Program-made: the position numbers and the translations under genes
In this document: positions 1 to 64,000 of the stretch, in pieces
Layout of the letters: the number at the start of each line of letters is the position of its first letter
Position numbering within the stretch: position 1 is the first letter of the stretch
Notes under the pieces: model-generated
What the model saw: the letters and a program-made list of their open reading frames with translations, nothing else
Database searches by the model: none
What the model was told of the DNA's origin: nothing
Virus record (IMG/VR): IMGVR_UViG_3300048599_000097
Span: 1 to 64,000 of that record
Source of the DNA: a virus
DNA: 64,000 nt
Direction: 5' to 3' (one strand)

Positions 1-2
1 GC

Positions 3-119
3 GCTATGAAAGCTAAAGAAGCGGAATATATTGACCCTATCCTTGAACATAAGGGAAAAACCCTTTACCATGTAAATCGTGAAAAGCAGAACACGGTGAA
101 AATGACAGTAAACTACTAA
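3..119 (+). CDS. hypothetical small protein, possibly truncated by the window edge
   Basis: Frame 3 is open from the window start to TAA 117-119, with an internal ATG at 6. Too short for the ORF track. Confidence 0.2.
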   Translation, partial: AMKAKEAEYIDPILEHKGKTLYHVNREKQNTVKMTVNY

Positions 120-160
120 CCTTTTTTGGTTAGCATAGATATTTTGCAGAGGAGGATTTT

Positions 161-373
161 ATGGGTAAGTTTAATATTGGTCAGTTTGAAAACGCATTTT
201 ATGGTATGTTATACAAAGATTTTAGCCTTGACGTAACTAGCTTCAATCGGAAAATTTGCTATCATGGCCGAATTTTACGGGTACGCATGGAAAATGCGCG
301 GATTGTGTCTATTGTGGACTTGTCGGGCTTGCACCCCGTTCTTTTGTACAGTCAAGAGGCTGTTTCCGCTTGA
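161..373 (+). CDS. hypothetical protein
   Basis: ATG preceded by a GAGGAGG SD. 70 aa with no recognisable motif. Confidence 0.4.
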   Translation: MGKFNIGQFENAFYGMLYKDFSLDVTSFNRKICYHGRILRVRMENARIVSIVDLSGLHPVLLYSQEAVSA

Positions 374-422
374 CACTATAGCGGATATAATGCTAATGTA
401 TTTACAAGAGGAGAATTTGAAG

Positions 423-680
423 ATGAAATACACTTTTTCGCAATTAATTAAGGAACATTCATACCATAATTATCGCGCTATGGAAGTGATACGCGACGAC
501 GGCAAAAAATGCCATGGATTTCTGTACACTCTTTTCAATGAAATTACACTGGAAGAAAGAAAGAGATTGGCAGAATTTAATAATGTAAAAATGTTTGTTT
601 CTGCTTGTCAATATGCGCCGGAAATTAAAAAATCGGCCATTTTTATTGGGAACTCTTTTATAAGGAAGGGAGTAAAATGA
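423..680 (+). CDS. hypothetical protein
   Basis: ATG 423 has a GAGGAG SD 7 nt upstream. The longer 264 start of the track ORF has no SD and overlaps the previous gene. Confidence 0.55.
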   Translation: MKYTFSQLIKEHSYHNYRAMEVIRDDGKKCHGFLYTLFNEITLEERKRLAEFNNVKMFVSACQYAPEIKKSAIFIGNSFIRKGVK

Positions 681-979
681 CAGTATTTGACAGTAGATTT
701 TCTGGCGCGGTAACTGTAAAGATTGTAGGGAAAATCGATGAAAATTTTGATTTTTTTAGTAGGAAAGATACTTTTCGGTGTATATCGACAAGTCGGACAA
801 ATAGGACGTATCCAAAGGGAACTATCATCGATGCTATGGGTTATGACTTGTTTGATACCTATTCTATCAATAGAACCGGTTTTTTTACCTATAAGGGTAA
901 AGACTGGAAAAGTAAAGAATATCCCATAATCGACGGAATCAGTCTGGCCACTAAAATTCAGGAACGGGGAAGATACTAG
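677..979 (+). CDS. hypothetical protein
   Basis: ATGA overlap with the upstream gene and an AAGGAAGGGAG SD. 100 aa. Confidence 0.55.
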   Translation: MTVFDSRFSGAVTVKIVGKIDENFDFFSRKDTFRCISTSRTNRTYPKGTIIDAMGYDLFDTYSINRTGFFTYKGKDWKSKEYPIIDGISLATKIQERGRY

Positions 980-1090
980 AATGAAGAGAGAAAGGGGCCT
1001 TTTTTACGTCAAGTATCTTGGTGTTTGGTTCATAGCAGGAAAAGACATTCACTCAGCTATAGAATATTTCAAGAGAATAAGGGGTATAAG

Positions 1091-1384
1091 ATGAATTTTA
1101 ATGTACTGAATGACGGGACTATTTTGACGGCTCAGGGTATTAAAGTAGGAACTATCATCATTGACAGTAATAAGTATAAAGAGACTCTAATTAATGCTAT
1201 CTATAAGGCGCAAAACGTAGATATACTTGTCGATATACTTGACGATATATCTGCTATTCTTCCTTCAGTAGAAAATGATAGCGCTGATTATGCAATCATA
1301 GACGGGCTACTGGAGAAGCTCAAACCCGCACAAAAACAAGATATGTTATGTGATATCATATCTTTGATAAACTACTATAAGTAA
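1091..1384 (+). CDS. hypothetical protein
   Basis: ATG 1091 follows AAGGGG. The upstream part of track ORF 1025..1384 lacks an SD. Confidence 0.5.
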   Translation: MNFNVLNDGTILTAQGIKVGTIIIDSNKYKETLINAIYKAQNVDILVDILDDISAILPSVENDSADYAIIDGLLEKLKPAQKQDMLCDIISLINYYK

Positions 1385-1399
1385 AGGAGCGCAATGTAA

Positions 1400-1431
1400 A
1401 CCCTAGGACTAATCATCCTAGGGTATTTTTA
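1400..1431 (+). terminator. rho-independent terminator
   Basis: Stem CCCTAGGA (1401-1408) / TCCTAGGG (1416-1423) followed by TATTTTTA. Confidence 0.75.
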
Positions 1432-2051
1432 TACCATATAGCTTATATAATGAGCATTGGAATATAACAGATAACTAATAGTAGGATATGTACAGTATTA
1501 ATATAAGTACAGACAATATATACTGTAGTTTTGTAGGGCCGGATTTTATAGGGTCAAAAGTATACTGGTGGTATACCTAAACTGAATATGAATACATGTT
1601 TATGTTTTAACATAGTGTTAAATAGTATAGTAATTACTAAAGTAAATGGATATAATAAAATAACAGTGTTAAGTTATAGTGTTCTACCCATGCTACTAAA
1701 ATGATAGCGTTCTTATTACACTGCAAGCCCATATCTAGTACCCTCTCATAATCCTGTCCATGGTGTAGCTTACTGCGTATAATGGTACTTCTGTCTACCT
1801 ACCTTAAATACCACTGTATATAATGCTATACAATCTGTAATACCACTATATATGACAGCCGTTTTTATGCATAAATTGAACTATGATGCATATATAGCGT
1901 GCGTGCTAGACTTATGCACATATTAACAGGCGCTATATGTGGAGTCCCATGAGCGCGGAGACGCTAGGGGGGGTGTATGGGGGTCAGTCTACTTATAGTA
2001 CAGGCTACCTTTTGAGATAAAAATTTGTCTCTTATAGGGGGATGACCCCTC

Positions 2052-2079
2052 TTGACATTTGTGATGGATTGTGTATTAT
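2052..2079 (+). promoter_or_regulatory. sigma70-type promoter
   Basis: TTGACA 2052-2057, 16-nt spacer ending in TG, TATTAT 2074-2079. Lies upstream of the HNH gene. Confidence 0.6.
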
Positions 2080-2098
2080 ATCTTTATAAGGAGCATAT

Positions 2099-2878
2099 AT
2101 GTTAGATATACAAGAAATGCGTGAAAGATTTGAATACAGACCAGAAACAGGAACAATACATCATAAAAAGGATTGGCTACCTTCTACTCATATAGGGGAT
2201 GAGGTTGGAAAGCAAAAAAAGAATAATAGATATTTCATAAAGGTAAAAGATAAGAAGTATTCAAGAGCTAGATTTGGGTGGTTTCTCTATTATGGTGAAT
2301 GGCCTAAAAATGCTTTATCTCATGCAAATGGCGATTGTTTCGATGACAGGTTATGTAATTTAGCTGATGTTGAAGATGTATACGCTTTCAGGAAATCTCA
2401 AGGATTAATACAAGATCCAGAGGTATTTGAGTGGTCTATATATAATTTTAGAAATAAGTTTTTCTATAAAGAGGGATTTTTATATAGAACCAAGGATAAT
2501 TCTATGGTTAAACCCGGAATAGCTGCTGGAGGATATTTGTATGCTAGTATTGGCGGTTTGGTAAAACCCTATACTCATATGATTTGGTACTACTTCAATG
2601 GGGAGTTTCCGCCAAAAGATTTAGAAGTGGATCATATTAACCATGTTAGAGATGATAATAGAATAGAGAACCTAAGACTTCTTACTAGACGGCAAAATTG
2701 TGCTTCTAAAGCCAATAAAACCCATCTCACTGGAGCATTTAAAACGGGGAAAGATCGCTGGACTGCCCGGATATCTGTAAATAAGAAGCATATTAAAATA
2801 GGTTCTGGATATACTTCTGAATTAGAGGCTCATCAAGCCTACCTGAAATACATAGAGGATCATCCAGAATTAAAATAA
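2099..2878 (+). CDS. free-standing HNH homing endonuclease with a C-terminal AP2-like DNA-binding domain
   Basis: Motif EVDHINHVRDDNRIENLRLLTRRQN (HNH). C-terminal RWTARISVNKKHIKIGSGYTSELEAHQAY is AP2-like. Has its own promoter and an AAGGAG SD. Confidence 0.85.
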   Translation: MLDIQEMRERFEYRPETGTIHHKKDWLPSTHIGDEVGKQKKNNRYFIKVKDKKYSRARFGWFLYYGEWPKNALSHANGDCFDDRLCNLADVEDVYAFRKSQGLIQDPEVFEWSIYNFRNKFFYKEGFLYRTKDNSMVKPGIAAGGYLYASIGGLVKPYTHMIWYYFNGEFPPKDLEVDHINHVRDDNRIENLRLLTRRQNCASKANKTHLTGAFKTGKDRWTARISVNKKHIKIGSGYTSELEAHQAYLKYIEDHPELK

Positions 2879-2914
2879 AATTTCTAAAAACACACTCTTA
2901 TAGGCGAAAAGCCC

Positions 2915-2943
2915 TTGACACCACATCTTCTATCTACTATACT
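2915..2943 (+). promoter_or_regulatory. sigma70-type promoter
   Basis: TTGACA 2915-2920, 17-nt spacer, TATACT 2938-2943. Confidence 0.6.
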
Positions 2944-2968
2944 CCCAATATCCTATAGGAGGTATGTT

Positions 2969-3046
2969 ATGCCAACAACTATAGTTACAGAAGGCTATGT
3001 AGAGAAATCAGAGAAGGGTTATCTTGTAGAAGGGGATGTGCTATAA
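2969..3046 (+). CDS. hypothetical 25-aa peptide
   Basis: TAGGAGG SD 6 nt before the ATG. Very short, so weak. Confidence 0.25.
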   Translation: MPTTIVTEGYVEKSEKGYLVEGDVL

Positions 3047-3073
3047 TGCGGTTATATTACAGGAGGTAAGTAA

Positions 3074-3220
3074 GTGATTTTACTGTCAATATGGCTTGCA
3101 ATTGCCTCTTGTATCCCTGCTAAATCTCAGGATATGGTGTTTACGGAGTCTATAGTGAGCTTGTATTGTCGAAAAGATGACAAGAAGAGAAATGCGTTTT
3201 CTGCTGCTAGAGACTGTTAA
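3074..3220 (+). CDS. small putative lipoprotein (48 aa)
   Basis: AGGAGG SD, GTG start. The N-terminus VILLSIWLAIASC looks like a signal peptide with a lipobox-like IASC. Confidence 0.4.
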   Translation: MILLSIWLAIASCIPAKSQDMVFTESIVSLYCRKDDKKRNAFSAARDC

Positions 3221-3233
3221 AAGGAGCGTAATT

Positions 3234-3419
3234 ATGAATCTTATTTCTGGAATTTCTGTGTCTCTGGAGTATTCCCCGTTTAGTGTGGTAGCATCAGTGT
3301 ATCTTGATAATGGGGACACAGTAATCAAAATTGAACAAGCTGAGGCAGATACCGCTGCAAATGCTATTTCTGCTGTTATGAGTAAGCTTACCAACCGTAT
3401 TCTGGAGGTAGTTAAGTAA
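3234..3419 (+). CDS. hypothetical protein
   Basis: ATG 3234 with an AAGGAG SD. The upstream part of track ORF 3177..3419 overlaps the previous small gene. Confidence 0.5.
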   Translation: MNLISGISVSLEYSPFSVVASVYLDNGDTVIKIEQAEADTAANAISAVMSKLTNRILEVVK

Positions 3420-3425
3420 TACCTA

Positions 3426-3455
3426 TTGACACAAAGCAGTATTCCATGCTATAAT
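3426..3455 (+). promoter_or_regulatory. sigma70-type promoter
   Basis: TTGACA 3426-3431, 18-nt spacer, TATAAT 3450-3455. Confidence 0.6.
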
Positions 3456-3480
3456 GCATTCAATGGTTAGGAGGTTGATT

Positions 3481-3948
3481 ATGAAGAAACTTCTTGGGAT
3501 CCTTTTTGTGGTATTGGCTCTTACAGGTTGTCAACAAGTGCTGGATGAGGTAACTGATGATGAATATGGGGATAGGTACAGTAATATGGGCCTCTATTAT
3601 GGTGATTTTTCAGGAATACATTACGAAAATGATGTAGCAGGTTGGATTAACACCCATATTAGGTATCAGGCATCATCTCATTTACAAACACTTGCGGAAT
3701 GTATGGAGTCAGGCCACGGAGACTGTGAAGAAAAAGCTCTAATGTATCTAAACATTATGTACCTTGTCTTTCATAAAAAAGGTGAACTGTGTGTAGTCAG
3801 TACTTCAGACAGAACAATAGAGGCGGGTGGGCAGGATAGCAATCATGCAGTTGTCCGGTATGGGGGTGTTATCATAGAACCAGCTACAGGAAGACCCACT
3901 AACTACAACGTTCATTATAGCTATTCTTTCGATCATATATTTAAGTAA
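3481..3948 (+). CDS. lipoprotein with a possible transglutaminase-like Cys/His motif
   Basis: TAGGAGG SD. MKKLLGILFVVLALTGCQQ is a signal peptide with the lipobox LTGC. Internal GHGDCEEKA...SNHAVV resembles a Cys-His peptidase core (weak). Confidence 0.6.
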   Translation: MKKLLGILFVVLALTGCQQVLDEVTDDEYGDRYSNMGLYYGDFSGIHYENDVAGWINTHIRYQASSHLQTLAECMESGHGDCEEKALMYLNIMYLVFHKKGELCVVSTSDRTIEAGGQDSNHAVVRYGGVIIEPATGRPTNYNVHYSYSFDHIFK

Positions 3949-3958
3949 GGAGACACCA

Positions 3959-4135
3959 ATGACTTCCTCTGAGTATGATGAGTACCGTTCTTATGTAAAA
4001 AGCAGCAGTGACGAAGAGCTTTACTATGAGTCTGAGGATACCTTTTCCCAGATTAGCGACGAGGATGAGGGTATTAAGTATGCCCTTTGTGTGGAAGAAC
4101 AGAATAGGAGGAGTCGTGGGAGAAAGTTGGCTTGA
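3959..4135 (+). CDS. hypothetical acidic protein (58 aa)
   Basis: AAGGAGA SD, ATG 3959. Rich in D/E/S. Confidence 0.4.
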   Translation: MTSSEYDEYRSYVKSSSDEELYYESEDTFSQISDEDEGIKYALCVEEQNRRSRGRKLA

Positions 4136-4325
4136 CGATGCTGTGAAAAGTGCCACAGGTAATATTTTACAATATGATGAATTCGAGGCAGAGGTATTTG
4201 GAGTATTCAAGAAATACAGGGAAAATGGGTATCCAGACGGTATTATAGTGTCTCTGGTATGTGATGGGACTAAAATGCCCATGACTATTCCCGCTATGTT
4301 CGATAAGTGGAGGAGTCAGCAATGA
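4116..4325 (+). CDS. hypothetical protein
   Basis: GTG 4116 after an AGGAGGAG SD. The rest of track ORF 4008..4325 upstream overlaps the previous gene in another frame. Confidence 0.45.
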   Translation: MGESWLDDAVKSATGNILQYDEFEAEVFGVFKKYRENGYPDGIIVSLVCDGTKMPMTIPAMFDKWRSQQ

Positions 4326-4435
4326 ACTATGTAGAGCCTCCGCTTCCTGTAGGTGATATAGTTATTTGTTCTTTGATTGCAGTGGTTTGTGTTTATTATC
4401 TTTTAACCCATTGGAATGATGTATTCCCTAAATAG
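4322..4435 (+). CDS. small membrane protein (37 aa)
   Basis: ATGA overlap with the upstream gene. One hydrophobic helix, IVICSLIAVVCVYYLL. Confidence 0.4.
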   Translation: MNYVEPPLPVGDIVICSLIAVVCVYYLLTHWNDVFPK

Positions 4436-4443
4436 GAGATAAA

Positions 4444-4914
4444 GTGAAAAAAGTATTATGTATAGGAATATTGACTATTATGGTCAGCTTGTCTGTATTC
4501 TCAGACATACCGAAGGAATTTTACGCAACTTTTGTGGAAACTTGCATTGCATATAATGTTCCTATTGAATATGCTTCTCGCCTAATTGCATATGAGTCGG
4601 GGTGGAACCCTAAGTTTATTAATAAAAACACGAACGGATCTAAGGACTATAGTTTGTGTCAACTTAATTCTGATTGCCTTTACGACTTGCGTAGATGGCA
4701 TAATCATGGAGAACCATTTGACCCAATGAACTGGAAAGACAATCTTCGTATAGGAATAGCCCACATGAGGTTTTTATATGATAGAAACGGGCAGTCTTGG
4801 TGGGCAGCAGTGGCTTGTTACAATATGGGAGAGCGAGGATTCAGTGATTGGTGCGCAGGAAAGAGAAAATTACCTGATGGGACGCAACAAGAATTGAATT
4901 TTGTATTTCAGTAG
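4444..4914 (+). CDS. secreted lytic transglycosylase (SLT domain)
   Basis: GTG start after AGGAGA and an N-terminal signal peptide. SLT motifs YESGWNP, DYSLCQLNS and CYNMGERG. Confidence 0.75.
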   Translation: MKKVLCIGILTIMVSLSVFSDIPKEFYATFVETCIAYNVPIEYASRLIAYESGWNPKFINKNTNGSKDYSLCQLNSDCLYDLRRWHNHGEPFDPMNWKDNLRIGIAHMRFLYDRNGQSWWAAVACYNMGERGFSDWCAGKRKLPDGTQQELNFVFQ

Positions 4915-4916
4915 TA

Positions 4917-4945
4917 TTGACAAAGACACGTAAATAGGTTATAAT
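4917..4945 (+). promoter_or_regulatory. sigma70-type promoter
   Basis: TTGACA 4917-4922, 17-nt spacer, TATAAT 4940-4945. Confidence 0.65.
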
Positions 4946-4974
4946 ACTAAGTATGGATGTACAGGAGGTAAGGC

Positions 4975-5175
4975 ATGAAACAGGTGATGAGTAAGTTTGA
5001 GATTTGGAAGGAATCTGTGTTGATCTTCTTTGACAATGCATACGCTTTTGGCAAGTCACCAGAGGAAATCTTGGCAGAAGTCAAAGATATTGTCACAGAG
5101 ACTGAACTGGGTGATATGGGATACACATTGGAACAGCTCATGACGGAGTGGAAGGCTGATAGGGGGATTGTATGA
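4975..5175 (+). CDS. hypothetical protein
   Basis: AGGAGG SD. 66 aa. Confidence 0.5.
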   Translation: MKQVMSKFEIWKESVLIFFDNAYAFGKSPEEILAEVKDIVTETELGDMGYTLEQLMTEWKADRGIV

Positions 5176-5363
5176 AAGTACTCATTACTAATGAGGCCCT
5201 TAATATTGGGAATGGTGTTATTTTGTATAATGCTTCAGTATATTCGGAGGAATTCGGTGGCTATGTAGGATATCTTGAGAATGGAGTGAAGATGGTTATA
5301 GCAACTGAGGATGGGGCTATTATTGTGGAGGATGGTGATGAAGATATTGAGCATCTTCTGTGA
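5172..5363 (+). CDS. hypothetical protein
   Basis: ATGA overlap with the upstream gene. 63 aa. Confidence 0.5.
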   Translation: MKVLITNEALNIGNGVILYNASVYSEEFGGYVGYLENGVKMVIATEDGAIIVEDGDEDIEHLL

Positions 5364-5381
5364 GTTCTTTAAGGCAGTAGG

Positions 5382-5816
5382 TTGGGTGTTTTACCGCAGC
5401 AAGGACAAGCGTTGAACAGGATGTTCTTTAAGCTCAGGGACTACTTGCTCCAGAATATGCACGATGGGTATAATCTCGGAGCAGTAGTTCTTGATAAAGG
5501 TGGTGGGATTCTAGGATGGGGGTTTAATTCCTATGTTAAAACTCATCCTAAGATGTGCCTCAATAAGCATTACAGAGTGGAGCAGATATTCATTCATGCT
5601 GAGGCCGATGCTTTATACTCTCTGAGTGATAAATTGACGCCCCACACCATGCTTATTGCCCGGATTAACAGAAACGGAGATTTCCTTAATGCTCGGCCTT
5701 GCGTCGGGTGTTATGCAGAGATTCAGAAAAGAGGACTCAAGAAGGTTTCGTATACGGTCGGGGCTGACGAAGTAGCAGAGCTGGACATGGGTGTGGATGT
5801 AGATAGTTATTATTAA
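5382..5816 (+). CDS. dCMP / cytidine deaminase family protein
   Basis: Zinc motifs HAEADAL and PCVGCYAEI (HAE...PCxxC). The start is uncertain (TTG 5382 or ATG 5421). Confidence 0.8.
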   Translation: MGVLPQQGQALNRMFFKLRDYLLQNMHDGYNLGAVVLDKGGGILGWGFNSYVKTHPKMCLNKHYRVEQIFIHAEADALYSLSDKLTPHTMLIARINRNGDFLNARPCVGCYAEIQKRGLKKVSYTVGADEVAELDMGVDVDSYY

Positions 5817-5846
5817 CCCTCCTTAACCGGGAGGGCTTTTGTTTTT
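5817..5846 (+). terminator. rho-independent terminator
   Basis: CCCTCC (5817-5822) / GGAGGG (5830-5835) followed by CTTTTGTTTTT. Confidence 0.75.
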
Positions 5847-5856
5847 ATGCGGTAGT

Positions 5857-5895
5857 TATGAGGGGTGTTGACTTTCCGGTACGAAAATGTAAAAT
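5857..5895 (+). promoter_or_regulatory. phage promoter family member (TATGAGGGGTG-TTGACT)
   Basis: TATGAGGGGTG directly 5' of TTGACT 5868-5873, 16-nt spacer ending in TG, TAAAAT 5890-5895. Confidence 0.6.
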
Positions 5896-5916
5896 ATAGA
5901 CACAATAGGAGATGAC

Positions 5917-6642
5917 ATGGAAATAGAGATTAGTGGTTTTAAGGTTTTGATTGATGAAGATGACTATGAGAGGGTTACTGCCCATAAATGGCGTGTAATG
6001 TGGGGGAAGGCAAAGAAAGAGCAGCTGTACTATTTCAGATCTGCCTTCTGGTTGAAAGACAAGAAAGAATATAAGGACACCTTTCTGCATAGATTTATTA
6101 TGGGGTGTACTCATGGGGACGGTAATGTAGTAGACCATAAAAATCACAATACTTTAGATTGCAGGAAAGAGAATCTAAGGATATGTACTCCGACCCAGAA
6201 TACTCAAAATTCTAGGATGTATAGGACAAATAAAATAGGATACAAGGGGATCAAGCAAGATCCCTCCACGGGTCATTGGAGTGCAAGAATACAGACACCA
6301 GACGGGGTTAGATTGTCATTAGGTACTTATAGTTCAGCAGAAGACGCTGCTAAAGCCTATGATAGAGCTTCCTTGGCTTATTTTGGTGAGTATGCAGTTA
6401 CTAATTTCTCTAAAGAGAACTATACAGAATATGACCTGACTCATTTGGATCAGTCAACAGAAATGCCCTCTAAAAGCAACTCCTCTGGATATGTTGGAGT
6501 GACTTGGAGTTCTGTGGGTAAGAATTGGAAAGCGCGTTACATAGATAATGGTAAAACTAAATGGCTTGGTACGTATAAGGATCCATATGATGCCTATCTA
6601 GCTAGAGAGAAATATATAGCAGAACTAAAGGAAGGTAAATAA
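5917..6642 (+). CDS. HNH endonuclease with two AP2-like domains, abutting terL
   Basis: VVDHKNHNTLDCRKENLRICTPTQN (HNH). HWSARIQTPDGVRLSLGTYSSAEDAAKAYD and NWKARYIDNGKTKWLGTYKD are AP2-like. The stop overlaps the terL ATG (TAATG). Confidence 0.85.
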   Translation: MEIEISGFKVLIDEDDYERVTAHKWRVMWGKAKKEQLYYFRSAFWLKDKKEYKDTFLHRFIMGCTHGDGNVVDHKNHNTLDCRKENLRICTPTQNTQNSRMYRTNKIGYKGIKQDPSTGHWSARIQTPDGVRLSLGTYSSAEDAAKAYDRASLAYFGEYAVTNFSKENYTEYDLTHLDQSTEMPSKSNSSGYVGVTWSSVGKNWKARYIDNGKTKWLGTYKDPYDAYLAREKYIAELKEGK

Positions 6643-8054
6643 TGTCACGCAGCTCTCCTTACAACTGGCAGATGGTTCAGAATCTTATAGAGCATCCTCA
6701 CTTAATTGGTTTACTCGCTAACAAAAAACTTTTGACAGAGGAGCATAGTCGTTGGATCATCTGGATGCACAACACGAAAGAAGATTCCCTGCTACAAGCT
6801 AGTCGTGGCTCTTACAAAACAACCGCGGTTATAGAAATTGGAATTATCTATAGACTTATAAGGAATCCCAATGCTACTATGGCAGTATTTCGTAAGAGTT
6901 ATACAGCAGCATCAGAAGTAGTTAAAGCCGTGTGTGAGATCATGGAAACTCCTGCGATAAAGGAACTCCTCACTTTTGTGTGGTTTGCTGATAGGAACGG
7001 GAGAATCCCTGATAAAGCGGAATGGCATTTCACAACCAGAAAAGAGGGGAAGATAAACTTGTCTGTACGAACAGACCATACCCCTGAGTGCACACTAGAG
7101 GCTCTTGGACTAGATTCTCGCGTAATTGGAAGGCACTACAGTGATTGTATTATGTTGGATGATATAACAGACATAAATGATCGCATCTATAAATCTGAAC
7201 GTGAATACACAAAACTCATAGTCTCCGAAGTTAGGGCTAATATTGCCTCTCCCGGATGTGTCTGCCTCTTCACTTCGACTTGCTGGCATGTCTCCGACGC
7301 CCTCGAAGAACTCAAAGCCAACGGCATTCGCCAGAAAGTTCTCCCCTACCAAGTCCTACCATTTATGTCTCCTGAGAAGATTGAGTTAGCTCGTCGTGCA
7401 CAAGGCCCTCTCCTTTTTGCTTGTAACTATGAACTCCGCTTCGACTCTGATGCTGACCGTATCTTTACAGATCCTGTTACAGGCAAATGGGACTTCGCTC
7501 ACGCGAAGAACATTAAAGCACACATAGACGCTGCTTATTCTTCTCCCGGTGACAAAGACAGAGATTATTGCGCTCTTACTATTATGTGTGAGTTACCTAA
7601 CAATAAGATAGGTTGTATAGGATGGATAGAGCAAATTCACGCAAAGGACTGGATCCCGTTTATATTTGAACAGATGGGCAAGTACAAGGCTAAGATACTC
7701 TATGCTGAGGAAAACGGAGATAAGGGCTTCCTGCTGGATCTGATTGCGGGGGATCCTAGGGCAAGGTCTTTGGGTATTTTTACAGAGTCCTATGTGGAGA
7801 AGCAGAATAAGCAAACCAAGATCGCTACTATAGGATATGAGGGATTTAAGAATACAGTGTTTGCTGAAGAGGGTGATCCTATGTATTTGGAGCAGATATT
7901 GTCGTGGAATGAGAAGGATAAGACTATACACGAAGACGCAGTTGATTCCCTTAGTAGCCTTTATCGAGAAGGTGGGTATGTCTCCCTTACTAACTCCATG
8001 AATCTATATAATAGTGATATGTGGAATCAGCAATATGCTGGATTTAGGTTTTAG
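6642..8054 (+). CDS. terL: terminase large subunit
   Basis: 470 aa. Walker A-like ASRGSYKTT, a Walker B region, and C-terminal RNase H-like acidic residues (HIDAAYS, HEDAVDS). Positioned before portal. Confidence 0.9.
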   Translation: MSRSSPYNWQMVQNLIEHPHLIGLLANKKLLTEEHSRWIIWMHNTKEDSLLQASRGSYKTTAVIEIGIIYRLIRNPNATMAVFRKSYTAASEVVKAVCEIMETPAIKELLTFVWFADRNGRIPDKAEWHFTTRKEGKINLSVRTDHTPECTLEALGLDSRVIGRHYSDCIMLDDITDINDRIYKSEREYTKLIVSEVRANIASPGCVCLFTSTCWHVSDALEELKANGIRQKVLPYQVLPFMSPEKIELARRAQGPLLFACNYELRFDSDADRIFTDPVTGKWDFAHAKNIKAHIDAAYSSPGDKDRDYCALTIMCELPNNKIGCIGWIEQIHAKDWIPFIFEQMGKYKAKILYAEENGDKGFLLDLIAGDPRARSLGIFTESYVEKQNKQTKIATIGYEGFKNTVFAEEGDPMYLEQILSWNEKDKTIHEDAVDSLSSLYREGGYVSLTNSMNLYNSDMWNQQYAGFRF

Positions 8055-8093
8055 TGGGTTGGCAGAGAATAAATTCTTTGCATTTTTACCAGT

Positions 8094-8124
8094 GCTCTCC
8101 TTTGCAGGAGGGCTTTTTTGTTTT
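8094..8124 (+). terminator. rho-independent terminator after terL
   Basis: 7-bp stem 8094-8100 / 8107-8113 followed by TTTTTTGTTTT. Confidence 0.7.
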
Positions 8125-8586
8125 ACTTCTATCCTTTGCCTTATCCTAGGTAAGTTACTTATGTACTATAGTTCTGAGGAACCCTGTCTCTGAACACACT
8201 CGTCCCATTCCTAGGAGGTATAGTCCTAAGAGTGGGAGCGTTGGTGTGAAGGTAAGCGTCCTGAGTCGCCCAGCCCTTCCTAGTTAGACAGCACAAGCTA
8301 ACTAATGTCGATTTATCGGGGTTTTCGTGCTCCCCGCAGACTACTATGGCTCGACTATCTACGCTCGTCACCACTTGGTATTTCGTCTGTATTCCATGTC
8401 TGCCACGACATTACACGATATGACACGTTAAGGTTAGCAAAGTTCTCGTGTAAAGATACAAAACCCTTGAAGGGATACTCTGGTGGTTAATCCAGAAATA
8501 CGGCTAACACAACGTATTATAAGTATCCCTTTAAGGGTTTATACACTATGTTAGCTCTGTTACATCTGGGAACCACCCAAATATAG
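8125..8586 (-). ncRNA. candidate large structured ncRNA (unclassified); strand tentative
   Basis: ORF-free and GC-elevated, with many perfect helices: 8411-8418/8446-8453; 8461-8478/8523-8540 closing a three-way junction; 8255-8259/8361-8365 plus 8264-8268/8352-8356 enclosing two hairpins. A promoter (8592-8629) on the - strand points into it. One G-T position in the 18-bp helix would favour the + strand, so orientation is uncertain. Confidence 0.45.
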
Positions 8587-8591
8587 GCAAC

Positions 8592-8629
8592 ATACTAATA
8601 TACTCTACAGAAATGTCAAGTACCCTCAT
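8592..8629 (-). promoter_or_regulatory. promoter family member reading leftward into the ORF-free region
   Basis: The minus strand reads ATGAGGGTAC-TTGACA (8619..8614), 16-nt spacer, TAGTAT (8597..8592). Confidence 0.55.
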
Positions 8630-8640
8630 TACAGCGTTCC

Positions 8641-8688
8641 TATGAGGGGTGTTGACAAAATCATACAGTAGTGTATCCTTTTGTATAC
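8641..8688 (+). promoter_or_regulatory. promoter family member upstream of portal (near-duplicate of 17518-17566)
   Basis: TATGAGGGGTG-TTGACA 8652-8657, 16-nt spacer ending in TG, TATCCT 8674-8679, then TTGTATAC. Confidence 0.6.
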
Positions 8689-8689
8689 A

Positions 8690-10123
8690 ATGCCAGAAAC
8701 AGAAGTCAAGCGGGGTCGTGGACGACCTCCTAAAGCTAAAATAGATCCCGTTGTAGAAAGCACCCCCCATGCTGATGAAGCCTTGTTTGATAGCTCTTAT
8801 TGGTCGAACATGGCCACAGGTCTTGGTCAGAGACAGGACAAGACTGCATGGACTCATTACGGCAACGCTACTATCCTAGATGATTCTGAACTCACCCAGC
8901 TTTGTCTTGGTGATGGTCTTGCTTCTCGTATAGTCAATTCTATCCCCCAAGACGCTACCCGTGAAGGTATCTGGATAGAGGATGAAACCACCAGAAAGAA
9001 AATGGATAGGGAATTCGAGCGTCTTGGTGTAGAGGAAGCTCTTTTCACAGCCCTCTCTTTCCAGCGTCAGTATCGTGGCTCCCTGATTATTATAGGCGCT
9101 ATGGATGGTCGGACTGTAGACCAACCTCTTAACGAGAAAGCAGTTCGTACTGTTGAATTCCTTAAGCCCATTGATGCGACCTGTGTAGACCTTCAGGATT
9201 CTGACTGGGATATGGATCCTATGTCCCCTACCTTTGGCAAGATTATCCGTTATTCTGTTCAGTACTACATTAAAGACACCTATGTACGCTATAAGATACA
9301 CTATACAAGGGTGCTTGAGTTCAAGAATGACCCTGCCCCTACTTGTAACTATGCAGGACTTCTCCAGACTAATAAGTATTGGGGGCTTTCCAGCCTTCAG
9401 GCTATTTATACCTCCTTATCTGCTCTAGGCTCCATTACTCAGAGTACTGTCAACATTATTCTGGACTTCGTTTCTGGTACATACAAATTCAAAAACCTTG
9501 CCTCCCTCCTTGCTGCAGGTGGAGAAACGTCCCTTGCTAAACGCCTTCAGGCTATACAGCTCTCCACCTCAGTCCTTAATGCTCGTGTCATCGACAGTGA
9601 AGAAACATTCTCGAAAGAGTATGCAACCGTCACTGGTATAGATGCACTTATTGACCGATACATGCTTATGCTCTCTGGCTCCACAGGAATCCCTGTAACG
9701 AGGTTGTTTGGTCGTGCTCCCTCTGGACTCAATGCAACAGGTGAAGCTGATTATAATAATTACCTTGACATTGTGCAGTCTTTCCAGAAGAATCGACTCA
9801 AGCCACAAGTTCGTAGACTCCTCACTATCCTCTGCTATGCAAACAAGCTGAATCCTGATGTAGACTTTGAGTTTAATGCTCTTTATCAGATGTCTGAGAT
9901 AGAGAAGGCTAACCTTGCTAAGACTGAAGCCGATACTCAGGCAGTTCTTGTTGACACTAATCTCAGACTTTGTGAGGCTGGTGTCAGGGACTATGAAGCC
10001 TATAGTAAGGAACTTGGTTATGGTGGCGAGTATACAGAGATAGAACCAGACACATCCCCTACTGAACCTCCTGCTGCTACTGAAGGCAAGATGCTTACAG
10101 AAGATGATCTAAAGGCTAAATAA
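8690..10123 (+). CDS. portal protein
   Basis: About 477 aa, positioned after terL, with a portal-like central region. ATG 8690 has no SD and lies about 11 nt after the -10 hexamer, so the mRNA may be leaderless. Confidence 0.8.
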   Translation: MPETEVKRGRGRPPKAKIDPVVESTPHADEALFDSSYWSNMATGLGQRQDKTAWTHYGNATILDDSELTQLCLGDGLASRIVNSIPQDATREGIWIEDETTRKKMDREFERLGVEEALFTALSFQRQYRGSLIIIGAMDGRTVDQPLNEKAVRTVEFLKPIDATCVDLQDSDWDMDPMSPTFGKIIRYSVQYYIKDTYVRYKIHYTRVLEFKNDPAPTCNYAGLLQTNKYWGLSSLQAIYTSLSALGSITQSTVNIILDFVSGTYKFKNLASLLAAGGETSLAKRLQAIQLSTSVLNARVIDSEETFSKEYATVTGIDALIDRYMLMLSGSTGIPVTRLFGRAPSGLNATGEADYNNYLDIVQSFQKNRLKPQVRRLLTILCYANKLNPDVDFEFNALYQMSEIEKANLAKTEADTQAVLVDTNLRLCEAGVRDYEAYSKELGYGGEYTEIEPDTSPTEPPAATEGKMLTEDDLKAK

Positions 10124-11082
10124 TGACCGCCTTTGAGAATAATTTCAAAACATTACTTAAACTCTATCGTTCTGGTATGACTAAAGCACAGCGTACTAGA
10201 ACAAGGCATAGACGCCCTAAGGCACCAACATATCCTTTGGCTATAGAACGTGAGTATGCTAAGTATATATCTAATACAGTCAATAGAACAGCAGATAGTG
10301 CTATAGAATTACTTCGACCATTCCTTATGAAATATACTCCTGCCCATACTGACTCTGTAGATTCAGAACTCGATGATATTATGAGTAAGTTAGAGGAAGA
10401 ACTGGGTGTAATTTATGGCACAAACGCTCTCTCCTCTGGGATGTTGTTTAGGACTCTTGAATCTATAGCAGAACAGATCCTTGGTAAGAATTCAGCATTT
10501 ATGCAAGCAGAAATCAAGATAGTCTCTGGACATGAAATGCAACTGGACTATTCTTGGTGGCCTGAGACTAAGGCTTTATGGGAACAGGAAAACTATAAAC
10601 TCATCACTGGATTAAATGAAGAGTATATTAAGAAATTAAACAGTGTTGTTATCAATGGTGTCCAGAACGGAACTCCTTTTGAGACTTTAGTAGACCAGAT
10701 AAAAGCTGTAAATGATAATATGTCAGATGCTAGAGCTAGACTTATTGCTAGAGACCAGACGGGAAAGTTACAGGGACTTATTTCTAAAGCGCAGCAGACC
10801 TCTATCGGGATGACTGCATACTATTTCATGACAGCACATGATGAGAAAACGCGTGGTAATCCTCGTGGTAAATATCCTAGAGCAATTTCACATTGGGCTT
10901 TAGATGGAATGCTTTGTGCTTGGAGTAATAACAGTGTTTACTCTGATGATTTAGGTGTTACTTGGAAGCAGAGACCGTCTTCATGGATTCATTTGGCACC
11001 GGGAATGGATATACAGTGCCGATGCACCGCCGCAAGCTCATGGTCGTCCTACTTACAAGATATTGACAGGGGGTTGGCATGA
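10123..11082 (+). CDS. head morphogenesis / minor head protein (SPP1 gp7 / Mu F-like)
   Basis: ATG overlaps the portal stop. 319 aa, positioned after portal. The ARLIARDQTGK and C-terminal CRC region are typical of this family (from memory). Confidence 0.65.
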   Translation: MTAFENNFKTLLKLYRSGMTKAQRTRTRHRRPKAPTYPLAIEREYAKYISNTVNRTADSAIELLRPFLMKYTPAHTDSVDSELDDIMSKLEEELGVIYGTNALSSGMLFRTLESIAEQILGKNSAFMQAEIKIVSGHEMQLDYSWWPETKALWEQENYKLITGLNEEYIKKLNSVVINGVQNGTPFETLVDQIKAVNDNMSDARARLIARDQTGKLQGLISKAQQTSIGMTAYYFMTAHDEKTRGNPRGKYPRAISHWALDGMLCAWSNNSVYSDDLGVTWKQRPSSWIHLAPGMDIQCRCTAASSWSSYLQDIDRGLA

Positions 11083-11240
11083 TTTGTCCTCCAGAATTAC
11101 TTCAAGCTATAAAAGAAGCTATAGAGCATATTGATTATGGTTCTGTAGAGATTACTTTGAACTCCAAGGGCAACTGGTTCGAGATCATTACAAAAGAGAA
11201 GCGTCGTCTGGATAAGGACGATATTCATTTTGACGTATGA
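11079..11240 (+). CDS. small protein, YezD/DUF2292-like (53 aa)
   Basis: ATGA overlap. The sequence IDYGSVEITLNSKGNWFEIITKEKRR resembles the YezD family pattern. Not in the ORF track because it is too short. Confidence 0.45.
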   Translation: MICPPELLQAIKEAIEHIDYGSVEITLNSKGNWFEIITKEKRRLDKDDIHFDV

Positions 11241-11284
11241 GGGGTGTTGACAAAAGTATACACAACTGTATGATTTAGTATACA
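11236..11284 (+). promoter_or_regulatory. promoter family member
   Basis: TATGAGGGGTG-TTGACA 11247-11252, 16-nt spacer ending in TG, TATGAT 11269-11274, then TAGTATAC. Confidence 0.65.
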
Positions 11285-11298
11285 CTTTGGAGGACATT

Positions 11299-11352
11299 AT
11301 GCCTTGCGGAACTAAGAAGAAACCAAAGAAGACAGGAACCATTAAGAAATGA
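11299..11352 (+). CDS. 17-aa basic upstream ORF (MPCGTKKKPKKTGTIKK)
   Basis: It carries the only good SD (GGAGG) in this leader. Its stop overlaps the ATG of the protease/scaffold gene (AATGA). Confidence 0.3.
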   Translation: MPCGTKKKPKKTGTIKK

Positions 11353-12539
11353 GAGTAACTAGATATGATACAGCCAAAGGCGATGCTCTTACTTTCCCCG
11401 CCAAGTTTAATGAGGACGGGACTGTAGAAGCTCGTTCTATTATTACTTCGATTGGTGTGTTTCCTTATAAGCTCCCTAATGGAACCATCCGACATGAGCT
11501 TCGCACTCCAGAGGAAGTCTTTTCTAAAGTAAGCCTTGATTCTATGTCTAATATGCCTATCTATGTTGGTCATCAGTATGATTCTAATAAGAAACTGATT
11601 AAAGATGAAGTAAAACGAAAAGAACTTGCAGTGGGCTTCACCTCTGATTCTGTTGTAGGAAATAATGTTTATGTTGCTACTGACCTTAAAGTAACGCGTG
11701 CTGATGGTGTAGAAGCCATTAAACGAGGTATGCAGTCCCTTAGTGTAGGTTATGACTGCGAAGTAATTCCTGAGTCTGGTACTTGGTGTGGGATTCATTA
11801 TGATGCTAAACAGGTGAATATAGTCAACGACCATCTCGCTCTGGTGTGGTGCGGTCGTCAAGGCGATCAAGCTGTGATTCATATGGATAGTGAAGATGCA
11901 ATACTTGTTGATGATGCCGCAGTAGTGGCGGCTGAAGATAAAAACTCTAAGGAGAAGGAAATGGCTAATAAGAGAACCATTCAGCTCGATTCTGTTGACT
12001 ATGAAGCAGATGAAGCTGTAATTGATGCTCTCAAGAAAGTAGAAGCCAGAGCCGACTCGCTTGATGGAGAGCTGAAAGCCGCTGGTGTGGACAAGTCCAA
12101 ACTTGAGGCAGAACGCGATTCTTATAAGGCGAAATTCGACGCTGCTGAACTTGAACTTGAGAACATGAAGAAAGCCCATCTCGATGAATCTGCTATCAAT
12201 GCTCGTGTAGCACAGCGGATCGTTCTGGTGGAGACTGCTAAGAAAGCTGGTGTGGAAGTTAAGGGTGACGAGGCTGACGTTGATCTCAAGAAGGCTGTCA
12301 TTGCTAAGGTCTATGCCGATGTGAAGCTGGAAGGCAAGAACGAGAGCTATATTGATGCTCGTTTTGATTGTGCAGTAGAGGATCTTCCGAAGATGCTCAC
12401 TGCTGGTGCAGATGCTACCGTCCGTGCAGTTGCGGCTCCCGTTGTTAAAGCTGATAGTGCTGATGCAAATCTCGCTGAGGCGGCTCGTCAGCGTATGATC
12501 GATAACCTTTTGAATAAGGGTAAAAAGGAGGGCAAATAA
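11349..12539 (+). CDS. prohead protease/scaffold-like protein (DUF2213-like N-terminus, coiled-coil C-terminus)
   Basis: Lies between the head morphogenesis and capsid genes. The N-terminal 170 aa resemble DUF2213 (from memory). The C-terminal half is A/E/K-rich coiled coil. Confidence 0.55.
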   Translation: MRVTRYDTAKGDALTFPAKFNEDGTVEARSIITSIGVFPYKLPNGTIRHELRTPEEVFSKVSLDSMSNMPIYVGHQYDSNKKLIKDEVKRKELAVGFTSDSVVGNNVYVATDLKVTRADGVEAIKRGMQSLSVGYDCEVIPESGTWCGIHYDAKQVNIVNDHLALVWCGRQGDQAVIHMDSEDAILVDDAAVVAAEDKNSKEKEMANKRTIQLDSVDYEADEAVIDALKKVEARADSLDGELKAAGVDKSKLEAERDSYKAKFDAAELELENMKKAHLDESAINARVAQRIVLVETAKKAGVEVKGDEADVDLKKAVIAKVYADVKLEGKNESYIDARFDCAVEDLPKMLTAGADATVRAVAAPVVKADSADANLAEAARQRMIDNLLNKGKKEGK

Positions 12540-13282
12540 TGGGTGCTTATGGTAATCCTGATGCCGCTATTGCTGGTATGATTGTTGGTGTTCCCAATGC
12601 CGTGGAATCTGCAATCGCCAAAGAAGATATTGCTTACGGTTCTCCGGTTTACGGGCCGGTAGGAGTAGAGAACGTGGCTTATGGCCCTCACAAGGATAAA
12701 GCAACCACTCTTCTGAGTGCTGACCTTGTTACCTCTAACGTAATCACCACCGTCATCAATAGCATTTCGGTTGCATCTACATTTGCTACTGACCATGCTA
12801 CGACTATGACTGCCCATATTGCGGCTATCAATGCTAAGGCAGAGCTTGTTGCCCTTGGTATCACTGCTGTTGCTGGCGCTACTAACCGTGGAATCGTGAT
12901 TTCTGCTCCTGCAGGACTCGATCTTGTTGTTACTCAGGCTGTGACGCTTGGTGGCTCTCAGGCTACTGCGACCATCACCTACGGAACCAATCTTAAGTTC
13001 CTTGGTGCTGCTGCGTTTGTTCAGAACGGCGGTAAGGATTGGGGTGCTGGTACTGCTAAGTGGAAGATCGGTATGTCAGTCAACATTGTTGCTGATGGTA
13101 CTCTGTGGGTTCCTGTCGAGTCCACTGTTGGTGACAAGGATCCTGCTTACGCTGTTATCGGTGGAACGGGTACTCTTGGTAAGTTTAATGATGTTTCTAC
13201 CAATAACTACGACATTGGTAGCTTCTTTCGCTCGAACGTAAACAATGGCCTTGCGATCCTCGAAGTTCGCGGTCTTAAATAA
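12539..13282 (+). CDS. head structural protein (decoration or cement candidate)
   Basis: ATG overlaps the upstream stop. 247 aa, rich in A/G/V/T, immediately before the capsid gene. Confidence 0.45.
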   Translation: MGAYGNPDAAIAGMIVGVPNAVESAIAKEDIAYGSPVYGPVGVENVAYGPHKDKATTLLSADLVTSNVITTVINSISVASTFATDHATTMTAHIAAINAKAELVALGITAVAGATNRGIVISAPAGLDLVVTQAVTLGGSQATATITYGTNLKFLGAAAFVQNGGKDWGAGTAKWKIGMSVNIVADGTLWVPVESTVGDKDPAYAVIGGTGTLGKFNDVSTNNYDIGSFFRSNVNNGLAILEVRGLK

Positions 13283-13293
13283 GGAGGTAGAAA

Positions 13294-14244
13294 ATGGCTG
13301 ATGACATGATGCACCTTGATTCCGGCGAGTCTATTTTCTTTACCCGTGAACTTGAACGGATTCGCCCTAAGACGTATGATATCAAGTATGATGATGCCAA
13401 CAAGATGCTGGCAACGCTTCCCATCGACATGAGTGGTGATGAGCTTGATATTGATATCACCCATCGTTCCTATGGTCGTGTTGGTATTGCTAAGATGGGT
13501 GGTGGTGACTATGCTACTGACTTCCCGTCTGTCGATATCTTCGCTACCGAGACGACTGTTAAGGTCTACCCGATTCAGGTGTCTTATCGGTACAACCAGC
13601 TTGAGATTGCTCGTGCTGCCAAGCTGGATAAGCCGCTTGAGTCGCTTCGTGCTGCAGCTGCTCGTAAAGCAATCGACAAGAAGGCTAACGATGTTGCCGC
13701 TCTTGGAGACCCCGTAACCGGTGCTAAGGGCTTCTTCAATGCGGCAGGTGTTTCTGAGTATACTGTTCCTGATGGAGCTGCCTCATCTCAGAAGTGGGAC
13801 ACTAAGACCTCGGACGAAATCCTCAAGGATCTCTTTGGTATCAGCAATGCTATCATCCAGTCCACTAAGGGAATTGAGATTCCAGACACCATCGCTCTTC
13901 CGCTTTCAAGCTATCAGCTCATCGAGCAGAAGCGTCTCTCCAGCGAGAATGACAAGACCGTCCTCCAGTACTTCCTTGAGACCAGCAAGAACATCACCAA
14001 TGTTATCTGGTTCAACGAGCTTGAGACGATCACTACTTCTCTTGGACTGACTGGCTACGATTCGACCAAAGGTTTCTACTGCTGGAAGAACGACAGTGAC
14101 CACCTGTGGTACGATATGCCTCTTCCATTTAAGCAGGGTGAGGTTATGCGTGACGGTCTCGCTTACGTAATTCCTTGTTATGCACGAGTGGGCGGCGTTT
14201 TTATCGCATACCCCCTGAGTGTGCAGCGCGGATTCGGAATTTGA
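13294..14244 (+). CDS. major capsid protein
   Basis: AAGGAGG SD. 316 aa, highest GC and strongest codon bias. The N-terminus LDSGESIFFTRELERIRPKTYDIKY resembles the DUF2184-type capsid family (from memory). Confidence 0.7.
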   Translation: MADDMMHLDSGESIFFTRELERIRPKTYDIKYDDANKMLATLPIDMSGDELDIDITHRSYGRVGIAKMGGGDYATDFPSVDIFATETTVKVYPIQVSYRYNQLEIARAAKLDKPLESLRAAAARKAIDKKANDVAALGDPVTGAKGFFNAAGVSEYTVPDGAASSQKWDTKTSDEILKDLFGISNAIIQSTKGIEIPDTIALPLSSYQLIEQKRLSSENDKTVLQYFLETSKNITNVIWFNELETITTSLGLTGYDSTKGFYCWKNDSDHLWYDMPLPFKQGEVMRDGLAYVIPCYARVGGVFIAYPLSVQRGFGI

Positions 14245-14261
14245 TCTAACCTAAGTATGAG

Positions 14262-14297
14262 GGGTATTGTCTTTCGGGGCAATACCCTTTATTTTTA
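14262..14297 (+). terminator. rho-independent terminator after the capsid gene
   Basis: GGGTATTG (14262-14269) / CAATACCC (14280-14287) followed by TTTATTTTTA. Confidence 0.7.
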
Positions 14298-14319
14298 TCC
14301 AATCATAAAGGAGATACCT

Positions 14320-14820
14320 ATGATTATTACTTCTAAAAGCGACGGATGCATTAATGTACCTTGTGCTACATTGCCTAACACGTATGTAACGATTGTTCCG
14401 GGCACTAGCGAAATCGATGATGTCCAGTGGGCTGACGCCCGTAAGACTGCTATGCGGTTTATTGAGGGCGATGAGCCCCTCCTTAAAGAGGAATTCTACA
14501 AGGTCGATTACAAGGATATTGTAATCAAGAAGGGAGAGAAACCCGACGGTTCTGATGATGAGCTTATGTATCCTCGTGAGCTTGTGCTTATGTCAGAGAA
14601 TGAGAAAGAAAAGGACAAGCGACTTGTTCCCGCTAAACTAGCCAATATCGACCGTAAGGGTGGAAAGGCTGGAGGTGGGGGTAAGGTGATCGCTCTTGTT
14701 AAAAACACGTTCCATCCTGATACTCTTAGGAATTGGTACGATATTGAAGAGCGACAGGATGTTCGTCTTGAGATCTTCAAGCAGAAAGAGGGTGTCGAAA
14801 AGGGCACCATCAAAGGATAA
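14320..14820 (+). CDS. hypothetical protein
   Basis: AAGGAGA SD before ATG 14320. The upstream part of the track ORF lies within the terminator. Confidence 0.55.
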   Translation: MIITSKSDGCINVPCATLPNTYVTIVPGTSEIDDVQWADARKTAMRFIEGDEPLLKEEFYKVDYKDIVIKKGEKPDGSDDELMYPRELVLMSENEKEKDKRLVPAKLANIDRKGGKAGGGGKVIALVKNTFHPDTLRNWYDIEERQDVRLEIFKQKEGVEKGTIKG

Positions 14821-14824
14821 ATAG

Positions 14825-15202
14825 ATGACCGCCGAGGAAATACTGCAATACGAGTGTCCCGCTCTCTATGCACTTACCGCTACCATGAATTACTATGTAG
14901 CCTCTGCTAGGCTTGAGCTCAGCGCAAGTGCCCTCGGCGGTTTTTACGAAAGGGCTGTAGCTTATCTTGCTGCCCATCGCTACAGCCTTACAGTCCAGAC
15001 TACAGCCGTAGGAGCTGGGGCTGGCAGGATTACTTCTAAGACTGAAGGCAGGCTCTCTGTATCATTTGGTGGTATAGACAGTGCCACTGATGATTATGGG
15101 CTTACTAATTACGGTTTACAGCTTAAAGGCATCATAGACAAATGCGGACTGAAGGCTTCATCTTCGTCTACCTTTGCTGTGAATTGCCTTATGGATAATT
15201 AA
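14825..15202 (+). CDS. head-tail adaptor candidate
   Basis: 125 aa. Assigned from position in the connector gene run and a gp6/DUF4054-like feel (weak). Confidence 0.45.
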   Translation: MTAEEILQYECPALYALTATMNYYVASARLELSASALGGFYERAVAYLAAHRYSLTVQTTAVGAGAGRITSKTEGRLSVSFGGIDSATDDYGLTNYGLQLKGIIDKCGLKASSSSTFAVNCLMDN

Positions 15203-15203
15203 C

Positions 15204-15551
15204 ATGGCACTATTCCCTGAGTGCAGAGAAGCACATAGAGTTTATAGACAGGTTGAAGCGAGTGGCTTTTCTGATGCCACTCTTACTTATGTTGGAACAG
15301 TACAAGGCAGACTTGAGCCAATAGGAGCAAGTGAAGCCTTTTTGAATGAGCAAAATCACCAGAATATATCCCATTATGACTTTTTAGACTTTGTTCATGA
15401 TGGAGTGGTTCATGCAAAAGACTATATATTGGATCCTAGAGACAAGCAATATCAGGTAGTAGGTGAGCCAGAGGTATGGAGAAATCTTATACCTCAGTTG
15501 GTTTTGAAGTTAGAGATACCTCAGACGGAGATAGACATAAGTGGCCTCTAG
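15204..15551 (+). CDS. head-tail joining protein candidate
   Basis: Tightly packed 115-aa gene in the connector run. Confidence 0.45.
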   Translation: MALFPECREAHRVYRQVEASGFSDATLTYVGTVQGRLEPIGASEAFLNEQNHQNISHYDFLDFVHDGVVHAKDYILDPRDKQYQVVGEPEVWRNLIPQLVLKLEIPQTEIDISGL

Positions 15552-16101
15552 CGCAAAGTGGAAGACGACAGGACAGATAACCAAATCAAACTTCTCTGCT
15601 GCTATAGGAATAGGAATCCAAGGTGTACTTAATGATGTCGGCATGAAAGCTGTGACTAATATGCGATCCCTTACAAAGCCTCACGAAGCCACAGGCGAAT
15701 TAACTGATTCCATTATGTATGTCACTCAAGGAAACAAGTCTAATAGAGGTAGTAGAGCAAAAGAGTCTCCCGATATAGATACACCAGCAGATAAGTACAC
15801 AGTCGTTGTTGGATCTGCTGCGGAACATGCTATCTATAGAGAAACAGAGTCAGGTATCCACTTGACAGATGATGGTAGCGACTTGTTTATAGCACGGATG
15901 AAAGAGTGGTATAAGTTACGGTTTCGTGCAGACCCAGATTTGCCAGAGAATAAAAATAGTTTTTATGGGTTGCTGAGTAAGGTAAGAAACACTAAGACTG
16001 TAGGGGTGCCGTTCGTAAAACCCACCAAGGATATGATTGTACCTTATGCAAAAATGCAGTTTCAGAAAGCGATAAACACAGCACTAAAGGCGAAAAAATG
16101 A
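15541..16101 (+). CDS. neck/tail completion protein candidate
   Basis: GTG start overlapping the upstream gene. 186 aa. Confidence 0.45.
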   Translation: MASSAKWKTTGQITKSNFSAAIGIGIQGVLNDVGMKAVTNMRSLTKPHEATGELTDSIMYVTQGNKSNRGSRAKESPDIDTPADKYTVVVGSAAEHAIYRETESGIHLTDDGSDLFIARMKEWYKLRFRADPDLPENKNSFYGLLSKVRNTKTVGVPFVKPTKDMIVPYAKMQFQKAINTALKAKK

Positions 16102-16511
16102 TAGAAGCAGATATAATCAGCATATTACAAGGCAACACAGCACTCACCACCGCTCTTGGTGGTATCAACAAGATATTCTATATCCAAGCAGGAACAACTG
16201 CTACTATGCCTTGGCTGCTTGTAGAGATAGCCTCTGGAACTCCTCAGAAGATGGGGGCTAGTAGGCAGCAGGTTACAGCTACAGCCCGACTCACACTTGC
16301 CATTGCACATACCAGTGCTGTCAAGGGTAGGCAGATAATGGAATACGCCAAGGACGCTTTGCAGGGATTGCGCGGAGACGCTACAGAGAGTAAGGATCTT
16401 GAGGTTAGGTGCAGTGATGTGACGAGTTATGCAGGAGTAGGGGGTGCTGATATATTCAATCTTACCTGTACCTGTAAGTTTATGGAAGACTGGGTTACGC
16501 AACACATTTAG
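16098..16511 (+). CDS. tail completion/terminator protein candidate
   Basis: ATGA overlap. 137 aa, the last gene before the major tail module. Confidence 0.45.
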   Translation: MIEADIISILQGNTALTTALGGINKIFYIQAGTTATMPWLLVEIASGTPQKMGASRQQVTATARLTLAIAHTSAVKGRQIMEYAKDALQGLRGDATESKDLEVRCSDVTSYAGVGGADIFNLTCTCKFMEDWVTQHI

Positions 16512-16531
16512 TTCATAGATAGGAATATTCG

Positions 16532-16565
16532 GAACCCACTGTAATAGGTGGGTTCTTGCTTTTAT
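16532..16565 (+). terminator. rho-independent terminator
   Basis: GAACCCAC (16532-16539) / GTGGGTTC (16548-16555) followed by TTGCTTTTAT. Confidence 0.7.
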
Positions 16566-16579
16566 GTGGACGAAGGTAC

Positions 16580-16608
16580 TTGACAAATTATTTACGTTGT
16601 GGTAAGGT
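16580..16608 (+). promoter_or_regulatory. sigma70-type promoter for the HNH gene
   Basis: TTGACA 16580-16585, 17-nt spacer, TAAGGT 16603-16608. Confidence 0.5.
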
Positions 16609-16629
16609 GGATAAATTAAGGAGTTGACT

Positions 16630-17532
16630 ATGACAAAGAAATGTACTAAATGCGGAGAAGAAAAAGACATCGATGAATTTGGGCCTAAGAAAACATCTCC
16701 AGATGGGCATACAACTAGGTGCAGGAAATGTCTAGCACAGATAAAAAGAGAATGGGTGCATAGGCCAAAAAAAGAAAAGGAAATCATTCCAGAAGGATTT
16801 CACAAATGTTCAAAGTGCGGGGAAGTGAAAGAGTTAGACAAATTTCATAAACGCACCAAATGCAAAGATGGGTATAGTCATACATGTTTAGAATGTGATA
16901 ATAAATATAACGATAAATGGAGATTGAAAAATAGAGAACAGCATCTTCAAAATAGAAAGAATTGGTATAATGCTAATATAGATAAAGAGCGTGCTAGGAT
17001 GCTTGCTTACCATAAAAAGAATTATGCTAAATTGGCTATTAAATGGAAAGAATGGGTTGCAAATAATAAAGACAAACACAGGATATCTCAGAAAGAATAC
17101 AGAAATAATGTTCTGGCCAAAGACCCAAAATATCGACTAGTTTGGAGATGTAGAGGGAGAATATATGCAGCGCTGAAGAATGGGTATAAATCCGCACATA
17201 CCGCAGAATTGCTTGGTGTATCAATAAATGAGTTCACTTCATATATAACAAATCTGTTTACAGATGGTATGACATGGGAGAAATTTATGAACGGTGAAAT
17301 CGAGCTGGATCACATACGTCCTATAGCATCTTTCGATTTCAATAATCCTATTGCACAATATGTATGTTTTAATTATAGGAATCACCAGCCTTTGTGGAGT
17401 TCTGATAACAGAGCTAAGAGTAGTAAATGGTCTTCTGGCAGCCAGTTGTTATGGAAGAACACAATAGGAGAGGATATAAAACAGGATCTTATTTCTCGTG
17501 GTATAATTGATTCTAGTTATGAGGGGTGTTGA
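16630..17532 (+). CDS. free-standing HNH endonuclease with two N-terminal zinc ribbons
   Basis: AAGGAG SD, ATG 16630. CTKCGEEKDIDEF...DGHTTRCRKC and CSKCGEVKELDKF...CLEC. C-terminal ELDHIRP...NHQPLWSSDNRAKSSK (HNH). The stop TGA sits inside the -35 of the next promoter. Confidence 0.8.
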   Translation: MTKKCTKCGEEKDIDEFGPKKTSPDGHTTRCRKCLAQIKREWVHRPKKEKEIIPEGFHKCSKCGEVKELDKFHKRTKCKDGYSHTCLECDNKYNDKWRLKNREQHLQNRKNWYNANIDKERARMLAYHKKNYAKLAIKWKEWVANNKDKHRISQKEYRNNVLAKDPKYRLVWRCRGRIYAALKNGYKSAHTAELLGVSINEFTSYITNLFTDGMTWEKFMNGEIELDHIRPIASFDFNNPIAQYVCFNYRNHQPLWSSDNRAKSSKWSSGSQLLWKNTIGEDIKQDLISRGIIDSSYEGC

Positions 17533-17566
17533 CAAAATCATACAGTAGTGTATCTTTTTGTATACA
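17518..17566 (+). promoter_or_regulatory. promoter family member upstream of the major tail gene
   Basis: About 50 nt matching 8641-8692 with 2 mismatches. TTGACA 17529-17534. Followed by two 5' UTR hairpins (GTGCTAG/CTAGCAC and TACCCTC/GAGGGTA). Confidence 0.6.
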
Positions 17567-17634
17567 GTGCTAGTCTAGCACTTTGCGAAAAGATACCCTC
17601 CTATTTTCAGAGGGTAAGTAAATAGGAGAAAATT

Positions 17635-18276
17635 ATGATAGAAAGACTCATAGGAAGTGACGGTGAGCTTTGGGCTTATACCTTCGGCACCCCGCTTGTA
17701 ACTGGAGCAGCAACCGAAGGTGCTGAATATAAAATTGTTAAGATCGACGGTACTTCAGTGTTTCCTGCAGGTTACAAAGTCGGCGACCTATGGGTAGCCC
17801 CCTCCACCCCTCCCACGTTCTCTGCTACGAACTCAGCTGCACTTGCAACACCTACCCTTGTCGGGGAGATTACTTCTTTCAAGTTTGATTTCTCCAAAGA
17901 TGCGGTAGAAGTCACTACCCTTGCGGACATCACAAAACAGTATAGGGCGGCTAAAGCTGATGTAACTGGAACTATTGAGGGAATCACTTTCATCAGTTCG
18001 CTTGCTAATGGAACCTCCCTTGCTAACCAGTTCGTCCGTATCGTCAGCATTGGTTCCACGGGAACTCAGACCTTCTACGATCTTGATGGCTCTTCTCTTT
18101 GGGTTAAGTGCTTCCTCCAGAAAGACGACTCTTCTGGCGAGAGTCAAGTGTGGTTTGCCGCACAGGTTTCACTCCTTGGTTACAGCTTCGGTGCTGCAAG
18201 TGGTGATGCTCAGTCTTGGTCTTCTGATACCAGACTTCTTTCTGACCCTCTCATTTTTGTCAAGGCTATTGCCTGA
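17635..18276 (+). CDS. major tail (tube) protein
   Basis: AGGAGA SD. 213 aa, positioned before the chaperone and tape measure pair. No sheath gene is present. Confidence 0.65.
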   Translation: MIERLIGSDGELWAYTFGTPLVTGAATEGAEYKIVKIDGTSVFPAGYKVGDLWVAPSTPPTFSATNSAALATPTLVGEITSFKFDFSKDAVEVTTLADITKQYRAAKADVTGTIEGITFISSLANGTSLANQFVRIVSIGSTGTQTFYDLDGSSLWVKCFLQKDDSSGESQVWFAAQVSLLGYSFGAASGDAQSWSSDTRLLSDPLIFVKAIA

Positions 18277-18309
18277 TAACTTTTTTCTATCATTAAAAGG
18301 AGATACCTA

Positions 18310-18714
18310 ATGATTAAGCAGATTTCGATTAACACCGAGCGCGTTTTCATTCCGACTTTTGACGGCAATGACAAAGCAGATCCTAATGACCAGATTAAGG
18401 TTCATTACAAGGCGATTACCTCCTCCATCAAAGAGGATCTGGTACGTCGCAACGTAGACCTTAAAAAGGACAAGCAGTCTGGCGAGATGGAGCCTACGGT
18501 CTCCCTTCAGATTGATATGCGTAAGACTCTTGAGAAGCTTGTAGTGAGTATTGAGAATCTTGGCTATGCAATCAATGGTGCAGAGACTAAGAAAGTAGCA
18601 TCTGTGCAGTCCCTGTTTGATGCACCTCTGGAAGTCGGCTTTTATCCCCTTATTGAGGAAATGTTCGCGTTCTTCAACGACCTGCTTAATCAGAGGGTAG
18701 ACGAAAAAAACTAA
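18310..18714 (+). CDS. tail assembly chaperone (short, G-like form)
   Basis: AAGGAGA SD. 134 aa, positioned between the major tail gene and the tape measure gene. Confidence 0.65.
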   Translation: MIKQISINTERVFIPTFDGNDKADPNDQIKVHYKAITSSIKEDLVRRNVDLKKDKQSGEMEPTVSLQIDMRKTLEKLVVSIENLGYAINGAETKKVASVQSLFDAPLEVGFYPLIEEMFAFFNDLLNQRVDEKN

Positions 18715-19085
18715 GAACTGCTTATCGGTTGCTGGCGACTGGTAAGCACACAGAACTGTATAGAGCTGAAAAGGGACATATACCCCATATCTTAACCGTT
18801 ATGGGGGAGCCAGTAGCAGTGAGGCGAGATGAAGTACTGGGGATGGTAACAGATCCAGTATTTCAGGAAGCTCTTAGTATATATCAGCTAACGAAATTGT
18901 GGGGTAGCCCAAATGGAAACGGGTGGGCGAACGAACCAATAGAAGTGCTGGATGCAATTACTGCATTGGAACTTGAAGCTAAAGCTTTGGAACACGAGGA
19001 GCTAGAAGATGCACGAAATGGTGGAAAGAAACAGCAGTCTAGTGATCCAAAGAGTTTATTACGAAAAGCAGGAAGTAAAAAATAA
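18310..19085 (+). CDS. tail assembly chaperone, -1 frameshift fusion (GT-like form)
   Basis: The -1 frame is open from 18690 to 19085. The slippery heptamer A_AAA_AAC lies 1 nt before the zero-frame stop. Track ORF 18729..19085 has only a TTG start and no SD. Confidence 0.55.
18705..18711 (+). promoter_or_regulatory. -1 programmed frameshift slippery site A_AAA_AAC
   Basis: Zero-frame codons are gaA AAA AAC taa. The geometry matches the conserved chaperone frameshift of long-tailed phages. Confidence 0.55.
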
Positions 19086-22000
19086 TGGCTGCTAAAGAAC
19101 AAGCTGTACTTGAAGTAAGCGTAACTGGGGTAGACAAAGCAGCCTCCCAGTTCACTTCTTTTCAGCAAACCACCACTAAAACCATGTCTGCTTCTGAGGC
19201 CGCCGTAACGCGGTCTTTGAAGAACATGGTTGCTCAGTTTGTAGGTGTGGCCGCTGCTGCAAGAGCAGTGCAGAACGTTGTATCAGCTGGTGTAGGATTT
19301 AATCAGTTCGTAGAGAACACCACTACTAGCTTCACCGTTATGATGAAGTCTGCTGATAAAGCAAAACAGCAGATGAAAGACCTATATGATTTTGCTGTTG
19401 CATCTCCGTTGACTTTCAAAGAAACTGCCGCTTCCAGTAAGCAACTTATGGCTTATGGTTTTACAGCAGAGCAACTCATCCCAACTATGAAAACCTTAGG
19501 CTCTGTTGCTATCGCTACAGGGCACTCCCTTGACGATATATCCTATGTTTATGGTACATTAAAGTCACAAGGCAGGGCATATAGCCGTGACCTTATGCAG
19601 TTTGGTATGCGTGGTATTCCTATCTACGAAGAACTTGCTAAAGTTATGAATGTCAATGTTAATCAAATTCAGAAAATGGCGAGTGAAGGCAAAATTGGGT
19701 TCGCAGAAGTAGAAAAAGCTTTCCAGAATATGACTACAGGAAGCGGCAGGTTTTCTGGTGTAATTGAAGGTTATATGACCACACTTACTGGTAAGTTATC
19801 TCAATTAAGTGATATAGCTCAGCAATCGGCAGGAACATTGATGTCCGGAGTAACTGAGCAACTAAAGGTGCTTGTAGAGAGTCTAACGAAGTCTTTACAA
19901 AGTGCTGGTATGCAGGAGTATGTTAAGTCTTTAGCAGAGGATTTACGAAATATTGTGGTTATTTTTGGAGATTTGTTAGGCATAGTAATAAAGCTACTCC
20001 CGCTGATTACAAATATAGTAAAGCTTTTGTTAGTAATTAAGGCAATCAATATAGCAGGATCCCTTATTAAGGGGGTGACTGAAGGATTATTTTCTGCGGC
20101 TACTATGTTATCTTCTTTTAGTATAGGCATGTCCGCAGTTCCTGCACTGTTTGCAAATGCTGGGGCTGCTGTGTCACTATTTGGCGAGGCATTAACCGGT
20201 GTGTTCACTATGCTTGCTGCAAATCCTATTGCACTTGTTTTAATGGGTCTTACCGCTGTAGCTGTTGGTGGAACTCTTATTGCTAATAAAGCCATAGAAA
20301 ATGAGCGTAAACAATATAATAATGATGCTTCTATGCGAGAGAGTCGCCTTGCACAGGAATTAGCCCGTTCGGGAAGTGCCCAATCTAGCGGGTGGCTAGA
20401 TCCAAAACTTGTATCCAACATAGCTAAGGAATATAAACTAGCTGAAGAGGTTGTTGCTCGTATTGCTGTGGAACAAGGTGCTATCACTAAATCACAGTAC
20501 GAGCAATATGTTCTTCAACAGAAAAATACAGCAGACGCCAAAGCGTACGCACAAGCTATGTCTGAGGCTAGTAAGTATAAGATGGCAACTATGGGGGAAT
20601 CTCAAGTATCCTTCCTATCAGAGTTGACTGGTAAAGATTCTGCTAGGTATATGGGAGATGCTGCTGCTGCATTAGGTACTCGTGGTGCAAACGATTATAT
20701 TGCAAGTTTTGCAGAGCAGATGGACAAAGACAGGAAGACTTATGGAGACGCATTTTCACCAGATATCGAGAAACAGAATTGGGAAAAGGAAGCGAAGGCG
20801 CTTTCTGAAGCACTTGTGGCTGGATTTGATGTTCCGGGTCTATTTGCAAACACTGGATTTGACGAAACTATTCAGAAAAGACTTATACAGCTAAACAAAT
20901 TATTGGACACTACTAAAGGTAAGGCCGCTAAAGAGCTAGGTAAGTGGTGGGCACCAATAGTCCAAGCCGCAAAAGTATCCATAGACCCTATCGATGATAT
21001 TACTGTAGCCACCCAGCAAGCATCAGAGGCAGCTGCCAAGGAATTTAATGACCGGCAGAAGAACTACGATGAACTCATAAAGCAAGCAAAAACTGAGCAA
21101 GATGCTATCCGTTATATGCAGATGAAATCCTCTGAGGCTGCTTTGTATCTGCAGTATCAGAAAGATATCACCGCAGAGGGTGAAAAACAGAAGAACCTTA
21201 AATTATATGAGACAGCCACAGAAGGTAACTCTGCTGTGATGGATCAGTGGAAAGCAAGTGCTGGAGCTGCATATGCTCAAGGAGGCATCGCTGGAACTGC
21301 AACTGGTGCTGCTATTCAAGGAACCTCTCAAATGCTATCTGGCACTCAAATGGGGGCTATGGCTACGGGAGGGAACCCTGTTGCTGTCGCTATGACAGCC
21401 TTTGTTGATTTTGCAAAGTCTATAGAAAATGTTAATGCAGTACTCAATCCTTTCACCACTATATTTGAGGCTATGCGGGACACGCTTGAGCCAATAGTAA
21501 ATAACGTCTTACAACCTCTGGTAGATCATCTACAGATGGTTGGAGAGGCCATTGCTCCTATAATCTCTGTCCTAGTTGCTTCATTAAAACCCGCAATAGT
21601 GATGATTTATTTAGTGACAGCACCTCTCACAGCAGCACTTCAGATTTTAGCCGCTGGATTTACGTGGTTTTATAATAGTATCATTGTTACGGTAGCAAAC
21701 TGGATTATCAATATAGCTAATGCTATTATTCATGTTCTTAATAAAATTCCCGGTGTACATATCAGGTATATAGACCAATTACAGAAAATGGGAGCCGCTG
21801 TAGTTGATTTAACCGCCACTATTAATAATCAGAAAAGTGCTCTTGATAAGACTATAACATATTTGACCGATAAAATCAATAATGCTATAGATGACCAATT
21901 GTCTAGTCTCAAAGATCTATATGAGGTGGGCGCTATTTCTGCTACCAGCTATGATGCCCAAGTCACTGCTCTCAATGCTCAGAAAATCAGTACAGACAGT

Positions 22001-22783
22001 GCAGCTGTTTCTTCTGCAGATATGGCACTGACTGGACAAGCTATATATGAGCGCCTATATGCCTTGTATGATCTGAAGGATACCATAGAGAACGGTAACT
22101 TAGATAATGAGCAAATAGCATCATTATTAAAAGAATACAGTATATCCTCTCAAACAGAGGAATCTAAAATAAAGAACGCAGTACTGGCAGCGTTACAGGC
22201 ATACAACGCTAGTACAGGCACTACTTCTAATGTTTCCACGGCAGCTTCAGATAAAGTACTTACTTCTCTAAATAACTCTGCATCATTGTTGACTAGTCTA
22301 GCAGCCTCTATAGCAGCAGTGCAAGCTACCAAAGACAAGCTAAATCATATGATGTATGATCAGGGAGCAGACCTGAGTGACCTTTGGACAACTTATGCCA
22401 CATGGATTAAACAATCTGGGACACTACAATCCTCACAGGAGCAGTATGCAGCGGTGCTGGCAGCATATAAAGAGACTCTTCAGACTGCGGCTAATATGGG
22501 ACTAGATGTATCTGGATATCAGTCATACGCAGTAGGCACAGGTAACGTTCCATACGATATGACAGCTCAAATCCATAAGGGAGAGGGTATAGTCCCTTCT
22601 ACCTTTATGGATAGTATCCGGTCTGGGGAACTTGCTCTTTCCTCTGGAAAGAATGAGGGTTCTGGACAAAACGTTATAGTTAATGTTACTGTACAGGGGT
22701 CGGTGCAGACAGAGAAAGATTTGGCTGCAAGTATAGCCACTTCAATATATCAGCAACGAGGCAGAAACCTCCTGACAGTATAA
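19085..22783 (+). CDS. tape measure protein
   Basis: 1232 aa, with a hydrophobic central segment and long A/Q/E-rich helices. Positioned after the chaperone. ATG overlaps the upstream stop. Confidence 0.9.
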   Translation: MAAKEQAVLEVSVTGVDKAASQFTSFQQTTTKTMSASEAAVTRSLKNMVAQFVGVAAAARAVQNVVSAGVGFNQFVENTTTSFTVMMKSADKAKQQMKDLYDFAVASPLTFKETAASSKQLMAYGFTAEQLIPTMKTLGSVAIATGHSLDDISYVYGTLKSQGRAYSRDLMQFGMRGIPIYEELAKVMNVNVNQIQKMASEGKIGFAEVEKAFQNMTTGSGRFSGVIEGYMTTLTGKLSQLSDIAQQSAGTLMSGVTEQLKVLVESLTKSLQSAGMQEYVKSLAEDLRNIVVIFGDLLGIVIKLLPLITNIVKLLLVIKAINIAGSLIKGVTEGLFSAATMLSSFSIGMSAVPALFANAGAAVSLFGEALTGVFTMLAANPIALVLMGLTAVAVGGTLIANKAIENERKQYNNDASMRESRLAQELARSGSAQSSGWLDPKLVSNIAKEYKLAEEVVARIAVEQGAITKSQYEQYVLQQKNTADAKAYAQAMSEASKYKMATMGESQVSFLSELTGKDSARYMGDAAAALGTRGANDYIASFAEQMDKDRKTYGDAFSPDIEKQNWEKEAKALSEALVAGFDVPGLFANTGFDETIQKRLIQLNKLLDTTKGKAAKELGKWWAPIVQAAKVSIDPIDDITVATQQASEAAAKEFNDRQKNYDELIKQAKTEQDAIRYMQMKSSEAALYLQYQKDITAEGEKQKNLKLYETATEGNSAVMDQWKASAGAAYAQGGIAGTATGAAIQGTSQMLSGTQMGAMATGGNPVAVAMTAFVDFAKSIENVNAVLNPFTTIFEAMRDTLEPIVNNVLQPLVDHLQMVGEAIAPIISVLVASLKPAIVMIYLVTAPLTAALQILAAGFTWFYNSIIVTVANWIINIANAIIHVLNKIPGVHIRYIDQLQKMGAAVVDLTATINNQKSALDKTITYLTDKINNAIDDQLSSLKDLYEVGAISATSYDAQVTALNAQKISTDSAAVSSADMALTGQAIYERLYALYDLKDTIENGNLDNEQIASLLKEYSISSQTEESKIKNAVLAALQAYNASTGTTSNVSTAASDKVLTSLNNSASLLTSLAASIAAVQATKDKLNHMMYDQGADLSDLWTTYATWIKQSGTLQSSQEQYAAVLAAYKETLQTAANMGLDVSGYQSYAVGTGNVPYDMTAQIHKGEGIVPSTFMDSIRSGELALSSGKNEGSGQNVIVNVTVQGSVQTEKDLAASIATSIYQQRGRNLLTV

Positions 22784-22794
22784 GGATATAACTC

Positions 22795-24339
22795 ATGGCA
22801 CAAATAAAGATAAGTGAACTTAGTACACTTAGTCAACAACTACAAGCGGCAGATTATGTTCCTGTTATACATGGTGGCGTAACCTATAAATATTCCCCAT
22901 ATAATTATTTTGTTAAAAATAGTGGTGATGAGACTATTGCTGGGGTTAAGACGTTTAGTGCAAGCCCAGTTATTCCCGCTGGTGATGCAAGTGGGGAAGC
23001 TGTAAACTATGGTCAGGTTGTAAAGAATTCTGGTAATGAAACCGTAGCGGGTATCAAGACATTCTCCTCAAGTCCTATAGTACCAACTGCGACGACATCA
23101 GCACAAGCGGCTAATCTTGGAAATGTGACAACTGCTGTAACCCCTCTCTCCGACCTCTCCCGCGTGATGCACATAACCGGCGACGGGACACCCATATTCC
23201 CAGATAACGTGGCTGGGAGGACGTATTGGCAGGATGACTTTACTACTACTGATAGCTGGAGCGGAATTAACGGAACGGTTTCTGTTTCGGGGGGTGCGCT
23301 TATTGGAACGGCAGCCGGAATGCCTTTCAGTATCTCACGTGCCGTATCAGGATCGGTAAATAATTTAATCAGAATAAAGGTTAAAGCATCGATAACTGCC
23401 CTGCTACAAATACAGTTAAAAATATCAGGTGTTGACACTCTCGTAAAAACACGGCAATTATCTGCTAATCAATACAGTATTGTTGACTTTATAGCACCTT
23501 CAAACTTTACTAGCATAATTATGTTTTATACTGGTGCAAGCACTGGAAATACGCTTTCAATCGATACCATATACATCGGCTCCGGTCTCTACGATACGCC
23601 CGTATATGACAAAGCGTGTTGTAACAGGGCAACCAATTATGGCGCGCTTCCTGTTCCTGCACCTCGCGGGCTTGGGTTAGCGTTTAACGGCGCGCAGTAT
23701 TTGCAGTTTGATAATCCGGTGATAGGGACGATAGGGACGATTGCATTTAAGTATGTGCCAGGAAACATAACACAAGCATCAGTATTAGCTGATAATTCAG
23801 GCCCAAGTGGTTTTTCTGGAATAAGGATTAGGCAAATATCATCTTCACTGACGATGGTTATATCGAGTGCGTCTGCGTCACAAACTATATCTCTGACATC
23901 ATCGCTAGTTGCATTAACTATTATAGTTGTAAAAATATCAATATCCAGTTCAAATGTTGTATTTTCAATAAATGGTGGCACCGAAAATACCATAGCACTA
24001 ACATTGACCCCTATGTCTGGATCGTCAAATCTAACAATAGGAAAAAGAGCTGTTGATTCAACTGGTTTCCTTACTGGCACCATCTACGACATCGGCTATG
24101 ACTCGCGTATATGGACTCAAGACGACGTAATCCGCTACTACAACGGGGACGATCCAGTTGACAGCCAGCAGAAGTCTATAAACAATGTTGCCCATTCGAT
24201 AGTAACAAGAGATTCAAAAGGTAATCTTCGCCAGCCGGGACTTCCTGTTTATGCTGATAATGCCTCTGCAATAACGGGCGGACTTGTAGCTGGTGAGCAA
24301 TACAGAACATCAACTGGTGTGCTCATGGTAGTTTATTAA
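22795..24339 (+). CDS. tail fibre protein with N-terminal fibre repeats
   Basis: Two tandem copies of NSG(D/N)ET(I/V)AG(V/I)KTFS(A/S)SP. 514 aa, with a central beta-rich domain. Confidence 0.6.
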   Translation: MAQIKISELSTLSQQLQAADYVPVIHGGVTYKYSPYNYFVKNSGDETIAGVKTFSASPVIPAGDASGEAVNYGQVVKNSGNETVAGIKTFSSSPIVPTATTSAQAANLGNVTTAVTPLSDLSRVMHITGDGTPIFPDNVAGRTYWQDDFTTTDSWSGINGTVSVSGGALIGTAAGMPFSISRAVSGSVNNLIRIKVKASITALLQIQLKISGVDTLVKTRQLSANQYSIVDFIAPSNFTSIIMFYTGASTGNTLSIDTIYIGSGLYDTPVYDKACCNRATNYGALPVPAPRGLGLAFNGAQYLQFDNPVIGTIGTIAFKYVPGNITQASVLADNSGPSGFSGIRIRQISSSLTMVISSASASQTISLTSSLVALTIIVVKISISSSNVVFSINGGTENTIALTLTPMSGSSNLTIGKRAVDSTGFLTGTIYDIGYDSRIWTQDDVIRYYNGDDPVDSQQKSINNVAHSIVTRDSKGNLRQPGLPVYADNASAITGGLVAGEQYRTSTGVLMVVY

Positions 24340-24372
24340 AATGTAGGAGTGGAGATGCCAGTATGAGCCATA

Positions 24373-24403
24373 TTGACAATATATTAATTATTCATATAGT
24401 ATT
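24373..24403 (+). promoter_or_regulatory. possible promoter
   Basis: TTGACA 24373-24378 followed by an AT-rich spacer and ATAGTA/TAGTAT. The -10 assignment is ambiguous. Confidence 0.35.
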
Positions 24404-24422
24404 GATATACTAAGGAGCCTAC

Positions 24423-27400
24423 ATGAGTACTAGACAAGTATATCTTAATTTTCAAGATGGTAATGGATTTATAAATGTATCTGATTTGGTTAAATACAAC
24501 ACATTAACTTACACTCAAAGGGCTTTTAATGATACATATCATTATGCCCAAAATGAATGTTCTTTCGATATTATTTACGATTCTGTAATATTCCCTAAAC
24601 TCCGATATGTAACAGATGATATACTGGTTCGGATAGTTGATCTAAATGATACTGTATCTATTTCAGCAGAAAATGATGTATTACTGACAACAGAGAATGG
24701 TTTTTATATTTGTGCAGAAACTAATATTGCTATTCCGGTATTCTATGGCCATATACCTCCATCGAGATCCCGAACTTACGACGGTATTCTTGAAAACACT
24801 ATCTTCACATTGGAAGCCATAGATGAACTCGATTGGATGGATGTTGAGGTAGGGGATATATCCTATACGAACTGTAAAGTCTATGATCCTAGTGATCCTA
24901 CAAATTCTATAGTTCATAAATTAGCTCTTATTGCTGGATGGGATTCTTCTAAACTCGTAAATGATAAATTCATCACCACTGTTATAGCTAAATTCGCTCC
25001 AACAGACACAACTAATAGTGTGCTAGAAACACTTGATACACTTTTATATGAATATGGCTACACTCTGAATCTTAATACACTAGGATATATAGATCCTATC
25101 AAATGGAATGTGTCTAGTGATCAAGTCTCATCTTTCACCTTTGATGAGACAAATATGATAAAAGAAGTATCTGTAACAGACGAAGTTAGGAATTACGATA
25201 GTGCAAAAGTTACTTATTATGAATTGGGGTTTGCTGAGAAAGTAAGGCTTTTTACAGATGATAATTGTGGTTATAACGATGACGGAACTTTTGCCGGATA
25301 TGCAATCCTTAATGGTTATTATTATCCCCCTGCAGCAAATGCTACAGATGAGACCACAGGCACCAATCAAATAGTCTATCAGGAATATACAGATGATGCT
25401 ATAAAATACTGGACTAATAAAGCTATAAAAGAGAATCTTGACTACAGCTACAAAGCATTTTCTTCTGATTTCTCTTCTATGGTGGCAACCGAAAATCACT
25501 TTATAGATCGTATTGTAGATTCAGGTGTTACCGTAGTTTCTGAGACTTTTTATAATAAGAAATGCAGATTACTATTGCAAAATACAAGTGGTTCTACTAA
25601 GACCCTTTATGCTAATAACGTATATGGTGATGTATGGTATAAGTCGTCTGAAAGAACGTCCACTGTATCAAACGTAGATACGCCAGTTAAGCAATATACC
25701 TACACTATGTCTTATGTTTATAGTAAGACTATAGCAGATGCTTTTGTAAAGGCATTAGCTGCACAATATAAGATAGGTAAAACTGTTTATAAAATTATTT
25801 CTGACTATGATCATCCTATTGGATCATATGTTACAGTAACTATGGGGGATGGAACAGATCAGACTTGTATAATCAGGGAAAGATCCTTTGATGAATCTAC
25901 AGAACAATATTCATATATTTGTATAGCTTGTAGTGTTGATAGGGGATCTCTTACTAGTCAGACATCTACTATCAGTGTCAGTGTAGAAACTGCCTCCCCC
26001 TATGATTATTATGTTTCTGTTGGTCAAATCAATATTCCGTATAGTGGTTCCACACCAGATTTTACGAGAGCTTATACAGATTTTATTATCAAGCAGAATG
26101 GAATAGATGTCTCTGCTTATTGGAACTTTTCTGCTTCTGTTTCTGGTGTGACTGGTGCATTTGATAGTGTAACAATAAATAGATATAAGATTTCTGGCAT
26201 TAGTGTCTTAAGTGGATCTGTCACTATTACAGCATCTAGGTCTGGTTGGAGTGATCTGGTTAGTACGGTTGCTGTTATAAAGGCTATTGGTGAGAAAGGA
26301 GATGACGGAACCTCTGTTACGTTAAAAGGATCTGTAACTGATTATACTTATTTGCCCTCTTCTGGGCAAACAGAAGGAGATCTCTATATAGTATTAAATG
26401 CTGGTGGTGGATTTGATGCTGGTGATGGTGCAGTATGGAATGGATCCTCTTGGGCAAATGCTGGCCCAATACAAGGGCCAGCAGGAACATCACAGTATTT
26501 GCATATTAGATACTCAGCTTATGCAGATGGAACATCATTTTCAACATCGGTAAATACCTATATCGGAACTGCTGTCACGACTAGTGCAGTAGCACCCACA
26601 GACAAAGGTAGTTACACATGGTCTAAATTTATTGGTCAAGATGGAACTAATGGTGCTAATGCCATTGTTATGACTAGTCCAACTACTCCTTCTGGAACAT
26701 ATGTTGGACAGATGGGTATTTATAATAGTCGTATTTATCAATGGAATGGTTCAGCATGGGTTATTAATAGTATTCAGCCTATGTATCTTGGTATAGGGAT
26801 ATTAGCTGGTTCTTCTTCTGCGTCTTTCAATGGAGCCACAGTTAATACAGACGGTGTTATAACAACGGGTTCTACTGTGACGGCCAAAATATATGACTGG
26901 ATGATTAACTATAGTGCAACTAACGTGGCTATAGGGTTATATTACTGGTCTGGAAGTGCATGGGTAGCAAGTATGAGTGTAGCCTATTTAGATTCATGCA
27001 CAACTGATTTGTTTAATCTTAAAACTGGGGGGATAGAAGTTTCTGGCTACACTACTATCATAAACGCTGTTATTAAGAATCTTATGGTGAGTCAGTTAAA
27101 ACTTTTAACTGGTGGAAAGCTTTATAGCGGAAATGGAAATTATGCTAATGCTGACACCCCATCATATCTAAGTTCTGATGGTGAGTTCTCATTAGGAGAT
27201 CAATTAGCTTTTTCTGATTCTCAACTGAAACTACGTGCGTCATTAACAAATGGTGACAGATATGGTATTGATAATACATCAACACATGATACCGGAGAAC
27301 CGGGCTTGTTTATATATGAAGGAACGTTAAGAAGTGATTTAATATATGGATTTTCTGGCCCTGTTGCTTCTTATTATGGATATGGATTAGCATCTATACC

Positions 27401-28262
27401 AGCTTCGGTATCTATTTCAGGATTGGCTAATCAATATATTAGAATGTGTATATGCGGTGATTATATAATAGTTGCTATTAATTCTACAACATTACAAGCA
27501 TATAAATATGTATTTGGTTCGTTTTCACTATTATATAGTTATACTATATCAGCAGGAACTGCTTATAGATTTGACATATCTTCTTATAGTTCTTCAGAAT
27601 TTATAATGTTAAATGGAACAACAATACAGAGATATTCCGTTTCAGATACAGCGATTACGCCTATTAATACTGCATTCACAATACCTTCGGCATCAAATAT
27701 GGTTGCATTATATGATTATTTTGGATTGCATGTTGCAATATTGACCGGTTCTGGTAGCTCTACTGTTATTTATATATATCTATGGGATACGGTTAATTCT
27801 ACTTTTGTGCAAGAGACAAGCTTTTCTGGAAGTTATGATTATGGATATTTAACACAAGGATTTCAGATAGGGGCATTTACTAAAACAACAAGTCCTGCAT
27901 ATAGATACATAACTTTTATAATAGGTGAATCACATGTTATGTATGATACCACAAACAAACAACTTATTGCGTGTACTTCGGCACAATATGTGCCAGATAA
28001 ATGTCAAATAAATCTTGACTATAACGGGAGATGTTTCTATCAAAACAATGGATTTATTATAAATGTAGATAATATTCAATCATTAATAAAGACTGGTCGT
28101 GGATATGCACGGGAAAGATGTGCAGTAACAGGATATAATGGAGTATTTACAGTAAACGCAAATTACCCTGTTCGATGTGGTATTTATTCTACAAACTTAT
28201 TATGCGTAATTGGGGCTACGTATGGTGGAATGAAAATGTTTTCATTATTACCTAATATATGA
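24423..28262 (+). CDS. large tail / receptor-binding protein
   Basis: 1279 aa with an AAGGAG SD. AT-rich relative to the head genes. Contains a short collagen-like stretch (IQGPAGTSQ). The C-terminal ~330 aa are built of repeated beta-strand blades. Confidence 0.6.
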   Translation: MSTRQVYLNFQDGNGFINVSDLVKYNTLTYTQRAFNDTYHYAQNECSFDIIYDSVIFPKLRYVTDDILVRIVDLNDTVSISAENDVLLTTENGFYICAETNIAIPVFYGHIPPSRSRTYDGILENTIFTLEAIDELDWMDVEVGDISYTNCKVYDPSDPTNSIVHKLALIAGWDSSKLVNDKFITTVIAKFAPTDTTNSVLETLDTLLYEYGYTLNLNTLGYIDPIKWNVSSDQVSSFTFDETNMIKEVSVTDEVRNYDSAKVTYYELGFAEKVRLFTDDNCGYNDDGTFAGYAILNGYYYPPAANATDETTGTNQIVYQEYTDDAIKYWTNKAIKENLDYSYKAFSSDFSSMVATENHFIDRIVDSGVTVVSETFYNKKCRLLLQNTSGSTKTLYANNVYGDVWYKSSERTSTVSNVDTPVKQYTYTMSYVYSKTIADAFVKALAAQYKIGKTVYKIISDYDHPIGSYVTVTMGDGTDQTCIIRERSFDESTEQYSYICIACSVDRGSLTSQTSTISVSVETASPYDYYVSVGQINIPYSGSTPDFTRAYTDFIIKQNGIDVSAYWNFSASVSGVTGAFDSVTINRYKISGISVLSGSVTITASRSGWSDLVSTVAVIKAIGEKGDDGTSVTLKGSVTDYTYLPSSGQTEGDLYIVLNAGGGFDAGDGAVWNGSSWANAGPIQGPAGTSQYLHIRYSAYADGTSFSTSVNTYIGTAVTTSAVAPTDKGSYTWSKFIGQDGTNGANAIVMTSPTTPSGTYVGQMGIYNSRIYQWNGSAWVINSIQPMYLGIGILAGSSSASFNGATVNTDGVITTGSTVTAKIYDWMINYSATNVAIGLYYWSGSAWVASMSVAYLDSCTTDLFNLKTGGIEVSGYTTIINAVIKNLMVSQLKLLTGGKLYSGNGNYANADTPSYLSSDGEFSLGDQLAFSDSQLKLRASLTNGDRYGIDNTSTHDTGEPGLFIYEGTLRSDLIYGFSGPVASYYGYGLASIPASVSISGLANQYIRMCICGDYIIVAINSTTLQAYKYVFGSFSLLYSYTISAGTAYRFDISSYSSSEFIMLNGTTIQRYSVSDTAITPINTAFTIPSASNMVALYDYFGLHVAILTGSGSSTVIYIYLWDTVNSTFVQETSFSGSYDYGYLTQGFQIGAFTKTTSPAYRYITFIIGESHVMYDTTNKQLIACTSAQYVPDKCQINLDYNGRCFYQNNGFIINVDNIQSLIKTGRGYARERCAVTGYNGVFTVNANYPVRCGIYSTNLLCVIGATYGGMKMFSLLPNI

Positions 28263-28287
28263 AAGTCTTAATTTAAGGAGAAACAGT

Positions 28288-28536
28288 ATGACGCGTCAAA
28301 ACAATAAACAGTTAATTTAGTATATCGGTACATACGGATGCTTTTTCATGTGCATCGTTTATTGGCTTAATCTTGTAGCAAACAACGTCGAAATTGGATG
28401 CGACAATCTGAATAGAGTCTGGATGACCGCGCTTGATACCAATGTCATATCAGGCGACGAAAATCATGATGGAGAATTGCTAATTAGTGATATAGATAAA
28501 GACAACAACACATATGTAAACGTAAGGTTTACATAA
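28288..28536 (+). pseudogene. truncated paralogue of 29560..30012 with an in-frame TAG
   Basis: AAGGAGA SD and ATG 28288, then TAG at 28318-28320 in the same frame as track ORF 28348..28536. YIGTYGCFFMCIVYW...ISGDENHDGELLISD aligns with YINKYGCLYMDMCYW...ISGDVNHDG...LLILD. The C-terminal half is missing. Confidence 0.5.
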
Positions 28537-28553
28537 TATAAAGGAGCAACAAA

Positions 28554-28976
28554 ATGAAAGAATGGTTCGAGAAACTAACAAAGGATCTAAAAGGTACAGT
28601 AGGATATATTTCCCTCTGTATCATTCTTATCCTTATCACAGCTTCTGTTACTGGAACAGCAGCAACTGCATCATTTAATAAAACTATAAATCTACGTATA
28701 GATCAGAGGATAGATGCTAGACTTAATGAATCTGCTCTTCCTATGCTGAGAGAAATCAAGCAAAGTGTAGACTTCCTTGTAGCATCATCCTATTCTGATT
28801 ATATTGTGAAACTTAATAAACAATTAGAAAAAATAAAAGATGATCCTGTAGATATAAAGATGATAGATATGGAGGATGTCTTGCAGAAATGGAAGACCTT
28901 CCCTGAAGATAGAAAAACAGACGACCTTATAGCTAAGTATACTATTATTAGAAATTGGTACTCTAAACATCAATGA
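28554..28976 (+). CDS. type II membrane protein (N-terminal TM, helical ectodomain)
   Basis: AAGGAG SD. TM segment YISLCIILILITASVTGTA. 140 aa. Confidence 0.5.
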   Translation: MKEWFEKLTKDLKGTVGYISLCIILILITASVTGTAATASFNKTINLRIDQRIDARLNESALPMLREIKQSVDFLVASSYSDYIVKLNKQLEKIKDDPVDIKMIDMEDVLQKWKTFPEDRKTDDLIAKYTIIRNWYSKHQ

Positions 28977-29563
28977 CATACCTAGATTATTTTAATATCT
29001 GCACAAACCCATCAAACTACATAACTGTGGGGCATCTTCAGTATAAAGTTGTAGACGGAACACTTTATTTTCAGTGCTCACATGGACAGGAGGACTGGTT
29101 ATCCAACTTTGATTTCCCTGCTATCCCGTATAAACATATGACAGAGAAGTTCTATGTTCATAAGGGATTTCTGCTCATGTGGAAACAAGTAAGAGATATT
29201 ATAGTTACACTAGATTTTGACACTATAGTTGGCTATAGTCAAGGTGCTGTCTTTGCTGCCTTAGCATACGAAGACACTTATTTTACAAAAGGCATTAAGT
29301 GTACTTGTATAACGTTTGGTTGTCCTAGATTCCTATTCGCGCCTACTAAATCAATTAAGGAACGCTTCTCCGGTGTTCTTAGGATTAAGAATCCTACTGA
29401 TATAGTCACACATGTACCCCCTGTGGTGTTTGGGTATAGACACATAGGAAAGAAACTCGTCCTAAAGAATAAAGCTAAAAAGCCATCTAAGGTTTCTTGG
29501 CCTATCTGGTTATCAGGACATAACCCAGATAGATATTCACAAAACTTGGAGGAAATAGAATGA
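28973..29563 (+). CDS. class 3 lipase-like alpha/beta hydrolase
   Basis: GYSQGAVFAA (GxSxG nucleophile elbow) and ITFGCPRF...IKNPTDIVTHVPP match the Lipase_3 pattern. ATGA overlap with the upstream gene. Confidence 0.65.
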   Translation: MTYLDYFNICTNPSNYITVGHLQYKVVDGTLYFQCSHGQEDWLSNFDFPAIPYKHMTEKFYVHKGFLLMWKQVRDIIVTLDFDTIVGYSQGAVFAALAYEDTYFTKGIKCTCITFGCPRFLFAPTKSIKERFSGVLRIKNPTDIVTHVPPVVFGYRHIGKKLVLKNKAKKPSKVSWPIWLSGHNPDRYSQNLEEIE

Positions 29564-30012
29564 AGCATCAAACAGACGCGGCACTAGAGCACTATATAAA
29601 TAAATATGGATGTCTCTACATGGATATGTGTTACTGGTTCAAATGGCGAACATCGGGGTCAGAACCGACATATGCCTTCCTCAATGGAACATGGGAGAAG
29701 GCCATAAATGATGGTATTATTTCTGGTGATGTAAATCATGACGGAGACTTTGACGATAGAGAAGAACTGCTTATTTTAGATAAGAATGCTCTCTTGCATC
29801 TTGCTGAGATACCACTAAAATACATGGGATCATTTCCTTCAGATTACGAGATAAAAGACAATATATATCTCATAGGGGAGTTCTATAATAAACGAACTAA
29901 CTTCACTCACTTTGTTGTTATAGGAAAGGATAAGAAAAGAATATATGACCCTATTCCAGACTCTGTAACATATAAAGAAGGTATATTAAAAAGCATCCGA
30001 ATATTTGCTTAG
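29560..30012 (+). CDS. hypothetical protein, possible cysteine-peptidase-type lysin
   Basis: Conserved YGC...CYW near the N-terminus and THFVV later are compatible with a Cys/His hydrolase (weak). Sits in a lysis-like neighbourhood. Confidence 0.4.
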   Translation: MKHQTDAALEHYINKYGCLYMDMCYWFKWRTSGSEPTYAFLNGTWEKAINDGIISGDVNHDGDFDDREELLILDKNALLHLAEIPLKYMGSFPSDYEIKDNIYLIGEFYNKRTNFTHFVVIGKDKKRIYDPIPDSVTYKEGILKSIRIFA

Positions 30013-30023
30013 GGTACTTGACA

Positions 30024-30053
30024 AACCTACCTATTTATGGTAGGTTTTTAATT
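30024..30053 (+). terminator. rho-independent terminator
   Basis: AACCTACC (30024-30031) / GGTAGGTT (30039-30046) followed by TTTAATT. Confidence 0.7.
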
Positions 30054-30074
30054 ATTTGCTCAATAGGAGATACC

Positions 30075-31307
30075 TTGATTAAACGCGAAAATGCCCTTAT
30101 AAAAGCTGACTATGTAAGTAAATATGGGAGGAAAGAGGCTTGTCAACACTTCCACATATCAGAAAGCAAGTTAAATGAATACCTTGCTGTAGCTTCTTAT
30201 GAGGAGAATGAGGAAGAAGTCACAGACGATCTAGTAAAGCTCTCTGCCCAAAAGCAACGTTTAACTGACATCAACAGTGTCATCAAGAAGGAAAACAGAG
30301 AGTCTTATAGGCTCTATAACTCCCTTGATGAAGTCTATAGAGAGTATACTACATTACTGAAATCTTGTCCACTAGCAGATTTCAAAATAGAGCCTATTGG
30401 TGGAATACCAGAAGCAAAGCCTAAATGGGGAATTTTGCAGTTGAGCGATATACACGCGGGAGAAACAATAGACCCCAGAGAATCTAATGGCAACTGTTTT
30501 GATTTCCTCGTATTTGCAAAAAGACTCCAAAAGTTTGTAGCTAGATCCAAGATAGCTTTTAAAGCATCAGGAATAACTAATGTGCTTATAGCAGGTACCG
30601 GAGACTGGATTAACAGCGATAGAAGATTATCTGAGAAGCTGGTTTCTGCTACTACTCGTATAAGAGCATCTTTGCTCACTACATATCTAGTCCAGCAAGC
30701 CATAATAGACTTATCTAAAGACTTCACAGTTGCATTTGCTGGTGTGGTTGGAAATGAGGCACGTTCGCCAGATGATAACTTTGACACAGCAGATGTTCTT
30801 GCCGCTGATAACTTTGACTACCTTATTTACGAACAACTAAAAATGCTGTTTGCCGGAAAACCAGTGACTTTTCCTGAATTGCAGAATCATGTAAATGATG
30901 TAGTGAAACTTCCGAATGGCTTTAATGTCCTTCTGACTCATGGTACTTTCTTTAAGAATTCCCCAGATAGATCCCTTCCCAAGATAGTTCAGAATTATAC
31001 TCTACAGGGAATCCCGATACATATGGCTCTATGCGGACATATACATAGTGCAGCAGTAGGAGATATAGTTAGTCGTTCTGCATCCCTTTGTGGAGGCAAT
31101 TCCTATAGTACCAATGATCTTGGCTGTGCAAGTAGGGCTAGTCAGAACATTTATATCATCAATGAAGACCTCGGATATGATGGCATTAAGATAGACCTTC
31201 AGAACACTGATGGATATGAAGGCTATCATATTATACCCGAGTTAGAGAGATACAACGTCCGCAGTGCTTCCTCTAATACAAAGGTAACAATAACCTCCCT
31301 TGTATGA
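30075..31307 (+). CDS. calcineurin-like metallophosphoesterase with an N-terminal helical extension
   Basis: AGGAGA SD, TTG start. Motifs LSDIHAG, GTGDWINSD, GNEAR, LTHG and CGHIHS. The upstream part of the track ORF lies in the terminator. Confidence 0.65.
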   Translation: MIKRENALIKADYVSKYGRKEACQHFHISESKLNEYLAVASYEENEEEVTDDLVKLSAQKQRLTDINSVIKKENRESYRLYNSLDEVYREYTTLLKSCPLADFKIEPIGGIPEAKPKWGILQLSDIHAGETIDPRESNGNCFDFLVFAKRLQKFVARSKIAFKASGITNVLIAGTGDWINSDRRLSEKLVSATTRIRASLLTTYLVQQAIIDLSKDFTVAFAGVVGNEARSPDDNFDTADVLAADNFDYLIYEQLKMLFAGKPVTFPELQNHVNDVVKLPNGFNVLLTHGTFFKNSPDRSLPKIVQNYTLQGIPIHMALCGHIHSAAVGDIVSRSASLCGGNSYSTNDLGCASRASQNIYIINEDLGYDGIKIDLQNTDGYEGYHIIPELERYNVRSASSNTKVTITSLV

Positions 31308-31350
31308 GGGTTCTTGACAGTTTCCTCCAGAAGTGTATGATTTTGTATAC
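31303..31350 (+). promoter_or_regulatory. promoter family member
   Basis: TATGAGGGTTC-TTGACA 31314-31319, 16-nt spacer ending in TG, TATGAT 31336-31341, then TTGTATAC. Confidence 0.65.
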
Positions 31351-31365
31351 TATTTGGAGGAAACT

Positions 31366-31635
31366 GTGTTCGACTTATTTTCTTGTGTTGCTCTTTGGAT
31401 AGCGGGTGCTCTTATAGTCGCCGGACTCACCCAGTGGACCAAATCCTTCATTAAACTCAAATCCCCACATAAATGGATTTACGGCATTATTTCTGCCGGA
31501 ATAGCCTTCTCTGCAGCTTATGCCGGTGGGGGTACTACTATTCTGTGGAACTTCCTTGGTATTCTTGCTGTATCACAGCTTGGATACGAGCATATAATGC
31601 AGAAGTTCCTATTTAAGAAAACAGAGGAAAAATAG
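31366..31635 (+). CDS. holin candidate (three TM segments, charged C-terminus)
   Basis: GGAGG SD, GTG 31366. 89 aa with three hydrophobic helices and a KKTEEK tail. Confidence 0.55.
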   Translation: MFDLFSCVALWIAGALIVAGLTQWTKSFIKLKSPHKWIYGIISAGIAFSAAYAGGGTTILWNFLGILAVSQLGYEHIMQKFLFKKTEEK

Positions 31636-32060
31636 TGTGCAAAAGATATTTGCTTATATTGGTGGCTCTCTTCTTACCATTGCTCTGTTATTCGGAGGAG
31701 GCCTCCTCACAGGTCGTCTTACAGCAAATAAACAGTCAAGCAAAACTGGCTCAGAATATAGTGGTGAGATTAGTCGAATCGTTGAACTTACGAGAGGCTA
31801 CATTACAGAGCGACAGACAGAACTTCGAGCAAGAGAAACAAGCATTTCAGCAAGAGAAGCTAGAGTTTCAGAAAGAGAAAGACTCCTACGAGAAGCAGAA
31901 GACAGAGCAAAGTCAGACCGAACAGACCTTACTGAACTTGGACAAGTCTTATCAAACATTGTTAGCCTCTCAGAAACGAAATGAGAAAATAATGTGGGGC
32001 CTTGGTGGTGTTAGTATAATTAGTATACTTACCACTGTAGTTATAGCTTTAGTTAAATAA
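31635..32060 (+). CDS. unimolecular-spanin-like protein (N-terminal signal with Cys, coiled coil, C-terminal TM)
   Basis: GTG overlaps the holin stop. LLILVALFLPLLCYS signal, Q/E/K heptads, C-terminal TM GLGGVSIISILTTVVIALV. It fills the gap up to the next gene. Confidence 0.45.
   Translation: MCKRYLLILVALFLPLLCYSEEASSQVVLQQINSQAKLAQNIVVRLVESLNLREATLQSDRQNFEQEKQAFQQEKLEFQKEKDSYEKQKTEQSQTEQTLLNLDKSYQTLLASQKRNEKIMWGLGGVSIISILTTVVIALVK
31637..31984 (+). CDS. alternative-frame ORF: type II membrane coiled-coil protein (i-spanin-like)
   Basis: Starts 2 nt after the other frame. Clean TM IFAYIGGSLLTIALLFGGGLLTG followed by an R/E coiled coil. May be an overlapping gene or a shadow of the GA-rich repeat. 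Confidence 0.3.
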   Translation: MQKIFAYIGGSLLTIALLFGGGLLTGRLTANKQSSKTGSEYSGEISRIVELTRGYITERQTELRARETSISAREARVSERERLLREAEDRAKSDRTDLTELGQVLSNIVSLSETK

Positions 32061-32070
32061 GGAAGTGAAC

Positions 32071-32601
32071 ATGGCCTATATACCGTACCAGTTCGAGAAA
32101 ACTACTTGTGCAATGGTTGCTGATGAATTCCTTATCGCTGGTAAGGTCTGGCGCATAGGTCGTTATTTTTCAGCCATTCCTGTTAGTGGTTATGCCACTA
32201 TCAAGTTTCACACCCCTGCTAATAAGATAACTCTATACCAGCTTAAAGAAGTAAATAAGACTGGTGGGGAATTTATCTATAGTATGGTCGAAGGTGGTAC
32301 ATATGCAGGAGGAACAGCATATGGAACTCCGTTTAATCTTCGTAGACAGAATAGAAATGATACTCTTTTATTAACCAGCATTCAATATGGAATAAGTCCA
32401 ACCGCTACTATATCTAACGGAGTAGAATCCCCTCCTAGGGGATTGCCGGGGGAATCACAGGGGTCTCAGAAAACAGCAAGTGGACTCGGGGGTGATTTTA
32501 TGGAATTACTTCCCGACACAGATTACGTACTTAAACTGACAAATCTTGGAACCGTAGCAGGTAATGGCAATATACTTGTAGACTTAGTTGTGGCTATCTA
32601 A
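32071..32601 (+). CDS. hypothetical beta-rich protein
   Basis: AAGGAAG SD, ATG 32071. 176 aa, the last + strand gene. Confidence 0.5.
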   Translation: MAYIPYQFEKTTCAMVADEFLIAGKVWRIGRYFSAIPVSGYATIKFHTPANKITLYQLKEVNKTGGEFIYSMVEGGTYAGGTAYGTPFNLRRQNRNDTLLLTSIQYGISPTATISNGVESPPRGLPGESQGSQKTASGLGGDFMELLPDTDYVLKLTNLGTVAGNGNILVDLVVAI

Positions 32602-32855
32602 GGAGAAAATATGGCAACAGAATACTGCATAGTTCTGGGAAAGTAATCTTTCCGCATGTGGCCCAGTGTTGCAATATCCACTAGGCCATTTTTATCTGCT
32701 TTTGCCACCCTGATAAACTCCTCATCGGTATCCCCTAAATATAACCACTCCCATCCCCATTTATCTATAATAGTAGGGGGATTCTCTGGTATAGGTACAA
32801 GAGTATATTGTGTTTGGCCATAGTTCCCTTCATATTCTACTACTTTACCTTTCAT
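32598..32855 (-). CDS. hypothetical protein
   Basis: 85 aa, the last gene of the - strand block. Its stop overlaps the stop of the convergent + gene. Confidence 0.5.
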   Translation of the reverse strand: MKGKVVEYEGNYGQTQYTLVPIPENPPTIIDKWGWEWLYLGDTDEEFIRVAKADKNGLVDIATLGHMRKDYFPRTMQYSVAIFSP

Positions 32856-33454
32856 TGCTTCTGTACCTGTGATACTTGTCCTTTAAGCCACACATCATAG
32901 CAGGTATCAGCAACTTCCCTGATTGCATCAGAGTGGGTTGGCATGATAACCTGAATCCCCAGTTCATTAGCTATAGTGCTAAATACCGCAGCAAAACGAG
33001 GAGCATCCTTAGCTGAGAGATGCTTAGTAGCCTCGTCAAGTATCAGGATAGGTCTGGTATCAGATAGGCTCCAAATAGCAAGACGGAGAGCTATGCATGA
33101 TGTATCACAGATTCCTCCACCGTCGTTGCCCATAGGATCCACCTGATGAGTTCCTTTGTAGAATTTGAGGTTTGCTTCACTCTTACCGCGCTTCACTTCA
33201 TACTCCAATTCAAAGGAATACTCGGGGAAGGTTGTCTCAAGGATCTTATTGACTATATCTTCTATCTTAAAGCGTAGCTGTGTCTGTGTCTCTACAGCAA
33301 TCTTCTGGATAATGGTCTGAGCCTCAATAATAGACAAAGCCCGTGCCTTGAGATAGGTATGATGCTCTTGGGCTTCCTCAAGTTGCTTCTGGAGCAGAGA
33401 ACGCTCACCAAGCTTCCTTGTGGTGAAGTCTTTATACTTTGATATGTTACTCAC
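32852..33454 (-). CDS. Rad50/SbcC-like ATPase, C-terminal half
   Basis: Coiled coil followed by DGGG signature-like, Walker B ILILDEATKHL and H-loop MPTHSD. 200 aa with no Walker A. Confidence 0.7.
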   Translation of the reverse strand: MSNISKYKDFTTRKLGERSLLQKQLEEAQEHHTYLKARALSIIEAQTIIQKIAVETQTQLRFKIEDIVNKILETTFPEYSFELEYEVKRGKSEANLKFYKGTHQVDPMGNDGGGICDTSCIALRLAIWSLSDTRPILILDEATKHLSAKDAPRFAAVFSTIANELGIQVIMPTHSDAIREVADTCYDVWLKGQVSQVQKQ

Positions 33455-33654
33455 TACTCAATCCTATTATATATTCTAGCTAGTACAGAAGACTGCTTAA
33501 AGGACAAATCACCGTTATTCTTCTGCATAGTGTCAAATATAGAGTCAATAAAAGAAGCCTCCCAGTCATTTACACTCAGGAGATTTCTCTGCCTAGCACC
33601 CTGAATGGTATTTAGCTGTCTATGCCATTTGTCCTTGGTTTCTTGACTAATCAT
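33454..33654 (-). CDS. hypothetical protein
   Basis: ATGA overlap with the upstream gene and a GGAG SD. 66 aa. Confidence 0.45.
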   Translation of the reverse strand: MISQETKDKWHRQLNTIQGARQRNLLSVNDWEASFIDSIFDTMQKNNGDLSFKQSSVLARIYNRIE

Positions 33655-33893
33655 ACAAAACTCCAAGAATAAAGTCCTTTAAGCTCTTCAAACACCTTAT
33701 CTCTATCAGCTACATCAGCTTCTACATCCTCTTCCATCTCAGCCAGTTTAGCTTCAAGTTCGCCGATATCCTCGGTCTTATAGTTCTTGAGCCAATCTGC
33801 CTTGATGGACTCCATAGCACCCTCAGCCTTAGCCTGTTTCTGCTTGAGGGTGTCTACCTTAGTTTTAATTGATTCAAACGTTTTTGTGTCCAT
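33651..33893 (-). CDS. hypothetical coiled-coil protein (80 aa)
   Basis: ATG 33893 overlaps the upstream stop (TAATG). The longer track start lies in another small gene. Confidence 0.45.
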   Translation of the reverse strand: MDTKTFESIKTKVDTLKQKQAKAEGAMESIKADWLKNYKTEDIGELEAKLAEMEEDVEADVADRDKVFEELKGLYSWSFV

Positions 33894-34045
33894 TACAGAA
33901 CCCCCAGAATCTTGAAGAAAGCCTTTCCAGCAAACACCAGAAGCCACCCAGCACCACATACAAGGGCAAGCCCAATGCACACTGCTATGCACGTTCCCAT
34001 AAGACCCAGGATCTCTTCGTCCAGTTTAGCCCAGTCAATTTTCAT
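33893..34045 (-). CDS. small membrane protein (50 aa)
   Basis: ATGA overlap with the nuclease gene stop. One TM, CIAVCIGLALVCGAGWLLVFAG. Below the track cutoff. Confidence 0.4.
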   Translation of the reverse strand: MKIDWAKLDEEILGLMGTCIAVCIGLALVCGAGWLLVFAGKAFFKILGVL

Positions 34046-34923
34046 TCTACACCTTCCTTTATTTCGTCTATAATCTTAATAGCCCCTTCCGAGACTTTGT
34101 TATACTCTACATAGTAGTAGAGATTCTTAATATAGTCAAGTGAAACGTCAGTTTTCCCGGACTTCATCGCTTCCAGTACAGACTCTATCTCAGCTACACG
34201 CTCACGCTTGCGAAGAAGATGCTCTTCCGTTATGAGCAGGGGATCGTGCGGGAGTTTTATCTCTTTGATTTCGTCTGTATCAGTGTCTATAAGATATACT
34301 ACAGGCCATTCATTTTTCTCCCCCACAGTTTGCACTGTCATTTTTCCGGGGTTGATAACATATCTACCTGCATTTTCATAGACAAAAGGTTTATGCATAT
34401 CACCTGAAATACACCACTTCGTATTATACTTGTCTAATAGCCCCTGCGCTGTCATAGCTTCTACAGAAAATGGAATATCGTCTTCCGTCTTGAAGGTTAG
34501 TGTATGGATAAGGGTGATTTCATCATTAAGCCTATGACTGTGCTCGAACCGAGAATTTTCTACATGTTCAACACTATCACAATAAATAAGTTTATCGGAA
34601 TGCAGTGCCTTAATGAGTCCCACGGAGGATTGATAAATATTCGCCTCCCGTCTGTATGGTAAGACATGATTACCTCCAATAGTATAGAATTTACCATGAA
34701 GTTTAGACATTACTCTAAAAAACATAGACATAACACTATCACTTAGATGAGGACTATCAGTAAGATCTCCCGCACAAAGGATGTCCGCTTGATACTGGTT
34801 GGCTGTATCCACGATAAACTGCAAAGCCGTTTCTTGAAAGATTAACCATTCTTCTGGCGTTTCCTTTCTGCAAATAGGGGTATCTGGACGTAGATGATTA
34901 TCTGCTGTAGCAATGTACCTCAT
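34042..34923 (-). CDS. Mre11/SbcD-like nuclease (T4 gp47-like)
   Basis: Metallophosphoesterase motifs TADNH, AGDLTDS, GGNHV and SGDMHKP. 293 aa. Confidence 0.8.
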   Translation of the reverse strand: MRYIATADNHLRPDTPICRKETPEEWLIFQETALQFIVDTANQYQADILCAGDLTDSPHLSDSVMSMFFRVMSKLHGKFYTIGGNHVLPYRREANIYQSSVGLIKALHSDKLIYCDSVEHVENSRFEHSHRLNDEITLIHTLTFKTEDDIPFSVEAMTAQGLLDKYNTKWCISGDMHKPFVYENAGRYVINPGKMTVQTVGEKNEWPVVYLIDTDTDEIKEIKLPHDPLLITEEHLLRKRERVAEIESVLEAMKSGKTDVSLDYIKNLYYYVEYNKVSEGAIKIIDEIKEGVE

Positions 34924-35585
34924 ATTTCAAGCTCCTCGTCTGTAAATATATCTGGAAGAAATTCTCTACGCACCAACCCATGCTTTAATACATATTTGCA
35001 ATACTGGAGAGACGCCTCCCGTTCAGTATCATAATATCCCATACGAGTAAGTACCCCGTCTACTGTGCAACGCATCGCCCATTTATTTATATCCGGACAT
35101 AGTTCCGCGCCCACTAATTTTTCAGTTCTGTGTTCTATCCTATTACAACTGTTTTCTCTGTAATTACATTCTCTTAAATTACTAATCTTATTATTTTGTG
35201 TATTTCCGTCAATGTGGTCTATATGTTCTGCCCATCTTCCATATGTGAGAAACCACGCTAATTGATGCAATCTAAAATTTCTATTAAGAATACTGGTAAT
35301 GTAGTAACCGTCTTTTCCCAACCGGATTTTAATGGGTTTCTTAATACCAGTAATAGACCCTGTTTCTGGATCATAATTTATATGCTGGGCCATGTCTGCC
35401 ACAGTCATAGATCTCCCTTTCAGGTTATCTTCCAAATACTTCTTGGATAAATATTCTTGATGGTCAATTTTATACTGAATAGCGCATTTTTTACATCTAT
35501 TAGTATGCCCATCTTTGCTGTGTTTGTCTTTATAGAACTCTGTTAAATCCTTTACCACACCACACTTATGGCATATCTTACTCAT
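34920..35585 (-). CDS. free-standing HNH endonuclease
   Basis: Zinc ribbon CHKCGVVKDLTEF...DGHTNRCKKC (same type as in 16630..17532). HNH motif HIDHIDGNTQNNKISNLRECNYRENS. Confidence 0.8.
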   Translation of the reverse strand: MSKICHKCGVVKDLTEFYKDKHSKDGHTNRCKKCAIQYKIDHQEYLSKKYLEDNLKGRSMTVADMAQHINYDPETGSITGIKKPIKIRLGKDGYYITSILNRNFRLHQLAWFLTYGRWAEHIDHIDGNTQNNKISNLRECNYRENSCNRIEHRTEKLVGAELCPDINKWAMRCTVDGVLTRMGYYDTEREASLQYCKYVLKHGLVRREFLPDIFTDEELEI

Positions 35586-35606
35586 ATGGATCCCCCCCAT
35601 ATAATA

Positions 35607-36692
35607 TTAAAATGGTACATCTGTATTCAATCTATCACAGGGTTTTCCCGTTATATAACAAATACAGCTCAGTCTTATTTCTGTCTCCAGTGCAGATAGC
35701 TCACTCGCTATTTGTTCTTGTTGTTCACGTAGTTCCTTGTATTCTGCAAGATTATTTTTTAATAAATTAGCTACCTCTGTTGTGGAAGCTATCAAATCAC
35801 CAAGTCTATTGATTTTATGTATTTTTCTTTCCGCAGTTTCTATGACATCGGAAATCCCTACATACTTTTGATATTCTCGAAAATGTAACAAACTGTCATA
35901 AATCGACACTATTGTGCTTTTTTTATCATCAATATCAAAAGACTCTATCTTCTTGATAAGCGCAGTGGCCTTCTCTGGGATGCCTCGATAACTATCCATT
36001 TTTCGAGACAATTCCTCATAGTCAGTAATAGACTGCTTGATACTACCTATAGTGGCTTCTTTACTGTCTATGATAGTATCTTTTGATTCTATCTGACCTA
36101 TGAGCTGTTCTGCCTTATCCAGCCATGCAAGAGACTCTACGCTCTCAGACAGTCGTTTAATCGACCCTTCTGTGGTCGTGATGTCTTTGTTGCACTTCTG
36201 CCGTTTGCTTTCTACCTCGGACTGGAACCTATCTGCCTCATCGAGGTTTACAATACGGTTAAGGTAACGAGCTACCTCACCAGAGGATTCAGAAAGGAGG
36301 AACGGCGCATCGAGTTGATTCTCGTAATTGATGTCATTCACGTTAAGCAAGGTAGCAACTTCATCAGGGAGGGATGTTCCCACAGCTTCAAGGGTTTTCT
36401 CATTATTGATAATATAACCATTAAGGCTTGGCCCCTTCTGTCTTTCAATAACAAGGTCGTCAAAGGTGAGGATAACACGGCAGGGATCTTTCTGGGTGCC
36501 TTTGTTGTCGAATGCGCTCCAAGACACCATAGCACTACCATTAGGCTTGTTTGTCATGCACCACATAATAGCACGACGGATAGAGGACTTACCCTGCCCA
36601 GAAGCCCCAGAGAAGATATTGATGCCTTCTGTGAGGTCTATCACGGTATGCTGGTGAGACTCAAATGAAAATAATTCAATTTGTTTCAGCAT
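35607..36692 (-). CDS. Rad50/SbcC-like ATPase, N-terminal half
   Basis: Walker A FSGASGQGKSS, then a long coiled coil ending in the Cys cluster CICYITGKPC. 361 aa with no Walker B. Confidence 0.8.
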   Translation of the reverse strand: MLKQIELFSFESHQHTVIDLTEGINIFSGASGQGKSSIRRAIMWCMTNKPNGSAMVSWSAFDNKGTQKDPCRVILTFDDLVIERQKGPSLNGYIINNEKTLEAVGTSLPDEVATLLNVNDINYENQLDAPFLLSESSGEVARYLNRIVNLDEADRFQSEVESKRQKCNKDITTTEGSIKRLSESVESLAWLDKAEQLIGQIESKDTIIDSKEATIGSIKQSITDYEELSRKMDSYRGIPEKATALIKKIESFDIDDKKSTIVSIYDSLLHFREYQKYVGISDVIETAERKIHKINRLGDLIASTTEVANLLKNNLAEYKELREQQEQIASELSALETEIRLSCICYITGKPCDRLNTDVPF

Positions 36693-36871
36693 TATTCAGG
36701 ATTCTCCATACGTCTCCAGTTAGTAACAACCGCCTTTGAAAGGTTAAAACTCTTTTGCAGATACTTCTCAATATCCTGAATATCAGAGTATTCACATATT
36801 GGAGTACCCCAATCCACCACGCAATTTCCTGTACTATCTTCAGACGCTACAAAACTAATAAAATACTTCAT
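36692..36871 (-). CDS. hypothetical protein
   Basis: ATG 36871 after a GGAGGG SD. 59 aa. Confidence 0.45.
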   Translation of the reverse strand: MKYFISFVASEDSTGNCVVDWGTPICEYSDIQDIEKYLQKSFNLSKAVVTNWRRMENPE

Positions 36872-37044
36872 CCTATTTTCCCTCCGTAGCAAAAATCGTG
36901 TTCATTCAAAAGATACAGTATAGCTAACTTCTCTTCATGGGAGCATTCCCCATACGGACGAGGTGAGAAGAAGTTAAACTGATGACTAAGTGACCATCCC
37001 TTGCTTACAAGGAAATCCATTGCTTCTTGGTCTGTGTTAAACAT
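36868..37044 (-). CDS. hypothetical protein
   Basis: ATG 37044 after a GGGAG SD. 58 aa. Confidence 0.45.
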   Translation of the reverse strand: MFNTDQEAMDFLVSKGWSLSHQFNFFSPRPYGECSHEEKLAILYLLNEHDFCYGGKIG

Positions 37045-37048
37045 TAGT

Positions 37049-37303
37049 CTACTCCCTATATATTTGTGGCTCGTACTGATTACCTTGGCAGTCCATTGGC
37101 AAATCACAATGCTCATTTTTTGCACATGACAAGCAATTTGCTTTTGGCTCCAATCCTAAAGGATAATATTGTTTTTTAGTTATAGCACAACCTTCTGCAT
37201 AAGCAATAGCCCCGTCCCATATCTTCTTAGAAAATCCCTTTACGTTGTCAATATGAAGTGCCGTTTCTGAATAGCATTTTTCAAATGCCTCATTGGGATT
37301 CAA
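37049..37303 (-). CDS. hypothetical Cys-rich protein
   Basis: 84 aa with several Cys residues. Confidence 0.5.
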   Translation of the reverse strand: MNPNEAFEKCYSETALHIDNVKGFSKKIWDGAIAYAEGCAITKKQYYPLGLEPKANCLSCAKNEHCDLPMDCQGNQYEPQIYRE

Positions 37304-37307
37304 TACC

Positions 37308-38291
37308 CTACTCCTTTTTCAAATACATAGCCAAACTCATAGAGATCGGCCCCAATATATCCAATATAATGGCTGCAAAGCAACTCACTATAAACTGCAG
37401 CAGAAATGCCTTAATCCCACACATATCCTCAATACGCTCATAGAAACTCTTGACTACAATCTTCTTACCTTCCTGCTTGCTTAGAAGCGGTATTGTCAGA
37501 GCAGATACCCTTTTTAGCTCTTTAGTCTGTGCCTCTATGTATTTCTCGGTGGAGGCAATATTAGTGGCAAGTCTATTATAGTTCTTCAAATCTGCCTGTA
37601 TAGCTTCCTGTGTACTATAAACAGCAATCTCTTTATTGTACCTATCCAAGGTTATCTGCTTAGCATTTATAAGATCCTGAATAGCCTTAGCTTGTTTTTC
37701 ATACTCATTATACATCTTCTCATTGGTTGTGTCAATATTAGAAACGGTTTCTGACTCAATAAAGTTATCTTTTTGAATAGAATACATACCTTCTACAGTG
37801 CAGAACATGGAGAATAATGTCACCACTAGCCATATAGGAGCAAGGGTGCAAGCAAATGGCTTCCTGCTATGCCCCCAGAGATAGATAACAGCAGGGATAG
37901 CCCCTATCATAAAGAGGGCTATCACACCAGAAAGAATATAGCAGAATGGTACTGGAAATACTGTTGCTGTAAAAACGGCTGTATTCCTGATACCTACTAT
38001 AGTCGTACCTACACCAACTATGCCAAACATTATGTGTAGTAAATCTTCTACTGAGAAAAGGGATTTAGGTGCTACCTTTTTAGTAGCGCATTTCTTAGGT
38101 TTCTCTATGGGTTTAGCTATACTATAAATGGCACCATGTCTATAGATCAAATTGTCTACCTGAAGCTCTTTCAAGAGGAGGTTTAGTGTTTTTTCACTTT
38201 TTACCCATAGAGTATCTTTAATCTGCTGTTTAGTGAGATCTCCTGCAGATAGTAGCTCTAGGATCCTACGTTTTAGTTCTTGGTCGTCCAA
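37308..38291 (-). CDS. membrane protein with an N-terminal winged-helix-like domain and a C-terminal coiled coil
   Basis: TTG start after a TAGGAG SD. The N-terminus ILELLSAGDLTKQQIKD...LLKELQVDNLIY is wHTH-like. Four or more TM helices and a coiled coil. Confidence 0.55.
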   Translation of the reverse strand: MDDQELKRRILELLSAGDLTKQQIKDTLWVKSEKTLNLLLKELQVDNLIYRHGAIYSIAKPIEKPKKCATKKVAPKSLFSVEDLLHIMFGIVGVGTTIVGIRNTAVFTATVFPVPFCYILSGVIALFMIGAIPAVIYLWGHSRKPFACTLAPIWLVVTLFSMFCTVEGMYSIQKDNFIESETVSNIDTTNEKMYNEYEKQAKAIQDLINAKQITLDRYNKEIAVYSTQEAIQADLKNYNRLATNIASTEKYIEAQTKELKRVSALTIPLLSKQEGKKIVVKSFYERIEDMCGIKAFLLQFIVSCFAAIILDILGPISMSLAMYLKKE

Positions 38292-38310
38292 TCTTTACTC
38301 CTAAATAGAA

Positions 38311-38380
38311 ATATACCCGAACGGGACAATACTAACATAAAATAGCACTTTTGTCAAGTATTTATCCCGAACGGGTATAT
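38311..38380. repeat. two copies of a TATACCCG-NN-CGGG element flanking the promoter
   Basis: The + strand reads ATATACCCGAACGGGACAAT (38311-38330) and TATCCCGAACGGGTATAT (38363-38380). Their outer arms are mutually complementary. Confidence 0.55.
38329..38357 (-). promoter_or_regulatory. sigma70-type promoter
   Basis: The minus strand reads TTGACA (38357..38352), 17-nt spacer, TAGTAT (38334..38329). The -35 contains the stop codon of the upstream HNH gene. Confidence 0.6.
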
Positions 38381-39391
38381 TGCGTTACCAACCTTTGAAA
38401 GTGGAGTTGAGCGCACCATCTGTATGTAATCGGCATACTGAGGATCATACTCAAGTAGTACAGCTCTGGCATACTCTACCTTATCTTCTATATTCTGACC
38501 ACTTCCATGATATGCAGAGCGTAGTTCTAAATTTTCTATTCTATTATCATTTTTAATTCCATTTTTATGGTGTACTGATTCGTGTTGGGTATCAATTGGT
38601 CTGCCTAGGTGTTTTGCCATTACCATTATATGCTCTTGGACACGTGTTCCTTTTGCTCCTTTTGAGGCCTCCTTTAATCCTCCCACCACATAGTTAAAAG
38701 ACTCTTCAATTGGTATGTACACCTTAATATATCCACTTATATCCTGTGCTTTATTATAAAAAGAGTCTTTTATACATCCACATGATCGTGTGGGCTTGCC
38801 CCTACGCAACAGATTACCATTTCTTACTGTAACTATGTTGCCGCATGTGCATTGACAAGTCGATTCCCCATGACCATCCACTGACTTGGTAGACAATACT
38901 GTTAATCTGCCAAATGTATGCCCAGTCAAATCAGCTACAGCAGACTTTCGTTCATGTGCTTGTTCACGTCGTTTAAAAGCAGTATGTATATTATATGGAG
39001 TAGAGTATCTAGGAGAGTCCCATTCAGGAAATTGAACAAGGCACTTAGTACGCCCACTAAGCGCAAACACTTCATCAGGTTTTAAAGTTGTATCTTTCCA
39101 TATCTCTATTACTTTTGGGCATTTGGCCAGCAAAGAATCCTCATAATCAGGAATGGATCTGACCCTAGCTATACCTTTTCTGACGCATTTGTTACACTGA
39201 CATTTGGTCTTATTTTTTATATTTCTATATATACGTGTATACATGGCTTTAAGAGACATGCTATATGTGCCCCCGCAAGTATTGCATATAGCATGTACCA
39301 GATCACCCTCTCTATCATAATCTAATTGAATGCCTGATTTGATTAGAAATTCTATTCGTTGCTCTATCGATAGTCTGTTGCTTCCGCCCAT
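38354..39391 (-). CDS. free-standing HNH endonuclease
   Basis: HHKNGIKNDNRIENLELRS (HNH). N-terminal Cys clusters. 345 aa, with its own promoter. Confidence 0.8.
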   Translation of the reverse strand: MGGSNRLSIEQRIEFLIKSGIQLDYDREGDLVHAICNTCGGTYSMSLKAMYTRIYRNIKNKTKCQCNKCVRKGIARVRSIPDYEDSLLAKCPKVIEIWKDTTLKPDEVFALSGRTKCLVQFPEWDSPRYSTPYNIHTAFKRREQAHERKSAVADLTGHTFGRLTVLSTKSVDGHGESTCQCTCGNIVTVRNGNLLRRGKPTRSCGCIKDSFYNKAQDISGYIKVYIPIEESFNYVVGGLKEASKGAKGTRVQEHIMVMAKHLGRPIDTQHESVHHKNGIKNDNRIENLELRSAYHGSGQNIEDKVEYARAVLLEYDPQYADYIQMVRSTPLSKVGNAIYPFGINT

Positions 39392-39399
39392 AGGGTCTC

Positions 39400-39440
39400 C
39401 TTATGTTATAGATGCTATATTATGCCATCTATAACATAAG
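39400..39440. repeat. perfect 15-bp inverted repeat spanning the promoter spacer to the SD of the HNH gene
   Basis: CTTATGTTATAGATG (39400-39414) and CATCTATAACATAAG (39426-39440) separated by 11 nt. Confidence 0.8.
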
Positions 39441-39456
39441 TCAATAGCCCTCATTC
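39417..39456 (-). promoter_or_regulatory. promoter family member (AATGAGGGCTA-TTGACT)
   Basis: The minus strand reads ATGAGGG (39454..39448), TTGACT (39444..39439), 16-nt spacer, TAATAT (39422..39417). Confidence 0.55.
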
Positions 39457-39458
39457 AG

Positions 39459-39842
39459 TTACCATGAGTGAAATGTGTCTGTCCCGTCATAAAAGAAAAC
39501 TCTTTTCGCTATAGTGGCTAATTCCGCAAATACACCTCCCCATTTCTCTAACCTAAGTAGCAAATGAAATAAATCATGACATTGCCAGCAGCAGGCCATT
39601 ATCTGTTCAGGTTTTTCATTTGGTGTGTCAAGGTATGAAATATGATGAGAGCAGAACCTAATACACTTCCACTTCTTTTTTCTAGGCATCCACAGCCAGC
39701 GTTTCCTACCACAAATAGGGCACACCAAGTCTTTTGGCTCCAACAGCTTCTTAGACTTAGCTCGCCACCAGTCAGAAGCCTCGTACTCCTTTACAGAGGC
39801 ACAATGCTCTGGTGGGAGTATTTCTTTCTTGACTCTAGGCAT
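39459..39842 (-). CDS. small HNH/zinc-finger nuclease-like protein
   Basis: CPICG...CSHHISY...N...CCWQCHDLFH fits the HNH beta-beta-alpha-metal pattern. Confidence 0.5.
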   Translation of the reverse strand: MPRVKKEILPPEHCASVKEYEASDWWRAKSKKLLEPKDLVCPICGRKRWLWMPRKKKWKCIRFCSHHISYLDTPNEKPEQIMACCWQCHDLFHLLLRLEKWGGVFAELATIAKRVFFYDGTDTFHSW

Positions 39843-40035
39843 CTAAGGCTTCGAGATACTTGTTGATGAATTCAGTAGCATAGTCTCTGGTCTCCATAGA
39901 GATACGTCCAAGCTGATACTCTGCCTCGATGAATACCTTATCACGTTCCATCATATCAGAAACGTATCTGCCAACATTCATCCCCTCTTCATCGTCATCT
40001 TCGTACTCTTCGGTACAAACCTCACATCCGATCAT
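39835..40035 (-). CDS. hypothetical acidic protein
   Basis: 66 aa, tightly packed. Confidence 0.45.
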   Translation of the reverse strand: MIGCEVCTEEYEDDDEEGMNVGRYVSDMMERDKVFIEAEYQLGRISMETRDYATEFINKYLEALDA

Positions 40036-41142
40036 TTAGTCCTCCTCATTAGTAAACTTGGCTGGGCGTTTAATAGCAATGGAATCCTCAATACCATTCC
40101 ACTTATCAATTACTTTCTGATGCAGAACTTTCACCAGCTTATTTTCATGGATATACTGAATCAGGGTCTCCTTGTCCATAGGTGCAAGACCTTCCCATTC
40201 AATAGAATTAGCACTCTTTTTCAGTTCCCCCTTATCTGCTGTACGAAGATCATACAGAAAATCAATCTCATCAGAAACAGAATCCATACCATAAGTAAAA
40301 TGAATAGTCACAAAACATTTGCGGAAGGGTCTAGGATGACGCACCTTCTCTGCTGTAGTTTCAATAACCACACTAACTGCTCTTCCCTTCTGTTCTTCCT
40401 TCTGTTTTACCTTACTTACAATACGAACAGTCTCATAGAACTGCAAGGCTCGCCCACCACTTGTACGGTTCTTAGCTCCATAGAGTCCTGCACCGACATT
40501 ATCACGTTCTTGGCTAATAATGTATAAGAGCGCATTCTTCTCCTCAAGTTTGGCAGTCAGCCCCCTAAAGAACTCCTGACTCAGGAATTTCTGCATCGAC
40601 ATGGAATAAGTTCCAGAATCAAATTCCTTATCTTTGTCATAAGCGGTTCTACGTTTATCCTTTCGCTCCTCAGTATCTACTGAAGAAATGGAATCCAGAG
40701 AATCCAAAACATATATACCACACTCATCTGGCTTCAAGGAATCTAGCCATTTATTCAAATCGTAGTCCCAATCCTCAACAGTGACGACCTCTCTCCCAAA
40801 ATCTTCCTGATTCTTAAAAAGATCAAATCCATAAAGAGACAAGGTATCTATAGTGTTTCCATGTTCAGGATCACAGTAACGCCATCTAAATTTATCCTTA
40901 TATTTATGATAATTTGCTGCAATAAGCTCTGTTGCCTTAAATGATTTAGATGAGCCAGAATCACCATGATCCCTGCAGATAGTCCCTGCTGGATATCCGT
41001 TACCATACCCTGCTTTCTCACCAGCCCCTGTTACCAAGCTAAGAAGAAGATGCCCTGTATCAAAATAAATAGGTTTCTTCTCTGATGTTCCTTTCTTTTC
41101 CATTTGTGCTCCTTTTAATTGTTTAAGTTCCTTGTCTGTCAT
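40036..41142 (-). CDS. RecA-family recombinase (UvsX-like)
   Basis: Walker A HGDSGSSKSFKA (compare UvsX GPSKSFKS), Walker B IYVLDSLDS, and ISQERDNVGAGLYGAKNRTSGGRALQFY matching the RecA core pattern. Confidence 0.75.
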   Translation of the reverse strand: MTDKELKQLKGAQMEKKGTSEKKPIYFDTGHLLLSLVTGAGEKAGYGNGYPAGTICRDHGDSGSSKSFKATELIAANYHKYKDKFRWRYCDPEHGNTIDTLSLYGFDLFKNQEDFGREVVTVEDWDYDLNKWLDSLKPDECGIYVLDSLDSISSVDTEERKDKRRTAYDKDKEFDSGTYSMSMQKFLSQEFFRGLTAKLEEKNALLYIISQERDNVGAGLYGAKNRTSGGRALQFYETVRIVSKVKQKEEQKGRAVSVVIETTAEKVRHPRPFRKCFVTIHFTYGMDSVSDEIDFLYDLRTADKGELKKSANSIEWEGLAPMDKETLIQYIHENKLVKVLHQKVIDKWNGIEDSIAIKRPAKFTNEED

Positions 41143-42079
41143 TTTTCACCTTCCTGTGTATTATCTTCACTGGAGTAACCAATGCACGTTCGATTTCCCA
41201 ACCCATCCGTAACCTCCCATGTACAACGGACTGCGATATATGATAAATCTCACACCATTCAGATAGTGATTTAGCTTCATCGCCCATAGTCACCCAGCTG
41301 GTTCTACTTGTGTTCCTAGACTGTTGCAAAACGGTAGCCCATCGACAATTATCGGGACTGTAGCCTTTATCAATATCTAATCGATCTATTGTTAGATCCT
41401 CTGTGTATCCATTTGCATATGCCCACGTACTAAAGGCGTCGTAATTATGCAACCATTCATCACATATCCTAATTCCCCTAGCCCCATATCTGCGATAATT
41501 TGAGCAACCCTCCCTGTAACATCGGTCATACATCCCATAAAATATATTATATAACCTACTATGAGCCTCCCCATGAGTACGATGACTGTCTCCAATATAT
41601 TCAAGTTTCTTACACCCACATGAACGATAATGTCCACCCTTAAAATTATTATATGCTACCCATTTTTCTGTGCCGCACACACTACATCTAACCAAAACCT
41701 CTATAACTGCCCACCCAGCATTTCTGTTTCGTCTGGAATCCAAAATAATCATATTCTCATAAGTCTCACCAATTAACTTTTTAATGTCTGTTCGTTCAGT
41801 GCCCTTATATTGGTCGCAGCCACAACTTGTATCTCTCTTTGCGTGGTCAGTCGGTTTCCATACTATATTCCCACAGTGGCATTGGACTTTTATATAAATT
41901 CTCTCTCTGTTACCAGACTGACGACGTTCTGCATCTAATACATACCAGTTTCCATAAGTTGTTCCTATTAGAGTCTTTTCATCTAGCTTACCCACAACTA
42001 CTCCTATTTCTACCAAATAAGCCCGTAGGCTGTTATATCTACGGGCTATCCTCCTTACTCTCGTGAAGCCTTGCGACAA
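41123..42079 (-). CDS. HNH-type homing endonuclease-like protein with a C-terminal HTH
   Basis: TIDRLDIDKGYSPDNCRWATVLQQSRN (an HNH variant). Repeated Cys-containing N-terminal modules. C-terminal SLSEWCEIYHISQSVVHGRL is HTH-like. Confidence 0.6.
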   Translation of the reverse strand: MSQGFTRVRRIARRYNSLRAYLVEIGVVVGKLDEKTLIGTTYGNWYVLDAERRQSGNRERIYIKVQCHCGNIVWKPTDHAKRDTSCGCDQYKGTERTDIKKLIGETYENMIILDSRRNRNAGWAVIEVLVRCSVCGTEKWVAYNNFKGGHYRSCGCKKLEYIGDSHRTHGEAHSRLYNIFYGMYDRCYREGCSNYRRYGARGIRICDEWLHNYDAFSTWAYANGYTEDLTIDRLDIDKGYSPDNCRWATVLQQSRNTSRTSWVTMGDEAKSLSEWCEIYHISQSVVHGRLRMGWEIERALVTPVKIIHRKVKNDRQGT

Positions 42080-42996
42080 GCCTTGTAAGTGGTAGGATCA
42101 TCATCGAAGCAAGCGTCACATTCCTTGCACTCACCCCAGTCCTTGCCGAACTTGTGCCCATTCGGGCAACCATCGGCCTTGACCTCTTTCTTGGGAGGCA
42201 CTTCCTCTTCCTCTACAGGAGGGACTTTCTTGACAGGTTTCTCTTCCGGTTTTTCGTCCTCGATATCCTCGTCAATACCGCCCATGAAAGCAGATTCCAG
42301 TTCCTCATAGGAAAGGAGCTTGATACACTTATCAAGAGGAATAACCTCGTCAAGAAGCTCCTCAATTCCATCACGACGTTTGGCAAAGGAGATATTAGTA
42401 GCCTGAACGAAGTCATGCCCAGCAAACTTCTCAGCAGAGCCAGAAACCTTGATAGAGCGTCCACCTTCTTTAGGATCTGCGAAGAAGGTGTAACCTTCCT
42501 GATCGGGGTCTTTACGAGCATCTTCATCAGCCACTTCAAGAGGCTTCTGGAAGTACTTTACGTTGGTCTCAAAGAGCTGAACACCTTTTTCACGATCCAT
42601 GGCGTCTACAATGTTGTAGTACACACGGCGTTTCGGGAAGAGAGCATCAGCAGTATCCTTATCCCCGTTCTCTTTAGCCTTCTGCTGGGCTTCACAGATG
42701 GGGCAGGGCTTTCCATAGTTCTTATTGGGGCAGACATACTTAGCCTTACTCGGGCCTACATCGGTATGTACCCACAACGTCAGATTGTAGTCAGGATCTC
42801 CCTTGGAAAGCGCCTTAGATGCCACAAGCGGGTGGAAGTTTGACGAAATCTCATAGGGGAGAATATCAAACTTGTTAGGCCCAGCCTTGAGCTTGAAAAA
42901 CTCGGGTTTCTTTGCAAGACCACTCAGGTCGAGCGCATTGGTAAACCCGCCACTAGAACTCTTAATCTCTCTGCGATTGCTAAAATCATATGCCAT
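42055..42996 (-). CDS. gp32-like single-stranded DNA-binding protein
   Basis: Zinc site CPNKNYGKPCPICE, an OB-like core, an acidic tail, and an extra C-terminal Cys-rich ribbon. Confidence 0.7.
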   Translation of the reverse strand: MAYDFSNRREIKSSSGGFTNALDLSGLAKKPEFFKLKAGPNKFDILPYEISSNFHPLVASKALSKGDPDYNLTLWVHTDVGPSKAKYVCPNKNYGKPCPICEAQQKAKENGDKDTADALFPKRRVYYNIVDAMDREKGVQLFETNVKYFQKPLEVADEDARKDPDQEGYTFFADPKEGGRSIKVSGSAEKFAGHDFVQATNISFAKRRDGIEELLDEVIPLDKCIKLLSYEELESAFMGGIDEDIEDEKPEEKPVKKVPPVEEEEVPPKKEVKADGCPNGHKFGKDWGECKECDACFDDDPTTYKACRKASRE

Positions 42997-43008
42997 ATTC
43001 TTGTCTCC

Positions 43009-43458
43009 TTATCGTTTCATCGTATCTTTGAGTCGTGTCTGTCCTGATGTATCTGTTTCGCTTTCGTTATAGTAACGTGCCAAAGACAATTTCACCAAGT
43101 TGTCCAAACAACCCTTCCGCTGTTCAACCGTGTTCACCTGTGCATAAAGCACGTTCACTGCTGCCTGTTTCTTATCTACGACATCCTGTGCCTCCTGAAT
43201 CTCTTTGTCATTACCTACCATAACCTTCATGCCGTCTGCGGTGGTCTTAATACCATCTACGGGGTTATTGTAATAATAGGCACTCCTACGAGCGATAGTA
43301 GCTTCAAGATTAGTCTTGGCTACATCCAATTCGTTCTTTGCATCAGCCAGTTGCATAGCGTAAAACCCATACATACATGGCTGAGTCACTGACTCGTCTT
43401 CAAGATGATTCTTGTCAATCTCTGAATCTGCCTTGAAGTCTACTCCAAAATCCTTCAT
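43009..43458 (-). CDS. UvsY-like recombination mediator candidate
   Basis: 149 aa. IDKNHLEDESVTQPCMYGFYAMQLADAKNEL...ARRSAYYYNN aligns by eye with T4 UvsY IDSTKLQYEAANNVMLYSKW...ARLDYYSG (from memory). Confidence 0.4.
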   Translation of the reverse strand: MKDFGVDFKADSEIDKNHLEDESVTQPCMYGFYAMQLADAKNELDVAKTNLEATIARRSAYYYNNPVDGIKTTADGMKVMVGNDKEIQEAQDVVDKKQAAVNVLYAQVNTVEQRKGCLDNLVKLSLARYYNESETDTSGQTRLKDTMKR

Positions 43459-43722
43459 CTATTTCTCCTTTACCTTCTTCAGGTAGCATTCCCTAATATA
43501 CAGCCCATTTCCAAAAGGAGCAAGCCCGTCGCAGTCCCACGTATTTCGTACCGTATCAGGGAAGGCTACTGCCACATCCATATTGCCGCGAACAAAAGAT
43601 ACACCGGGATTAGCTTCACCCTTTTTAGGGTATCCAAGAACGTCTCCCTTCATACCATATACAAGACCATACTCGGTTTCTCCTGTGTACTCTACAAGAT
43701 CACCTTTCTTAAACTTTCTCAT
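43459..43722 (-). CDS. hypothetical protein
   Basis: 87 aa with an ATGA overlap. Confidence 0.5.
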   Translation of the reverse strand: MRKFKKGDLVEYTGETEYGLVYGMKGDVLGYPKKGEANPGVSFVRGNMDVAVAFPDTVRNTWDCDGLAPFGNGLYIRECYLKKVKEK

Positions 43723-43862
43723 TTATTAACCTCCTTTACAGGAATCTCCTTGACTTCGATAAAGATGACATCATTCTCTGAATCCTTCGAGATAGAGATT
43801 ACCTCGTACTTGTCTTCATCGTAGCCTTCAATACGCTTGGTCAGATCCCCAATAACACTCAT
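43719..43862 (-). CDS. hypothetical small protein (47 aa)
   Basis: ATGA overlaps at both ends. Below the track cutoff. Confidence 0.4.
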   Translation of the reverse strand: MSVIGDLTKRIEGYDEDKYEVISISKDSENDVIFIEVKEIPVKEVNK

Positions 43863-44485
43863 TTCTTAGCCTCCTTTTCAATAGTAATAAACTCAGGGAA
43901 TGGTAACTGCTTCAGCAGTTCGTCCAGAAACTTATGCCAGATAGGAAGTCGATGGTTCCTACGGTCAAAGTAAATATGCCTTAGAGTCTGATAGTTTGTA
44001 CATACAATACGGCGCTGCAGAAATGACTCAGGCAACATCTGTTTAAGCTCTTCTGTAGAAGCCCCTTCATTTGCCTGAACAATCATTTCTTCAAGCATCC
44101 ACTGCACTGCATCCTTGTTAGAATCAGTATACTCAAAATTAGATTCTATGTCAACCCTTCCTGCCCTGAGATTATCAAGTAATTTATGAGCAGTTGATTC
44201 ACTCATAGTTACAAATCCAACTTTACACTGATCTGCCTCACTCCACCAGTATCGAGGCATGGTGAGATCCAGCCATACAGTAGCCATACGGACACATTTT
44301 GAATGCGAGTCACCCGATACAATCAGCTTCTTGAGGAGTTCTACGTCATCAGAAAACAGTCTGTGTCCATTAGATTCTACAATATGCCCTTTCGGATGAC
44401 TGTTAAATGATAGTCGCACAGCTTCACATGCTATATCTAAACCCTCAACCCTAATTACTTTTACTTCCATTGTCAACCTCATCAA
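43859..44485 (-). CDS. ThyX-fold-like protein lacking the RHR...S...R ThyX motif
   Basis: Colinear by eye with ThyX (AVRLSF; GDSHSKCVRMATVWLDLTMPRYWW; C-terminal LRHIYFDRRNHRL). The catalytic RHRxxS motif is replaced by SEADQCKVG. The start is ambiguous (44485/44482/44470). Confidence 0.35.
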   Translation of the reverse strand: MMRLTMEVKVIRVEGLDIACEAVRLSFNSHPKGHIVESNGHRLFSDDVELLKKLIVSGDSHSKCVRMATVWLDLTMPRYWWSEADQCKVGFVTMSESTAHKLLDNLRAGRVDIESNFEYTDSNKDAVQWMLEEMIVQANEGASTEELKQMLPESFLQRRIVCTNYQTLRHIYFDRRNHRLPIWHKFLDELLKQLPFPEFITIEKEAKK

Positions 44486-44693
44486 TAAGCCTAGTAAGAT
44501 ACCAAGACGCTTTTTTTAGGTCTTCCGCTGGAGCAACCTTCTTCTCATAGCGCCAGATGTACTTTTCAACATTTCCTTTAAGGTAGCCGCAGAAGGCTTC
44601 TTTGGTCATGGAAGCCTTGATAGCTTCGATACACTCAATCCCACTAGAAGCATAGTGGTCTGGGTGATTCACAGGGTCATTTTCTTTTTTCAT
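44451..44693 (-). CDS. DUF3310-family protein
   Basis: NHPDHY...IECIEAI...GNVEKYIWRYEKK...EDLKKASWYL matches the DUF3310 pattern. Confidence 0.7.
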   Translation of the reverse strand: MKKENDPVNHPDHYASSGIECIEAIKASMTKEAFCGYLKGNVEKYIWRYEKKVAPAEDLKKASWYLTRLIDEVDNGSKSN

Positions 44694-44887
44694 TTCTCTT
44701 CTCCTTTTACAATACTTTCCAGCTTATCCATAATGTTCTGCTGATTTTCACCCCAGAACATATCACAGTAATCTCCATTACGAGGAGTCTCTGTAAACCG
44801 CCAAGCAATATCTTCCTTTATGTTAAAGCGTTTGCAGAACAATGCTGCTGGACACTCTCTATCAGTACAAAACGTCATGTCCATCAT
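44690..44887 (-). CDS. hypothetical Cys-rich protein
   Basis: 65 aa with an ATGA overlap. Confidence 0.45.
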   Translation of the reverse strand: MMDMTFCTDRECPAALFCKRFNIKEDIAWRFTETPRNGDYCDMFWGENQQNIMDKLESIVKGEEK

Positions 44888-45330
44888 TTACCAGAACTCC
44901 CGAAGCCTTTGTCACCACGAGTGGTTTCTGCAAGATCAGCCAGTTCAGTAACTTCAACATGAGGGATCTCCATAACAATGCCTTGAGCTATACGATCACC
45001 TTTGTTAATAAAGACATCTTTATCGGTGTTGTTATAGAGCTTAACCTTAATTTCACCCCTGTAGGAGACATCAACGACTCCAGCATTAGATGCCTCTACA
45101 CCACTGTTAAAAGCAAGGCCAGAGCGAGAATTGACCAGCAGAAATGGCTTGTACCCTACAGCCCAGTTAAAAGGCTCCCATGCTACACCAGTCCCAAAGA
45201 TAGCAGAAGAATTGGCGTGGATCGTAGCCCCGTAGTGGGCATAGAGATCAAGGCCAGCATTACTCTCGTCACCGTTCCCATAACTAGGGATGATGGAATC
45301 ATCGTACAGTTTTTTGAACCCTACTTTCAT
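44884..45330 (-). CDS. dut: dUTPase
   Basis: Motifs AGLDLYA, NSRSGLAFNSGV, GDRIAQG and RGDKGFGSSG. Confidence 0.9.
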   Translation of the reverse strand: MKVGFKKLYDDSIIPSYGNGDESNAGLDLYAHYGATIHANSSAIFGTGVAWEPFNWAVGYKPFLLVNSRSGLAFNSGVEASNAGVVDVSYRGEIKVKLYNNTDKDVFINKGDRIAQGIVMEIPHVEVTELADLAETTRGDKGFGSSGK

Positions 45331-45354
45331 CTAAACTCCTTACAAAATAAAATA

Positions 45355-45389
45355 TGGGATAGGGTGGACTTGAACCACCGACCTCTCAA
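45355..45389 (-). pseudogene. tRNA 3'-half fragment (variable loop, T-arm and acceptor 3' strand)
   Basis: The minus strand reads TTGAG-AGGTC-GGTGG-TTCAAGT-CCACC-CTATCCC-A. No matching 5' half is present. The segment AGGTCGGTGGTTCAAGTCCAC matches bacterial tRNA-Ile(GAU) as I remember it. Confidence 0.5.
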
Positions 45390-45796
45390 TATTGTATATT
45401 ATTTCTATAATAGATGTCAAGCACCTGCTGTTTTCCTATCTCTACTAATTCCGCATTAGTATGAAGCCCTTCCAAAAATTTATGTAGGCATTTCTTGGAG
45501 CAACAATGAAACTTGCATTTAACCCTTTCAAAGGTGTTGTGATATTCTTTTTCAAAACTAATACCACAAGCAGGGCACTTTAGCAACATATAACGCTTTC
45601 CTTTCGTTGAGGCATTATACTTATCTACATTAGCCTTTGCTGATAATATTTGTAGATTTTCAATCCTATCATCAGTCTTATCATTGTTAATATGATCTAC
45701 TTGCTCATCTTTATTCAGCACCCTACCTAGATATGTAGACATAAGCCATCTTGCGTAGGACATTGTTGAGCGTTTCCCTTTATCATACAAACACAC
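45386..45796 (-). CDS. free-standing HNH endonuclease
   Basis: VDHINNDKTDDRIENLQILSAKANV. The start is uncertain (45796 GTG or 45763 ATG). The last codons run into the tRNA-like fragment. Confidence 0.75.
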   Translation of the reverse strand: MCLYDKGKRSTMSYARWLMSTYLGRVLNKDEQVDHINNDKTDDRIENLQILSAKANVDKYNASTKGKRYMLLKCPACGISFEKEYHNTFERVKCKFHCCSKKCLHKFLEGLHTNAELVEIGKQQVLDIYYRNNIQY

Positions 45797-45874
45797 AATA
45801 TTTCTATTTTCCCTATTCCTGATAAGATACGTTATATAGTTATCATATGGGTATTTTGATTCTATAGTAATTTG

Positions 45875-46126
45875 TTACACCTCCTCCTTTTCTTCATTAG
45901 CATCTACAATAGTGTTATAAGCAGAAAGCCCACCTGCTGTAACTATGCTTATGGGTGCCATTACTATCGTAATAACTATAACAACAACACAAACTCCACC
46001 CAGAAACCCTTTATGCTCTGTGTTAATAAGAAGACTAAGCTCTGGAAGGGAAAGAACAGCGACTAAACTACAAGTAAATGCCATCATCAGACTCCATACC
46101 AAAGTAAAACCATCAACCTTCTTCAT
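45875..46126 (-). CDS. small membrane protein
   Basis: 83 aa with two or three hydrophobic helices. Confidence 0.45.
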   Translation of the reverse strand: MKKVDGFTLVWSLMMAFTCSLVAVLSLPELSLLINTEHKGFLGGVCVVVIVITIVMAPISIVTAGGLSAYNTIVDANEEKEEV

Positions 46127-46305
46127 ACTCGAACCTCCTCTATATATGCAAGAATTGGATCATAAAACGGAAAGCTATTATGAGGATTAGAGTTTGCCAC
46201 TTCTCTCGCCTTAATATTTGCCAATTCTGGTGATTCTGCTTTAACTAGATAGTAAATGTACATATCACCATCATTATACCCAGTATATACCTTATACAAT
46301 TTCAT
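46123..46305 (-). CDS. hypothetical protein
   Basis: 60 aa with an ATGA overlap. Confidence 0.45.
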   Translation of the reverse strand: MKLYKVYTGYNDGDMYIYYLVKAESPELANIKAREVANSNPHNSFPFYDPILAYIEEVRV

Positions 46306-46325
46306 AAAACACGCTCCTCACCCAA

Positions 46326-46631
46326 TTAGGGTGCAACATGCCTTCGCCAAGCCTTTCTAGCTTGTTCTGCAGCTCTGGTTTGTATGATACTATTATAGAC
46401 TTCATCCCCCTTTTTGAAAGCTTCGTCTGCATCATCAAATGCAAGGGCTTCACACTGCATGCGCGGCAGTTTATCTCCAGCCCCAACATAATAGACAGCG
46501 TTCTTTAACTCTTCTGCCTCGCACTCTCCCCATAAACCTAAAATAGCTATCACAAACTTGTTTTCTTTGTTCTTTCTCAATTCCACTTCTATCATACTCT
46601 CAACCTCCTTAGAATCACTCAACAAGGACAT
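46326..46631 (-). CDS. hypothetical protein
   Basis: 101 aa, downstream of the promoter at 46630-46659. Confidence 0.5.
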   Translation of the reverse strand: MSLLSDSKEVESMIEVELRKNKENKFVIAILGLWGECEAEELKNAVYYVGAGDKLPRMQCEALAFDDADEAFKKGDEVYNSIIQTRAAEQARKAWRRHVAP

Positions 46632-46659
46632 TCTACCACGAAGTAGGTGCCCTTGTCAA
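46630..46659 (-). promoter_or_regulatory. sigma70-type promoter
   Basis: The minus strand reads TTGACA (46659..46654), 18-nt spacer, TAGAAT (46635..46630). Confidence 0.5.
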
Positions 46660-46670
46660 GCGGTTTTGGA

Positions 46671-48464
46671 CTAAATCTTATGATAAAAACGCAATCCAGC
46701 TTCTTTCTGTCGAGCAGCAGAGAACGATTTAATCTTCTTGAGGTAGCCTATAACCCGAGTTAGGTAGTCTACATCGGTAGAACCACACTTAATACAGGAA
46801 TCACGAGTATTCATGTCAATATAACCACACTTGTTACAGTATGTAGACTTAACATTATACGTCCAGAATGATGAGCCAGTGTCTATGGCCTTCTGGATGA
46901 TTTTCAACCAAGTACCTTTACTAGGGATCTCTTCAAAATTCTGGTGAACCGCACTGCCTCCGTCCAGATACTGAAGTACGTCTCCACCGTGCATTTTGAA
47001 CTTGTCAACAAAATCTAATGTAGGATCTTCTACTTTATAAAGATAGCTGTTATAACAGTCCCTATTGGACTTAATACCGTCTCTGGTATCCCAGTCATGC
47101 AGTTTTACACCGACAGATTCGGCGGGGATAAGTTCTGTATTTATCAGAACCTTTTTGCCCAGCATCTCAGTGTAGAATTTAGCACCCTCCTTATTAGTAT
47201 CAGAGATAGTCTTGAATAGTTTCTTTACCCACCCAAGATACTCCTCATTAGGGGAAATCACATAACCAAGATACTCTGCAGCCTCAACAATGCCATTAAG
47301 ACCCACCGTAACATACTGCTTATCAAGAGCAATATACCCCTCGTCATAAAGCGGCATCAAATGAGCATCTTCAAAATCCTGCATGAGCATACGGAAGGCA
47401 ACAAGGTATTGGTGGACTTCTCTAACCTTCTTAGCAATATCCTTCTTAGTCTGTATAAGACGATTAACATTAAGGGTGATAACCTTACAACTACCTGTGA
47501 GCAACCCTCCCCCACCTATGGAGTAGGCAAACGGATTTGCTTCAATTTTGTTCTTCAAACGGCAACACGAGCTAAGGCTGTCTACGCTATCTGAATGATA
47601 GTGGAAAAATGAAACCCCCTTCGCCATCTGTTCAGCTAAGAAGTCTACAAAATCATTATCTTTAACCTTTCCGTTTTCCGTTAAATAATTTGCTGTAATC
47701 ACTGGAAAAGTCAAAATGGCTCTATGGCGCTCCTCGCCAAACCAATTAAGAAAGAACTTTTGCAGCTCATTGAACCCGTCCCAATCTGGCTTAGATCCAT
47801 CAGGATACATTGCTTCTCCAAACAATGCCTTAAAGTAATTTTCATCATATAGACTCATATTCCAGAAAGGACTCTGAAAGTTTCGGCTTCCTGCTGTGGA
47901 GTTTCCACTGTACACAATCTGCTGGAAAAAGTTCTCAATGTCAGATTTATGAGTTACCAAATAATTTTCCCCATAGTCCTTACGAGCGAAGTAGTGAAAA
48001 TAAATGAGTAAACTAGGGTCTGCGACGGCACCTACTACCTGTCCTGCGATAGCATACAGCAGATTGATGTATGAGCCACAGTATGAAGCAAGGTGTTTTG
48101 GAGGCTCACAATTTCCTACGATATTATCTGCTCCATTATAAATAAACGGCACTGTGGACACTGCAAGACAATAAGGGCGTAACCCGCTCTCATCGTTCAC
48201 GTAGATCTCGTGCTTTTTAAGACTTTTGTAGTATGCCTTTTGCACCTTTCTACCAAAAACCTCCTTGATCTTCTCCCCCAGAATATACCTATTCACCTGC
48301 ACATCTACATCTGTGTGTATCTCACCAGCTAGGGTTGCTACATTCTTCATGTGTACGTTACTGTTGGGATTCAGTTCTGAGAGAGTCGCATTATTACCTT
48401 CCCCCATGTACCGCTTCACAAATGCGTTTTTTTCCTTAAGTTGCTTCTTCGTTAGTCGAATCAT
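46671..48464 (-). CDS. nrdD: anaerobic ribonucleoside-triphosphate reductase (class III)
   Basis: 597 aa. C-terminal zinc ribbon CNKCGY...CIKCGS and the glycyl-radical motif TRVIGYL. Confidence 0.9.
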
Positions 48465-49233
48465 TCTGTTGCTCCTTTATATAGTTCTCTTTAGGGAAAT
48501 TAAGTTTTGCTTTATTTCCACGAATTTCAAATGCTTTCTTATCATATGCTCTAGCGGCATCTTCTGGAGTAGAAAATGTACCTAGGTTCACACTTTTGCG
48601 ACCTATAGAAATATGAGCTACCCACCGCTTTTTGTTGTCTGTCTTTTGCACTCCCCAGTAACCAGATGCGCCCTTTTTATGGAAAACAGCATTTCTGCTC
48701 TCACAAAACTGAATAACTTCCTGCATATTATAGGTATTCTTATCAAAGTTAGTTCTTGCGAACTCTCCAAAATAATATAATGCACCCATATCATACCACC
48801 CAGCGCATTCTTCTGCACTAGAAGATGATCCTAAATGAACTGATTTATTATTCACGCGTATCCCTGCATACCAAACTGAGTCCCGTTTATGCCAGCGAAC
48901 CCCCTTAAATTTGCTGGCACCAGTATTCCTACGAATAAGAGTTTGGTTTCTGTTATTTTCGGCTTTGCTGCATATACGCAGATTACATTTTCTGTTATCT
49001 AATGTATCTCCGCTTATATGATCCACTACAAGGCCGTCATAAGGAACGCAGTTCATTATGAACCTATGCAAAGATAAAGCTATCCTTCTATCATTATAAT
49101 AGTCGTTCGAGAGGAAGTAATATCTTCCAACTGGGATATCATGTCGATTTATAAACCATTTTCTGGAAGATATTCTTTCAACATCTTCATCGTCTACTTT
49201 TATAGTATATCCAGATATCTGCATTTCTGTCAT
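48436..49233 (-). CDS. HNH endonuclease with two AP2-like domains, between nrdG and nrdD
   Basis: The N-terminus [26 protein letters not shown] is paralogous to 5917.. and 53382... HNH motif [29 protein letters not shown] overlaps the nrdG stop. Confidence 0.85.
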
Positions 49234-49691
49234 TATGGCTCCTTCCAAAATCTATTTGTAATATTATGCAAATTACCATTTTCTAGCCTATACATTATTT
49301 GATTAGTTGTACGTTTTGTTAAATCACCAAATAATTCCACATAAGGGTTTATTTTTAAATAATCCAGCACTCCAGCGAGTCTATCTGACACGAAGGGTTC
49401 CCCAGTATACAGGGCTGTGAGGTATCCCATAGAACGTGCAATCTTAAGATAATGTATCAACGTATCTGGCTCCCATTCCCCCCCCATAGCACAAAAACAG
49501 GAACACTTATCCCTATAATTTACTAACATACTGGTCATAAGGTTCTCTGTCATAATATCCCCAGCAGAAGCATCCCATAATTCTTTACTATGGCAATTTC
49601 CGCAGTGAACAGGGCATCCTGTGAACCATACAGCTAGTGTTATTTCATCTGGTATTTCTGTTAAAACTACAGAATTTCCCATATAATTCAT
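49233..49691 (-). CDS. nrdG: anaerobic RNR activating protein (radical SAM)
   Basis: [11 protein letters not shown] radical-SAM cluster. 152 aa, next to nrdD. Confidence 0.85.
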
Positions 49692-49710
49692 TAACCGCCT
49701 CCCTAAAGAC

Positions 49711-49736
49711 GTAAAATCCCACCCGAAGGTGGGACG
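49711..49736 (-). terminator. rho-independent terminator (or 5' stabilising hairpin of nrdG mRNA)
   Basis: The minus strand reads TCCCACC-TTCG-GGTGGGA followed by TTTTAC. Confidence 0.55.
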
Positions 49737-49758
49737 AGAACCCTACCACAACCCCTCG

Positions 49759-50145
49759 TTACTTGTCAAGGGGCTTCATTACTTCCTCATATTCTTTCAC
49801 GAATGCCTCAAGTAGTTCTTTATTCAGTCCAGAACACTTCATAGCTAACGCGTTCTTCTCTGCAAACGAGTCAATAAGCTCCTGCTTAGGGGTCTTGGGA
49901 AGGGTTCTTTTGTGAGGAACAGACCATACAATACCATTAGAAGAGATGTACTCTACTGTAGCACAAGACACATCATCAGGTAGCTCCCGCCACACAGAAT
50001 CCTTCTTAGCCGCTTCCAGTTCCTTTCTGGCATCCTGAAGATCCTGTGCAGTCCTCAGCAAAACACTAGGCATTGCATCCTTTGACACATGCCCCTCTGC
50101 TTTAATTATGTTGCATATACCCTCATTACTGATTCTAGTCTCCAT
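49759..50145 (-). CDS. hypothetical protein
   Basis: ATG 50145 after an AAGGAGG SD. Confidence 0.5.
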   Translation of the reverse strand: METRISNEGICNIIKAEGHVSKDAMPSVLLRTAQDLQDARKELEAAKKDSVWRELPDDVSCATVEYISSNGIVWSVPHKRTLPKTPKQELIDSFAEKNALAMKCSGLNKELLEAFVKEYEEVMKPLDK

Positions 50146-50166
50146 CTTAGCCTCCTTTAACAATAC

Positions 50167-50583
50167 CTAACAATCTCTCCAACTAGGCTCTTTCGCCTTC
50201 CCTTTCCTTAGTTCCTCAGCACGTTTCTGACTTATTTCTCTCTGCTTCTGCAGCAATTCCTTATACGCCTTCCTGTACCGTTCTTTCCATATTTTAGCAC
50301 ACTTTGGGCAGATAGTCAAGCCACTTTTCTTAACTTCTCCATAGCCATGCCAAATAACGTCTTCAGGGAATCTAAAGGCATCATGAAAGGAACAATGCTT
50401 CCTATAAAGGATATAACAGAACCGCTGATAGGGGCGGTCATTGACTAACTGCATACCCAGTATATACTTAGACTCATTGTAGAGATGCCAGACTTTGTTG
50501 TTTTTGAGCGCCCAAGACCCGAAACGAAAGCGGTTCTGGATCTTTTTGTCTACATAGGGTACTCCTAGAGGTTTCATTAACAT
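50167..50583 (-). CDS. hypothetical protein
   Basis: 138 aa. The start overlaps the methyltransferase stop. Confidence 0.5.
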   Translation of the reverse strand: MLMKPLGVPYVDKKIQNRFRFGSWALKNNKVWHLYNESKYILGMQLVNDRPYQRFCYILYRKHCSFHDAFRFPEDVIWHGYGEVKKSGLTICPKCAKIWKERYRKAYKELLQKQREISQKRAEELRKGKAKEPSWRDC

Positions 50584-51317
50584 TGTTCTAACCTCTTTTT
50601 AATTATCTCATAATATTCTGGTTCCTTTTCTATAAGAATATAACCTCTATTCAGATTCTTACAGGCCACTCCAGTAGTACCTGAACCTGCACAGGGATCT
50701 AATATAAGGGAACCTTCATTAGTATATGTTTTTATAAGCCTCTCATACAATTCTACGGGCTTCTGTGTGGGATGCAATGCGTTTCTACTGTTATCCCTGT
50801 TGATTCGTATAACCTGTGTAGGATGCCTAGTTCCATCATCTTTATACTCCAATGGAACTGTAGTTGGGTGAATGCCCCCCATAGTAGGAGACCATCTAGC
50901 ATCTGTACCTATTTTATTGGATACAGGCTTACCAGTAAAAGCTGTCTTCTGAGGATTGTACACACACTGCTTCTTATAAAACACAGAGATAGTTTCTATT
51001 GTTTTTCCCGGTCTCCTTTTTACCTGAAACACATTCGTCAGGCGTTCCTTTTCCCAATACCAGTCATACTTGTAGTCTTTCATATTTGAGCATCTGACCA
51101 AAGAGCCAAACGGTTCCTGCCCAAATATAAGTATAGGGGTAGTGTCTTTACATATCCTAGATAACTCCACCCATAGCTTATTAAAATCTAAACACGTATC
51201 CCAATGCAGTGGGGTAGTTCCATAAGGAGGGTCTAGGATAACCATATCAGTAGAACTATCTGGAATAAGTTGCATTTTGTCTAGGCAGTCTCCTAGAATA
51301 ACCTCATTATTTAACAT
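50577..51317 (-). CDS. DNA methyltransferase (DPPY type, N6-adenine or N4-cytosine)
   Basis: Motif IV ILDPPYG near the N-terminus and motif I DPCAGSGTTG near the C-terminus (beta-class order). Confidence 0.85.
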   Translation of the reverse strand: MLNNEVILGDCLDKMQLIPDSSTDMVILDPPYGTTPLHWDTCLDFNKLWVELSRICKDTTPILIFGQEPFGSLVRCSNMKDYKYDWYWEKERLTNVFQVKRRPGKTIETISVFYKKQCVYNPQKTAFTGKPVSNKIGTDARWSPTMGGIHPTTVPLEYKDDGTRHPTQVIRINRDNSRNALHPTQKPVELYERLIKTYTNEGSLILDPCAGSGTTGVACKNLNRGYILIEKEPEYYEIIKKRLEQC

Positions 51318-51366
51318 GTTTTCTGCATCCTAACAAGTAAAATGTTATAGTGCATTTTATTTGTTA

Positions 51367-52161
51367 TCATACGTGGTTGGCCTGAATATATAATTCTAAC
51401 CATTCATTTATCAATGCCTCCTGTGCTGTTTCTACTGAACTATACGGCCCAAATCTCATACGAACACCTTTTTTATGCAGAATTGCATACACCAAACCAG
51501 ATTTCATTATTACATAGTGTTTGCGTAGTATATCTGCAAGATTACTCCTTATCATTTCAGGAACATTATTTACAGGAATATATGACCAGTAATACCCTTT
51601 GTAGAGTTTTTGTACATGTTCTTTATTGCACACCTGAGAAATCCGCCCTATACTATACCCCGTTTGTAGTTCTGATAAAGCAGCATGTACACATACTAAA
51701 GTACCGTCTATAGCATATTGATACACGGGTTTTATATCATAGATACATCCTCGTTGCGCTTCTGTGCGTAATTGCTCTACAAAGTGTCTATTATTCTCTT
51801 CCATCGTAACCCATTCAAGATTTGATGCTTTGTTATTATGCTTATTCCCATCCTTATGATTTACATACAGGGGCTCTGAAGTGTCTGGTTTACCACAAAA
51901 TGTGTCAGCAATAAGTCTGTGCACTAGGAATTTTTTCTGTATTCTTGGCATAACCGTTATATTCACATACAAATATCCTTCTTTATGGAGTTCAATAGAT
52001 GGAGCATCATGCCGAAGAACTGTATGAGAATTAACACTCATATTAGTATTGTACCACGCTATATCATATCGGATTTCCCCGTTTTCATTAACTAAAACGT
52101 GCCTATATAGGGGATGTGGCTGAAAAATAAGCGTCTCTTTACCCAATATAATATCCTCCAA
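51367..52161 (-). CDS. free-standing HNH endonuclease (NUMOD4/HNH_3-like)
   Basis: VNHKDGNKHNNKASNLEWVTMEENN. 264 aa. Confidence 0.75.
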   Translation of the reverse strand: MEDIILGKETLIFQPHPLYRHVLVNENGEIRYDIAWYNTNMSVNSHTVLRHDAPSIELHKEGYLYVNITVMPRIQKKFLVHRLIADTFCGKPDTSEPLYVNHKDGNKHNNKASNLEWVTMEENNRHFVEQLRTEAQRGCIYDIKPVYQYAIDGTLVCVHAALSELQTGYSIGRISQVCNKEHVQKLYKGYYWSYIPVNNVPEMIRSNLADILRKHYVIMKSGLVYAILHKKGVRMRFGPYSSVETAQEALINEWLELYIQANHV

Positions 52162-52441
52162 GGTACTCGTCCAGAGGGTATTCGTCTAGCTTTACACCCG
52201 CAGTATCGTCGAGATCATACTGCTCATTTATAAGATTCCAATAGGGAGATTCATCAGCTATGTTCTCAACTTCCTTGTACACTTCCAGAAGTGCATTAAC
52301 TTCATCACGACGTTTCTGCACTTTAGCCCAATAGGTATCCTTAACTTCTTCTGCCTTAGCCTTGTCCGTAAAGATCCCCAAGATATGATCCCAAGAGTCA
52401 TCATAAGACCCGCCGTACTCTGTTACTATATATACTTTCAT
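52139..52441 (-). CDS. hypothetical protein
   Basis: 100 aa, acidic. Confidence 0.5.
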   Translation of the reverse strand: MKVYIVTEYGGSYDDSWDHILGIFTDKAKAEEVKDTYWAKVQKRRDEVNALLEVYKEVENIADESPYWNLINEQYDLDDTAGVKLDEYPLDEYLGGYYIG

Positions 52442-52453
52442 ATTGCTAACTCC

Positions 52454-52636
52454 TTACCATATCCCTTGAGAACTGTAATAATCTTCCCACATCTCTTTCC
52501 AGTAGGCATCACAGTCTGCCCGACAATCAGGGCATAGATCCATATAGTTGCTACCTTCGTTCATGTACTGTGTGTGCATCCTGTAACGGACAGCTTCGTC
52601 CGAGTCACAGGAGTGCAGGAAACCTTGGCAGGTCAT
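52454..52636 (-). CDS. hypothetical Cys-rich protein
   Basis: 60 aa. Confidence 0.45.
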   Translation of the reverse strand: MTCQGFLHSCDSDEAVRYRMHTQYMNEGSNYMDLCPDCRADCDAYWKEMWEDYYSSQGIW

Positions 52637-53391
52637 AGAGATTGTTCCTTTGCGTCTAAAGCATCTGCAATTCTGTTTTTTGCTATCTTAAAATAACCTT
52701 CATCTTTTTCAATCCCTATAAAGTTTCGCCCTGTATTGATGCAAGCAACACCCGTAGAACCCGATCCCATTGTATTGTCAAGTACAGTTTCGCCTTCGAG
52801 AGTGTATGTCTTTATTAGATATTCAAGTAAGGCAACTGGCTTTTGGGTTGGGTGAAGTTTTTTATTTGCTCTTGTTCCACGATTTATCTTTATAACACTT
52901 CTGGGATAGCGAACAGAAGGATTGTAGCTATCAGAAATCGACGCCTTACATGAAATAGTTTCTATAGTGTTCATTTCACCTTTTTGTGATTTGTTCTTAG
53001 TTTTATCATTGTTATTCGGTTGCATAGATGCTTCCATAATTGGGAAATATATTTTAGAGTTGAATATACTGATAATCTCATGTACTCTTGCCGCTTCTTT
53101 TTTCATATTAAATATATTAGTAGGCCGTTCTTTTTCCCAAATCCAATCATACTTGAACTGCTTAATATTACTCATTCGTAAATAACTTGAAAACGGCTCA
53201 CTCCCGAATAATACAATAGCACCTCTATCTTTAATGATACGCTTGTACTGCTCCCACAATGGCTCAAATGGAATAACTACATCCCACTTACAAGCAGTTG
53301 TCCCATATGGTAAATCACATAGAATCATATCTACGCTTCCATCGGGAATATCCTTCATCTTTTCCAAACAATCACCATGAATCAGTTGCAT
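52633..53391 (-). CDS. second DNA methyltransferase (DPPY variant CDLPYG)
   Basis: ILCDLPYGT and DNTMGSGSTG. Paralogous in architecture to 50577..51317. Confidence 0.85.
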   Translation of the reverse strand: MQLIHGDCLEKMKDIPDGSVDMILCDLPYGTTACKWDVVIPFEPLWEQYKRIIKDRGAIVLFGSEPFSSYLRMSNIKQFKYDWIWEKERPTNIFNMKKEAARVHEIISIFNSKIYFPIMEASMQPNNNDKTKNKSQKGEMNTIETISCKASISDSYNPSVRYPRSVIKINRGTRANKKLHPTQKPVALLEYLIKTYTLEGETVLDNTMGSGSTGVACINTGRNFIGIEKDEGYFKIAKNRIADALDAKEQSL

Positions 53392-54137
53392 TTCATCTCC
53401 TTATTATAAACACCATCTACGACACGCTCAGGGAAATTGAGACGGGCAGCCGACGAAAGAAGCTCAAAGGCTTTGGCGTCGTAAGCAATAGCAGCCTGTT
53501 CAGCAGTAGGAAAGGATCCTAAGTAGAGGACTTTTCTATGGTCACATACATTGGTCTCATACCTAGTAGAATGCCGTTTCACAACACCCCGATACATGCA
53601 GGTTGGAGTGTAGTGTCTAGCATTATACTCCTTTTCTACATCTACGTCAATATATAAACTTTTATCAAAATTTATACAACTAAACTCTCCAAAGAGATGT
53701 AATGCAGCCACATCATATGCAAAGGCCGCTTCTTCTATAGAATCATAGGAACCCATATCATACGATTCTCTGTTTTTCATTATACGAGCGCACCATTTAT
53801 CATTCTTCCACGAAACCCCTTTATACCCAGAGGTATTGTTTCTACCCCTTTTCTTATTCCATGCATTCTCTAGTATGGAACAAACCCTCAAATTAGCCTT
53901 CTGATTATTCAGCCCATTGTGGTCAATGTGATCTATTACTGCTGAATTATTCCCTACCATGTTAGTAATAAATCTATGCAGAGAAGTGGCTATTACTTTT
54001 CCACCAGTATACACCCATGTATAACAATATGGTGTATTTGCCTCTGGCACCCTAACATACCACTTTCTCTGCAAGACCCTTTCTGCGTCGTCATCATCAA
54101 TCTGTACTGCAAAGCCATTTAGTTGCATTTCTGTCAT
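53382..54137 (-). CDS. HNH endonuclease with AP2-like domains
   Basis: N-terminus MTEMQLNGFAVQIDDDDAERVLQRKW. HNH motif VIDHIDHNGLNNQKANLRVCSILENA. Two AP2-like segments. Confidence 0.85.
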   Translation of the reverse strand: MTEMQLNGFAVQIDDDDAERVLQRKWYVRVPEANTPYCYTWVYTGGKVIATSLHRFITNMVGNNSAVIDHIDHNGLNNQKANLRVCSILENAWNKKRGRNNTSGYKGVSWKNDKWCARIMKNRESYDMGSYDSIEEAAFAYDVAALHLFGEFSCINFDKSLYIDVDVEKEYNARHYTPTCMYRGVVKRHSTRYETNVCDHRKVLYLGSFPTAEQAAIAYDAKAFELLSSAARLNFPERVVDGVYNKEMKCN

Positions 54138-54159
54138 TGTTTGGACTCCTAATATACGA

Positions 54160-54199
54160 ACTTTACAGTCTTATAGAAATAAACTCAATACCCCTCATA
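54160..54199 (-). promoter_or_regulatory. promoter family member (TATGAGGGGTA-TTGAGT)
   Basis: The minus strand reads TATGAGGGGTATTGAGT, 17-nt spacer, TAAAGT. The TGA of the motif is the polymerase stop codon. Confidence 0.5.
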
Positions 54200-56771
54200 C
54201 TTTCGGCATACATGGGCCACCAGTCAATGCACCACAATCAGACATTTTGGCCCAAGTGCCCCCTTCCTCGCCCCGTTCTTTCTCCATAATAAGGGGAATA
54301 CTTATCCAAGGCCAGTCCTCTTTCATTTTAACCGAGGCAAAGTAGTGCATCCAATAGTCTATCAAATGCTCTTCTTCCAGCTTAATATGTCCGACTACGC
54401 TATCATGAATCTCGCCAATCAGTGTTGATTCAAGTCCCAGTTCATCTATCTTATCCTGCATATGATTTATGACATAAAATAAGCACTGAGCACCAGTACC
54501 TTGAGGTAGGTAATTAAAACAGTGCTTATAATCCAAAGGAGCCTGAAGTCTAAACCCTGTGTACGAATCAAGATACCCTTTCTTTTGATACTCTGTCCAC
54601 ATATTCTTGCGCCATTTATCATGCACCTTGAACATATCATGCCAGAAGTAATTCTCTGCGCCCTTGGCGATCAACTCATATTGAGCATATGATGTTACCC
54701 CCTTCTTAGCAAAATGCTCTTTTACATCTGCATGAGACTGAATATACTCCCACATATCCTTTGCTATCTGTACATAATATGACCCATATGTAAGTGCGAA
54801 AGTTTGACTCTTAGTAGCCTGTCGCCATTCCTTTGTCACTTCATCCCGTTCTATACAGAAAAGTCTGGTACAGAGATCAGAGTGCATATCGGAATCTGGG
54901 TCAGATAGATACTTCTTATAGGCAGGATCCTTACTGTAAAACATATTAGTGTACGTCTCTAATCCGTGAAAATCGTATTCGCAGATACAAAATCCGGGCT
55001 TTGCGGATACCATAGAGCGAACTACTTTCTTTGCTTCCTTATTCCGCTTGGGCTGGTTCTGAAAATTAGGGTTAGACGAACTAGATCTACCTGTATCTAC
55101 TGTATGCAGCAGAAATTGAGCATGTACTAGACTATCTACACATTCCCGTTTCCACCCTTCAATATAAGTAGTTTTCAGCTTATCAATTTCCCTATACTCA
55201 ATTATCTTGTTAAGTAGAGGAATATTCATCTTTCCCATAGCCTCTTTATCCAGAGAAGGAGTTCCTTTTTCTGTAAAAGCAAGTGGCTTTATTCCTACTA
55301 TGTCAAACAGTAGATGCCCTAATTGAGTAGTGCTATTAAAATTAAACGGCTCCTCCCCATCCCACTTCTTGACTATATCGTCAGACATAATCTCTGCGTC
55401 CTTGGCGATCAACAACTCATTAAGCTGTTTTTCCATAGTATCGAACGCATCAGCCTTTACATAAATACCATTGTCTGACATTTTAGACAGTGTTACTGCA
55501 GTTTTGACATAGAGATCATTACACTGTAGCTGTCCGAGGGTCATCTGAGATTTGTGCAACTTGTATAGCATAAACGTGAACAGAGAGTCTAGTGCATTAT
55601 AAAAAAGAACCTTCTCCATAGGGGCGCTACGAATTCTATTGATAGCATTGCTTCCGTACAACTCTACTTCTGCTTTATCAGCACCAAGGTATTCTGCACA
55701 TTCGTCATCATACCCAAGTACACCAAAGTTTATATAAGTCTGGTATTTAAGACCACAGGGACGCTTATTATGCAATATATGGGCAGAGAGCATTGTGTCC
55801 CACATCCATCCAATAATCCAGAACTTGTTTATAACTTTATCAGCAGTATTTTCATACTGAAGGTTATGTGCTATCTTCTTTATCTTCTTCTCTGTCATAA
55901 GCCGCTTCCACATTTTTTTATATGTAGGATCTTCAAATTCAGGGAAGGCATAAGACACCTCACCATTAGATATAGACCTACAAGCTATAAAGTGCCCCTT
56001 ACGTCTGAGGCTAAGTCCAGAAGTTTCATCGTCCAAGGCCACTTCTTCCCATTCTAGGGCTTCACAAATCCAATCTATAGCTGTGTCTATATCCTGTGTT
56101 ATCTTGCATTTTTGAGAATAATCTACTTTTTCAACCTTCCCTAATGTAAACGCTTGTTTAAGAGAATTCTTCCATAGACGATACCACGCCTCATCTCTCT
56201 GGTAAAGAGGCTTTCCTTCTCCACCATCAGGATACTTCTTCTTCTCGGTCATATCCTGCACAGACCATGTGGGCACTAGCCACATACCAAGTTCCTGATC
56301 GGGTACACAAGTTCCATAAAAATCCTTAGCAGGAGTCCCTGTCAACCGCCCTGAAATCCTAGGTGCAATCATATAGTTAAACGGCACCTCCCCCAGCAGT
56401 ACAACTGCATTTGGTTCCAGCCTTTCGATAATTCGATCTAACCTCTTCCTGCAAGCCTTCAGCTCTGCCGTACCCGGCCTTCTGTCTCTTGGAGGTCTGC
56501 AGCCAACCGTAGTAGTATAGAAGCAATCCTCATAGAAGTCTATCCCAATCTCCTCCAGAGCACTCTCAAGGAACACAGCTTCATCTCCATAGCCCAATTC
56601 ACCTTTGAGGTCTTCCCGTGAGGTGGGCTGAGATCCAATAATGAGAACGTTCTTTTTGCCTTTACCTATGAACTTGAGCTTAGGAGATTTACATACTGCT
56701 GACAGACCACAGGCTTCGCAGTCTGGCTCATTGGATTCAACTTTAGTGGTGTAGAACTTCTTTTTAGCCAT
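54195..56771 (-). CDS. family A DNA polymerase with an N-terminal family-4 UDG-like domain
   Basis: The N-terminal CEACGL...VLIIGSQPT is UDG4-like. Exo motif ALDDETSGL. Pol motif A YDFHGLE, motif B RQATKSQTFALTYG, motif C IGEIHDSVV. Confidence 0.9.
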   Translation of the reverse strand: MAKKKFYTTKVESNEPDCEACGLSAVCKSPKLKFIGKGKKNVLIIGSQPTSREDLKGELGYGDEAVFLESALEEIGIDFYEDCFYTTTVGCRPPRDRRPGTAELKACRKRLDRIIERLEPNAVVLLGEVPFNYMIAPRISGRLTGTPAKDFYGTCVPDQELGMWLVPTWSVQDMTEKKKYPDGGEGKPLYQRDEAWYRLWKNSLKQAFTLGKVEKVDYSQKCKITQDIDTAIDWICEALEWEEVALDDETSGLSLRRKGHFIACRSISNGEVSYAFPEFEDPTYKKMWKRLMTEKKIKKIAHNLQYENTADKVINKFWIIGWMWDTMLSAHILHNKRPCGLKYQTYINFGVLGYDDECAEYLGADKAEVELYGSNAINRIRSAPMEKVLFYNALDSLFTFMLYKLHKSQMTLGQLQCNDLYVKTAVTLSKMSDNGIYVKADAFDTMEKQLNELLIAKDAEIMSDDIVKKWDGEEPFNFNSTTQLGHLLFDIVGIKPLAFTEKGTPSLDKEAMGKMNIPLLNKIIEYREIDKLKTTYIEGWKRECVDSLVHAQFLLHTVDTGRSSSSNPNFQNQPKRNKEAKKVVRSMVSAKPGFCICEYDFHGLETYTNMFYSKDPAYKKYLSDPDSDMHSDLCTRLFCIERDEVTKEWRQATKSQTFALTYGSYYVQIAKDMWEYIQSHADVKEHFAKKGVTSYAQYELIAKGAENYFWHDMFKVHDKWRKNMWTEYQKKGYLDSYTGFRLQAPLDYKHCFNYLPQGTGAQCLFYVINHMQDKIDELGLESTLIGEIHDSVVGHIKLEEEHLIDYWMHYFASVKMKEDWPWISIPLIMEKERGEEGGTWAKMSDCGALTGGPCMPKV

Positions 56772-57037
56772 TATACTTCCTCGTGAAATTTGTCTTTAAC
56801 GTGCTGCAGCCATTCCATAACAGCATCTACAGACTTTTCACTCTTAAACAGCAGAGAGTTAAACATCTCCGGTACTATCATCATTTTGTCTGTATCTGTA
56901 ACAGAATCACCACATTCCTTCGGCTCTTCCAAAGCGTAGAACACCAATGCAAAACCCCTATCCTTGATAGGAAATATCTTAGCCGACACCATGCCATCAC
57001 CAAATGGAATAGCCTGTATAGTCTTAGGTTCCTTCAT
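56771..57037 (-). CDS. hypothetical protein
   Basis: ATG 57037 after an AAGGAGGG SD. The stop overlaps the polymerase ATG. Confidence 0.5.
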   Translation of the reverse strand: MKEPKTIQAIPFGDGMVSAKIFPIKDRGFALVFYALEEPKECGDSVTDTDKMMIVPEMFNSLLFKSEKSVDAVMEWLQHVKDKFHEEV

Positions 57038-57108
57038 TAACACCCTCCTTAAAAATAAACACCCCATTTCTGGGATGCTTATATCATAACACAGATTAGA
57101 AACTCTGT

Positions 57109-57351
57109 CTAGTCCTTCACAAAGGCACTCAAGGCACCCTTACTCTGTCCCCCCATCAGCCTACCCACTTCCACCCCATCTTTGTACTTGATGATAGCGG
57201 GTACAGACTGGATATTCAAGAGGATAAGCTCCTCCTCTCCAACGTCATCCAGCAGAATAAACTCAGTCTTAGGTGCCAATTCAGCCATCCAAGGCTTCAT
57301 AATCTTGCAGTTGCCACACCAGCTCGTGCTGTAGAATTTGTATGTGGTCAC
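57109..57351 (-). CDS. thioredoxin/glutaredoxin-like protein
   Basis: WCGNCK active site and SVPAII...G pattern. 80 aa. Confidence 0.7.
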   Translation of the reverse strand: MTTYKFYSTSWCGNCKIMKPWMAELAPKTEFILLDDVGEEELILLNIQSVPAIIKYKDGVEVGRLMGGQSKGALSAFVKD

Positions 57352-57782
57352 TTAGACACCTTCGTGAAACTGTCCTCATCCCACTGTGTACTATATTCAC
57401 CAATATAGTTATCATGACCCTCTGTATAGATGCATTTTCCTGAATTCTTGCTGGTGAACATTACTACAGACGTTTCACTGCTATTCTTGAATACTCCCGT
57501 ATAAGGATACTTCTTTTTCTCTACAACAGGAGTTTTCTCCTCATCACATCCGTTGCATTCTGAGCAAACCAGATCCTGATGGAAGTCCTCTAGCACCCCA
57601 GCCATTTCCTCTGGAGTAGCCTTAAACACATACCCGAGCCCCTGAAGTTGCTCCAGAAACACTTGCACCAGATGAGGCCAGCAGGTATCAGTGCATTCGT
57701 ATTCGTTGGTGATAGTACGGATAGACTCATCCCCGTTACTCATGACTGCAATAGTTACCACTTCATCTACTTCGTTACTCAT
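57348..57782 (-). CDS. hypothetical protein
   Basis: 144 aa with an ATGA overlap. Confidence 0.5.
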   Translation of the reverse strand: MSNEVDEVVTIAVMSNGDESIRTITNEYECTDTCWPHLVQVFLEQLQGLGYVFKATPEEMAGVLEDFHQDLVCSECNGCDEEKTPVVEKKKYPYTGVFKNSSETSVVMFTSKNSGKCIYTEGHDNYIGEYSTQWDEDSFTKVSK

Positions 57783-57966
57783 CTTTCTTCTCCTTCTTTT
57801 TCTTCTCTAGGATCTTAATGTCACCATACGTCTCCTTAGAGATAAAATCTGGTGACACTCCAAACTCTTCCAGATAACGACCCGCTGCTTCTTTAGCGTC
57901 TTCACAGACAGCATAAGCTTCGTGAGGGGCATCTTTATCATACATTTTCATACGGTAGACGTTCAA
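57775..57966 (-). CDS. hypothetical protein
   Basis: 63 aa. Confidence 0.45.
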   Translation of the reverse strand: MNVYRMKMYDKDAPHEAYAVCEDAKEAAGRYLEEFGVSPDFISKETYGDIKILEKKKKEKKDE

Positions 57967-57971
57967 GGGAC

Positions 57972-58241
57972 TTACTCCTTAATCCTGATAGCCTCAAGGA
58001 TCTCAATGGCGTCAGAGAGGCTGTCTTCGGTGCCTTCAATCTCCTCTACCCACTCTTTGTAGGCTTTGCTCATAGCCTTCTTGAGAACTTTCTGTTCACC
58101 CTTATCAGCTGTAAGTGATTCTACGAGACCATTCATGTTCTCCGTAGCCGTTGCATTGTTTTCTTTAGACATGGTGCGGTATTCATACACCGCCTTGAAA
58201 ACCCCAAGAATCTGTCCTTTCCTCTGTTCGTCAATCTGCAT
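57972..58241 (-). CDS. hypothetical protein
   Basis: 89 aa. Confidence 0.45.
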   Translation of the reverse strand: MQIDEQRKGQILGVFKAVYEYRTMSKENNATATENMNGLVESLTADKGEQKVLKKAMSKAYKEWVEEIEGTEDSLSDAIEILEAIRIKE

Positions 58242-58271
58242 TTGTAGCCTCCTTAAAATATAATAAAAGGT

Positions 58272-59684
58272 CTATACGCCTTCTACCTTGCTTGCTAAAC
58301 GAGAATCTAGGCAAAAAATTCCACAGTCTAAGTTCTGGAGCACCACTGCACTATCGAACGTGGCCCTTTTACTTCTTGACAACAAAGATTTCACCCGGAT
58401 AACCCCTGCTTCTTGGTCAGCAGATGAAGCCCAGATGGAAAAAAGCTGGCTAACGTGTGTCTTCTTTCGCTGATCTTCTGCAATAGCTGACAGTCCAATT
58501 TCTTTGCCTTCGTTGCCCTCGCTATTCGCCTGTGAAATTGTATGGATATGACAATTCATAGAAAGGCTGGCATCCCGAGCTTCACTCCACAATGAGTTCA
58601 TACGATGTCTGTACTCCCTCTCTGGATCATACATTAAGTCCAGCGAGTCAAGTAAAATTACATCTGGCGTCCAGCCCTCGAAATATGTGAGGTTAGACAC
58701 GATAGAGTATACTTTATCCCAGCTTGTTTCCTTCTTAGTGAGAGACATCAGCTTAATGTCACCACCCTTGTATCGCATCTTCATACGATTCATCAACTCT
58801 TCCTTGTTATGAAAAGACACTCCGTTCATATTAAGGATCTTGTGATCTACCCGCCACGTAACATTATCATCATAGATACCTTCTGTCAATTCTTTATCAG
58901 GCCTAAAGAATGGAACAGATACGGGGCCAGTAACAAAAGGAGCATTAACCAAGCAACGCCAATACCTCTGACGCAATTCGATGTCTCGCATTTCCAGATT
59001 CAAAACTAAGACACGTAAGGAATTCTCAAGGGCGGCAAAGGCAACTCCCTCAATTTCCCAGCTTTTACCAATCTTACTGGTTCCCAAAGCAGCAGAGAAT
59101 TCCCCTCTTCTGAAAGGCCCAACTACAGCACCTAGTGCACCTCTAAATTCAAAGAGGCTGTCCATATGCTGTTCGTCAAATGCCTCCTCGAATTGAGTTA
59201 CGTCATTTAGTAGAGAGATTCCTTGAGATTCAGGAATAGCTTTCTGAGTGAATCCAGCTACAAGCGACTCCCCTTTAACCACATCACCAGATGCTATAGC
59301 AATATCAAGTTTCTCCCGCAAGTATTCCAGATTGACTCTGCGGATATATTTCTCACAATCCTTAATATGAAAATCTATATTACTATAAGTATTCTCATCA
59401 TAGTCATCTGCAAGACTTTCCAAAAAGGAAGATATAGAAGAAGCAGTTTCCTGATCTCTAAGAGAGTCCTTCTTTTGTTCAAATATGTCCTGAATAGCAC
59501 TCTGTGGGGGTGTCCCATATGTATCATGGAACTCCTTCACCCACTCTAGGATGAACTTAGCATATTGTGTCCTTACACCTGTTTTGTCCAAAATGGGCAG
59601 GAGCTTCATAGAAGCCTCGGGGTGCATAATAATCAAAGTAACTAGTTTACGTTCAACTCCGAGATCTACATTTTCAACTTTCAA
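58272..59684 (-). CDS. DnaB-family replicative helicase
   Basis: Walker A ALGTSKIGKSW, Walker B VILLDSLDLM, RecA-like C-terminal domain. 470 aa. Confidence 0.8.
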   Translation of the reverse strand: MKVENVDLGVERKLVTLIIMHPEASMKLLPILDKTGVRTQYAKFILEWVKEFHDTYGTPPQSAIQDIFEQKKDSLRDQETASSISSFLESLADDYDENTYSNIDFHIKDCEKYIRRVNLEYLREKLDIAIASGDVVKGESLVAGFTQKAIPESQGISLLNDVTQFEEAFDEQHMDSLFEFRGALGAVVGPFRRGEFSAALGTSKIGKSWEIEGVAFAALENSLRVLVLNLEMRDIELRQRYWRCLVNAPFVTGPVSVPFFRPDKELTEGIYDDNVTWRVDHKILNMNGVSFHNKEELMNRMKMRYKGGDIKLMSLTKKETSWDKVYSIVSNLTYFEGWTPDVILLDSLDLMYDPEREYRHRMNSLWSEARDASLSMNCHIHTISQANSEGNEGKEIGLSAIAEDQRKKTHVSQLFSIWASSADQEAGVIRVKSLLSRSKRATFDSAVVLQNLDCGIFCLDSRLASKVEGV

Positions 59685-61089
59685 TGTTTAACTCCTTATC
59701 TAAGATACTGGTAATATTCTTCATATCATTGTAGTGTATTCTAATCAATTTTATATTGTTTGTCAAGCAGTATTCATTCTTTACTTTGTCATAATATTGT
59801 GTTGATAGAAATGCAGCCTCTCCCCCAAAAGCTTCTATAGGTTTATAGTGTTGTAGCCCGTCAAATTCAATAAGGGCTGCAATATCTTTGTGCTGCGTAT
59901 CTGAGAACACCGCAAAATCAAATGCTAATGGACGTTGAACTATACATGTATGATCCCTGTATTGTGCTATGTAGGGAATGCCCTTCTGTATCAGGTGCCT
60001 CTCTATTGCTTGCTCACCTAAAGAACTCTTGCATTTAGGGCAACAACTGCCAGATAGATGTGCATTAGGGGTTTGCCAAAACTCCCCATGATTTGGGCAT
60101 ATTATGCAAACTTTAGTACCTGTATTTTTATACTCTACCTTATTATATAAGTAATAATTACTATGTATAAGAGATGCCTCTTGTATAAAAACATTCTCAT
60201 CTTTGGTTTGAGATTTTGTTCTGTGTTCTAGTCCACATTTATAACACCTCTTTCCAGCTAAATGATTGCTAGGACTTTGCAAAAAATCACCGTGAACTGG
60301 GCAGGTAATTATAACTTTGTCATGAAAATTTTTATATACCACCTTATCATATGTAAATCTGCCATCATGTATTATATTTGCTCTTCTTACAAACTCCTCT
60401 TTCCCCATACTTCTGATATCTGCTTTGTATATGTTTGCACATAAACTACAGCCTTCCCCGTTTAGATGGTTGCCCGGACGTTGTGTAAATACTCCATGAA
60501 TAGGGCATATTATTGACACCTTTGTATTTGCACCTACATAGTTGACCAAAGAGTAATCATATTTTCCATTATGAATAACTGTTGCTCTCTCAACAAAACT
60601 GTCTGCAGAAGGCTTTAATAGTTTATTGGCTGTTGCTATATCGCCACACTTTGGGCACCCCTGTCCTCTAAGATGTGCATTGGGTGTCTGCTGAAAAACA
60701 CCATGAATATGACATATTATATCAATTTTCGTATTCGCATTTTTATAATGAACCTGCTCATAAGAATACTTATTGCCATGTACACTATTAGCAATTTCTA
60801 TGAATTTAGGTAATGAAGTTCTTTTCTTGTTGGCTCTAGTATTTATGGCACATTTCTGACAACCTACTCCATGTATGTGCCTTTGCGGATCTTGTAGAGT
60901 CTGTCCATGAATAGGACATCCTATAATGATATTTGTATCGTTGTTAATATAGATAACTTTGCTGTAGTCATATTTATCCCCATGTACCTTTGTGGCCTTT
61001 GCAATCCATTCCTCTGTTGTGCATCTTTTAGACAATTTCTTTTTACTTCTCCAATATTTCAGATAACGTCTGCCCAAACAACTGAGCAC
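59674..61089 (-). CDS. nuclease-like protein: five tandem ~56-aa zinc-ribbon repeats plus a C-terminal PD-(D/E)XK (Vsr-like) domain
   Basis: The repeat unit (HG.KY.Y..V.Y......V...CP.HG.F.Q.P..HL.G.GC..C) occurs five times. The C-terminus has FDFAVF...ALIEFDGLQH. Confidence 0.6.
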   Translation of the reverse strand: MLSCLGRRYLKYWRSKKKLSKRCTTEEWIAKATKVHGDKYDYSKVIYINNDTNIIIGCPIHGQTLQDPQRHIHGVGCQKCAINTRANKKRTSLPKFIEIANSVHGNKYSYEQVHYKNANTKIDIICHIHGVFQQTPNAHLRGQGCPKCGDIATANKLLKPSADSFVERATVIHNGKYDYSLVNYVGANTKVSIICPIHGVFTQRPGNHLNGEGCSLCANIYKADIRSMGKEEFVRRANIIHDGRFTYDKVVYKNFHDKVIITCPVHGDFLQSPSNHLAGKRCYKCGLEHRTKSQTKDENVFIQEASLIHSNYYLYNKVEYKNTGTKVCIICPNHGEFWQTPNAHLSGSCCPKCKSSLGEQAIERHLIQKGIPYIAQYRDHTCIVQRPLAFDFAVFSDTQHKDIAALIEFDGLQHYKPIEAFGGEAAFLSTQYYDKVKNEYCLTNNIKLIRIHYNDMKNITSILDKELNIES

Positions 61090-62683
61090 CCTCGTTATTG
61101 TCCAATACGGACGACAACATTCGTGCCCGTTGCTGCAGCACTTTTATACGTTTCTCTTCAAATGACCCAGCTCCTACAGCATAATAATACGAAAAATGCT
61201 TTTGGTCAAGTTCAGGTAGCCATAACCTATTACTGGCTTGTTCTACTGCTCCACTATTAGCACTTCCTAATTCTGCAAACAAAACACTGTCAGCAGAAGC
61301 CAAACTAATACCCTCTTTGACACTGGCAATCTGCCCTATGAACAACTTCACTTTAGGATCTGTATTAAAGGCATCTATATTTGCCTGTTTATCCTTCGTA
61401 GGAGTTTCACCGTTGACCATTGTAGCACATTTCTTAAATGCTGTCAAGAGATCGTTCGACGTAGCTCTGAACCATGTATATACAACCAACTTATCGTTCA
61501 ATTCTAGGAAGTCTTTAATCCACTGTATAATTTGAGATCGTTTAGCTGTGTAAGAAAGAGATTCAAACTTAACCATGCGTTCATCTATCTCTTCCTCCGA
61601 AAGATGTTTAGTTTGCATCTCCTTTTTAAGTTTTGCCATTTCCTTATCATAGAGAGCTGTATCAATTTCCATAGGCAGAAACTCGTGAAATTCTTTAGGA
61701 AGTGTCTTGAATACATCTGTCTTAGTACGTCTAAAAATAAAGGGGGTAGTCAGTTCCCTAAGCTCGTCTACATGGGTAGCACCGTCAAAAGTTTGGCCGA
61801 AATATGTTTGTTGAGGATCACAATATCTATACAGGAATTGCCAACGGTTTGCAAACTTCTTATCCAGAACGGCTAACTGTGTCTGTAATTGGGCTACTTT
61901 AGAGGTAGCGGGAGTTCCAGACAGGAGAACTTTATGCGGAACAGATTTACAGATATTAGTAAACGCTTCTGTAGTCTTAACAGGAATCTGCTTACCTTTC
62001 TCCTCACCCTTCTCTTTCTTATAGATGGAGTAGTTTCCGCAGCGGTGACTCTCATCAACCACGAAGTAATTAAATCCAAATGATGATAGATATTGTTGCC
62101 AATCATAGAGAATATCAAAGTTTATGATAACAAACTTAAACTTACTAGGAATCTCGTATGGCATAGTGCCTTCAAGGATAATAGAGTTCTTATTTAGGCA
62201 CTTCTTTATTTCTCTCTGCCAAATGATCTTAACTGAAGCAGGGCATACAATAAGAACAGGTAACATTTCAGGATGTAGAAGGGTTCCAGATAGAGCTATA
62301 ACCGTTTTTCCTAGGCGAGGAGCTAAGGCTAGAATACAGTTCCAGTTAGAGGCTTCAGCAAATCGAGTAGCCTGAAACTGGTAATCCCTGAGCTTATAGG
62401 GCAGGGAAGTCAGTTTACTCTCATCTATGTTCTTCTGAGGCTCCTTACCACGCATAGCAATAGGAGTAGCCTTCACAGGCTGGATCTCTACAGGTAGTTC
62501 AAACCCCAGTTCCTTAAGCCTAGCTATATTGCTGGGGGTGTTCTGCACCTTCCAGTATTTCTTCTCTTGCGTCCACCATGACCCAGTAAGACTTTTTACA
62601 GCATTCTTGATAGGCTGAAACTGGTCTGGTGCAACAGAGAAACGGACGGCTAGGCCATCGGGGAGTAGTTCAACTTTTTTCAA
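61043..62683 (-). CDS. SNF2-family helicase, possibly annealing-helicase-like (HARP-like N-terminus)
   Basis: Motif I PRLGKT, II DESHRCGN, III LSGTPATS, VI QASNRLW. The N-terminal 70 aa (WWTQEKKYWKV) is HARP-like (weak). Confidence 0.75.
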   Translation of the reverse strand: MKKVELLPDGLAVRFSVAPDQFQPIKNAVKSLTGSWWTQEKKYWKVQNTPSNIARLKELGFELPVEIQPVKATPIAMRGKEPQKNIDESKLTSLPYKLRDYQFQATRFAEASNWNCILALAPRLGKTVIALSGTLLHPEMLPVLIVCPASVKIIWQREIKKCLNKNSIILEGTMPYEIPSKFKFVIINFDILYDWQQYLSSFGFNYFVVDESHRCGNYSIYKKEKGEEKGKQIPVKTTEAFTNICKSVPHKVLLSGTPATSKVAQLQTQLAVLDKKFANRWQFLYRYCDPQQTYFGQTFDGATHVDELRELTTPFIFRRTKTDVFKTLPKEFHEFLPMEIDTALYDKEMAKLKKEMQTKHLSEEEIDERMVKFESLSYTAKRSQIIQWIKDFLELNDKLVVYTWFRATSNDLLTAFKKCATMVNGETPTKDKQANIDAFNTDPKVKLFIGQIASVKEGISLASADSVLFAELGSANSGAVEQASNRLWLPELDQKHFSYYYAVGAGSFEEKRIKVLQQRARMLSSVLDNNEGAQLFGQTLSEILEK

Positions 62684-62698
62684 TGGTTATCCTTTATA

Positions 62699-62905
62699 CT
62701 AACAATATTCTGCTGGAATAAGTTTTATATGGGGATTAGTTTGCATTTCCTTTCCTATAGCTGTGTTTGCTTCATGAAAATATTGCTTTATATATTCATA
62801 CTCCCTTTTCATATAGGCTATTTCTTCGACATTTAATTGTTTGTCTTCCCCGAGAAAGGCACATACAGAATTAGGATCACCTGTAATATCAGTTTGTTTC
62901 TTCAT
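62699..62905 (-). CDS. hypothetical protein
   Basis: 68 aa. Confidence 0.45.
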   Translation of the reverse strand: MKKQTDITGDPNSVCAFLGEDKQLNVEEIAYMKREYEYIKQYFHEANTAIGKEMQTNPHIKLIPAEYC

Positions 62906-63783
62906 AATCCTAACTCCTTTTTCAGACTTTCTACCTCTGAATATTCCATGCCACCTAAGTCTTTGTCTGTCTCAAGATCGACCACAGTAACCTCTTTTAC
63001 ACCCAAAGCACTAATCCTATCTGCCAACTTCTTAGCCCGTTGCTGGGCTGCTTGCTCAGCATCGAAGATTATAACAACTTTCTTGTACTCTGTCAAGAGC
63101 TGGACTTGTGCTTCTGTGACAGAGGTTCCTAGAGTAGCACAACAATTATCCCCGAATTTAAGAGCGTCGAACGGCCCTTCAACGCAAACTACATAGCTCT
63201 TATTACAATTATTTAGATTATATAATGTTTTCTTAGGATCTACCAGAGACTTCTCTATGGAGAGGGTTTTGTACCGTAAATCCTGCCCTGCATAACTGCG
63301 TCCCTGATAAGAACAAATTCGCCCATCTGTATCTATGATAGGAATAATTACTCGATAGGCAAAGTCTCCTGTAAAGCCTCCGTCCCTGAACTTATACTTG
63401 GTAATCAGCTCATCTACGTTAAAGCCTCGCTTTTCAAGATAGCGTCTAGCAACTTTCCCTAGAGGAGCAAAGTTATAGTCTAGCTGAGTGGCATTTTCTC
63501 GCACCTTGAGTCTCTCAACATAGTCAAATTCTGTAGAGTACTCTTTGAGGAGCTTATTGTAGGAAATGTCGGGGGTCGCCCACTGCAGATATTCTCTAAG
63601 CGGAATAGCCCCCGTTATCCATGAGTATATTGTTCCATTAGCAGGGTTATAAGCACAATGATACTCTGTATCTCCCATGCCCTTGCTGGGGTCGGGTAAA
63701 CCTATGCGGTTTTTGGATACAATACCAGAATGTCCGTAAGGGATGCCAAAGTCCCTACAGTAGGACTCTATATCAAATGCCAT
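62902..63783 (-). CDS. TOPRIM-domain primase-like protein
   Basis: ATG 63783 after a TAGGAGA SD. The upstream part of the track ORF runs through a tRNA. TOPRIM motifs CVEGPFDALK and IIFDAEQAA. Confidence 0.65.
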   Translation of the reverse strand: MAFDIESYCRDFGIPYGHSGIVSKNRIGLPDPSKGMGDTEYHCAYNPANGTIYSWITGAIPLREYLQWATPDISYNKLLKEYSTEFDYVERLKVRENATQLDYNFAPLGKVARRYLEKRGFNVDELITKYKFRDGGFTGDFAYRVIIPIIDTDGRICSYQGRSYAGQDLRYKTLSIEKSLVDPKKTLYNLNNCNKSYVVCVEGPFDALKFGDNCCATLGTSVTEAQVQLLTEYKKVVIIFDAEQAAQQRAKKLADRISALGVKEVTVVDLETDKDLGGMEYSEVESLKKELGL

Positions 63784-63801
63784 TTTTAATTCTCCTATAT
63801 A

Positions 63802-63883
63802 GCAGAGTGTGAGATTCGGACTCACGTGACCTTTCGGTACTGCATTACAAGTGCAGTGCAATCGACCGCTATGCGAACTCTGC
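63802..63883 (-). tRNA. tRNA, apparent anticodon UGU (Thr), atypical long variable arm
   Basis: The minus strand reads GCAGAGT-TC-GCA-TAGCGGTCGAT-TGC-A-CTGCA-CTTGTAA-TGCAG-TACCGAAAGGTCAC-GTGAG-TCCGAAT-CTCAC-ACTCTGC. 7-bp acceptor stem, GG in the D loop, U33. The T loop has C where U55 is expected. No encoded CCA. Confidence 0.55.
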
Positions 63884-63889
63884 AAAAAA

Positions 63890-63963
63890 GGAAGTGGTGG
63901 GACTATTCTTACCCACAATGAGCCTCTTTGTATCGAGGTGCGTCTCGCTTTCGCCACACTTCC
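63890..63963 (-). other. tRNA-sized cloverleaf-like element with non-canonical loops, followed by a T-run
   Basis: 7-bp closing stem GGAAGTG/CACTTCC. Arms GCG/CGC, CCTC/GAGG (8-nt loop) and GTGGG/CCCAC (10-nt loop). TTTTTT follows on the minus strand. Confidence 0.3.
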
Positions 63964-64000
63964 TGTCCGTTTTCGTATTTTCCGCGAGCCTCACCTACGG

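What the first reader, a model, noticed from the sequence alone, without database searches (positions are those of the whole stretch)
8125..8640. ORF-free, helix-dense ~460-nt region between terL and portal with its own promoter: candidate large structured ncRNA
The 635-bp gap between the terL stop (8054) and the portal ATG (8690) is a large hole in an otherwise tightly packed genome. Unlike the other gap (1385-2098) it is not AT-rich. The only ORFs in it (8159..8374 on -, 8305..8490 on +) lack an SD and look random. By hand I can pair many perfect helices. There is an 8-bp helix at 8411-8418/8446-8453. An 18-bp helix at 8461-8478/8523-8540 closes a three-way junction with hairpins 8480-8483/8492-8495 and 8497-8502/8513-8518. 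A long-range two-part helix, 8255-8259/8361-8365 plus 8264-8268/8352-8356, encloses hairpins 8281-8286/8299-8304 and 8317-8321/8332-8336. Another hairpin sits at 8212-8216/8224-8228. Hairpin loops are also mutually complementary: GGTTAGC 8432-8438 with GCTAAC 8503-8508, and GGTGGTT 8482-8488 with AACCACC 8571-8577. That pattern is typical of ornate tertiary-structured RNAs. A promoter of the phage-specific family (ATGAGGGTAC-TTGACA-16-TAGTAT, 8629..8592) fires leftward into this region. This argues for a dedicated transcript antisense to the structural operon. I cannot assign it to a known class by eye. ROOL and GOLLD-type phage RNAs, an ORF-less group I intron relic and a novel class all remain possible.
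Basis: partly seen in the sequence, partly recalled or inferred. Interest (0 to 1): 0.8.

Follow-up and report, generated by a model that had tools for sequence, protein, structure and literature searches.

The report
Phage cassette encoding a structured RNA
The protein-free half-kilobase between this phage's terminase and portal genes is a swappable accessory insert with its own conserved promoter and a compact knotted RNA fold; its only known relative keeps that fold through four compensating base changes, but just about a third of the insert is truly structured and its function is unknown.

Summary
Relatives show that 8055-8639 is an insert in a hypervariable terL|portal slot. The closest relatives have this slot empty, or filled with an HNH endonuclease, a tRNA, a methylase-like gene or other ORFs.

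Only one other copy of the insert was found (L025, 94% identity). Twenty-four substitutions separate the two copies, and eight of them form four compensatory pairs (simulation p = 0.003 to 5e-6). The leftward promoter hexamers are intact in both copies.

Folding beyond chance is limited to 8445-8586 (z about -4.5) and one hairpin at 8195-8249. The middle 211 nt fold no better than shuffled sequence. There is no Rfam match (ROOL, GOLLD, OLE and introns included), no protein homology in any of the six frames, and the small ORFs are broken in L025.

Best reading (0.5): an ORF-less moron encoding a new small or medium RNA, transcribed leftward. It would have a 5' hairpin at the start site, a three-way junction tied by a covarying pseudoknot, and a U-rich tail. 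Strand, ends and function are inferred, not shown.

The "large ornate 460-nt RNA" reading is only partly supported.

The parts
6642..8054 (+). terL (large terminase), left flank of the slot
   Evidence: PHROG terminase large subunit, 4e-36. It ends at the same residue (…GFRF*) as in relatives.
8055..8125 (+). Emptied cargo remnant. It holds a decayed promoter (GGGTTGGCAGAGAATAA, 8056-8072) and an intrinsic terminator (stem 8094-8113 plus T-run to 8123). It is absent from L025.
   Evidence: 8056-8072 matches the L012 cargo promoter GGGTTGACAGAGAATAA at 16 of 17 positions. The terminator was found by the scan. The alignment shows L025 lacks this stretch.
8126..8249 (.). Left module, with long hairpin A (8195-8249; core 8203-8216/8224-8237). 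It is shared with L025 and with L007/L026.
   Evidence: L007 bases 1-91 are 90% identical to 8158-8248. In L007 and L026 the hairpin is followed by TTTTTT, so it works there as a + strand terminator, and then by an HNH cassette. The closing pair 8216/8224 is A-T in the window and T-A in L025 and L007. Fold z is -4.2/-4.7.
8250..8639 (-). The ORF-less cassette proper. It has the same boundaries as the HNH cassette of L007.
   Evidence: Alignments. Six-frame search found no protein homology. GC skew is -0.14, like this phage's minus-strand genes (-0.18) and unlike its plus-strand genes (+0.08).
8592..8629 (-). Leftward promoter ATGAGGGTAC-TTGACA-16-TAGTAT. The predicted start site is near 8585.
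   Evidence: Exact match to the family motif. It scores 10 of 12 against the sigma-70 consensus. In L025 the hexamers and the ATGAGGG box are intact, and the only two substitutions fall in the spacer.
8561..8585 (-). P1: a 10-bp hairpin at the predicted 5' end. It forms only on the - strand and includes two G-U pairs.
   Evidence: -11.8 kcal/mol with z -3.2 on the - strand, against 4 bp with z -0.4 on the + strand. It is identical in L025.
8461..8540 (-). Three-way junction. It consists of the 18-bp helix P2 (8461-8478/8523-8540), which encloses hairpins 8480-8483/8492-8495 and 8497-8502/8513-8518.
   Evidence: The inverted repeat is 95% complementary. The helices were verified. It is retained in L025 with wobble or helix-end changes only. 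Fold z for 8445-8586 is -4.5, and -4.9 for L025.
8503..8555 (-). Pseudoknot between the hairpin loop 8503-8508 (GCTAAC) and 8550-8555 (GTTAGC), which lies outside P2.
   Evidence: This is inverted repeat I5, found before L025 was known. L025 has GCTAGT/ACTAGC, so two adjacent pairs changed on both sides and stayed Watson-Crick.
8450..8463 (-). U-rich tract after P2 on the - strand (GGGUUUUGUAUCUUUAC). It is a possible terminator tail and would give an RNA of about 135 nt.
   Evidence: Read directly from the sequence. The terminator scan does not report it, because the 'loop' is a 42-nt branched insert. This is inference.
8317..8336 (.). Hairpin B: CGGGG-N10-CCCCG.
   Evidence: 8318 G>A and 8335 C>T are the only two differences from L025 in 235 nt, and they pair with each other (G-C becomes A-U).
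8411..8453 (.). Hairpin C: a perfect 8-bp stem, 8411-8418/8446-8453.
   Evidence: Verified. It is invariant between the two copies, so there is no comparative test.
8642..8679 (+). Portal promoter (ATGAGGGGTG-TTGACA-16-TATCCT). It forms the right border of the slot, back to back with the cassette promoter.
   Evidence: It is 98-100% conserved in relatives that keep this promoter, whatever the slot holds; more diverged in L024 (about 80%), absent upstream of the portal in L003/L009.
8690..10123 (+). Portal gene, right flank of the slot.
   Evidence: PHROG portal protein, 2e-89.

Best explanation
Window 8250-8639 is an ORF-less accessory cassette (a 'moron') sitting in a recombination-prone cargo slot between terL and portal. 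Its left-hand neighbour, hairpin module 8126-8249, may also belong to it.

The cassette brings its own promoter of the phage's ATGAGGG-N3-TTGACA type. That promoter fires leftward, against the structural operon, and makes a non-coding RNA.

The RNA begins near 8585 with a 10-bp 5' hairpin. It then folds into a compact three-way junction. One inner loop of the junction pairs with the upstream linker to form a pseudoknot. The other inner loop can kiss the loop of the 5' hairpin. A U-rich tract after the long helix may stop most transcripts at about 135 nt, and read-through would add the weakly structured 8250-8446 and hairpin A.

No extended complementarity to the rest of the 64-kb window was found, and the closest relatives do without the cassette. 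I therefore infer a dispensable, trans-acting, shape-dependent RNA, such as a protein-binding or decoy RNA (for example a modulator of host or defence factors), and not an antisense regulator.

Shown: the insert status, absence of coding, promoter conservation and base-pair covariation. Inferred: the strand, the ends, that it is transcribed at all, and the function.
For: Insert status:
- Relatives with 90-99% identical portals have terL abutting the portal promoter, or carry unrelated cargo in the slot.

Non-coding:
- No hits for any six-frame piece.
- The small ORFs are truncated in L025, and the only two substitutions in the 61-aa ORF are both non-synonymous.

Structure under constraint:
- Eight of the 24 substitutions against L025 form 4 compensatory pairs.
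- In the proposed model 98% of cells are paired, against 35-52% when partners are slid.
- Fold z is about -4.5 to -4.9 in both copies.

Promoter:
- It belongs to a family enriched about 9-fold over chance.
- The hexamers and the ATGAGGG box are unchanged in L025, while the spacer changed twice.

Evidence for the minus strand:
- The 5' hairpin exists only on that strand and starts at the predicted start site.
- The L025 domain is 11 kcal/mol more stable on the - strand.
- The L025 changes at 8524 and 8540 are G-U-compatible only on the - strand.
- The cassette's GC skew matches minus-strand genes.
Against: - Only two full copies exist in everything I could search, so covariation rests on one pairwise comparison and R-scape-type statistics are impossible.
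- Window-L025 divergence is a recombination patchwork. Coding blocks of more than 300 nt are also near-identical, so the high identity of the middle part is not evidence of selection.
- The middle 211 nt fold no better than shuffles.
- Strand evidence is mixed. 8469 G-T in the window and 8463 in L025 favour the + strand. The whole-region z is stronger on the + strand. In the window the core domain folds equally well on both strands.
- No canonical terminator is predicted on the - strand.
- Compensatory changes in inverted repeats can arise at the DNA level by template switching, without any selection on RNA.
- There are no expression data.
Confidence: 0.5

Rival explanations
1. Recombination scar or junk. 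The slot collects leftovers of swapped cassettes: old terminators, a stray inverted half-promoter and palindromes. Nothing in it is a functional RNA gene. Its 'structure' is just terminator hairpins and inverted repeats, and the paired changes come from DNA-level quasi-palindrome correction or from imported patches.
For: - 8055-8125 is visibly an emptied cassette.
- Hairpin A is a terminator in L007.
- The slot turns over rapidly, and the closest terL relative (92% identical) has it empty.
- Divergence is mosaic.
- The middle part is not structured.
- The element is extremely rare.
Against: - Four compensatory pairs in three separate helices among only 24 substitutions.
- The promoter motifs are intact in both copies.
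- A start-site-proximal hairpin and two loop-to-linker complementarities fit one compact fold.
- GCTAAC/GTTAGC occurs 4 times within 259 nt, against 18 times in 128 kb of both strands.
Confidence: 0.2
2. A plus-strand cis element. The structured region is part of the terL-portal transcript, as a 3' UTR or intercistronic spacer. It would act in processing, stability, attenuation or decoupling of terL and portal expression.
For: - In L025 the element follows the terL stop codon with no terminator, so it would be co-transcribed.
- The whole-region fold z is stronger on the + strand (-4.4 against -2.6).
- Hairpin A is a + strand terminator in L007.
- The G-U pair at 8469/8532 works only on the + strand.
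Against: - In the window a strong terminator (8094-8123) sits between terL and the element, and no + strand promoter follows it.
- The portal has its own promoter downstream of the element.
- The 5' hairpin and the L025 changes favour the - strand.
- Most relatives need no such element.
Confidence: 0.12
3. A DNA-level element, such as a protein-binding or replication/packaging-related site, or a decoy that destroys a homing-endonuclease target. The two CCCTTNAAGGG palindromes and other inverted repeats would act as duplex or extruded DNA.
For: - Two 11-bp near-palindromes lie 63 bp apart and occur nowhere else in the window.
- The slot alternates with HNH endonuclease cassettes at identical boundaries.
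- Covariation cannot distinguish DNA hairpins from RNA hairpins.
Against: - Two palindrome hits equal the chance expectation for the window.
- The pseudoknot-type covariation between 8503-8508 and 8550-8555 and the strand-specific 5' hairpin are hard to explain for duplex DNA.
- The element is dispensable in close relatives, so it is not an essential ori or pac site.
Confidence: 0.08
4. A decayed protein gene, for example a dead homing endonuclease.
For: - Neighbouring alleles of the slot carry HNH genes.
- The window has HNH genes at 2099-2878 and 5917-6642.
Against: - tblastn with two of the slot cargo proteins (L007 HNH, L004 110-aa ORF) finds nothing in the insert; the HNH-AP2 and other cargoes were not queried this way.
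- No six-frame piece of 25 aa or more hits 5.8 billion proteins, Pfam or PHROGs, even at E = 1-10.
- The substitution pattern is paired, not codon-like.
Confidence: 0.03
5. A member of a known large RNA class: ROOL, GOLLD, OLE, HEARO, phi29-type pRNA, or a group I/II intron relic.
For: - Phage context.
- A three-way junction with complementary loops.
- A tRNA gene occupies the same slot in L020, and ROOL and GOLLD often lie near tRNAs (PMC12286853).
Against: - cmscan of both copies with permissive filters and E up to 10 returns only sub-threshold miRNA or isrD noise.
- The supported core is about 140 nt, not 580-800 nt.
- terL and portal are intact, so there is no interrupted host gene for an intron.
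Confidence: 0.02

Closest known systems
Phage 'morons' that encode small RNAs, such as the prophage sRNAs DicF and IpeX and the anti-sRNAs AgvB/AsxR of lambdoid prophages (from my own knowledge, not tested here)
   Same: It is an extra transcription unit with its own promoter, inserted between two genes that are adjacent in related phages. It is dispensable, present in some genomes and absent in others, and has no ORF.
   Different: There is no sequence or Rfam relationship, and no recognisable seed complementarity to a target in the window. The RNA core is a pseudoknotted three-way junction, not a simple Hfq-type sRNA. It lies inside the late structural operon and points against it.
Free-standing HNH homing-endonuclease cassettes ('intronless homing') between conserved phage genes
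   Same: It occupies exactly the same slot and boundaries (after 8249, before 8640) as the promoter-SD-HNH cassette of L007/L026. It is self-contained with its own promoter.
   Different: It encodes no endonuclease or any other protein.
phi29-type packaging RNA (pRNA)
   Same: A phage RNA built on a three-way junction with two loops carrying complementary GGUU/AACC-type sequences. It sits in the packaging-gene neighbourhood, between terminase and portal.
   Different: There is no match to any Rfam model, including pRNA. This phage has a classical TerL terminase. The element is absent from the closest relatives, so it cannot be an essential part of the packaging motor.
ROOL and GOLLD large ornate phage/prophage RNAs (PMC12286853; PMC5737381)
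   Same: Phage-borne, function unknown, and rich in pseudoknots and kissing loops. The same slot holds a tRNA in one relative.
   Different: No Rfam hit. The supported core is much smaller. The middle 200 nt are unstructured by the shuffle test. Only two copies are known, so 'ornate' covariation cannot be assessed.
Rho-independent terminators
   Same: Hairpin A is followed by a T-run in L007. 8094-8123 is a textbook terminator. P2 is followed by a U-rich tract on the - strand.
   Different: Hairpin A lacks the T-run in the window and in L025. P2 encloses a 42-nt branched insert and takes part in a pseudoknot, which simple terminators do not.

Membership tests
Any Rfam 15 family (ROOL, GOLLD, OLE, HEARO, group I/II introns, pRNA, 6S, tmRNA and the rest) | Covariance-model score at or above the family's gathering threshold | tested here: not met
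   The whole window at gathering threshold gave only a tRNA at 63801. 7950-8800 and L025 100-800 at E up to 10 gave only noise hits at 13-21 bits against thresholds of 37-249.
Moron (accessory transcription unit in a phage genome) | Inserted between genes that are adjacent in related phages | tested here: met
   In L001, L005 and L019 the terL stop is directly followed by the portal promoter.
Moron (accessory transcription unit in a phage genome) | Own promoter and own terminator | tested here: inconclusive
   The promoter is present and conserved. A terminator on the transcribed (-) strand is only a U-rich tract after a branched helix, and the scan does not call it.
Bacterial/phage sRNA gene | A discrete transcript with defined 5' and 3' ends | not testable with these tools
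   No expression data are available. The start site is inferred from the -10 at 8597..8592.
Structured ncRNA (evolutionarily conserved secondary structure) | Statistically supported covariation of base pairs | tested here: inconclusive
   There are four compensatory pairs, with P = 0.003 to 5e-6 by my simulation. They come from a single pairwise comparison, so the shuffle control has no power with two sequences.
Protein-coding gene or pseudogene | An ORF with homologues, or a codon-like substitution pattern | tested here: not met
   Substitutions are paired or non-synonymous, and indels shift both candidate ORFs.
Group I/II intron | Interrupts a host gene whose exons rejoin in frame | tested here: not met
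   terL and portal are full-length and end and start at the same residues as in relatives that lack the insert.
MITE or transposon-like mobile element | Terminal inverted repeats and a target-site duplication | tested here: not met
   There is no terminal inverted repeat at the 8126/8250 and 8639 ends. The only boundary repeat (AGCGTT…, D1) is not kept in L025.

The most novel reading that the evidence does not exclude
A new class of phage-borne structured RNA that travels as a protein-free mobile cassette and competes for the same terL|portal slot as homing endonucleases, tRNAs and methylases. Its core is a three-way junction locked by a pseudoknot and a kissing loop. Four interspersed GCTAAC/GTTAGC boxes could mediate alternative folds or self-assembly. 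It could act as a decoy or modulator of a host defence or RNA-binding factor during late infection.
Probability: 0.3. Interest if true: 0.65.

Novelty: new variant of a known kind. Interest (0 to 1): 0.5.

Why it matters
Cargo slots in phage structural operons are usually discussed in terms of proteins such as homing endonucleases, methylases and anti-defence genes. Here the same slot, with the same boundaries, carries nothing but a promoter and a folded RNA. If the RNA is real, RNA-only cargo is exchanged among phages like protein morons, and there would be a compact new fold to test for anti-defence or regulatory activity. If it is not real, the locus is still a clean example of how fast a terL|portal junction turns over, and of how inverted-repeat debris can mimic an ncRNA.

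Tried and rejected
Searches for more copies:
- blastn of the insert against INPHARED phages and PLSDB plasmids found no match.
- Six exact k-mer scans of IMG/VR, using helix, loop and invariant segments, gave 0 hits.
- The single genome-contig scan returned only a chance 20-mer match in a high-GC Pedosphaera MAG (L018).
- Portal and terL searches in IMG/VR, JGI metagenomes and the 5.8-billion-protein set, followed by 12 contig look-ups, gave about 20 relatives. Only L025 carries the element.
- A covariance model of the 148-nt core (R1) found no further copy in the window or in 21 loci.

Coding hypothesis:
- Tests were a concatenated six-frame query against 5.8 billion proteins, Pfam and PHROGs, plus tblastn with the cargo proteins of relatives. 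All were negative.

Conservation argument:
- I first read the 0.9% divergence of 8225-8459, against 23% at portal third codon positions, as purifying selection.
- I dropped this because coding blocks are just as identical in this mosaic pair.

Global MFE structures of the 516-nt region:
- I rejected them as models. Eight single-sided substitutions break pairs of the + strand MFE, and the long-range pairs differ between strands.

Antisense target search:
- Only chance-level 13-mers match elsewhere in the window.

Source contig:
- The window's terL is not on record, and the 100%-identical portal (P0021, JGI, 79-kb contig) could not be retrieved.
Full report
**What is at the coordinates**

terL (6642-8054) and portal (8690-10123) are confirmed by PHROG profiles (4e-36 and 2e-89). 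They are separated by 635 bp. The gap has no ORF longer than 71 aa.

The one exception is the loop pairing 8432-8438/8503-8508, which is a 6-bp match (8433-8438) and not 7 bp.

The leftward promoter-like site ATGAGGGTAC-TTGACA-16-TAGTAT (8629..8592) is real. The motif ATGAGGGNNNTTGACA occurs 16 times in the window at up to 2 mismatches, against 1.7 expected. Exact copies lie in front of the portal (8642) and at 11237, 17519 and 31304. The site scores 10 of 12 against the sigma-70 consensus.

**Is the folding more than chance?**

Only partly.

- The 516-nt stretch gives z = -4.4 on the + strand and -2.6 on the - strand.
- Split up, 8445-8586 gives z -4.5 (-) and -4.9 (+).
- Hairpin 8190-8252 gives z -4.2 and -4.7.
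- The 211 nt in between (8250-8460) give z +0.9 and +0.6, which is indistinguishable from shuffled sequence. This stretch hosts the proposed long-range two-part helix.
- Measured against the phage itself (300-nt windows, MFE regressed on GC), 8401-8750 is the most stable window on the - strand and the third on the + strand, at about 2.7 sd. That is an outlier but not an extreme one.

**It is an insert in a cargo slot**

No phage in GenBank is close; the best terL identity is about 31%. Metagenomic relatives with 90-99% identical portals were recovered.

In L001, L005 and L019 the terL stop codon is followed at once by CTATGAGGGGTGTTGACA…, the portal promoter, which corresponds to window 8640-8690. 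L019 carries the closest terL, at 92% identity. Window 8055-8639 is therefore an insertion.

Other relatives fill the same slot with different cargo:

- a 110-aa ORF with its own promoter and terminator (L004/L012);
- a 205-aa HNH endonuclease (L007/L026);
- an HNH-AP2 endonuclease plus three large genes (L013, L003, L024, L028, L029);
- a tRNA-Leu plus an ORF (L020);
- a methylase-like gene with a terminator (L023).

The slot is thus a hot spot of cassette exchange.

**Anatomy of the window's insert**

- **8055-8125** is a leftover. GGGTTGGCAGAGAATAA (8056-8072) is a decayed copy of the L012 cargo promoter. It is followed by a textbook terminator, with stem 8094-8113 and a T-run. This piece is missing from L025.
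- **8126-8249** is a left module ending in long hairpin A. L007 and L026 share it at 90% identity. There the hairpin is followed by TTTTTT, so it acts as a + strand terminator, and then by the HNH cassette.
- **8250-8639** is the cassette proper. It has exactly the same boundaries as the L007 HNH cassette.

**It is not coding**

- The cargo proteins of relatives find nothing in the insert.
- All six-frame pieces of 25 aa or more, concatenated into one query, have no hit with E ≤ 1 among 5.8 billion proteins.
- The same pieces have no Pfam or PHROG hit with E ≤ 10.
- In L025 the 71-aa minus-strand ORF shrinks to 50 aa and the 61-aa plus-strand ORF to 52 aa. The only two substitutions in the 61-aa ORF are both non-synonymous.

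**The one homologue**

L025 (ENA ERZ807357, portal 95.6% identical) carries the element. Its bases 173-733 align to window 8130-8690 at 94% over 564 nt. No other copy was found by k-mer scans, by blastn or by a covariance model.

Between 8130 and 8632 the two copies differ by 24 substitutions and a few indels. Eight of the substitutions form four compensatory pairs:

| Pair | Change (window → L025) | Note |
|---|---|---|
| 8216/8224 | A-T → T-A | Also T-A in L007 |
| 8318/8335 | G-C → A-T | The only two differences in 235 nt |
| 8507/8551 and 8508/8550 | GCTAAC/GTTAGC → GCTAGT/ACTAGC | Two adjacent pairs |

I simulated 24 random substitutions. The chance of four or more, once the inverted repeat reported is added, is 5e-6. 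That repeat was found before L025 was known.

The remaining changes in the 18-bp helix are wobble-compatible or sit at the helix ends.

Two caveats apply. This is a single pairwise comparison. Also, template switching in inverted repeats can produce paired changes at the DNA level.

**A conservation argument I withdrew**

The element is about 5% diverged, and only 0.9% in 8225-8459. Portal third codon positions differ by 23%. But the window-L025 alignment is a patchwork throughout. A coding block at 11882-12220 also has no more than 2 differences, while neighbouring blocks differ by 35-50%. High identity here may therefore just mean a recent recombination patch.

**Which strand?**

For the minus strand:

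- The promoter hexamers and the ATGAGGG box are unchanged in L025, while its spacer changed twice.
- A 10-bp hairpin (8585-8561, with two G-U pairs) forms only on the - strand (z -3.2 against -0.4) and starts at the predicted start site.
- The L025 core is 11 kcal/mol more stable on the - strand.
- The L025 changes at 8524 and 8540 are G-U only on the - strand.
- The cassette's GC skew (-0.14) matches minus-strand genes (-0.18 ± 0.09) and not plus-strand genes (+0.08 ± 0.10).

For the plus strand:

- The G-T pair at 8469/8532 in the window and the 8463 change in L025 favour it.
- The whole-region z is stronger on the + strand.
- L025 has no terminator after terL, so the element would be co-transcribed.

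I put the minus strand at roughly 2:1.

**Working model (minus strand)**

- Start near 8585.
- P1 hairpin, 8585-8561.
- Linker box GCUAAC (8555-8550), pairing with the loop GUUAGC (8508-8503) of an inner hairpin. This is the covarying pseudoknot.
- P2, an 18-bp helix (8540-8523/8478-8461) closing a three-way junction with hairpins 8518-8497 and 8495-8480.
- The loop of the latter hairpin (AACCA) is complementary to the P1 loop (UGGUU). This is invariant, so it is untested.
- Then GGGUUUUGUAUCUUUAC, a possible terminator tail, giving an RNA of about 135 nt.

In this model 98% of cells pair, against 35-52% when partners are slid by 1-3 columns.

GCTAAC or its complement occurs four times within 259 nt (8297, 8433, 8503, 8550), compared with 18 times in the whole window on both strands. 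This hints at alternative or intermolecular pairings.

**Comparison with known things**

Neither copy matches any Rfam 15 family, even at E ≤ 10. ROOL, GOLLD and OLE profiles are part of Rfam, and those RNAs are phage- or prophage-borne and often lie near tRNAs (PMC12286853). Membership is not met.

- It is not an intron, because terL and portal are intact.
- It is not a MITE, because there are no terminal repeats.
- Functionally it behaves like a moron: its own promoter, placement between genes that are adjacent in relatives, and dispensability.
- In position it behaves like the free-standing HNH cassettes it alternates with.
- The three-way junction with complementary loops, next to the packaging genes, recalls phi29 pRNA. 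However, there is no model match, the phage has a classical TerL, and the closest relatives lack the element.

**Verdict**

- The best explanation (about 0.5) is an ORF-less cassette encoding a new, compact, pseudoknotted RNA transcribed leftward from a phage-type promoter. Its function is unknown, and I infer a dispensable, shape-dependent, trans-acting role.
- The main rival (about 0.2) is recombination debris whose inverted repeats mimic an ncRNA.
- A plus-strand cis element is about 0.12.
- A DNA-level site is about 0.08.
- A dead gene is about 0.03.
- A known RNA class is about 0.02.

Interest is moderate. The signal is real but narrow, only two copies are known, and there are no expression data.

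Noticed in passing
window 8054/8640 junction; loci L001, L004, L007, L013, L020, L023, L024, L025: The terL|portal junction is a hypervariable cargo slot. In phages whose portals are 90-99% identical it is empty, or holds a 110-aa ORF, an HNH endonuclease, an HNH-AP2 endonuclease plus three large genes, a tRNA-Leu(tag) plus an ORF, a methylase-like gene, or the ORF-less element.
   Followed up: yes
window 8642, 11237, 17519, 31304 (+), 8614-8629 (-), and 11 looser sites: There is a phage-specific promoter family with a conserved ATGAGGG box 3 nt upstream of TTGACA (16 sites against 1.7 expected). The four exact plus-strand copies also share a TG-TAT(C/G)NT -10 element and a GTATAC palindrome just downstream. 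This could be an activator or operator site for late genes.
   Followed up: partly
window 8674-8692: The portal ATG (8690) lies about 11 nt after the -10 hexamer and has no Shine-Dalgarno sequence, whereas most other genes have GGAGG. The portal mRNA may be leaderless or nearly so.
   Followed up: no
window 8056-8123: A decayed copy of the cargo promoter seen in L012 (TTGACA has become TTGGCA) is followed by a strong terminator. It looks like a cargo cassette whose gene has been deleted.
   Followed up: partly
window 7891-12558 vs L025: Divergence between the two phages is a patchwork. Blocks that differ by 35-50% adjoin blocks of more than 300 nt that are nearly identical, inside coding genes (for example 11882-12220). 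This indicates very frequent recombination in the population.
   Followed up: partly
window 2099-2878 and 5917-6642; L013 about 1840-2520: The phage carries several free-standing HNH endonuclease genes. The HNH-AP2 gene that lies upstream of terL in the window appears downstream of terL in L013, consistent with mobile homing cassettes.
   Followed up: partly
window 8297, 8433, 8503, 8550: The hexamer GCTAAC or its complement occurs four times within 259 nt in alternating orientation, against 18 times in the whole window on both strands. Only the 8503/8550 pair has a covariation test. The role of the other two copies is unexplained.
   Followed up: partly
window 8165-8194 (-): A second, weaker leftward promoter-like site (TTCAGA-18-TATAGT) lies immediately after hairpin A. 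It is kept in L025 and L007 with a 17-nt spacer, and it would transcribe antisense into terL.
   Followed up: no
window about 31301-31600 (+), 5251-5700 (+), 57001-57350 (-): These are other 300-nt windows whose folding energy is as far below the genome trend as the finding's (about 2.6-3 sd). They were not examined.
   Followed up: no
window 63801-63883 (-): A tRNA-Thr (tgt) gene, the only Rfam or ARAGORN hit in the window.
   Followed up: no
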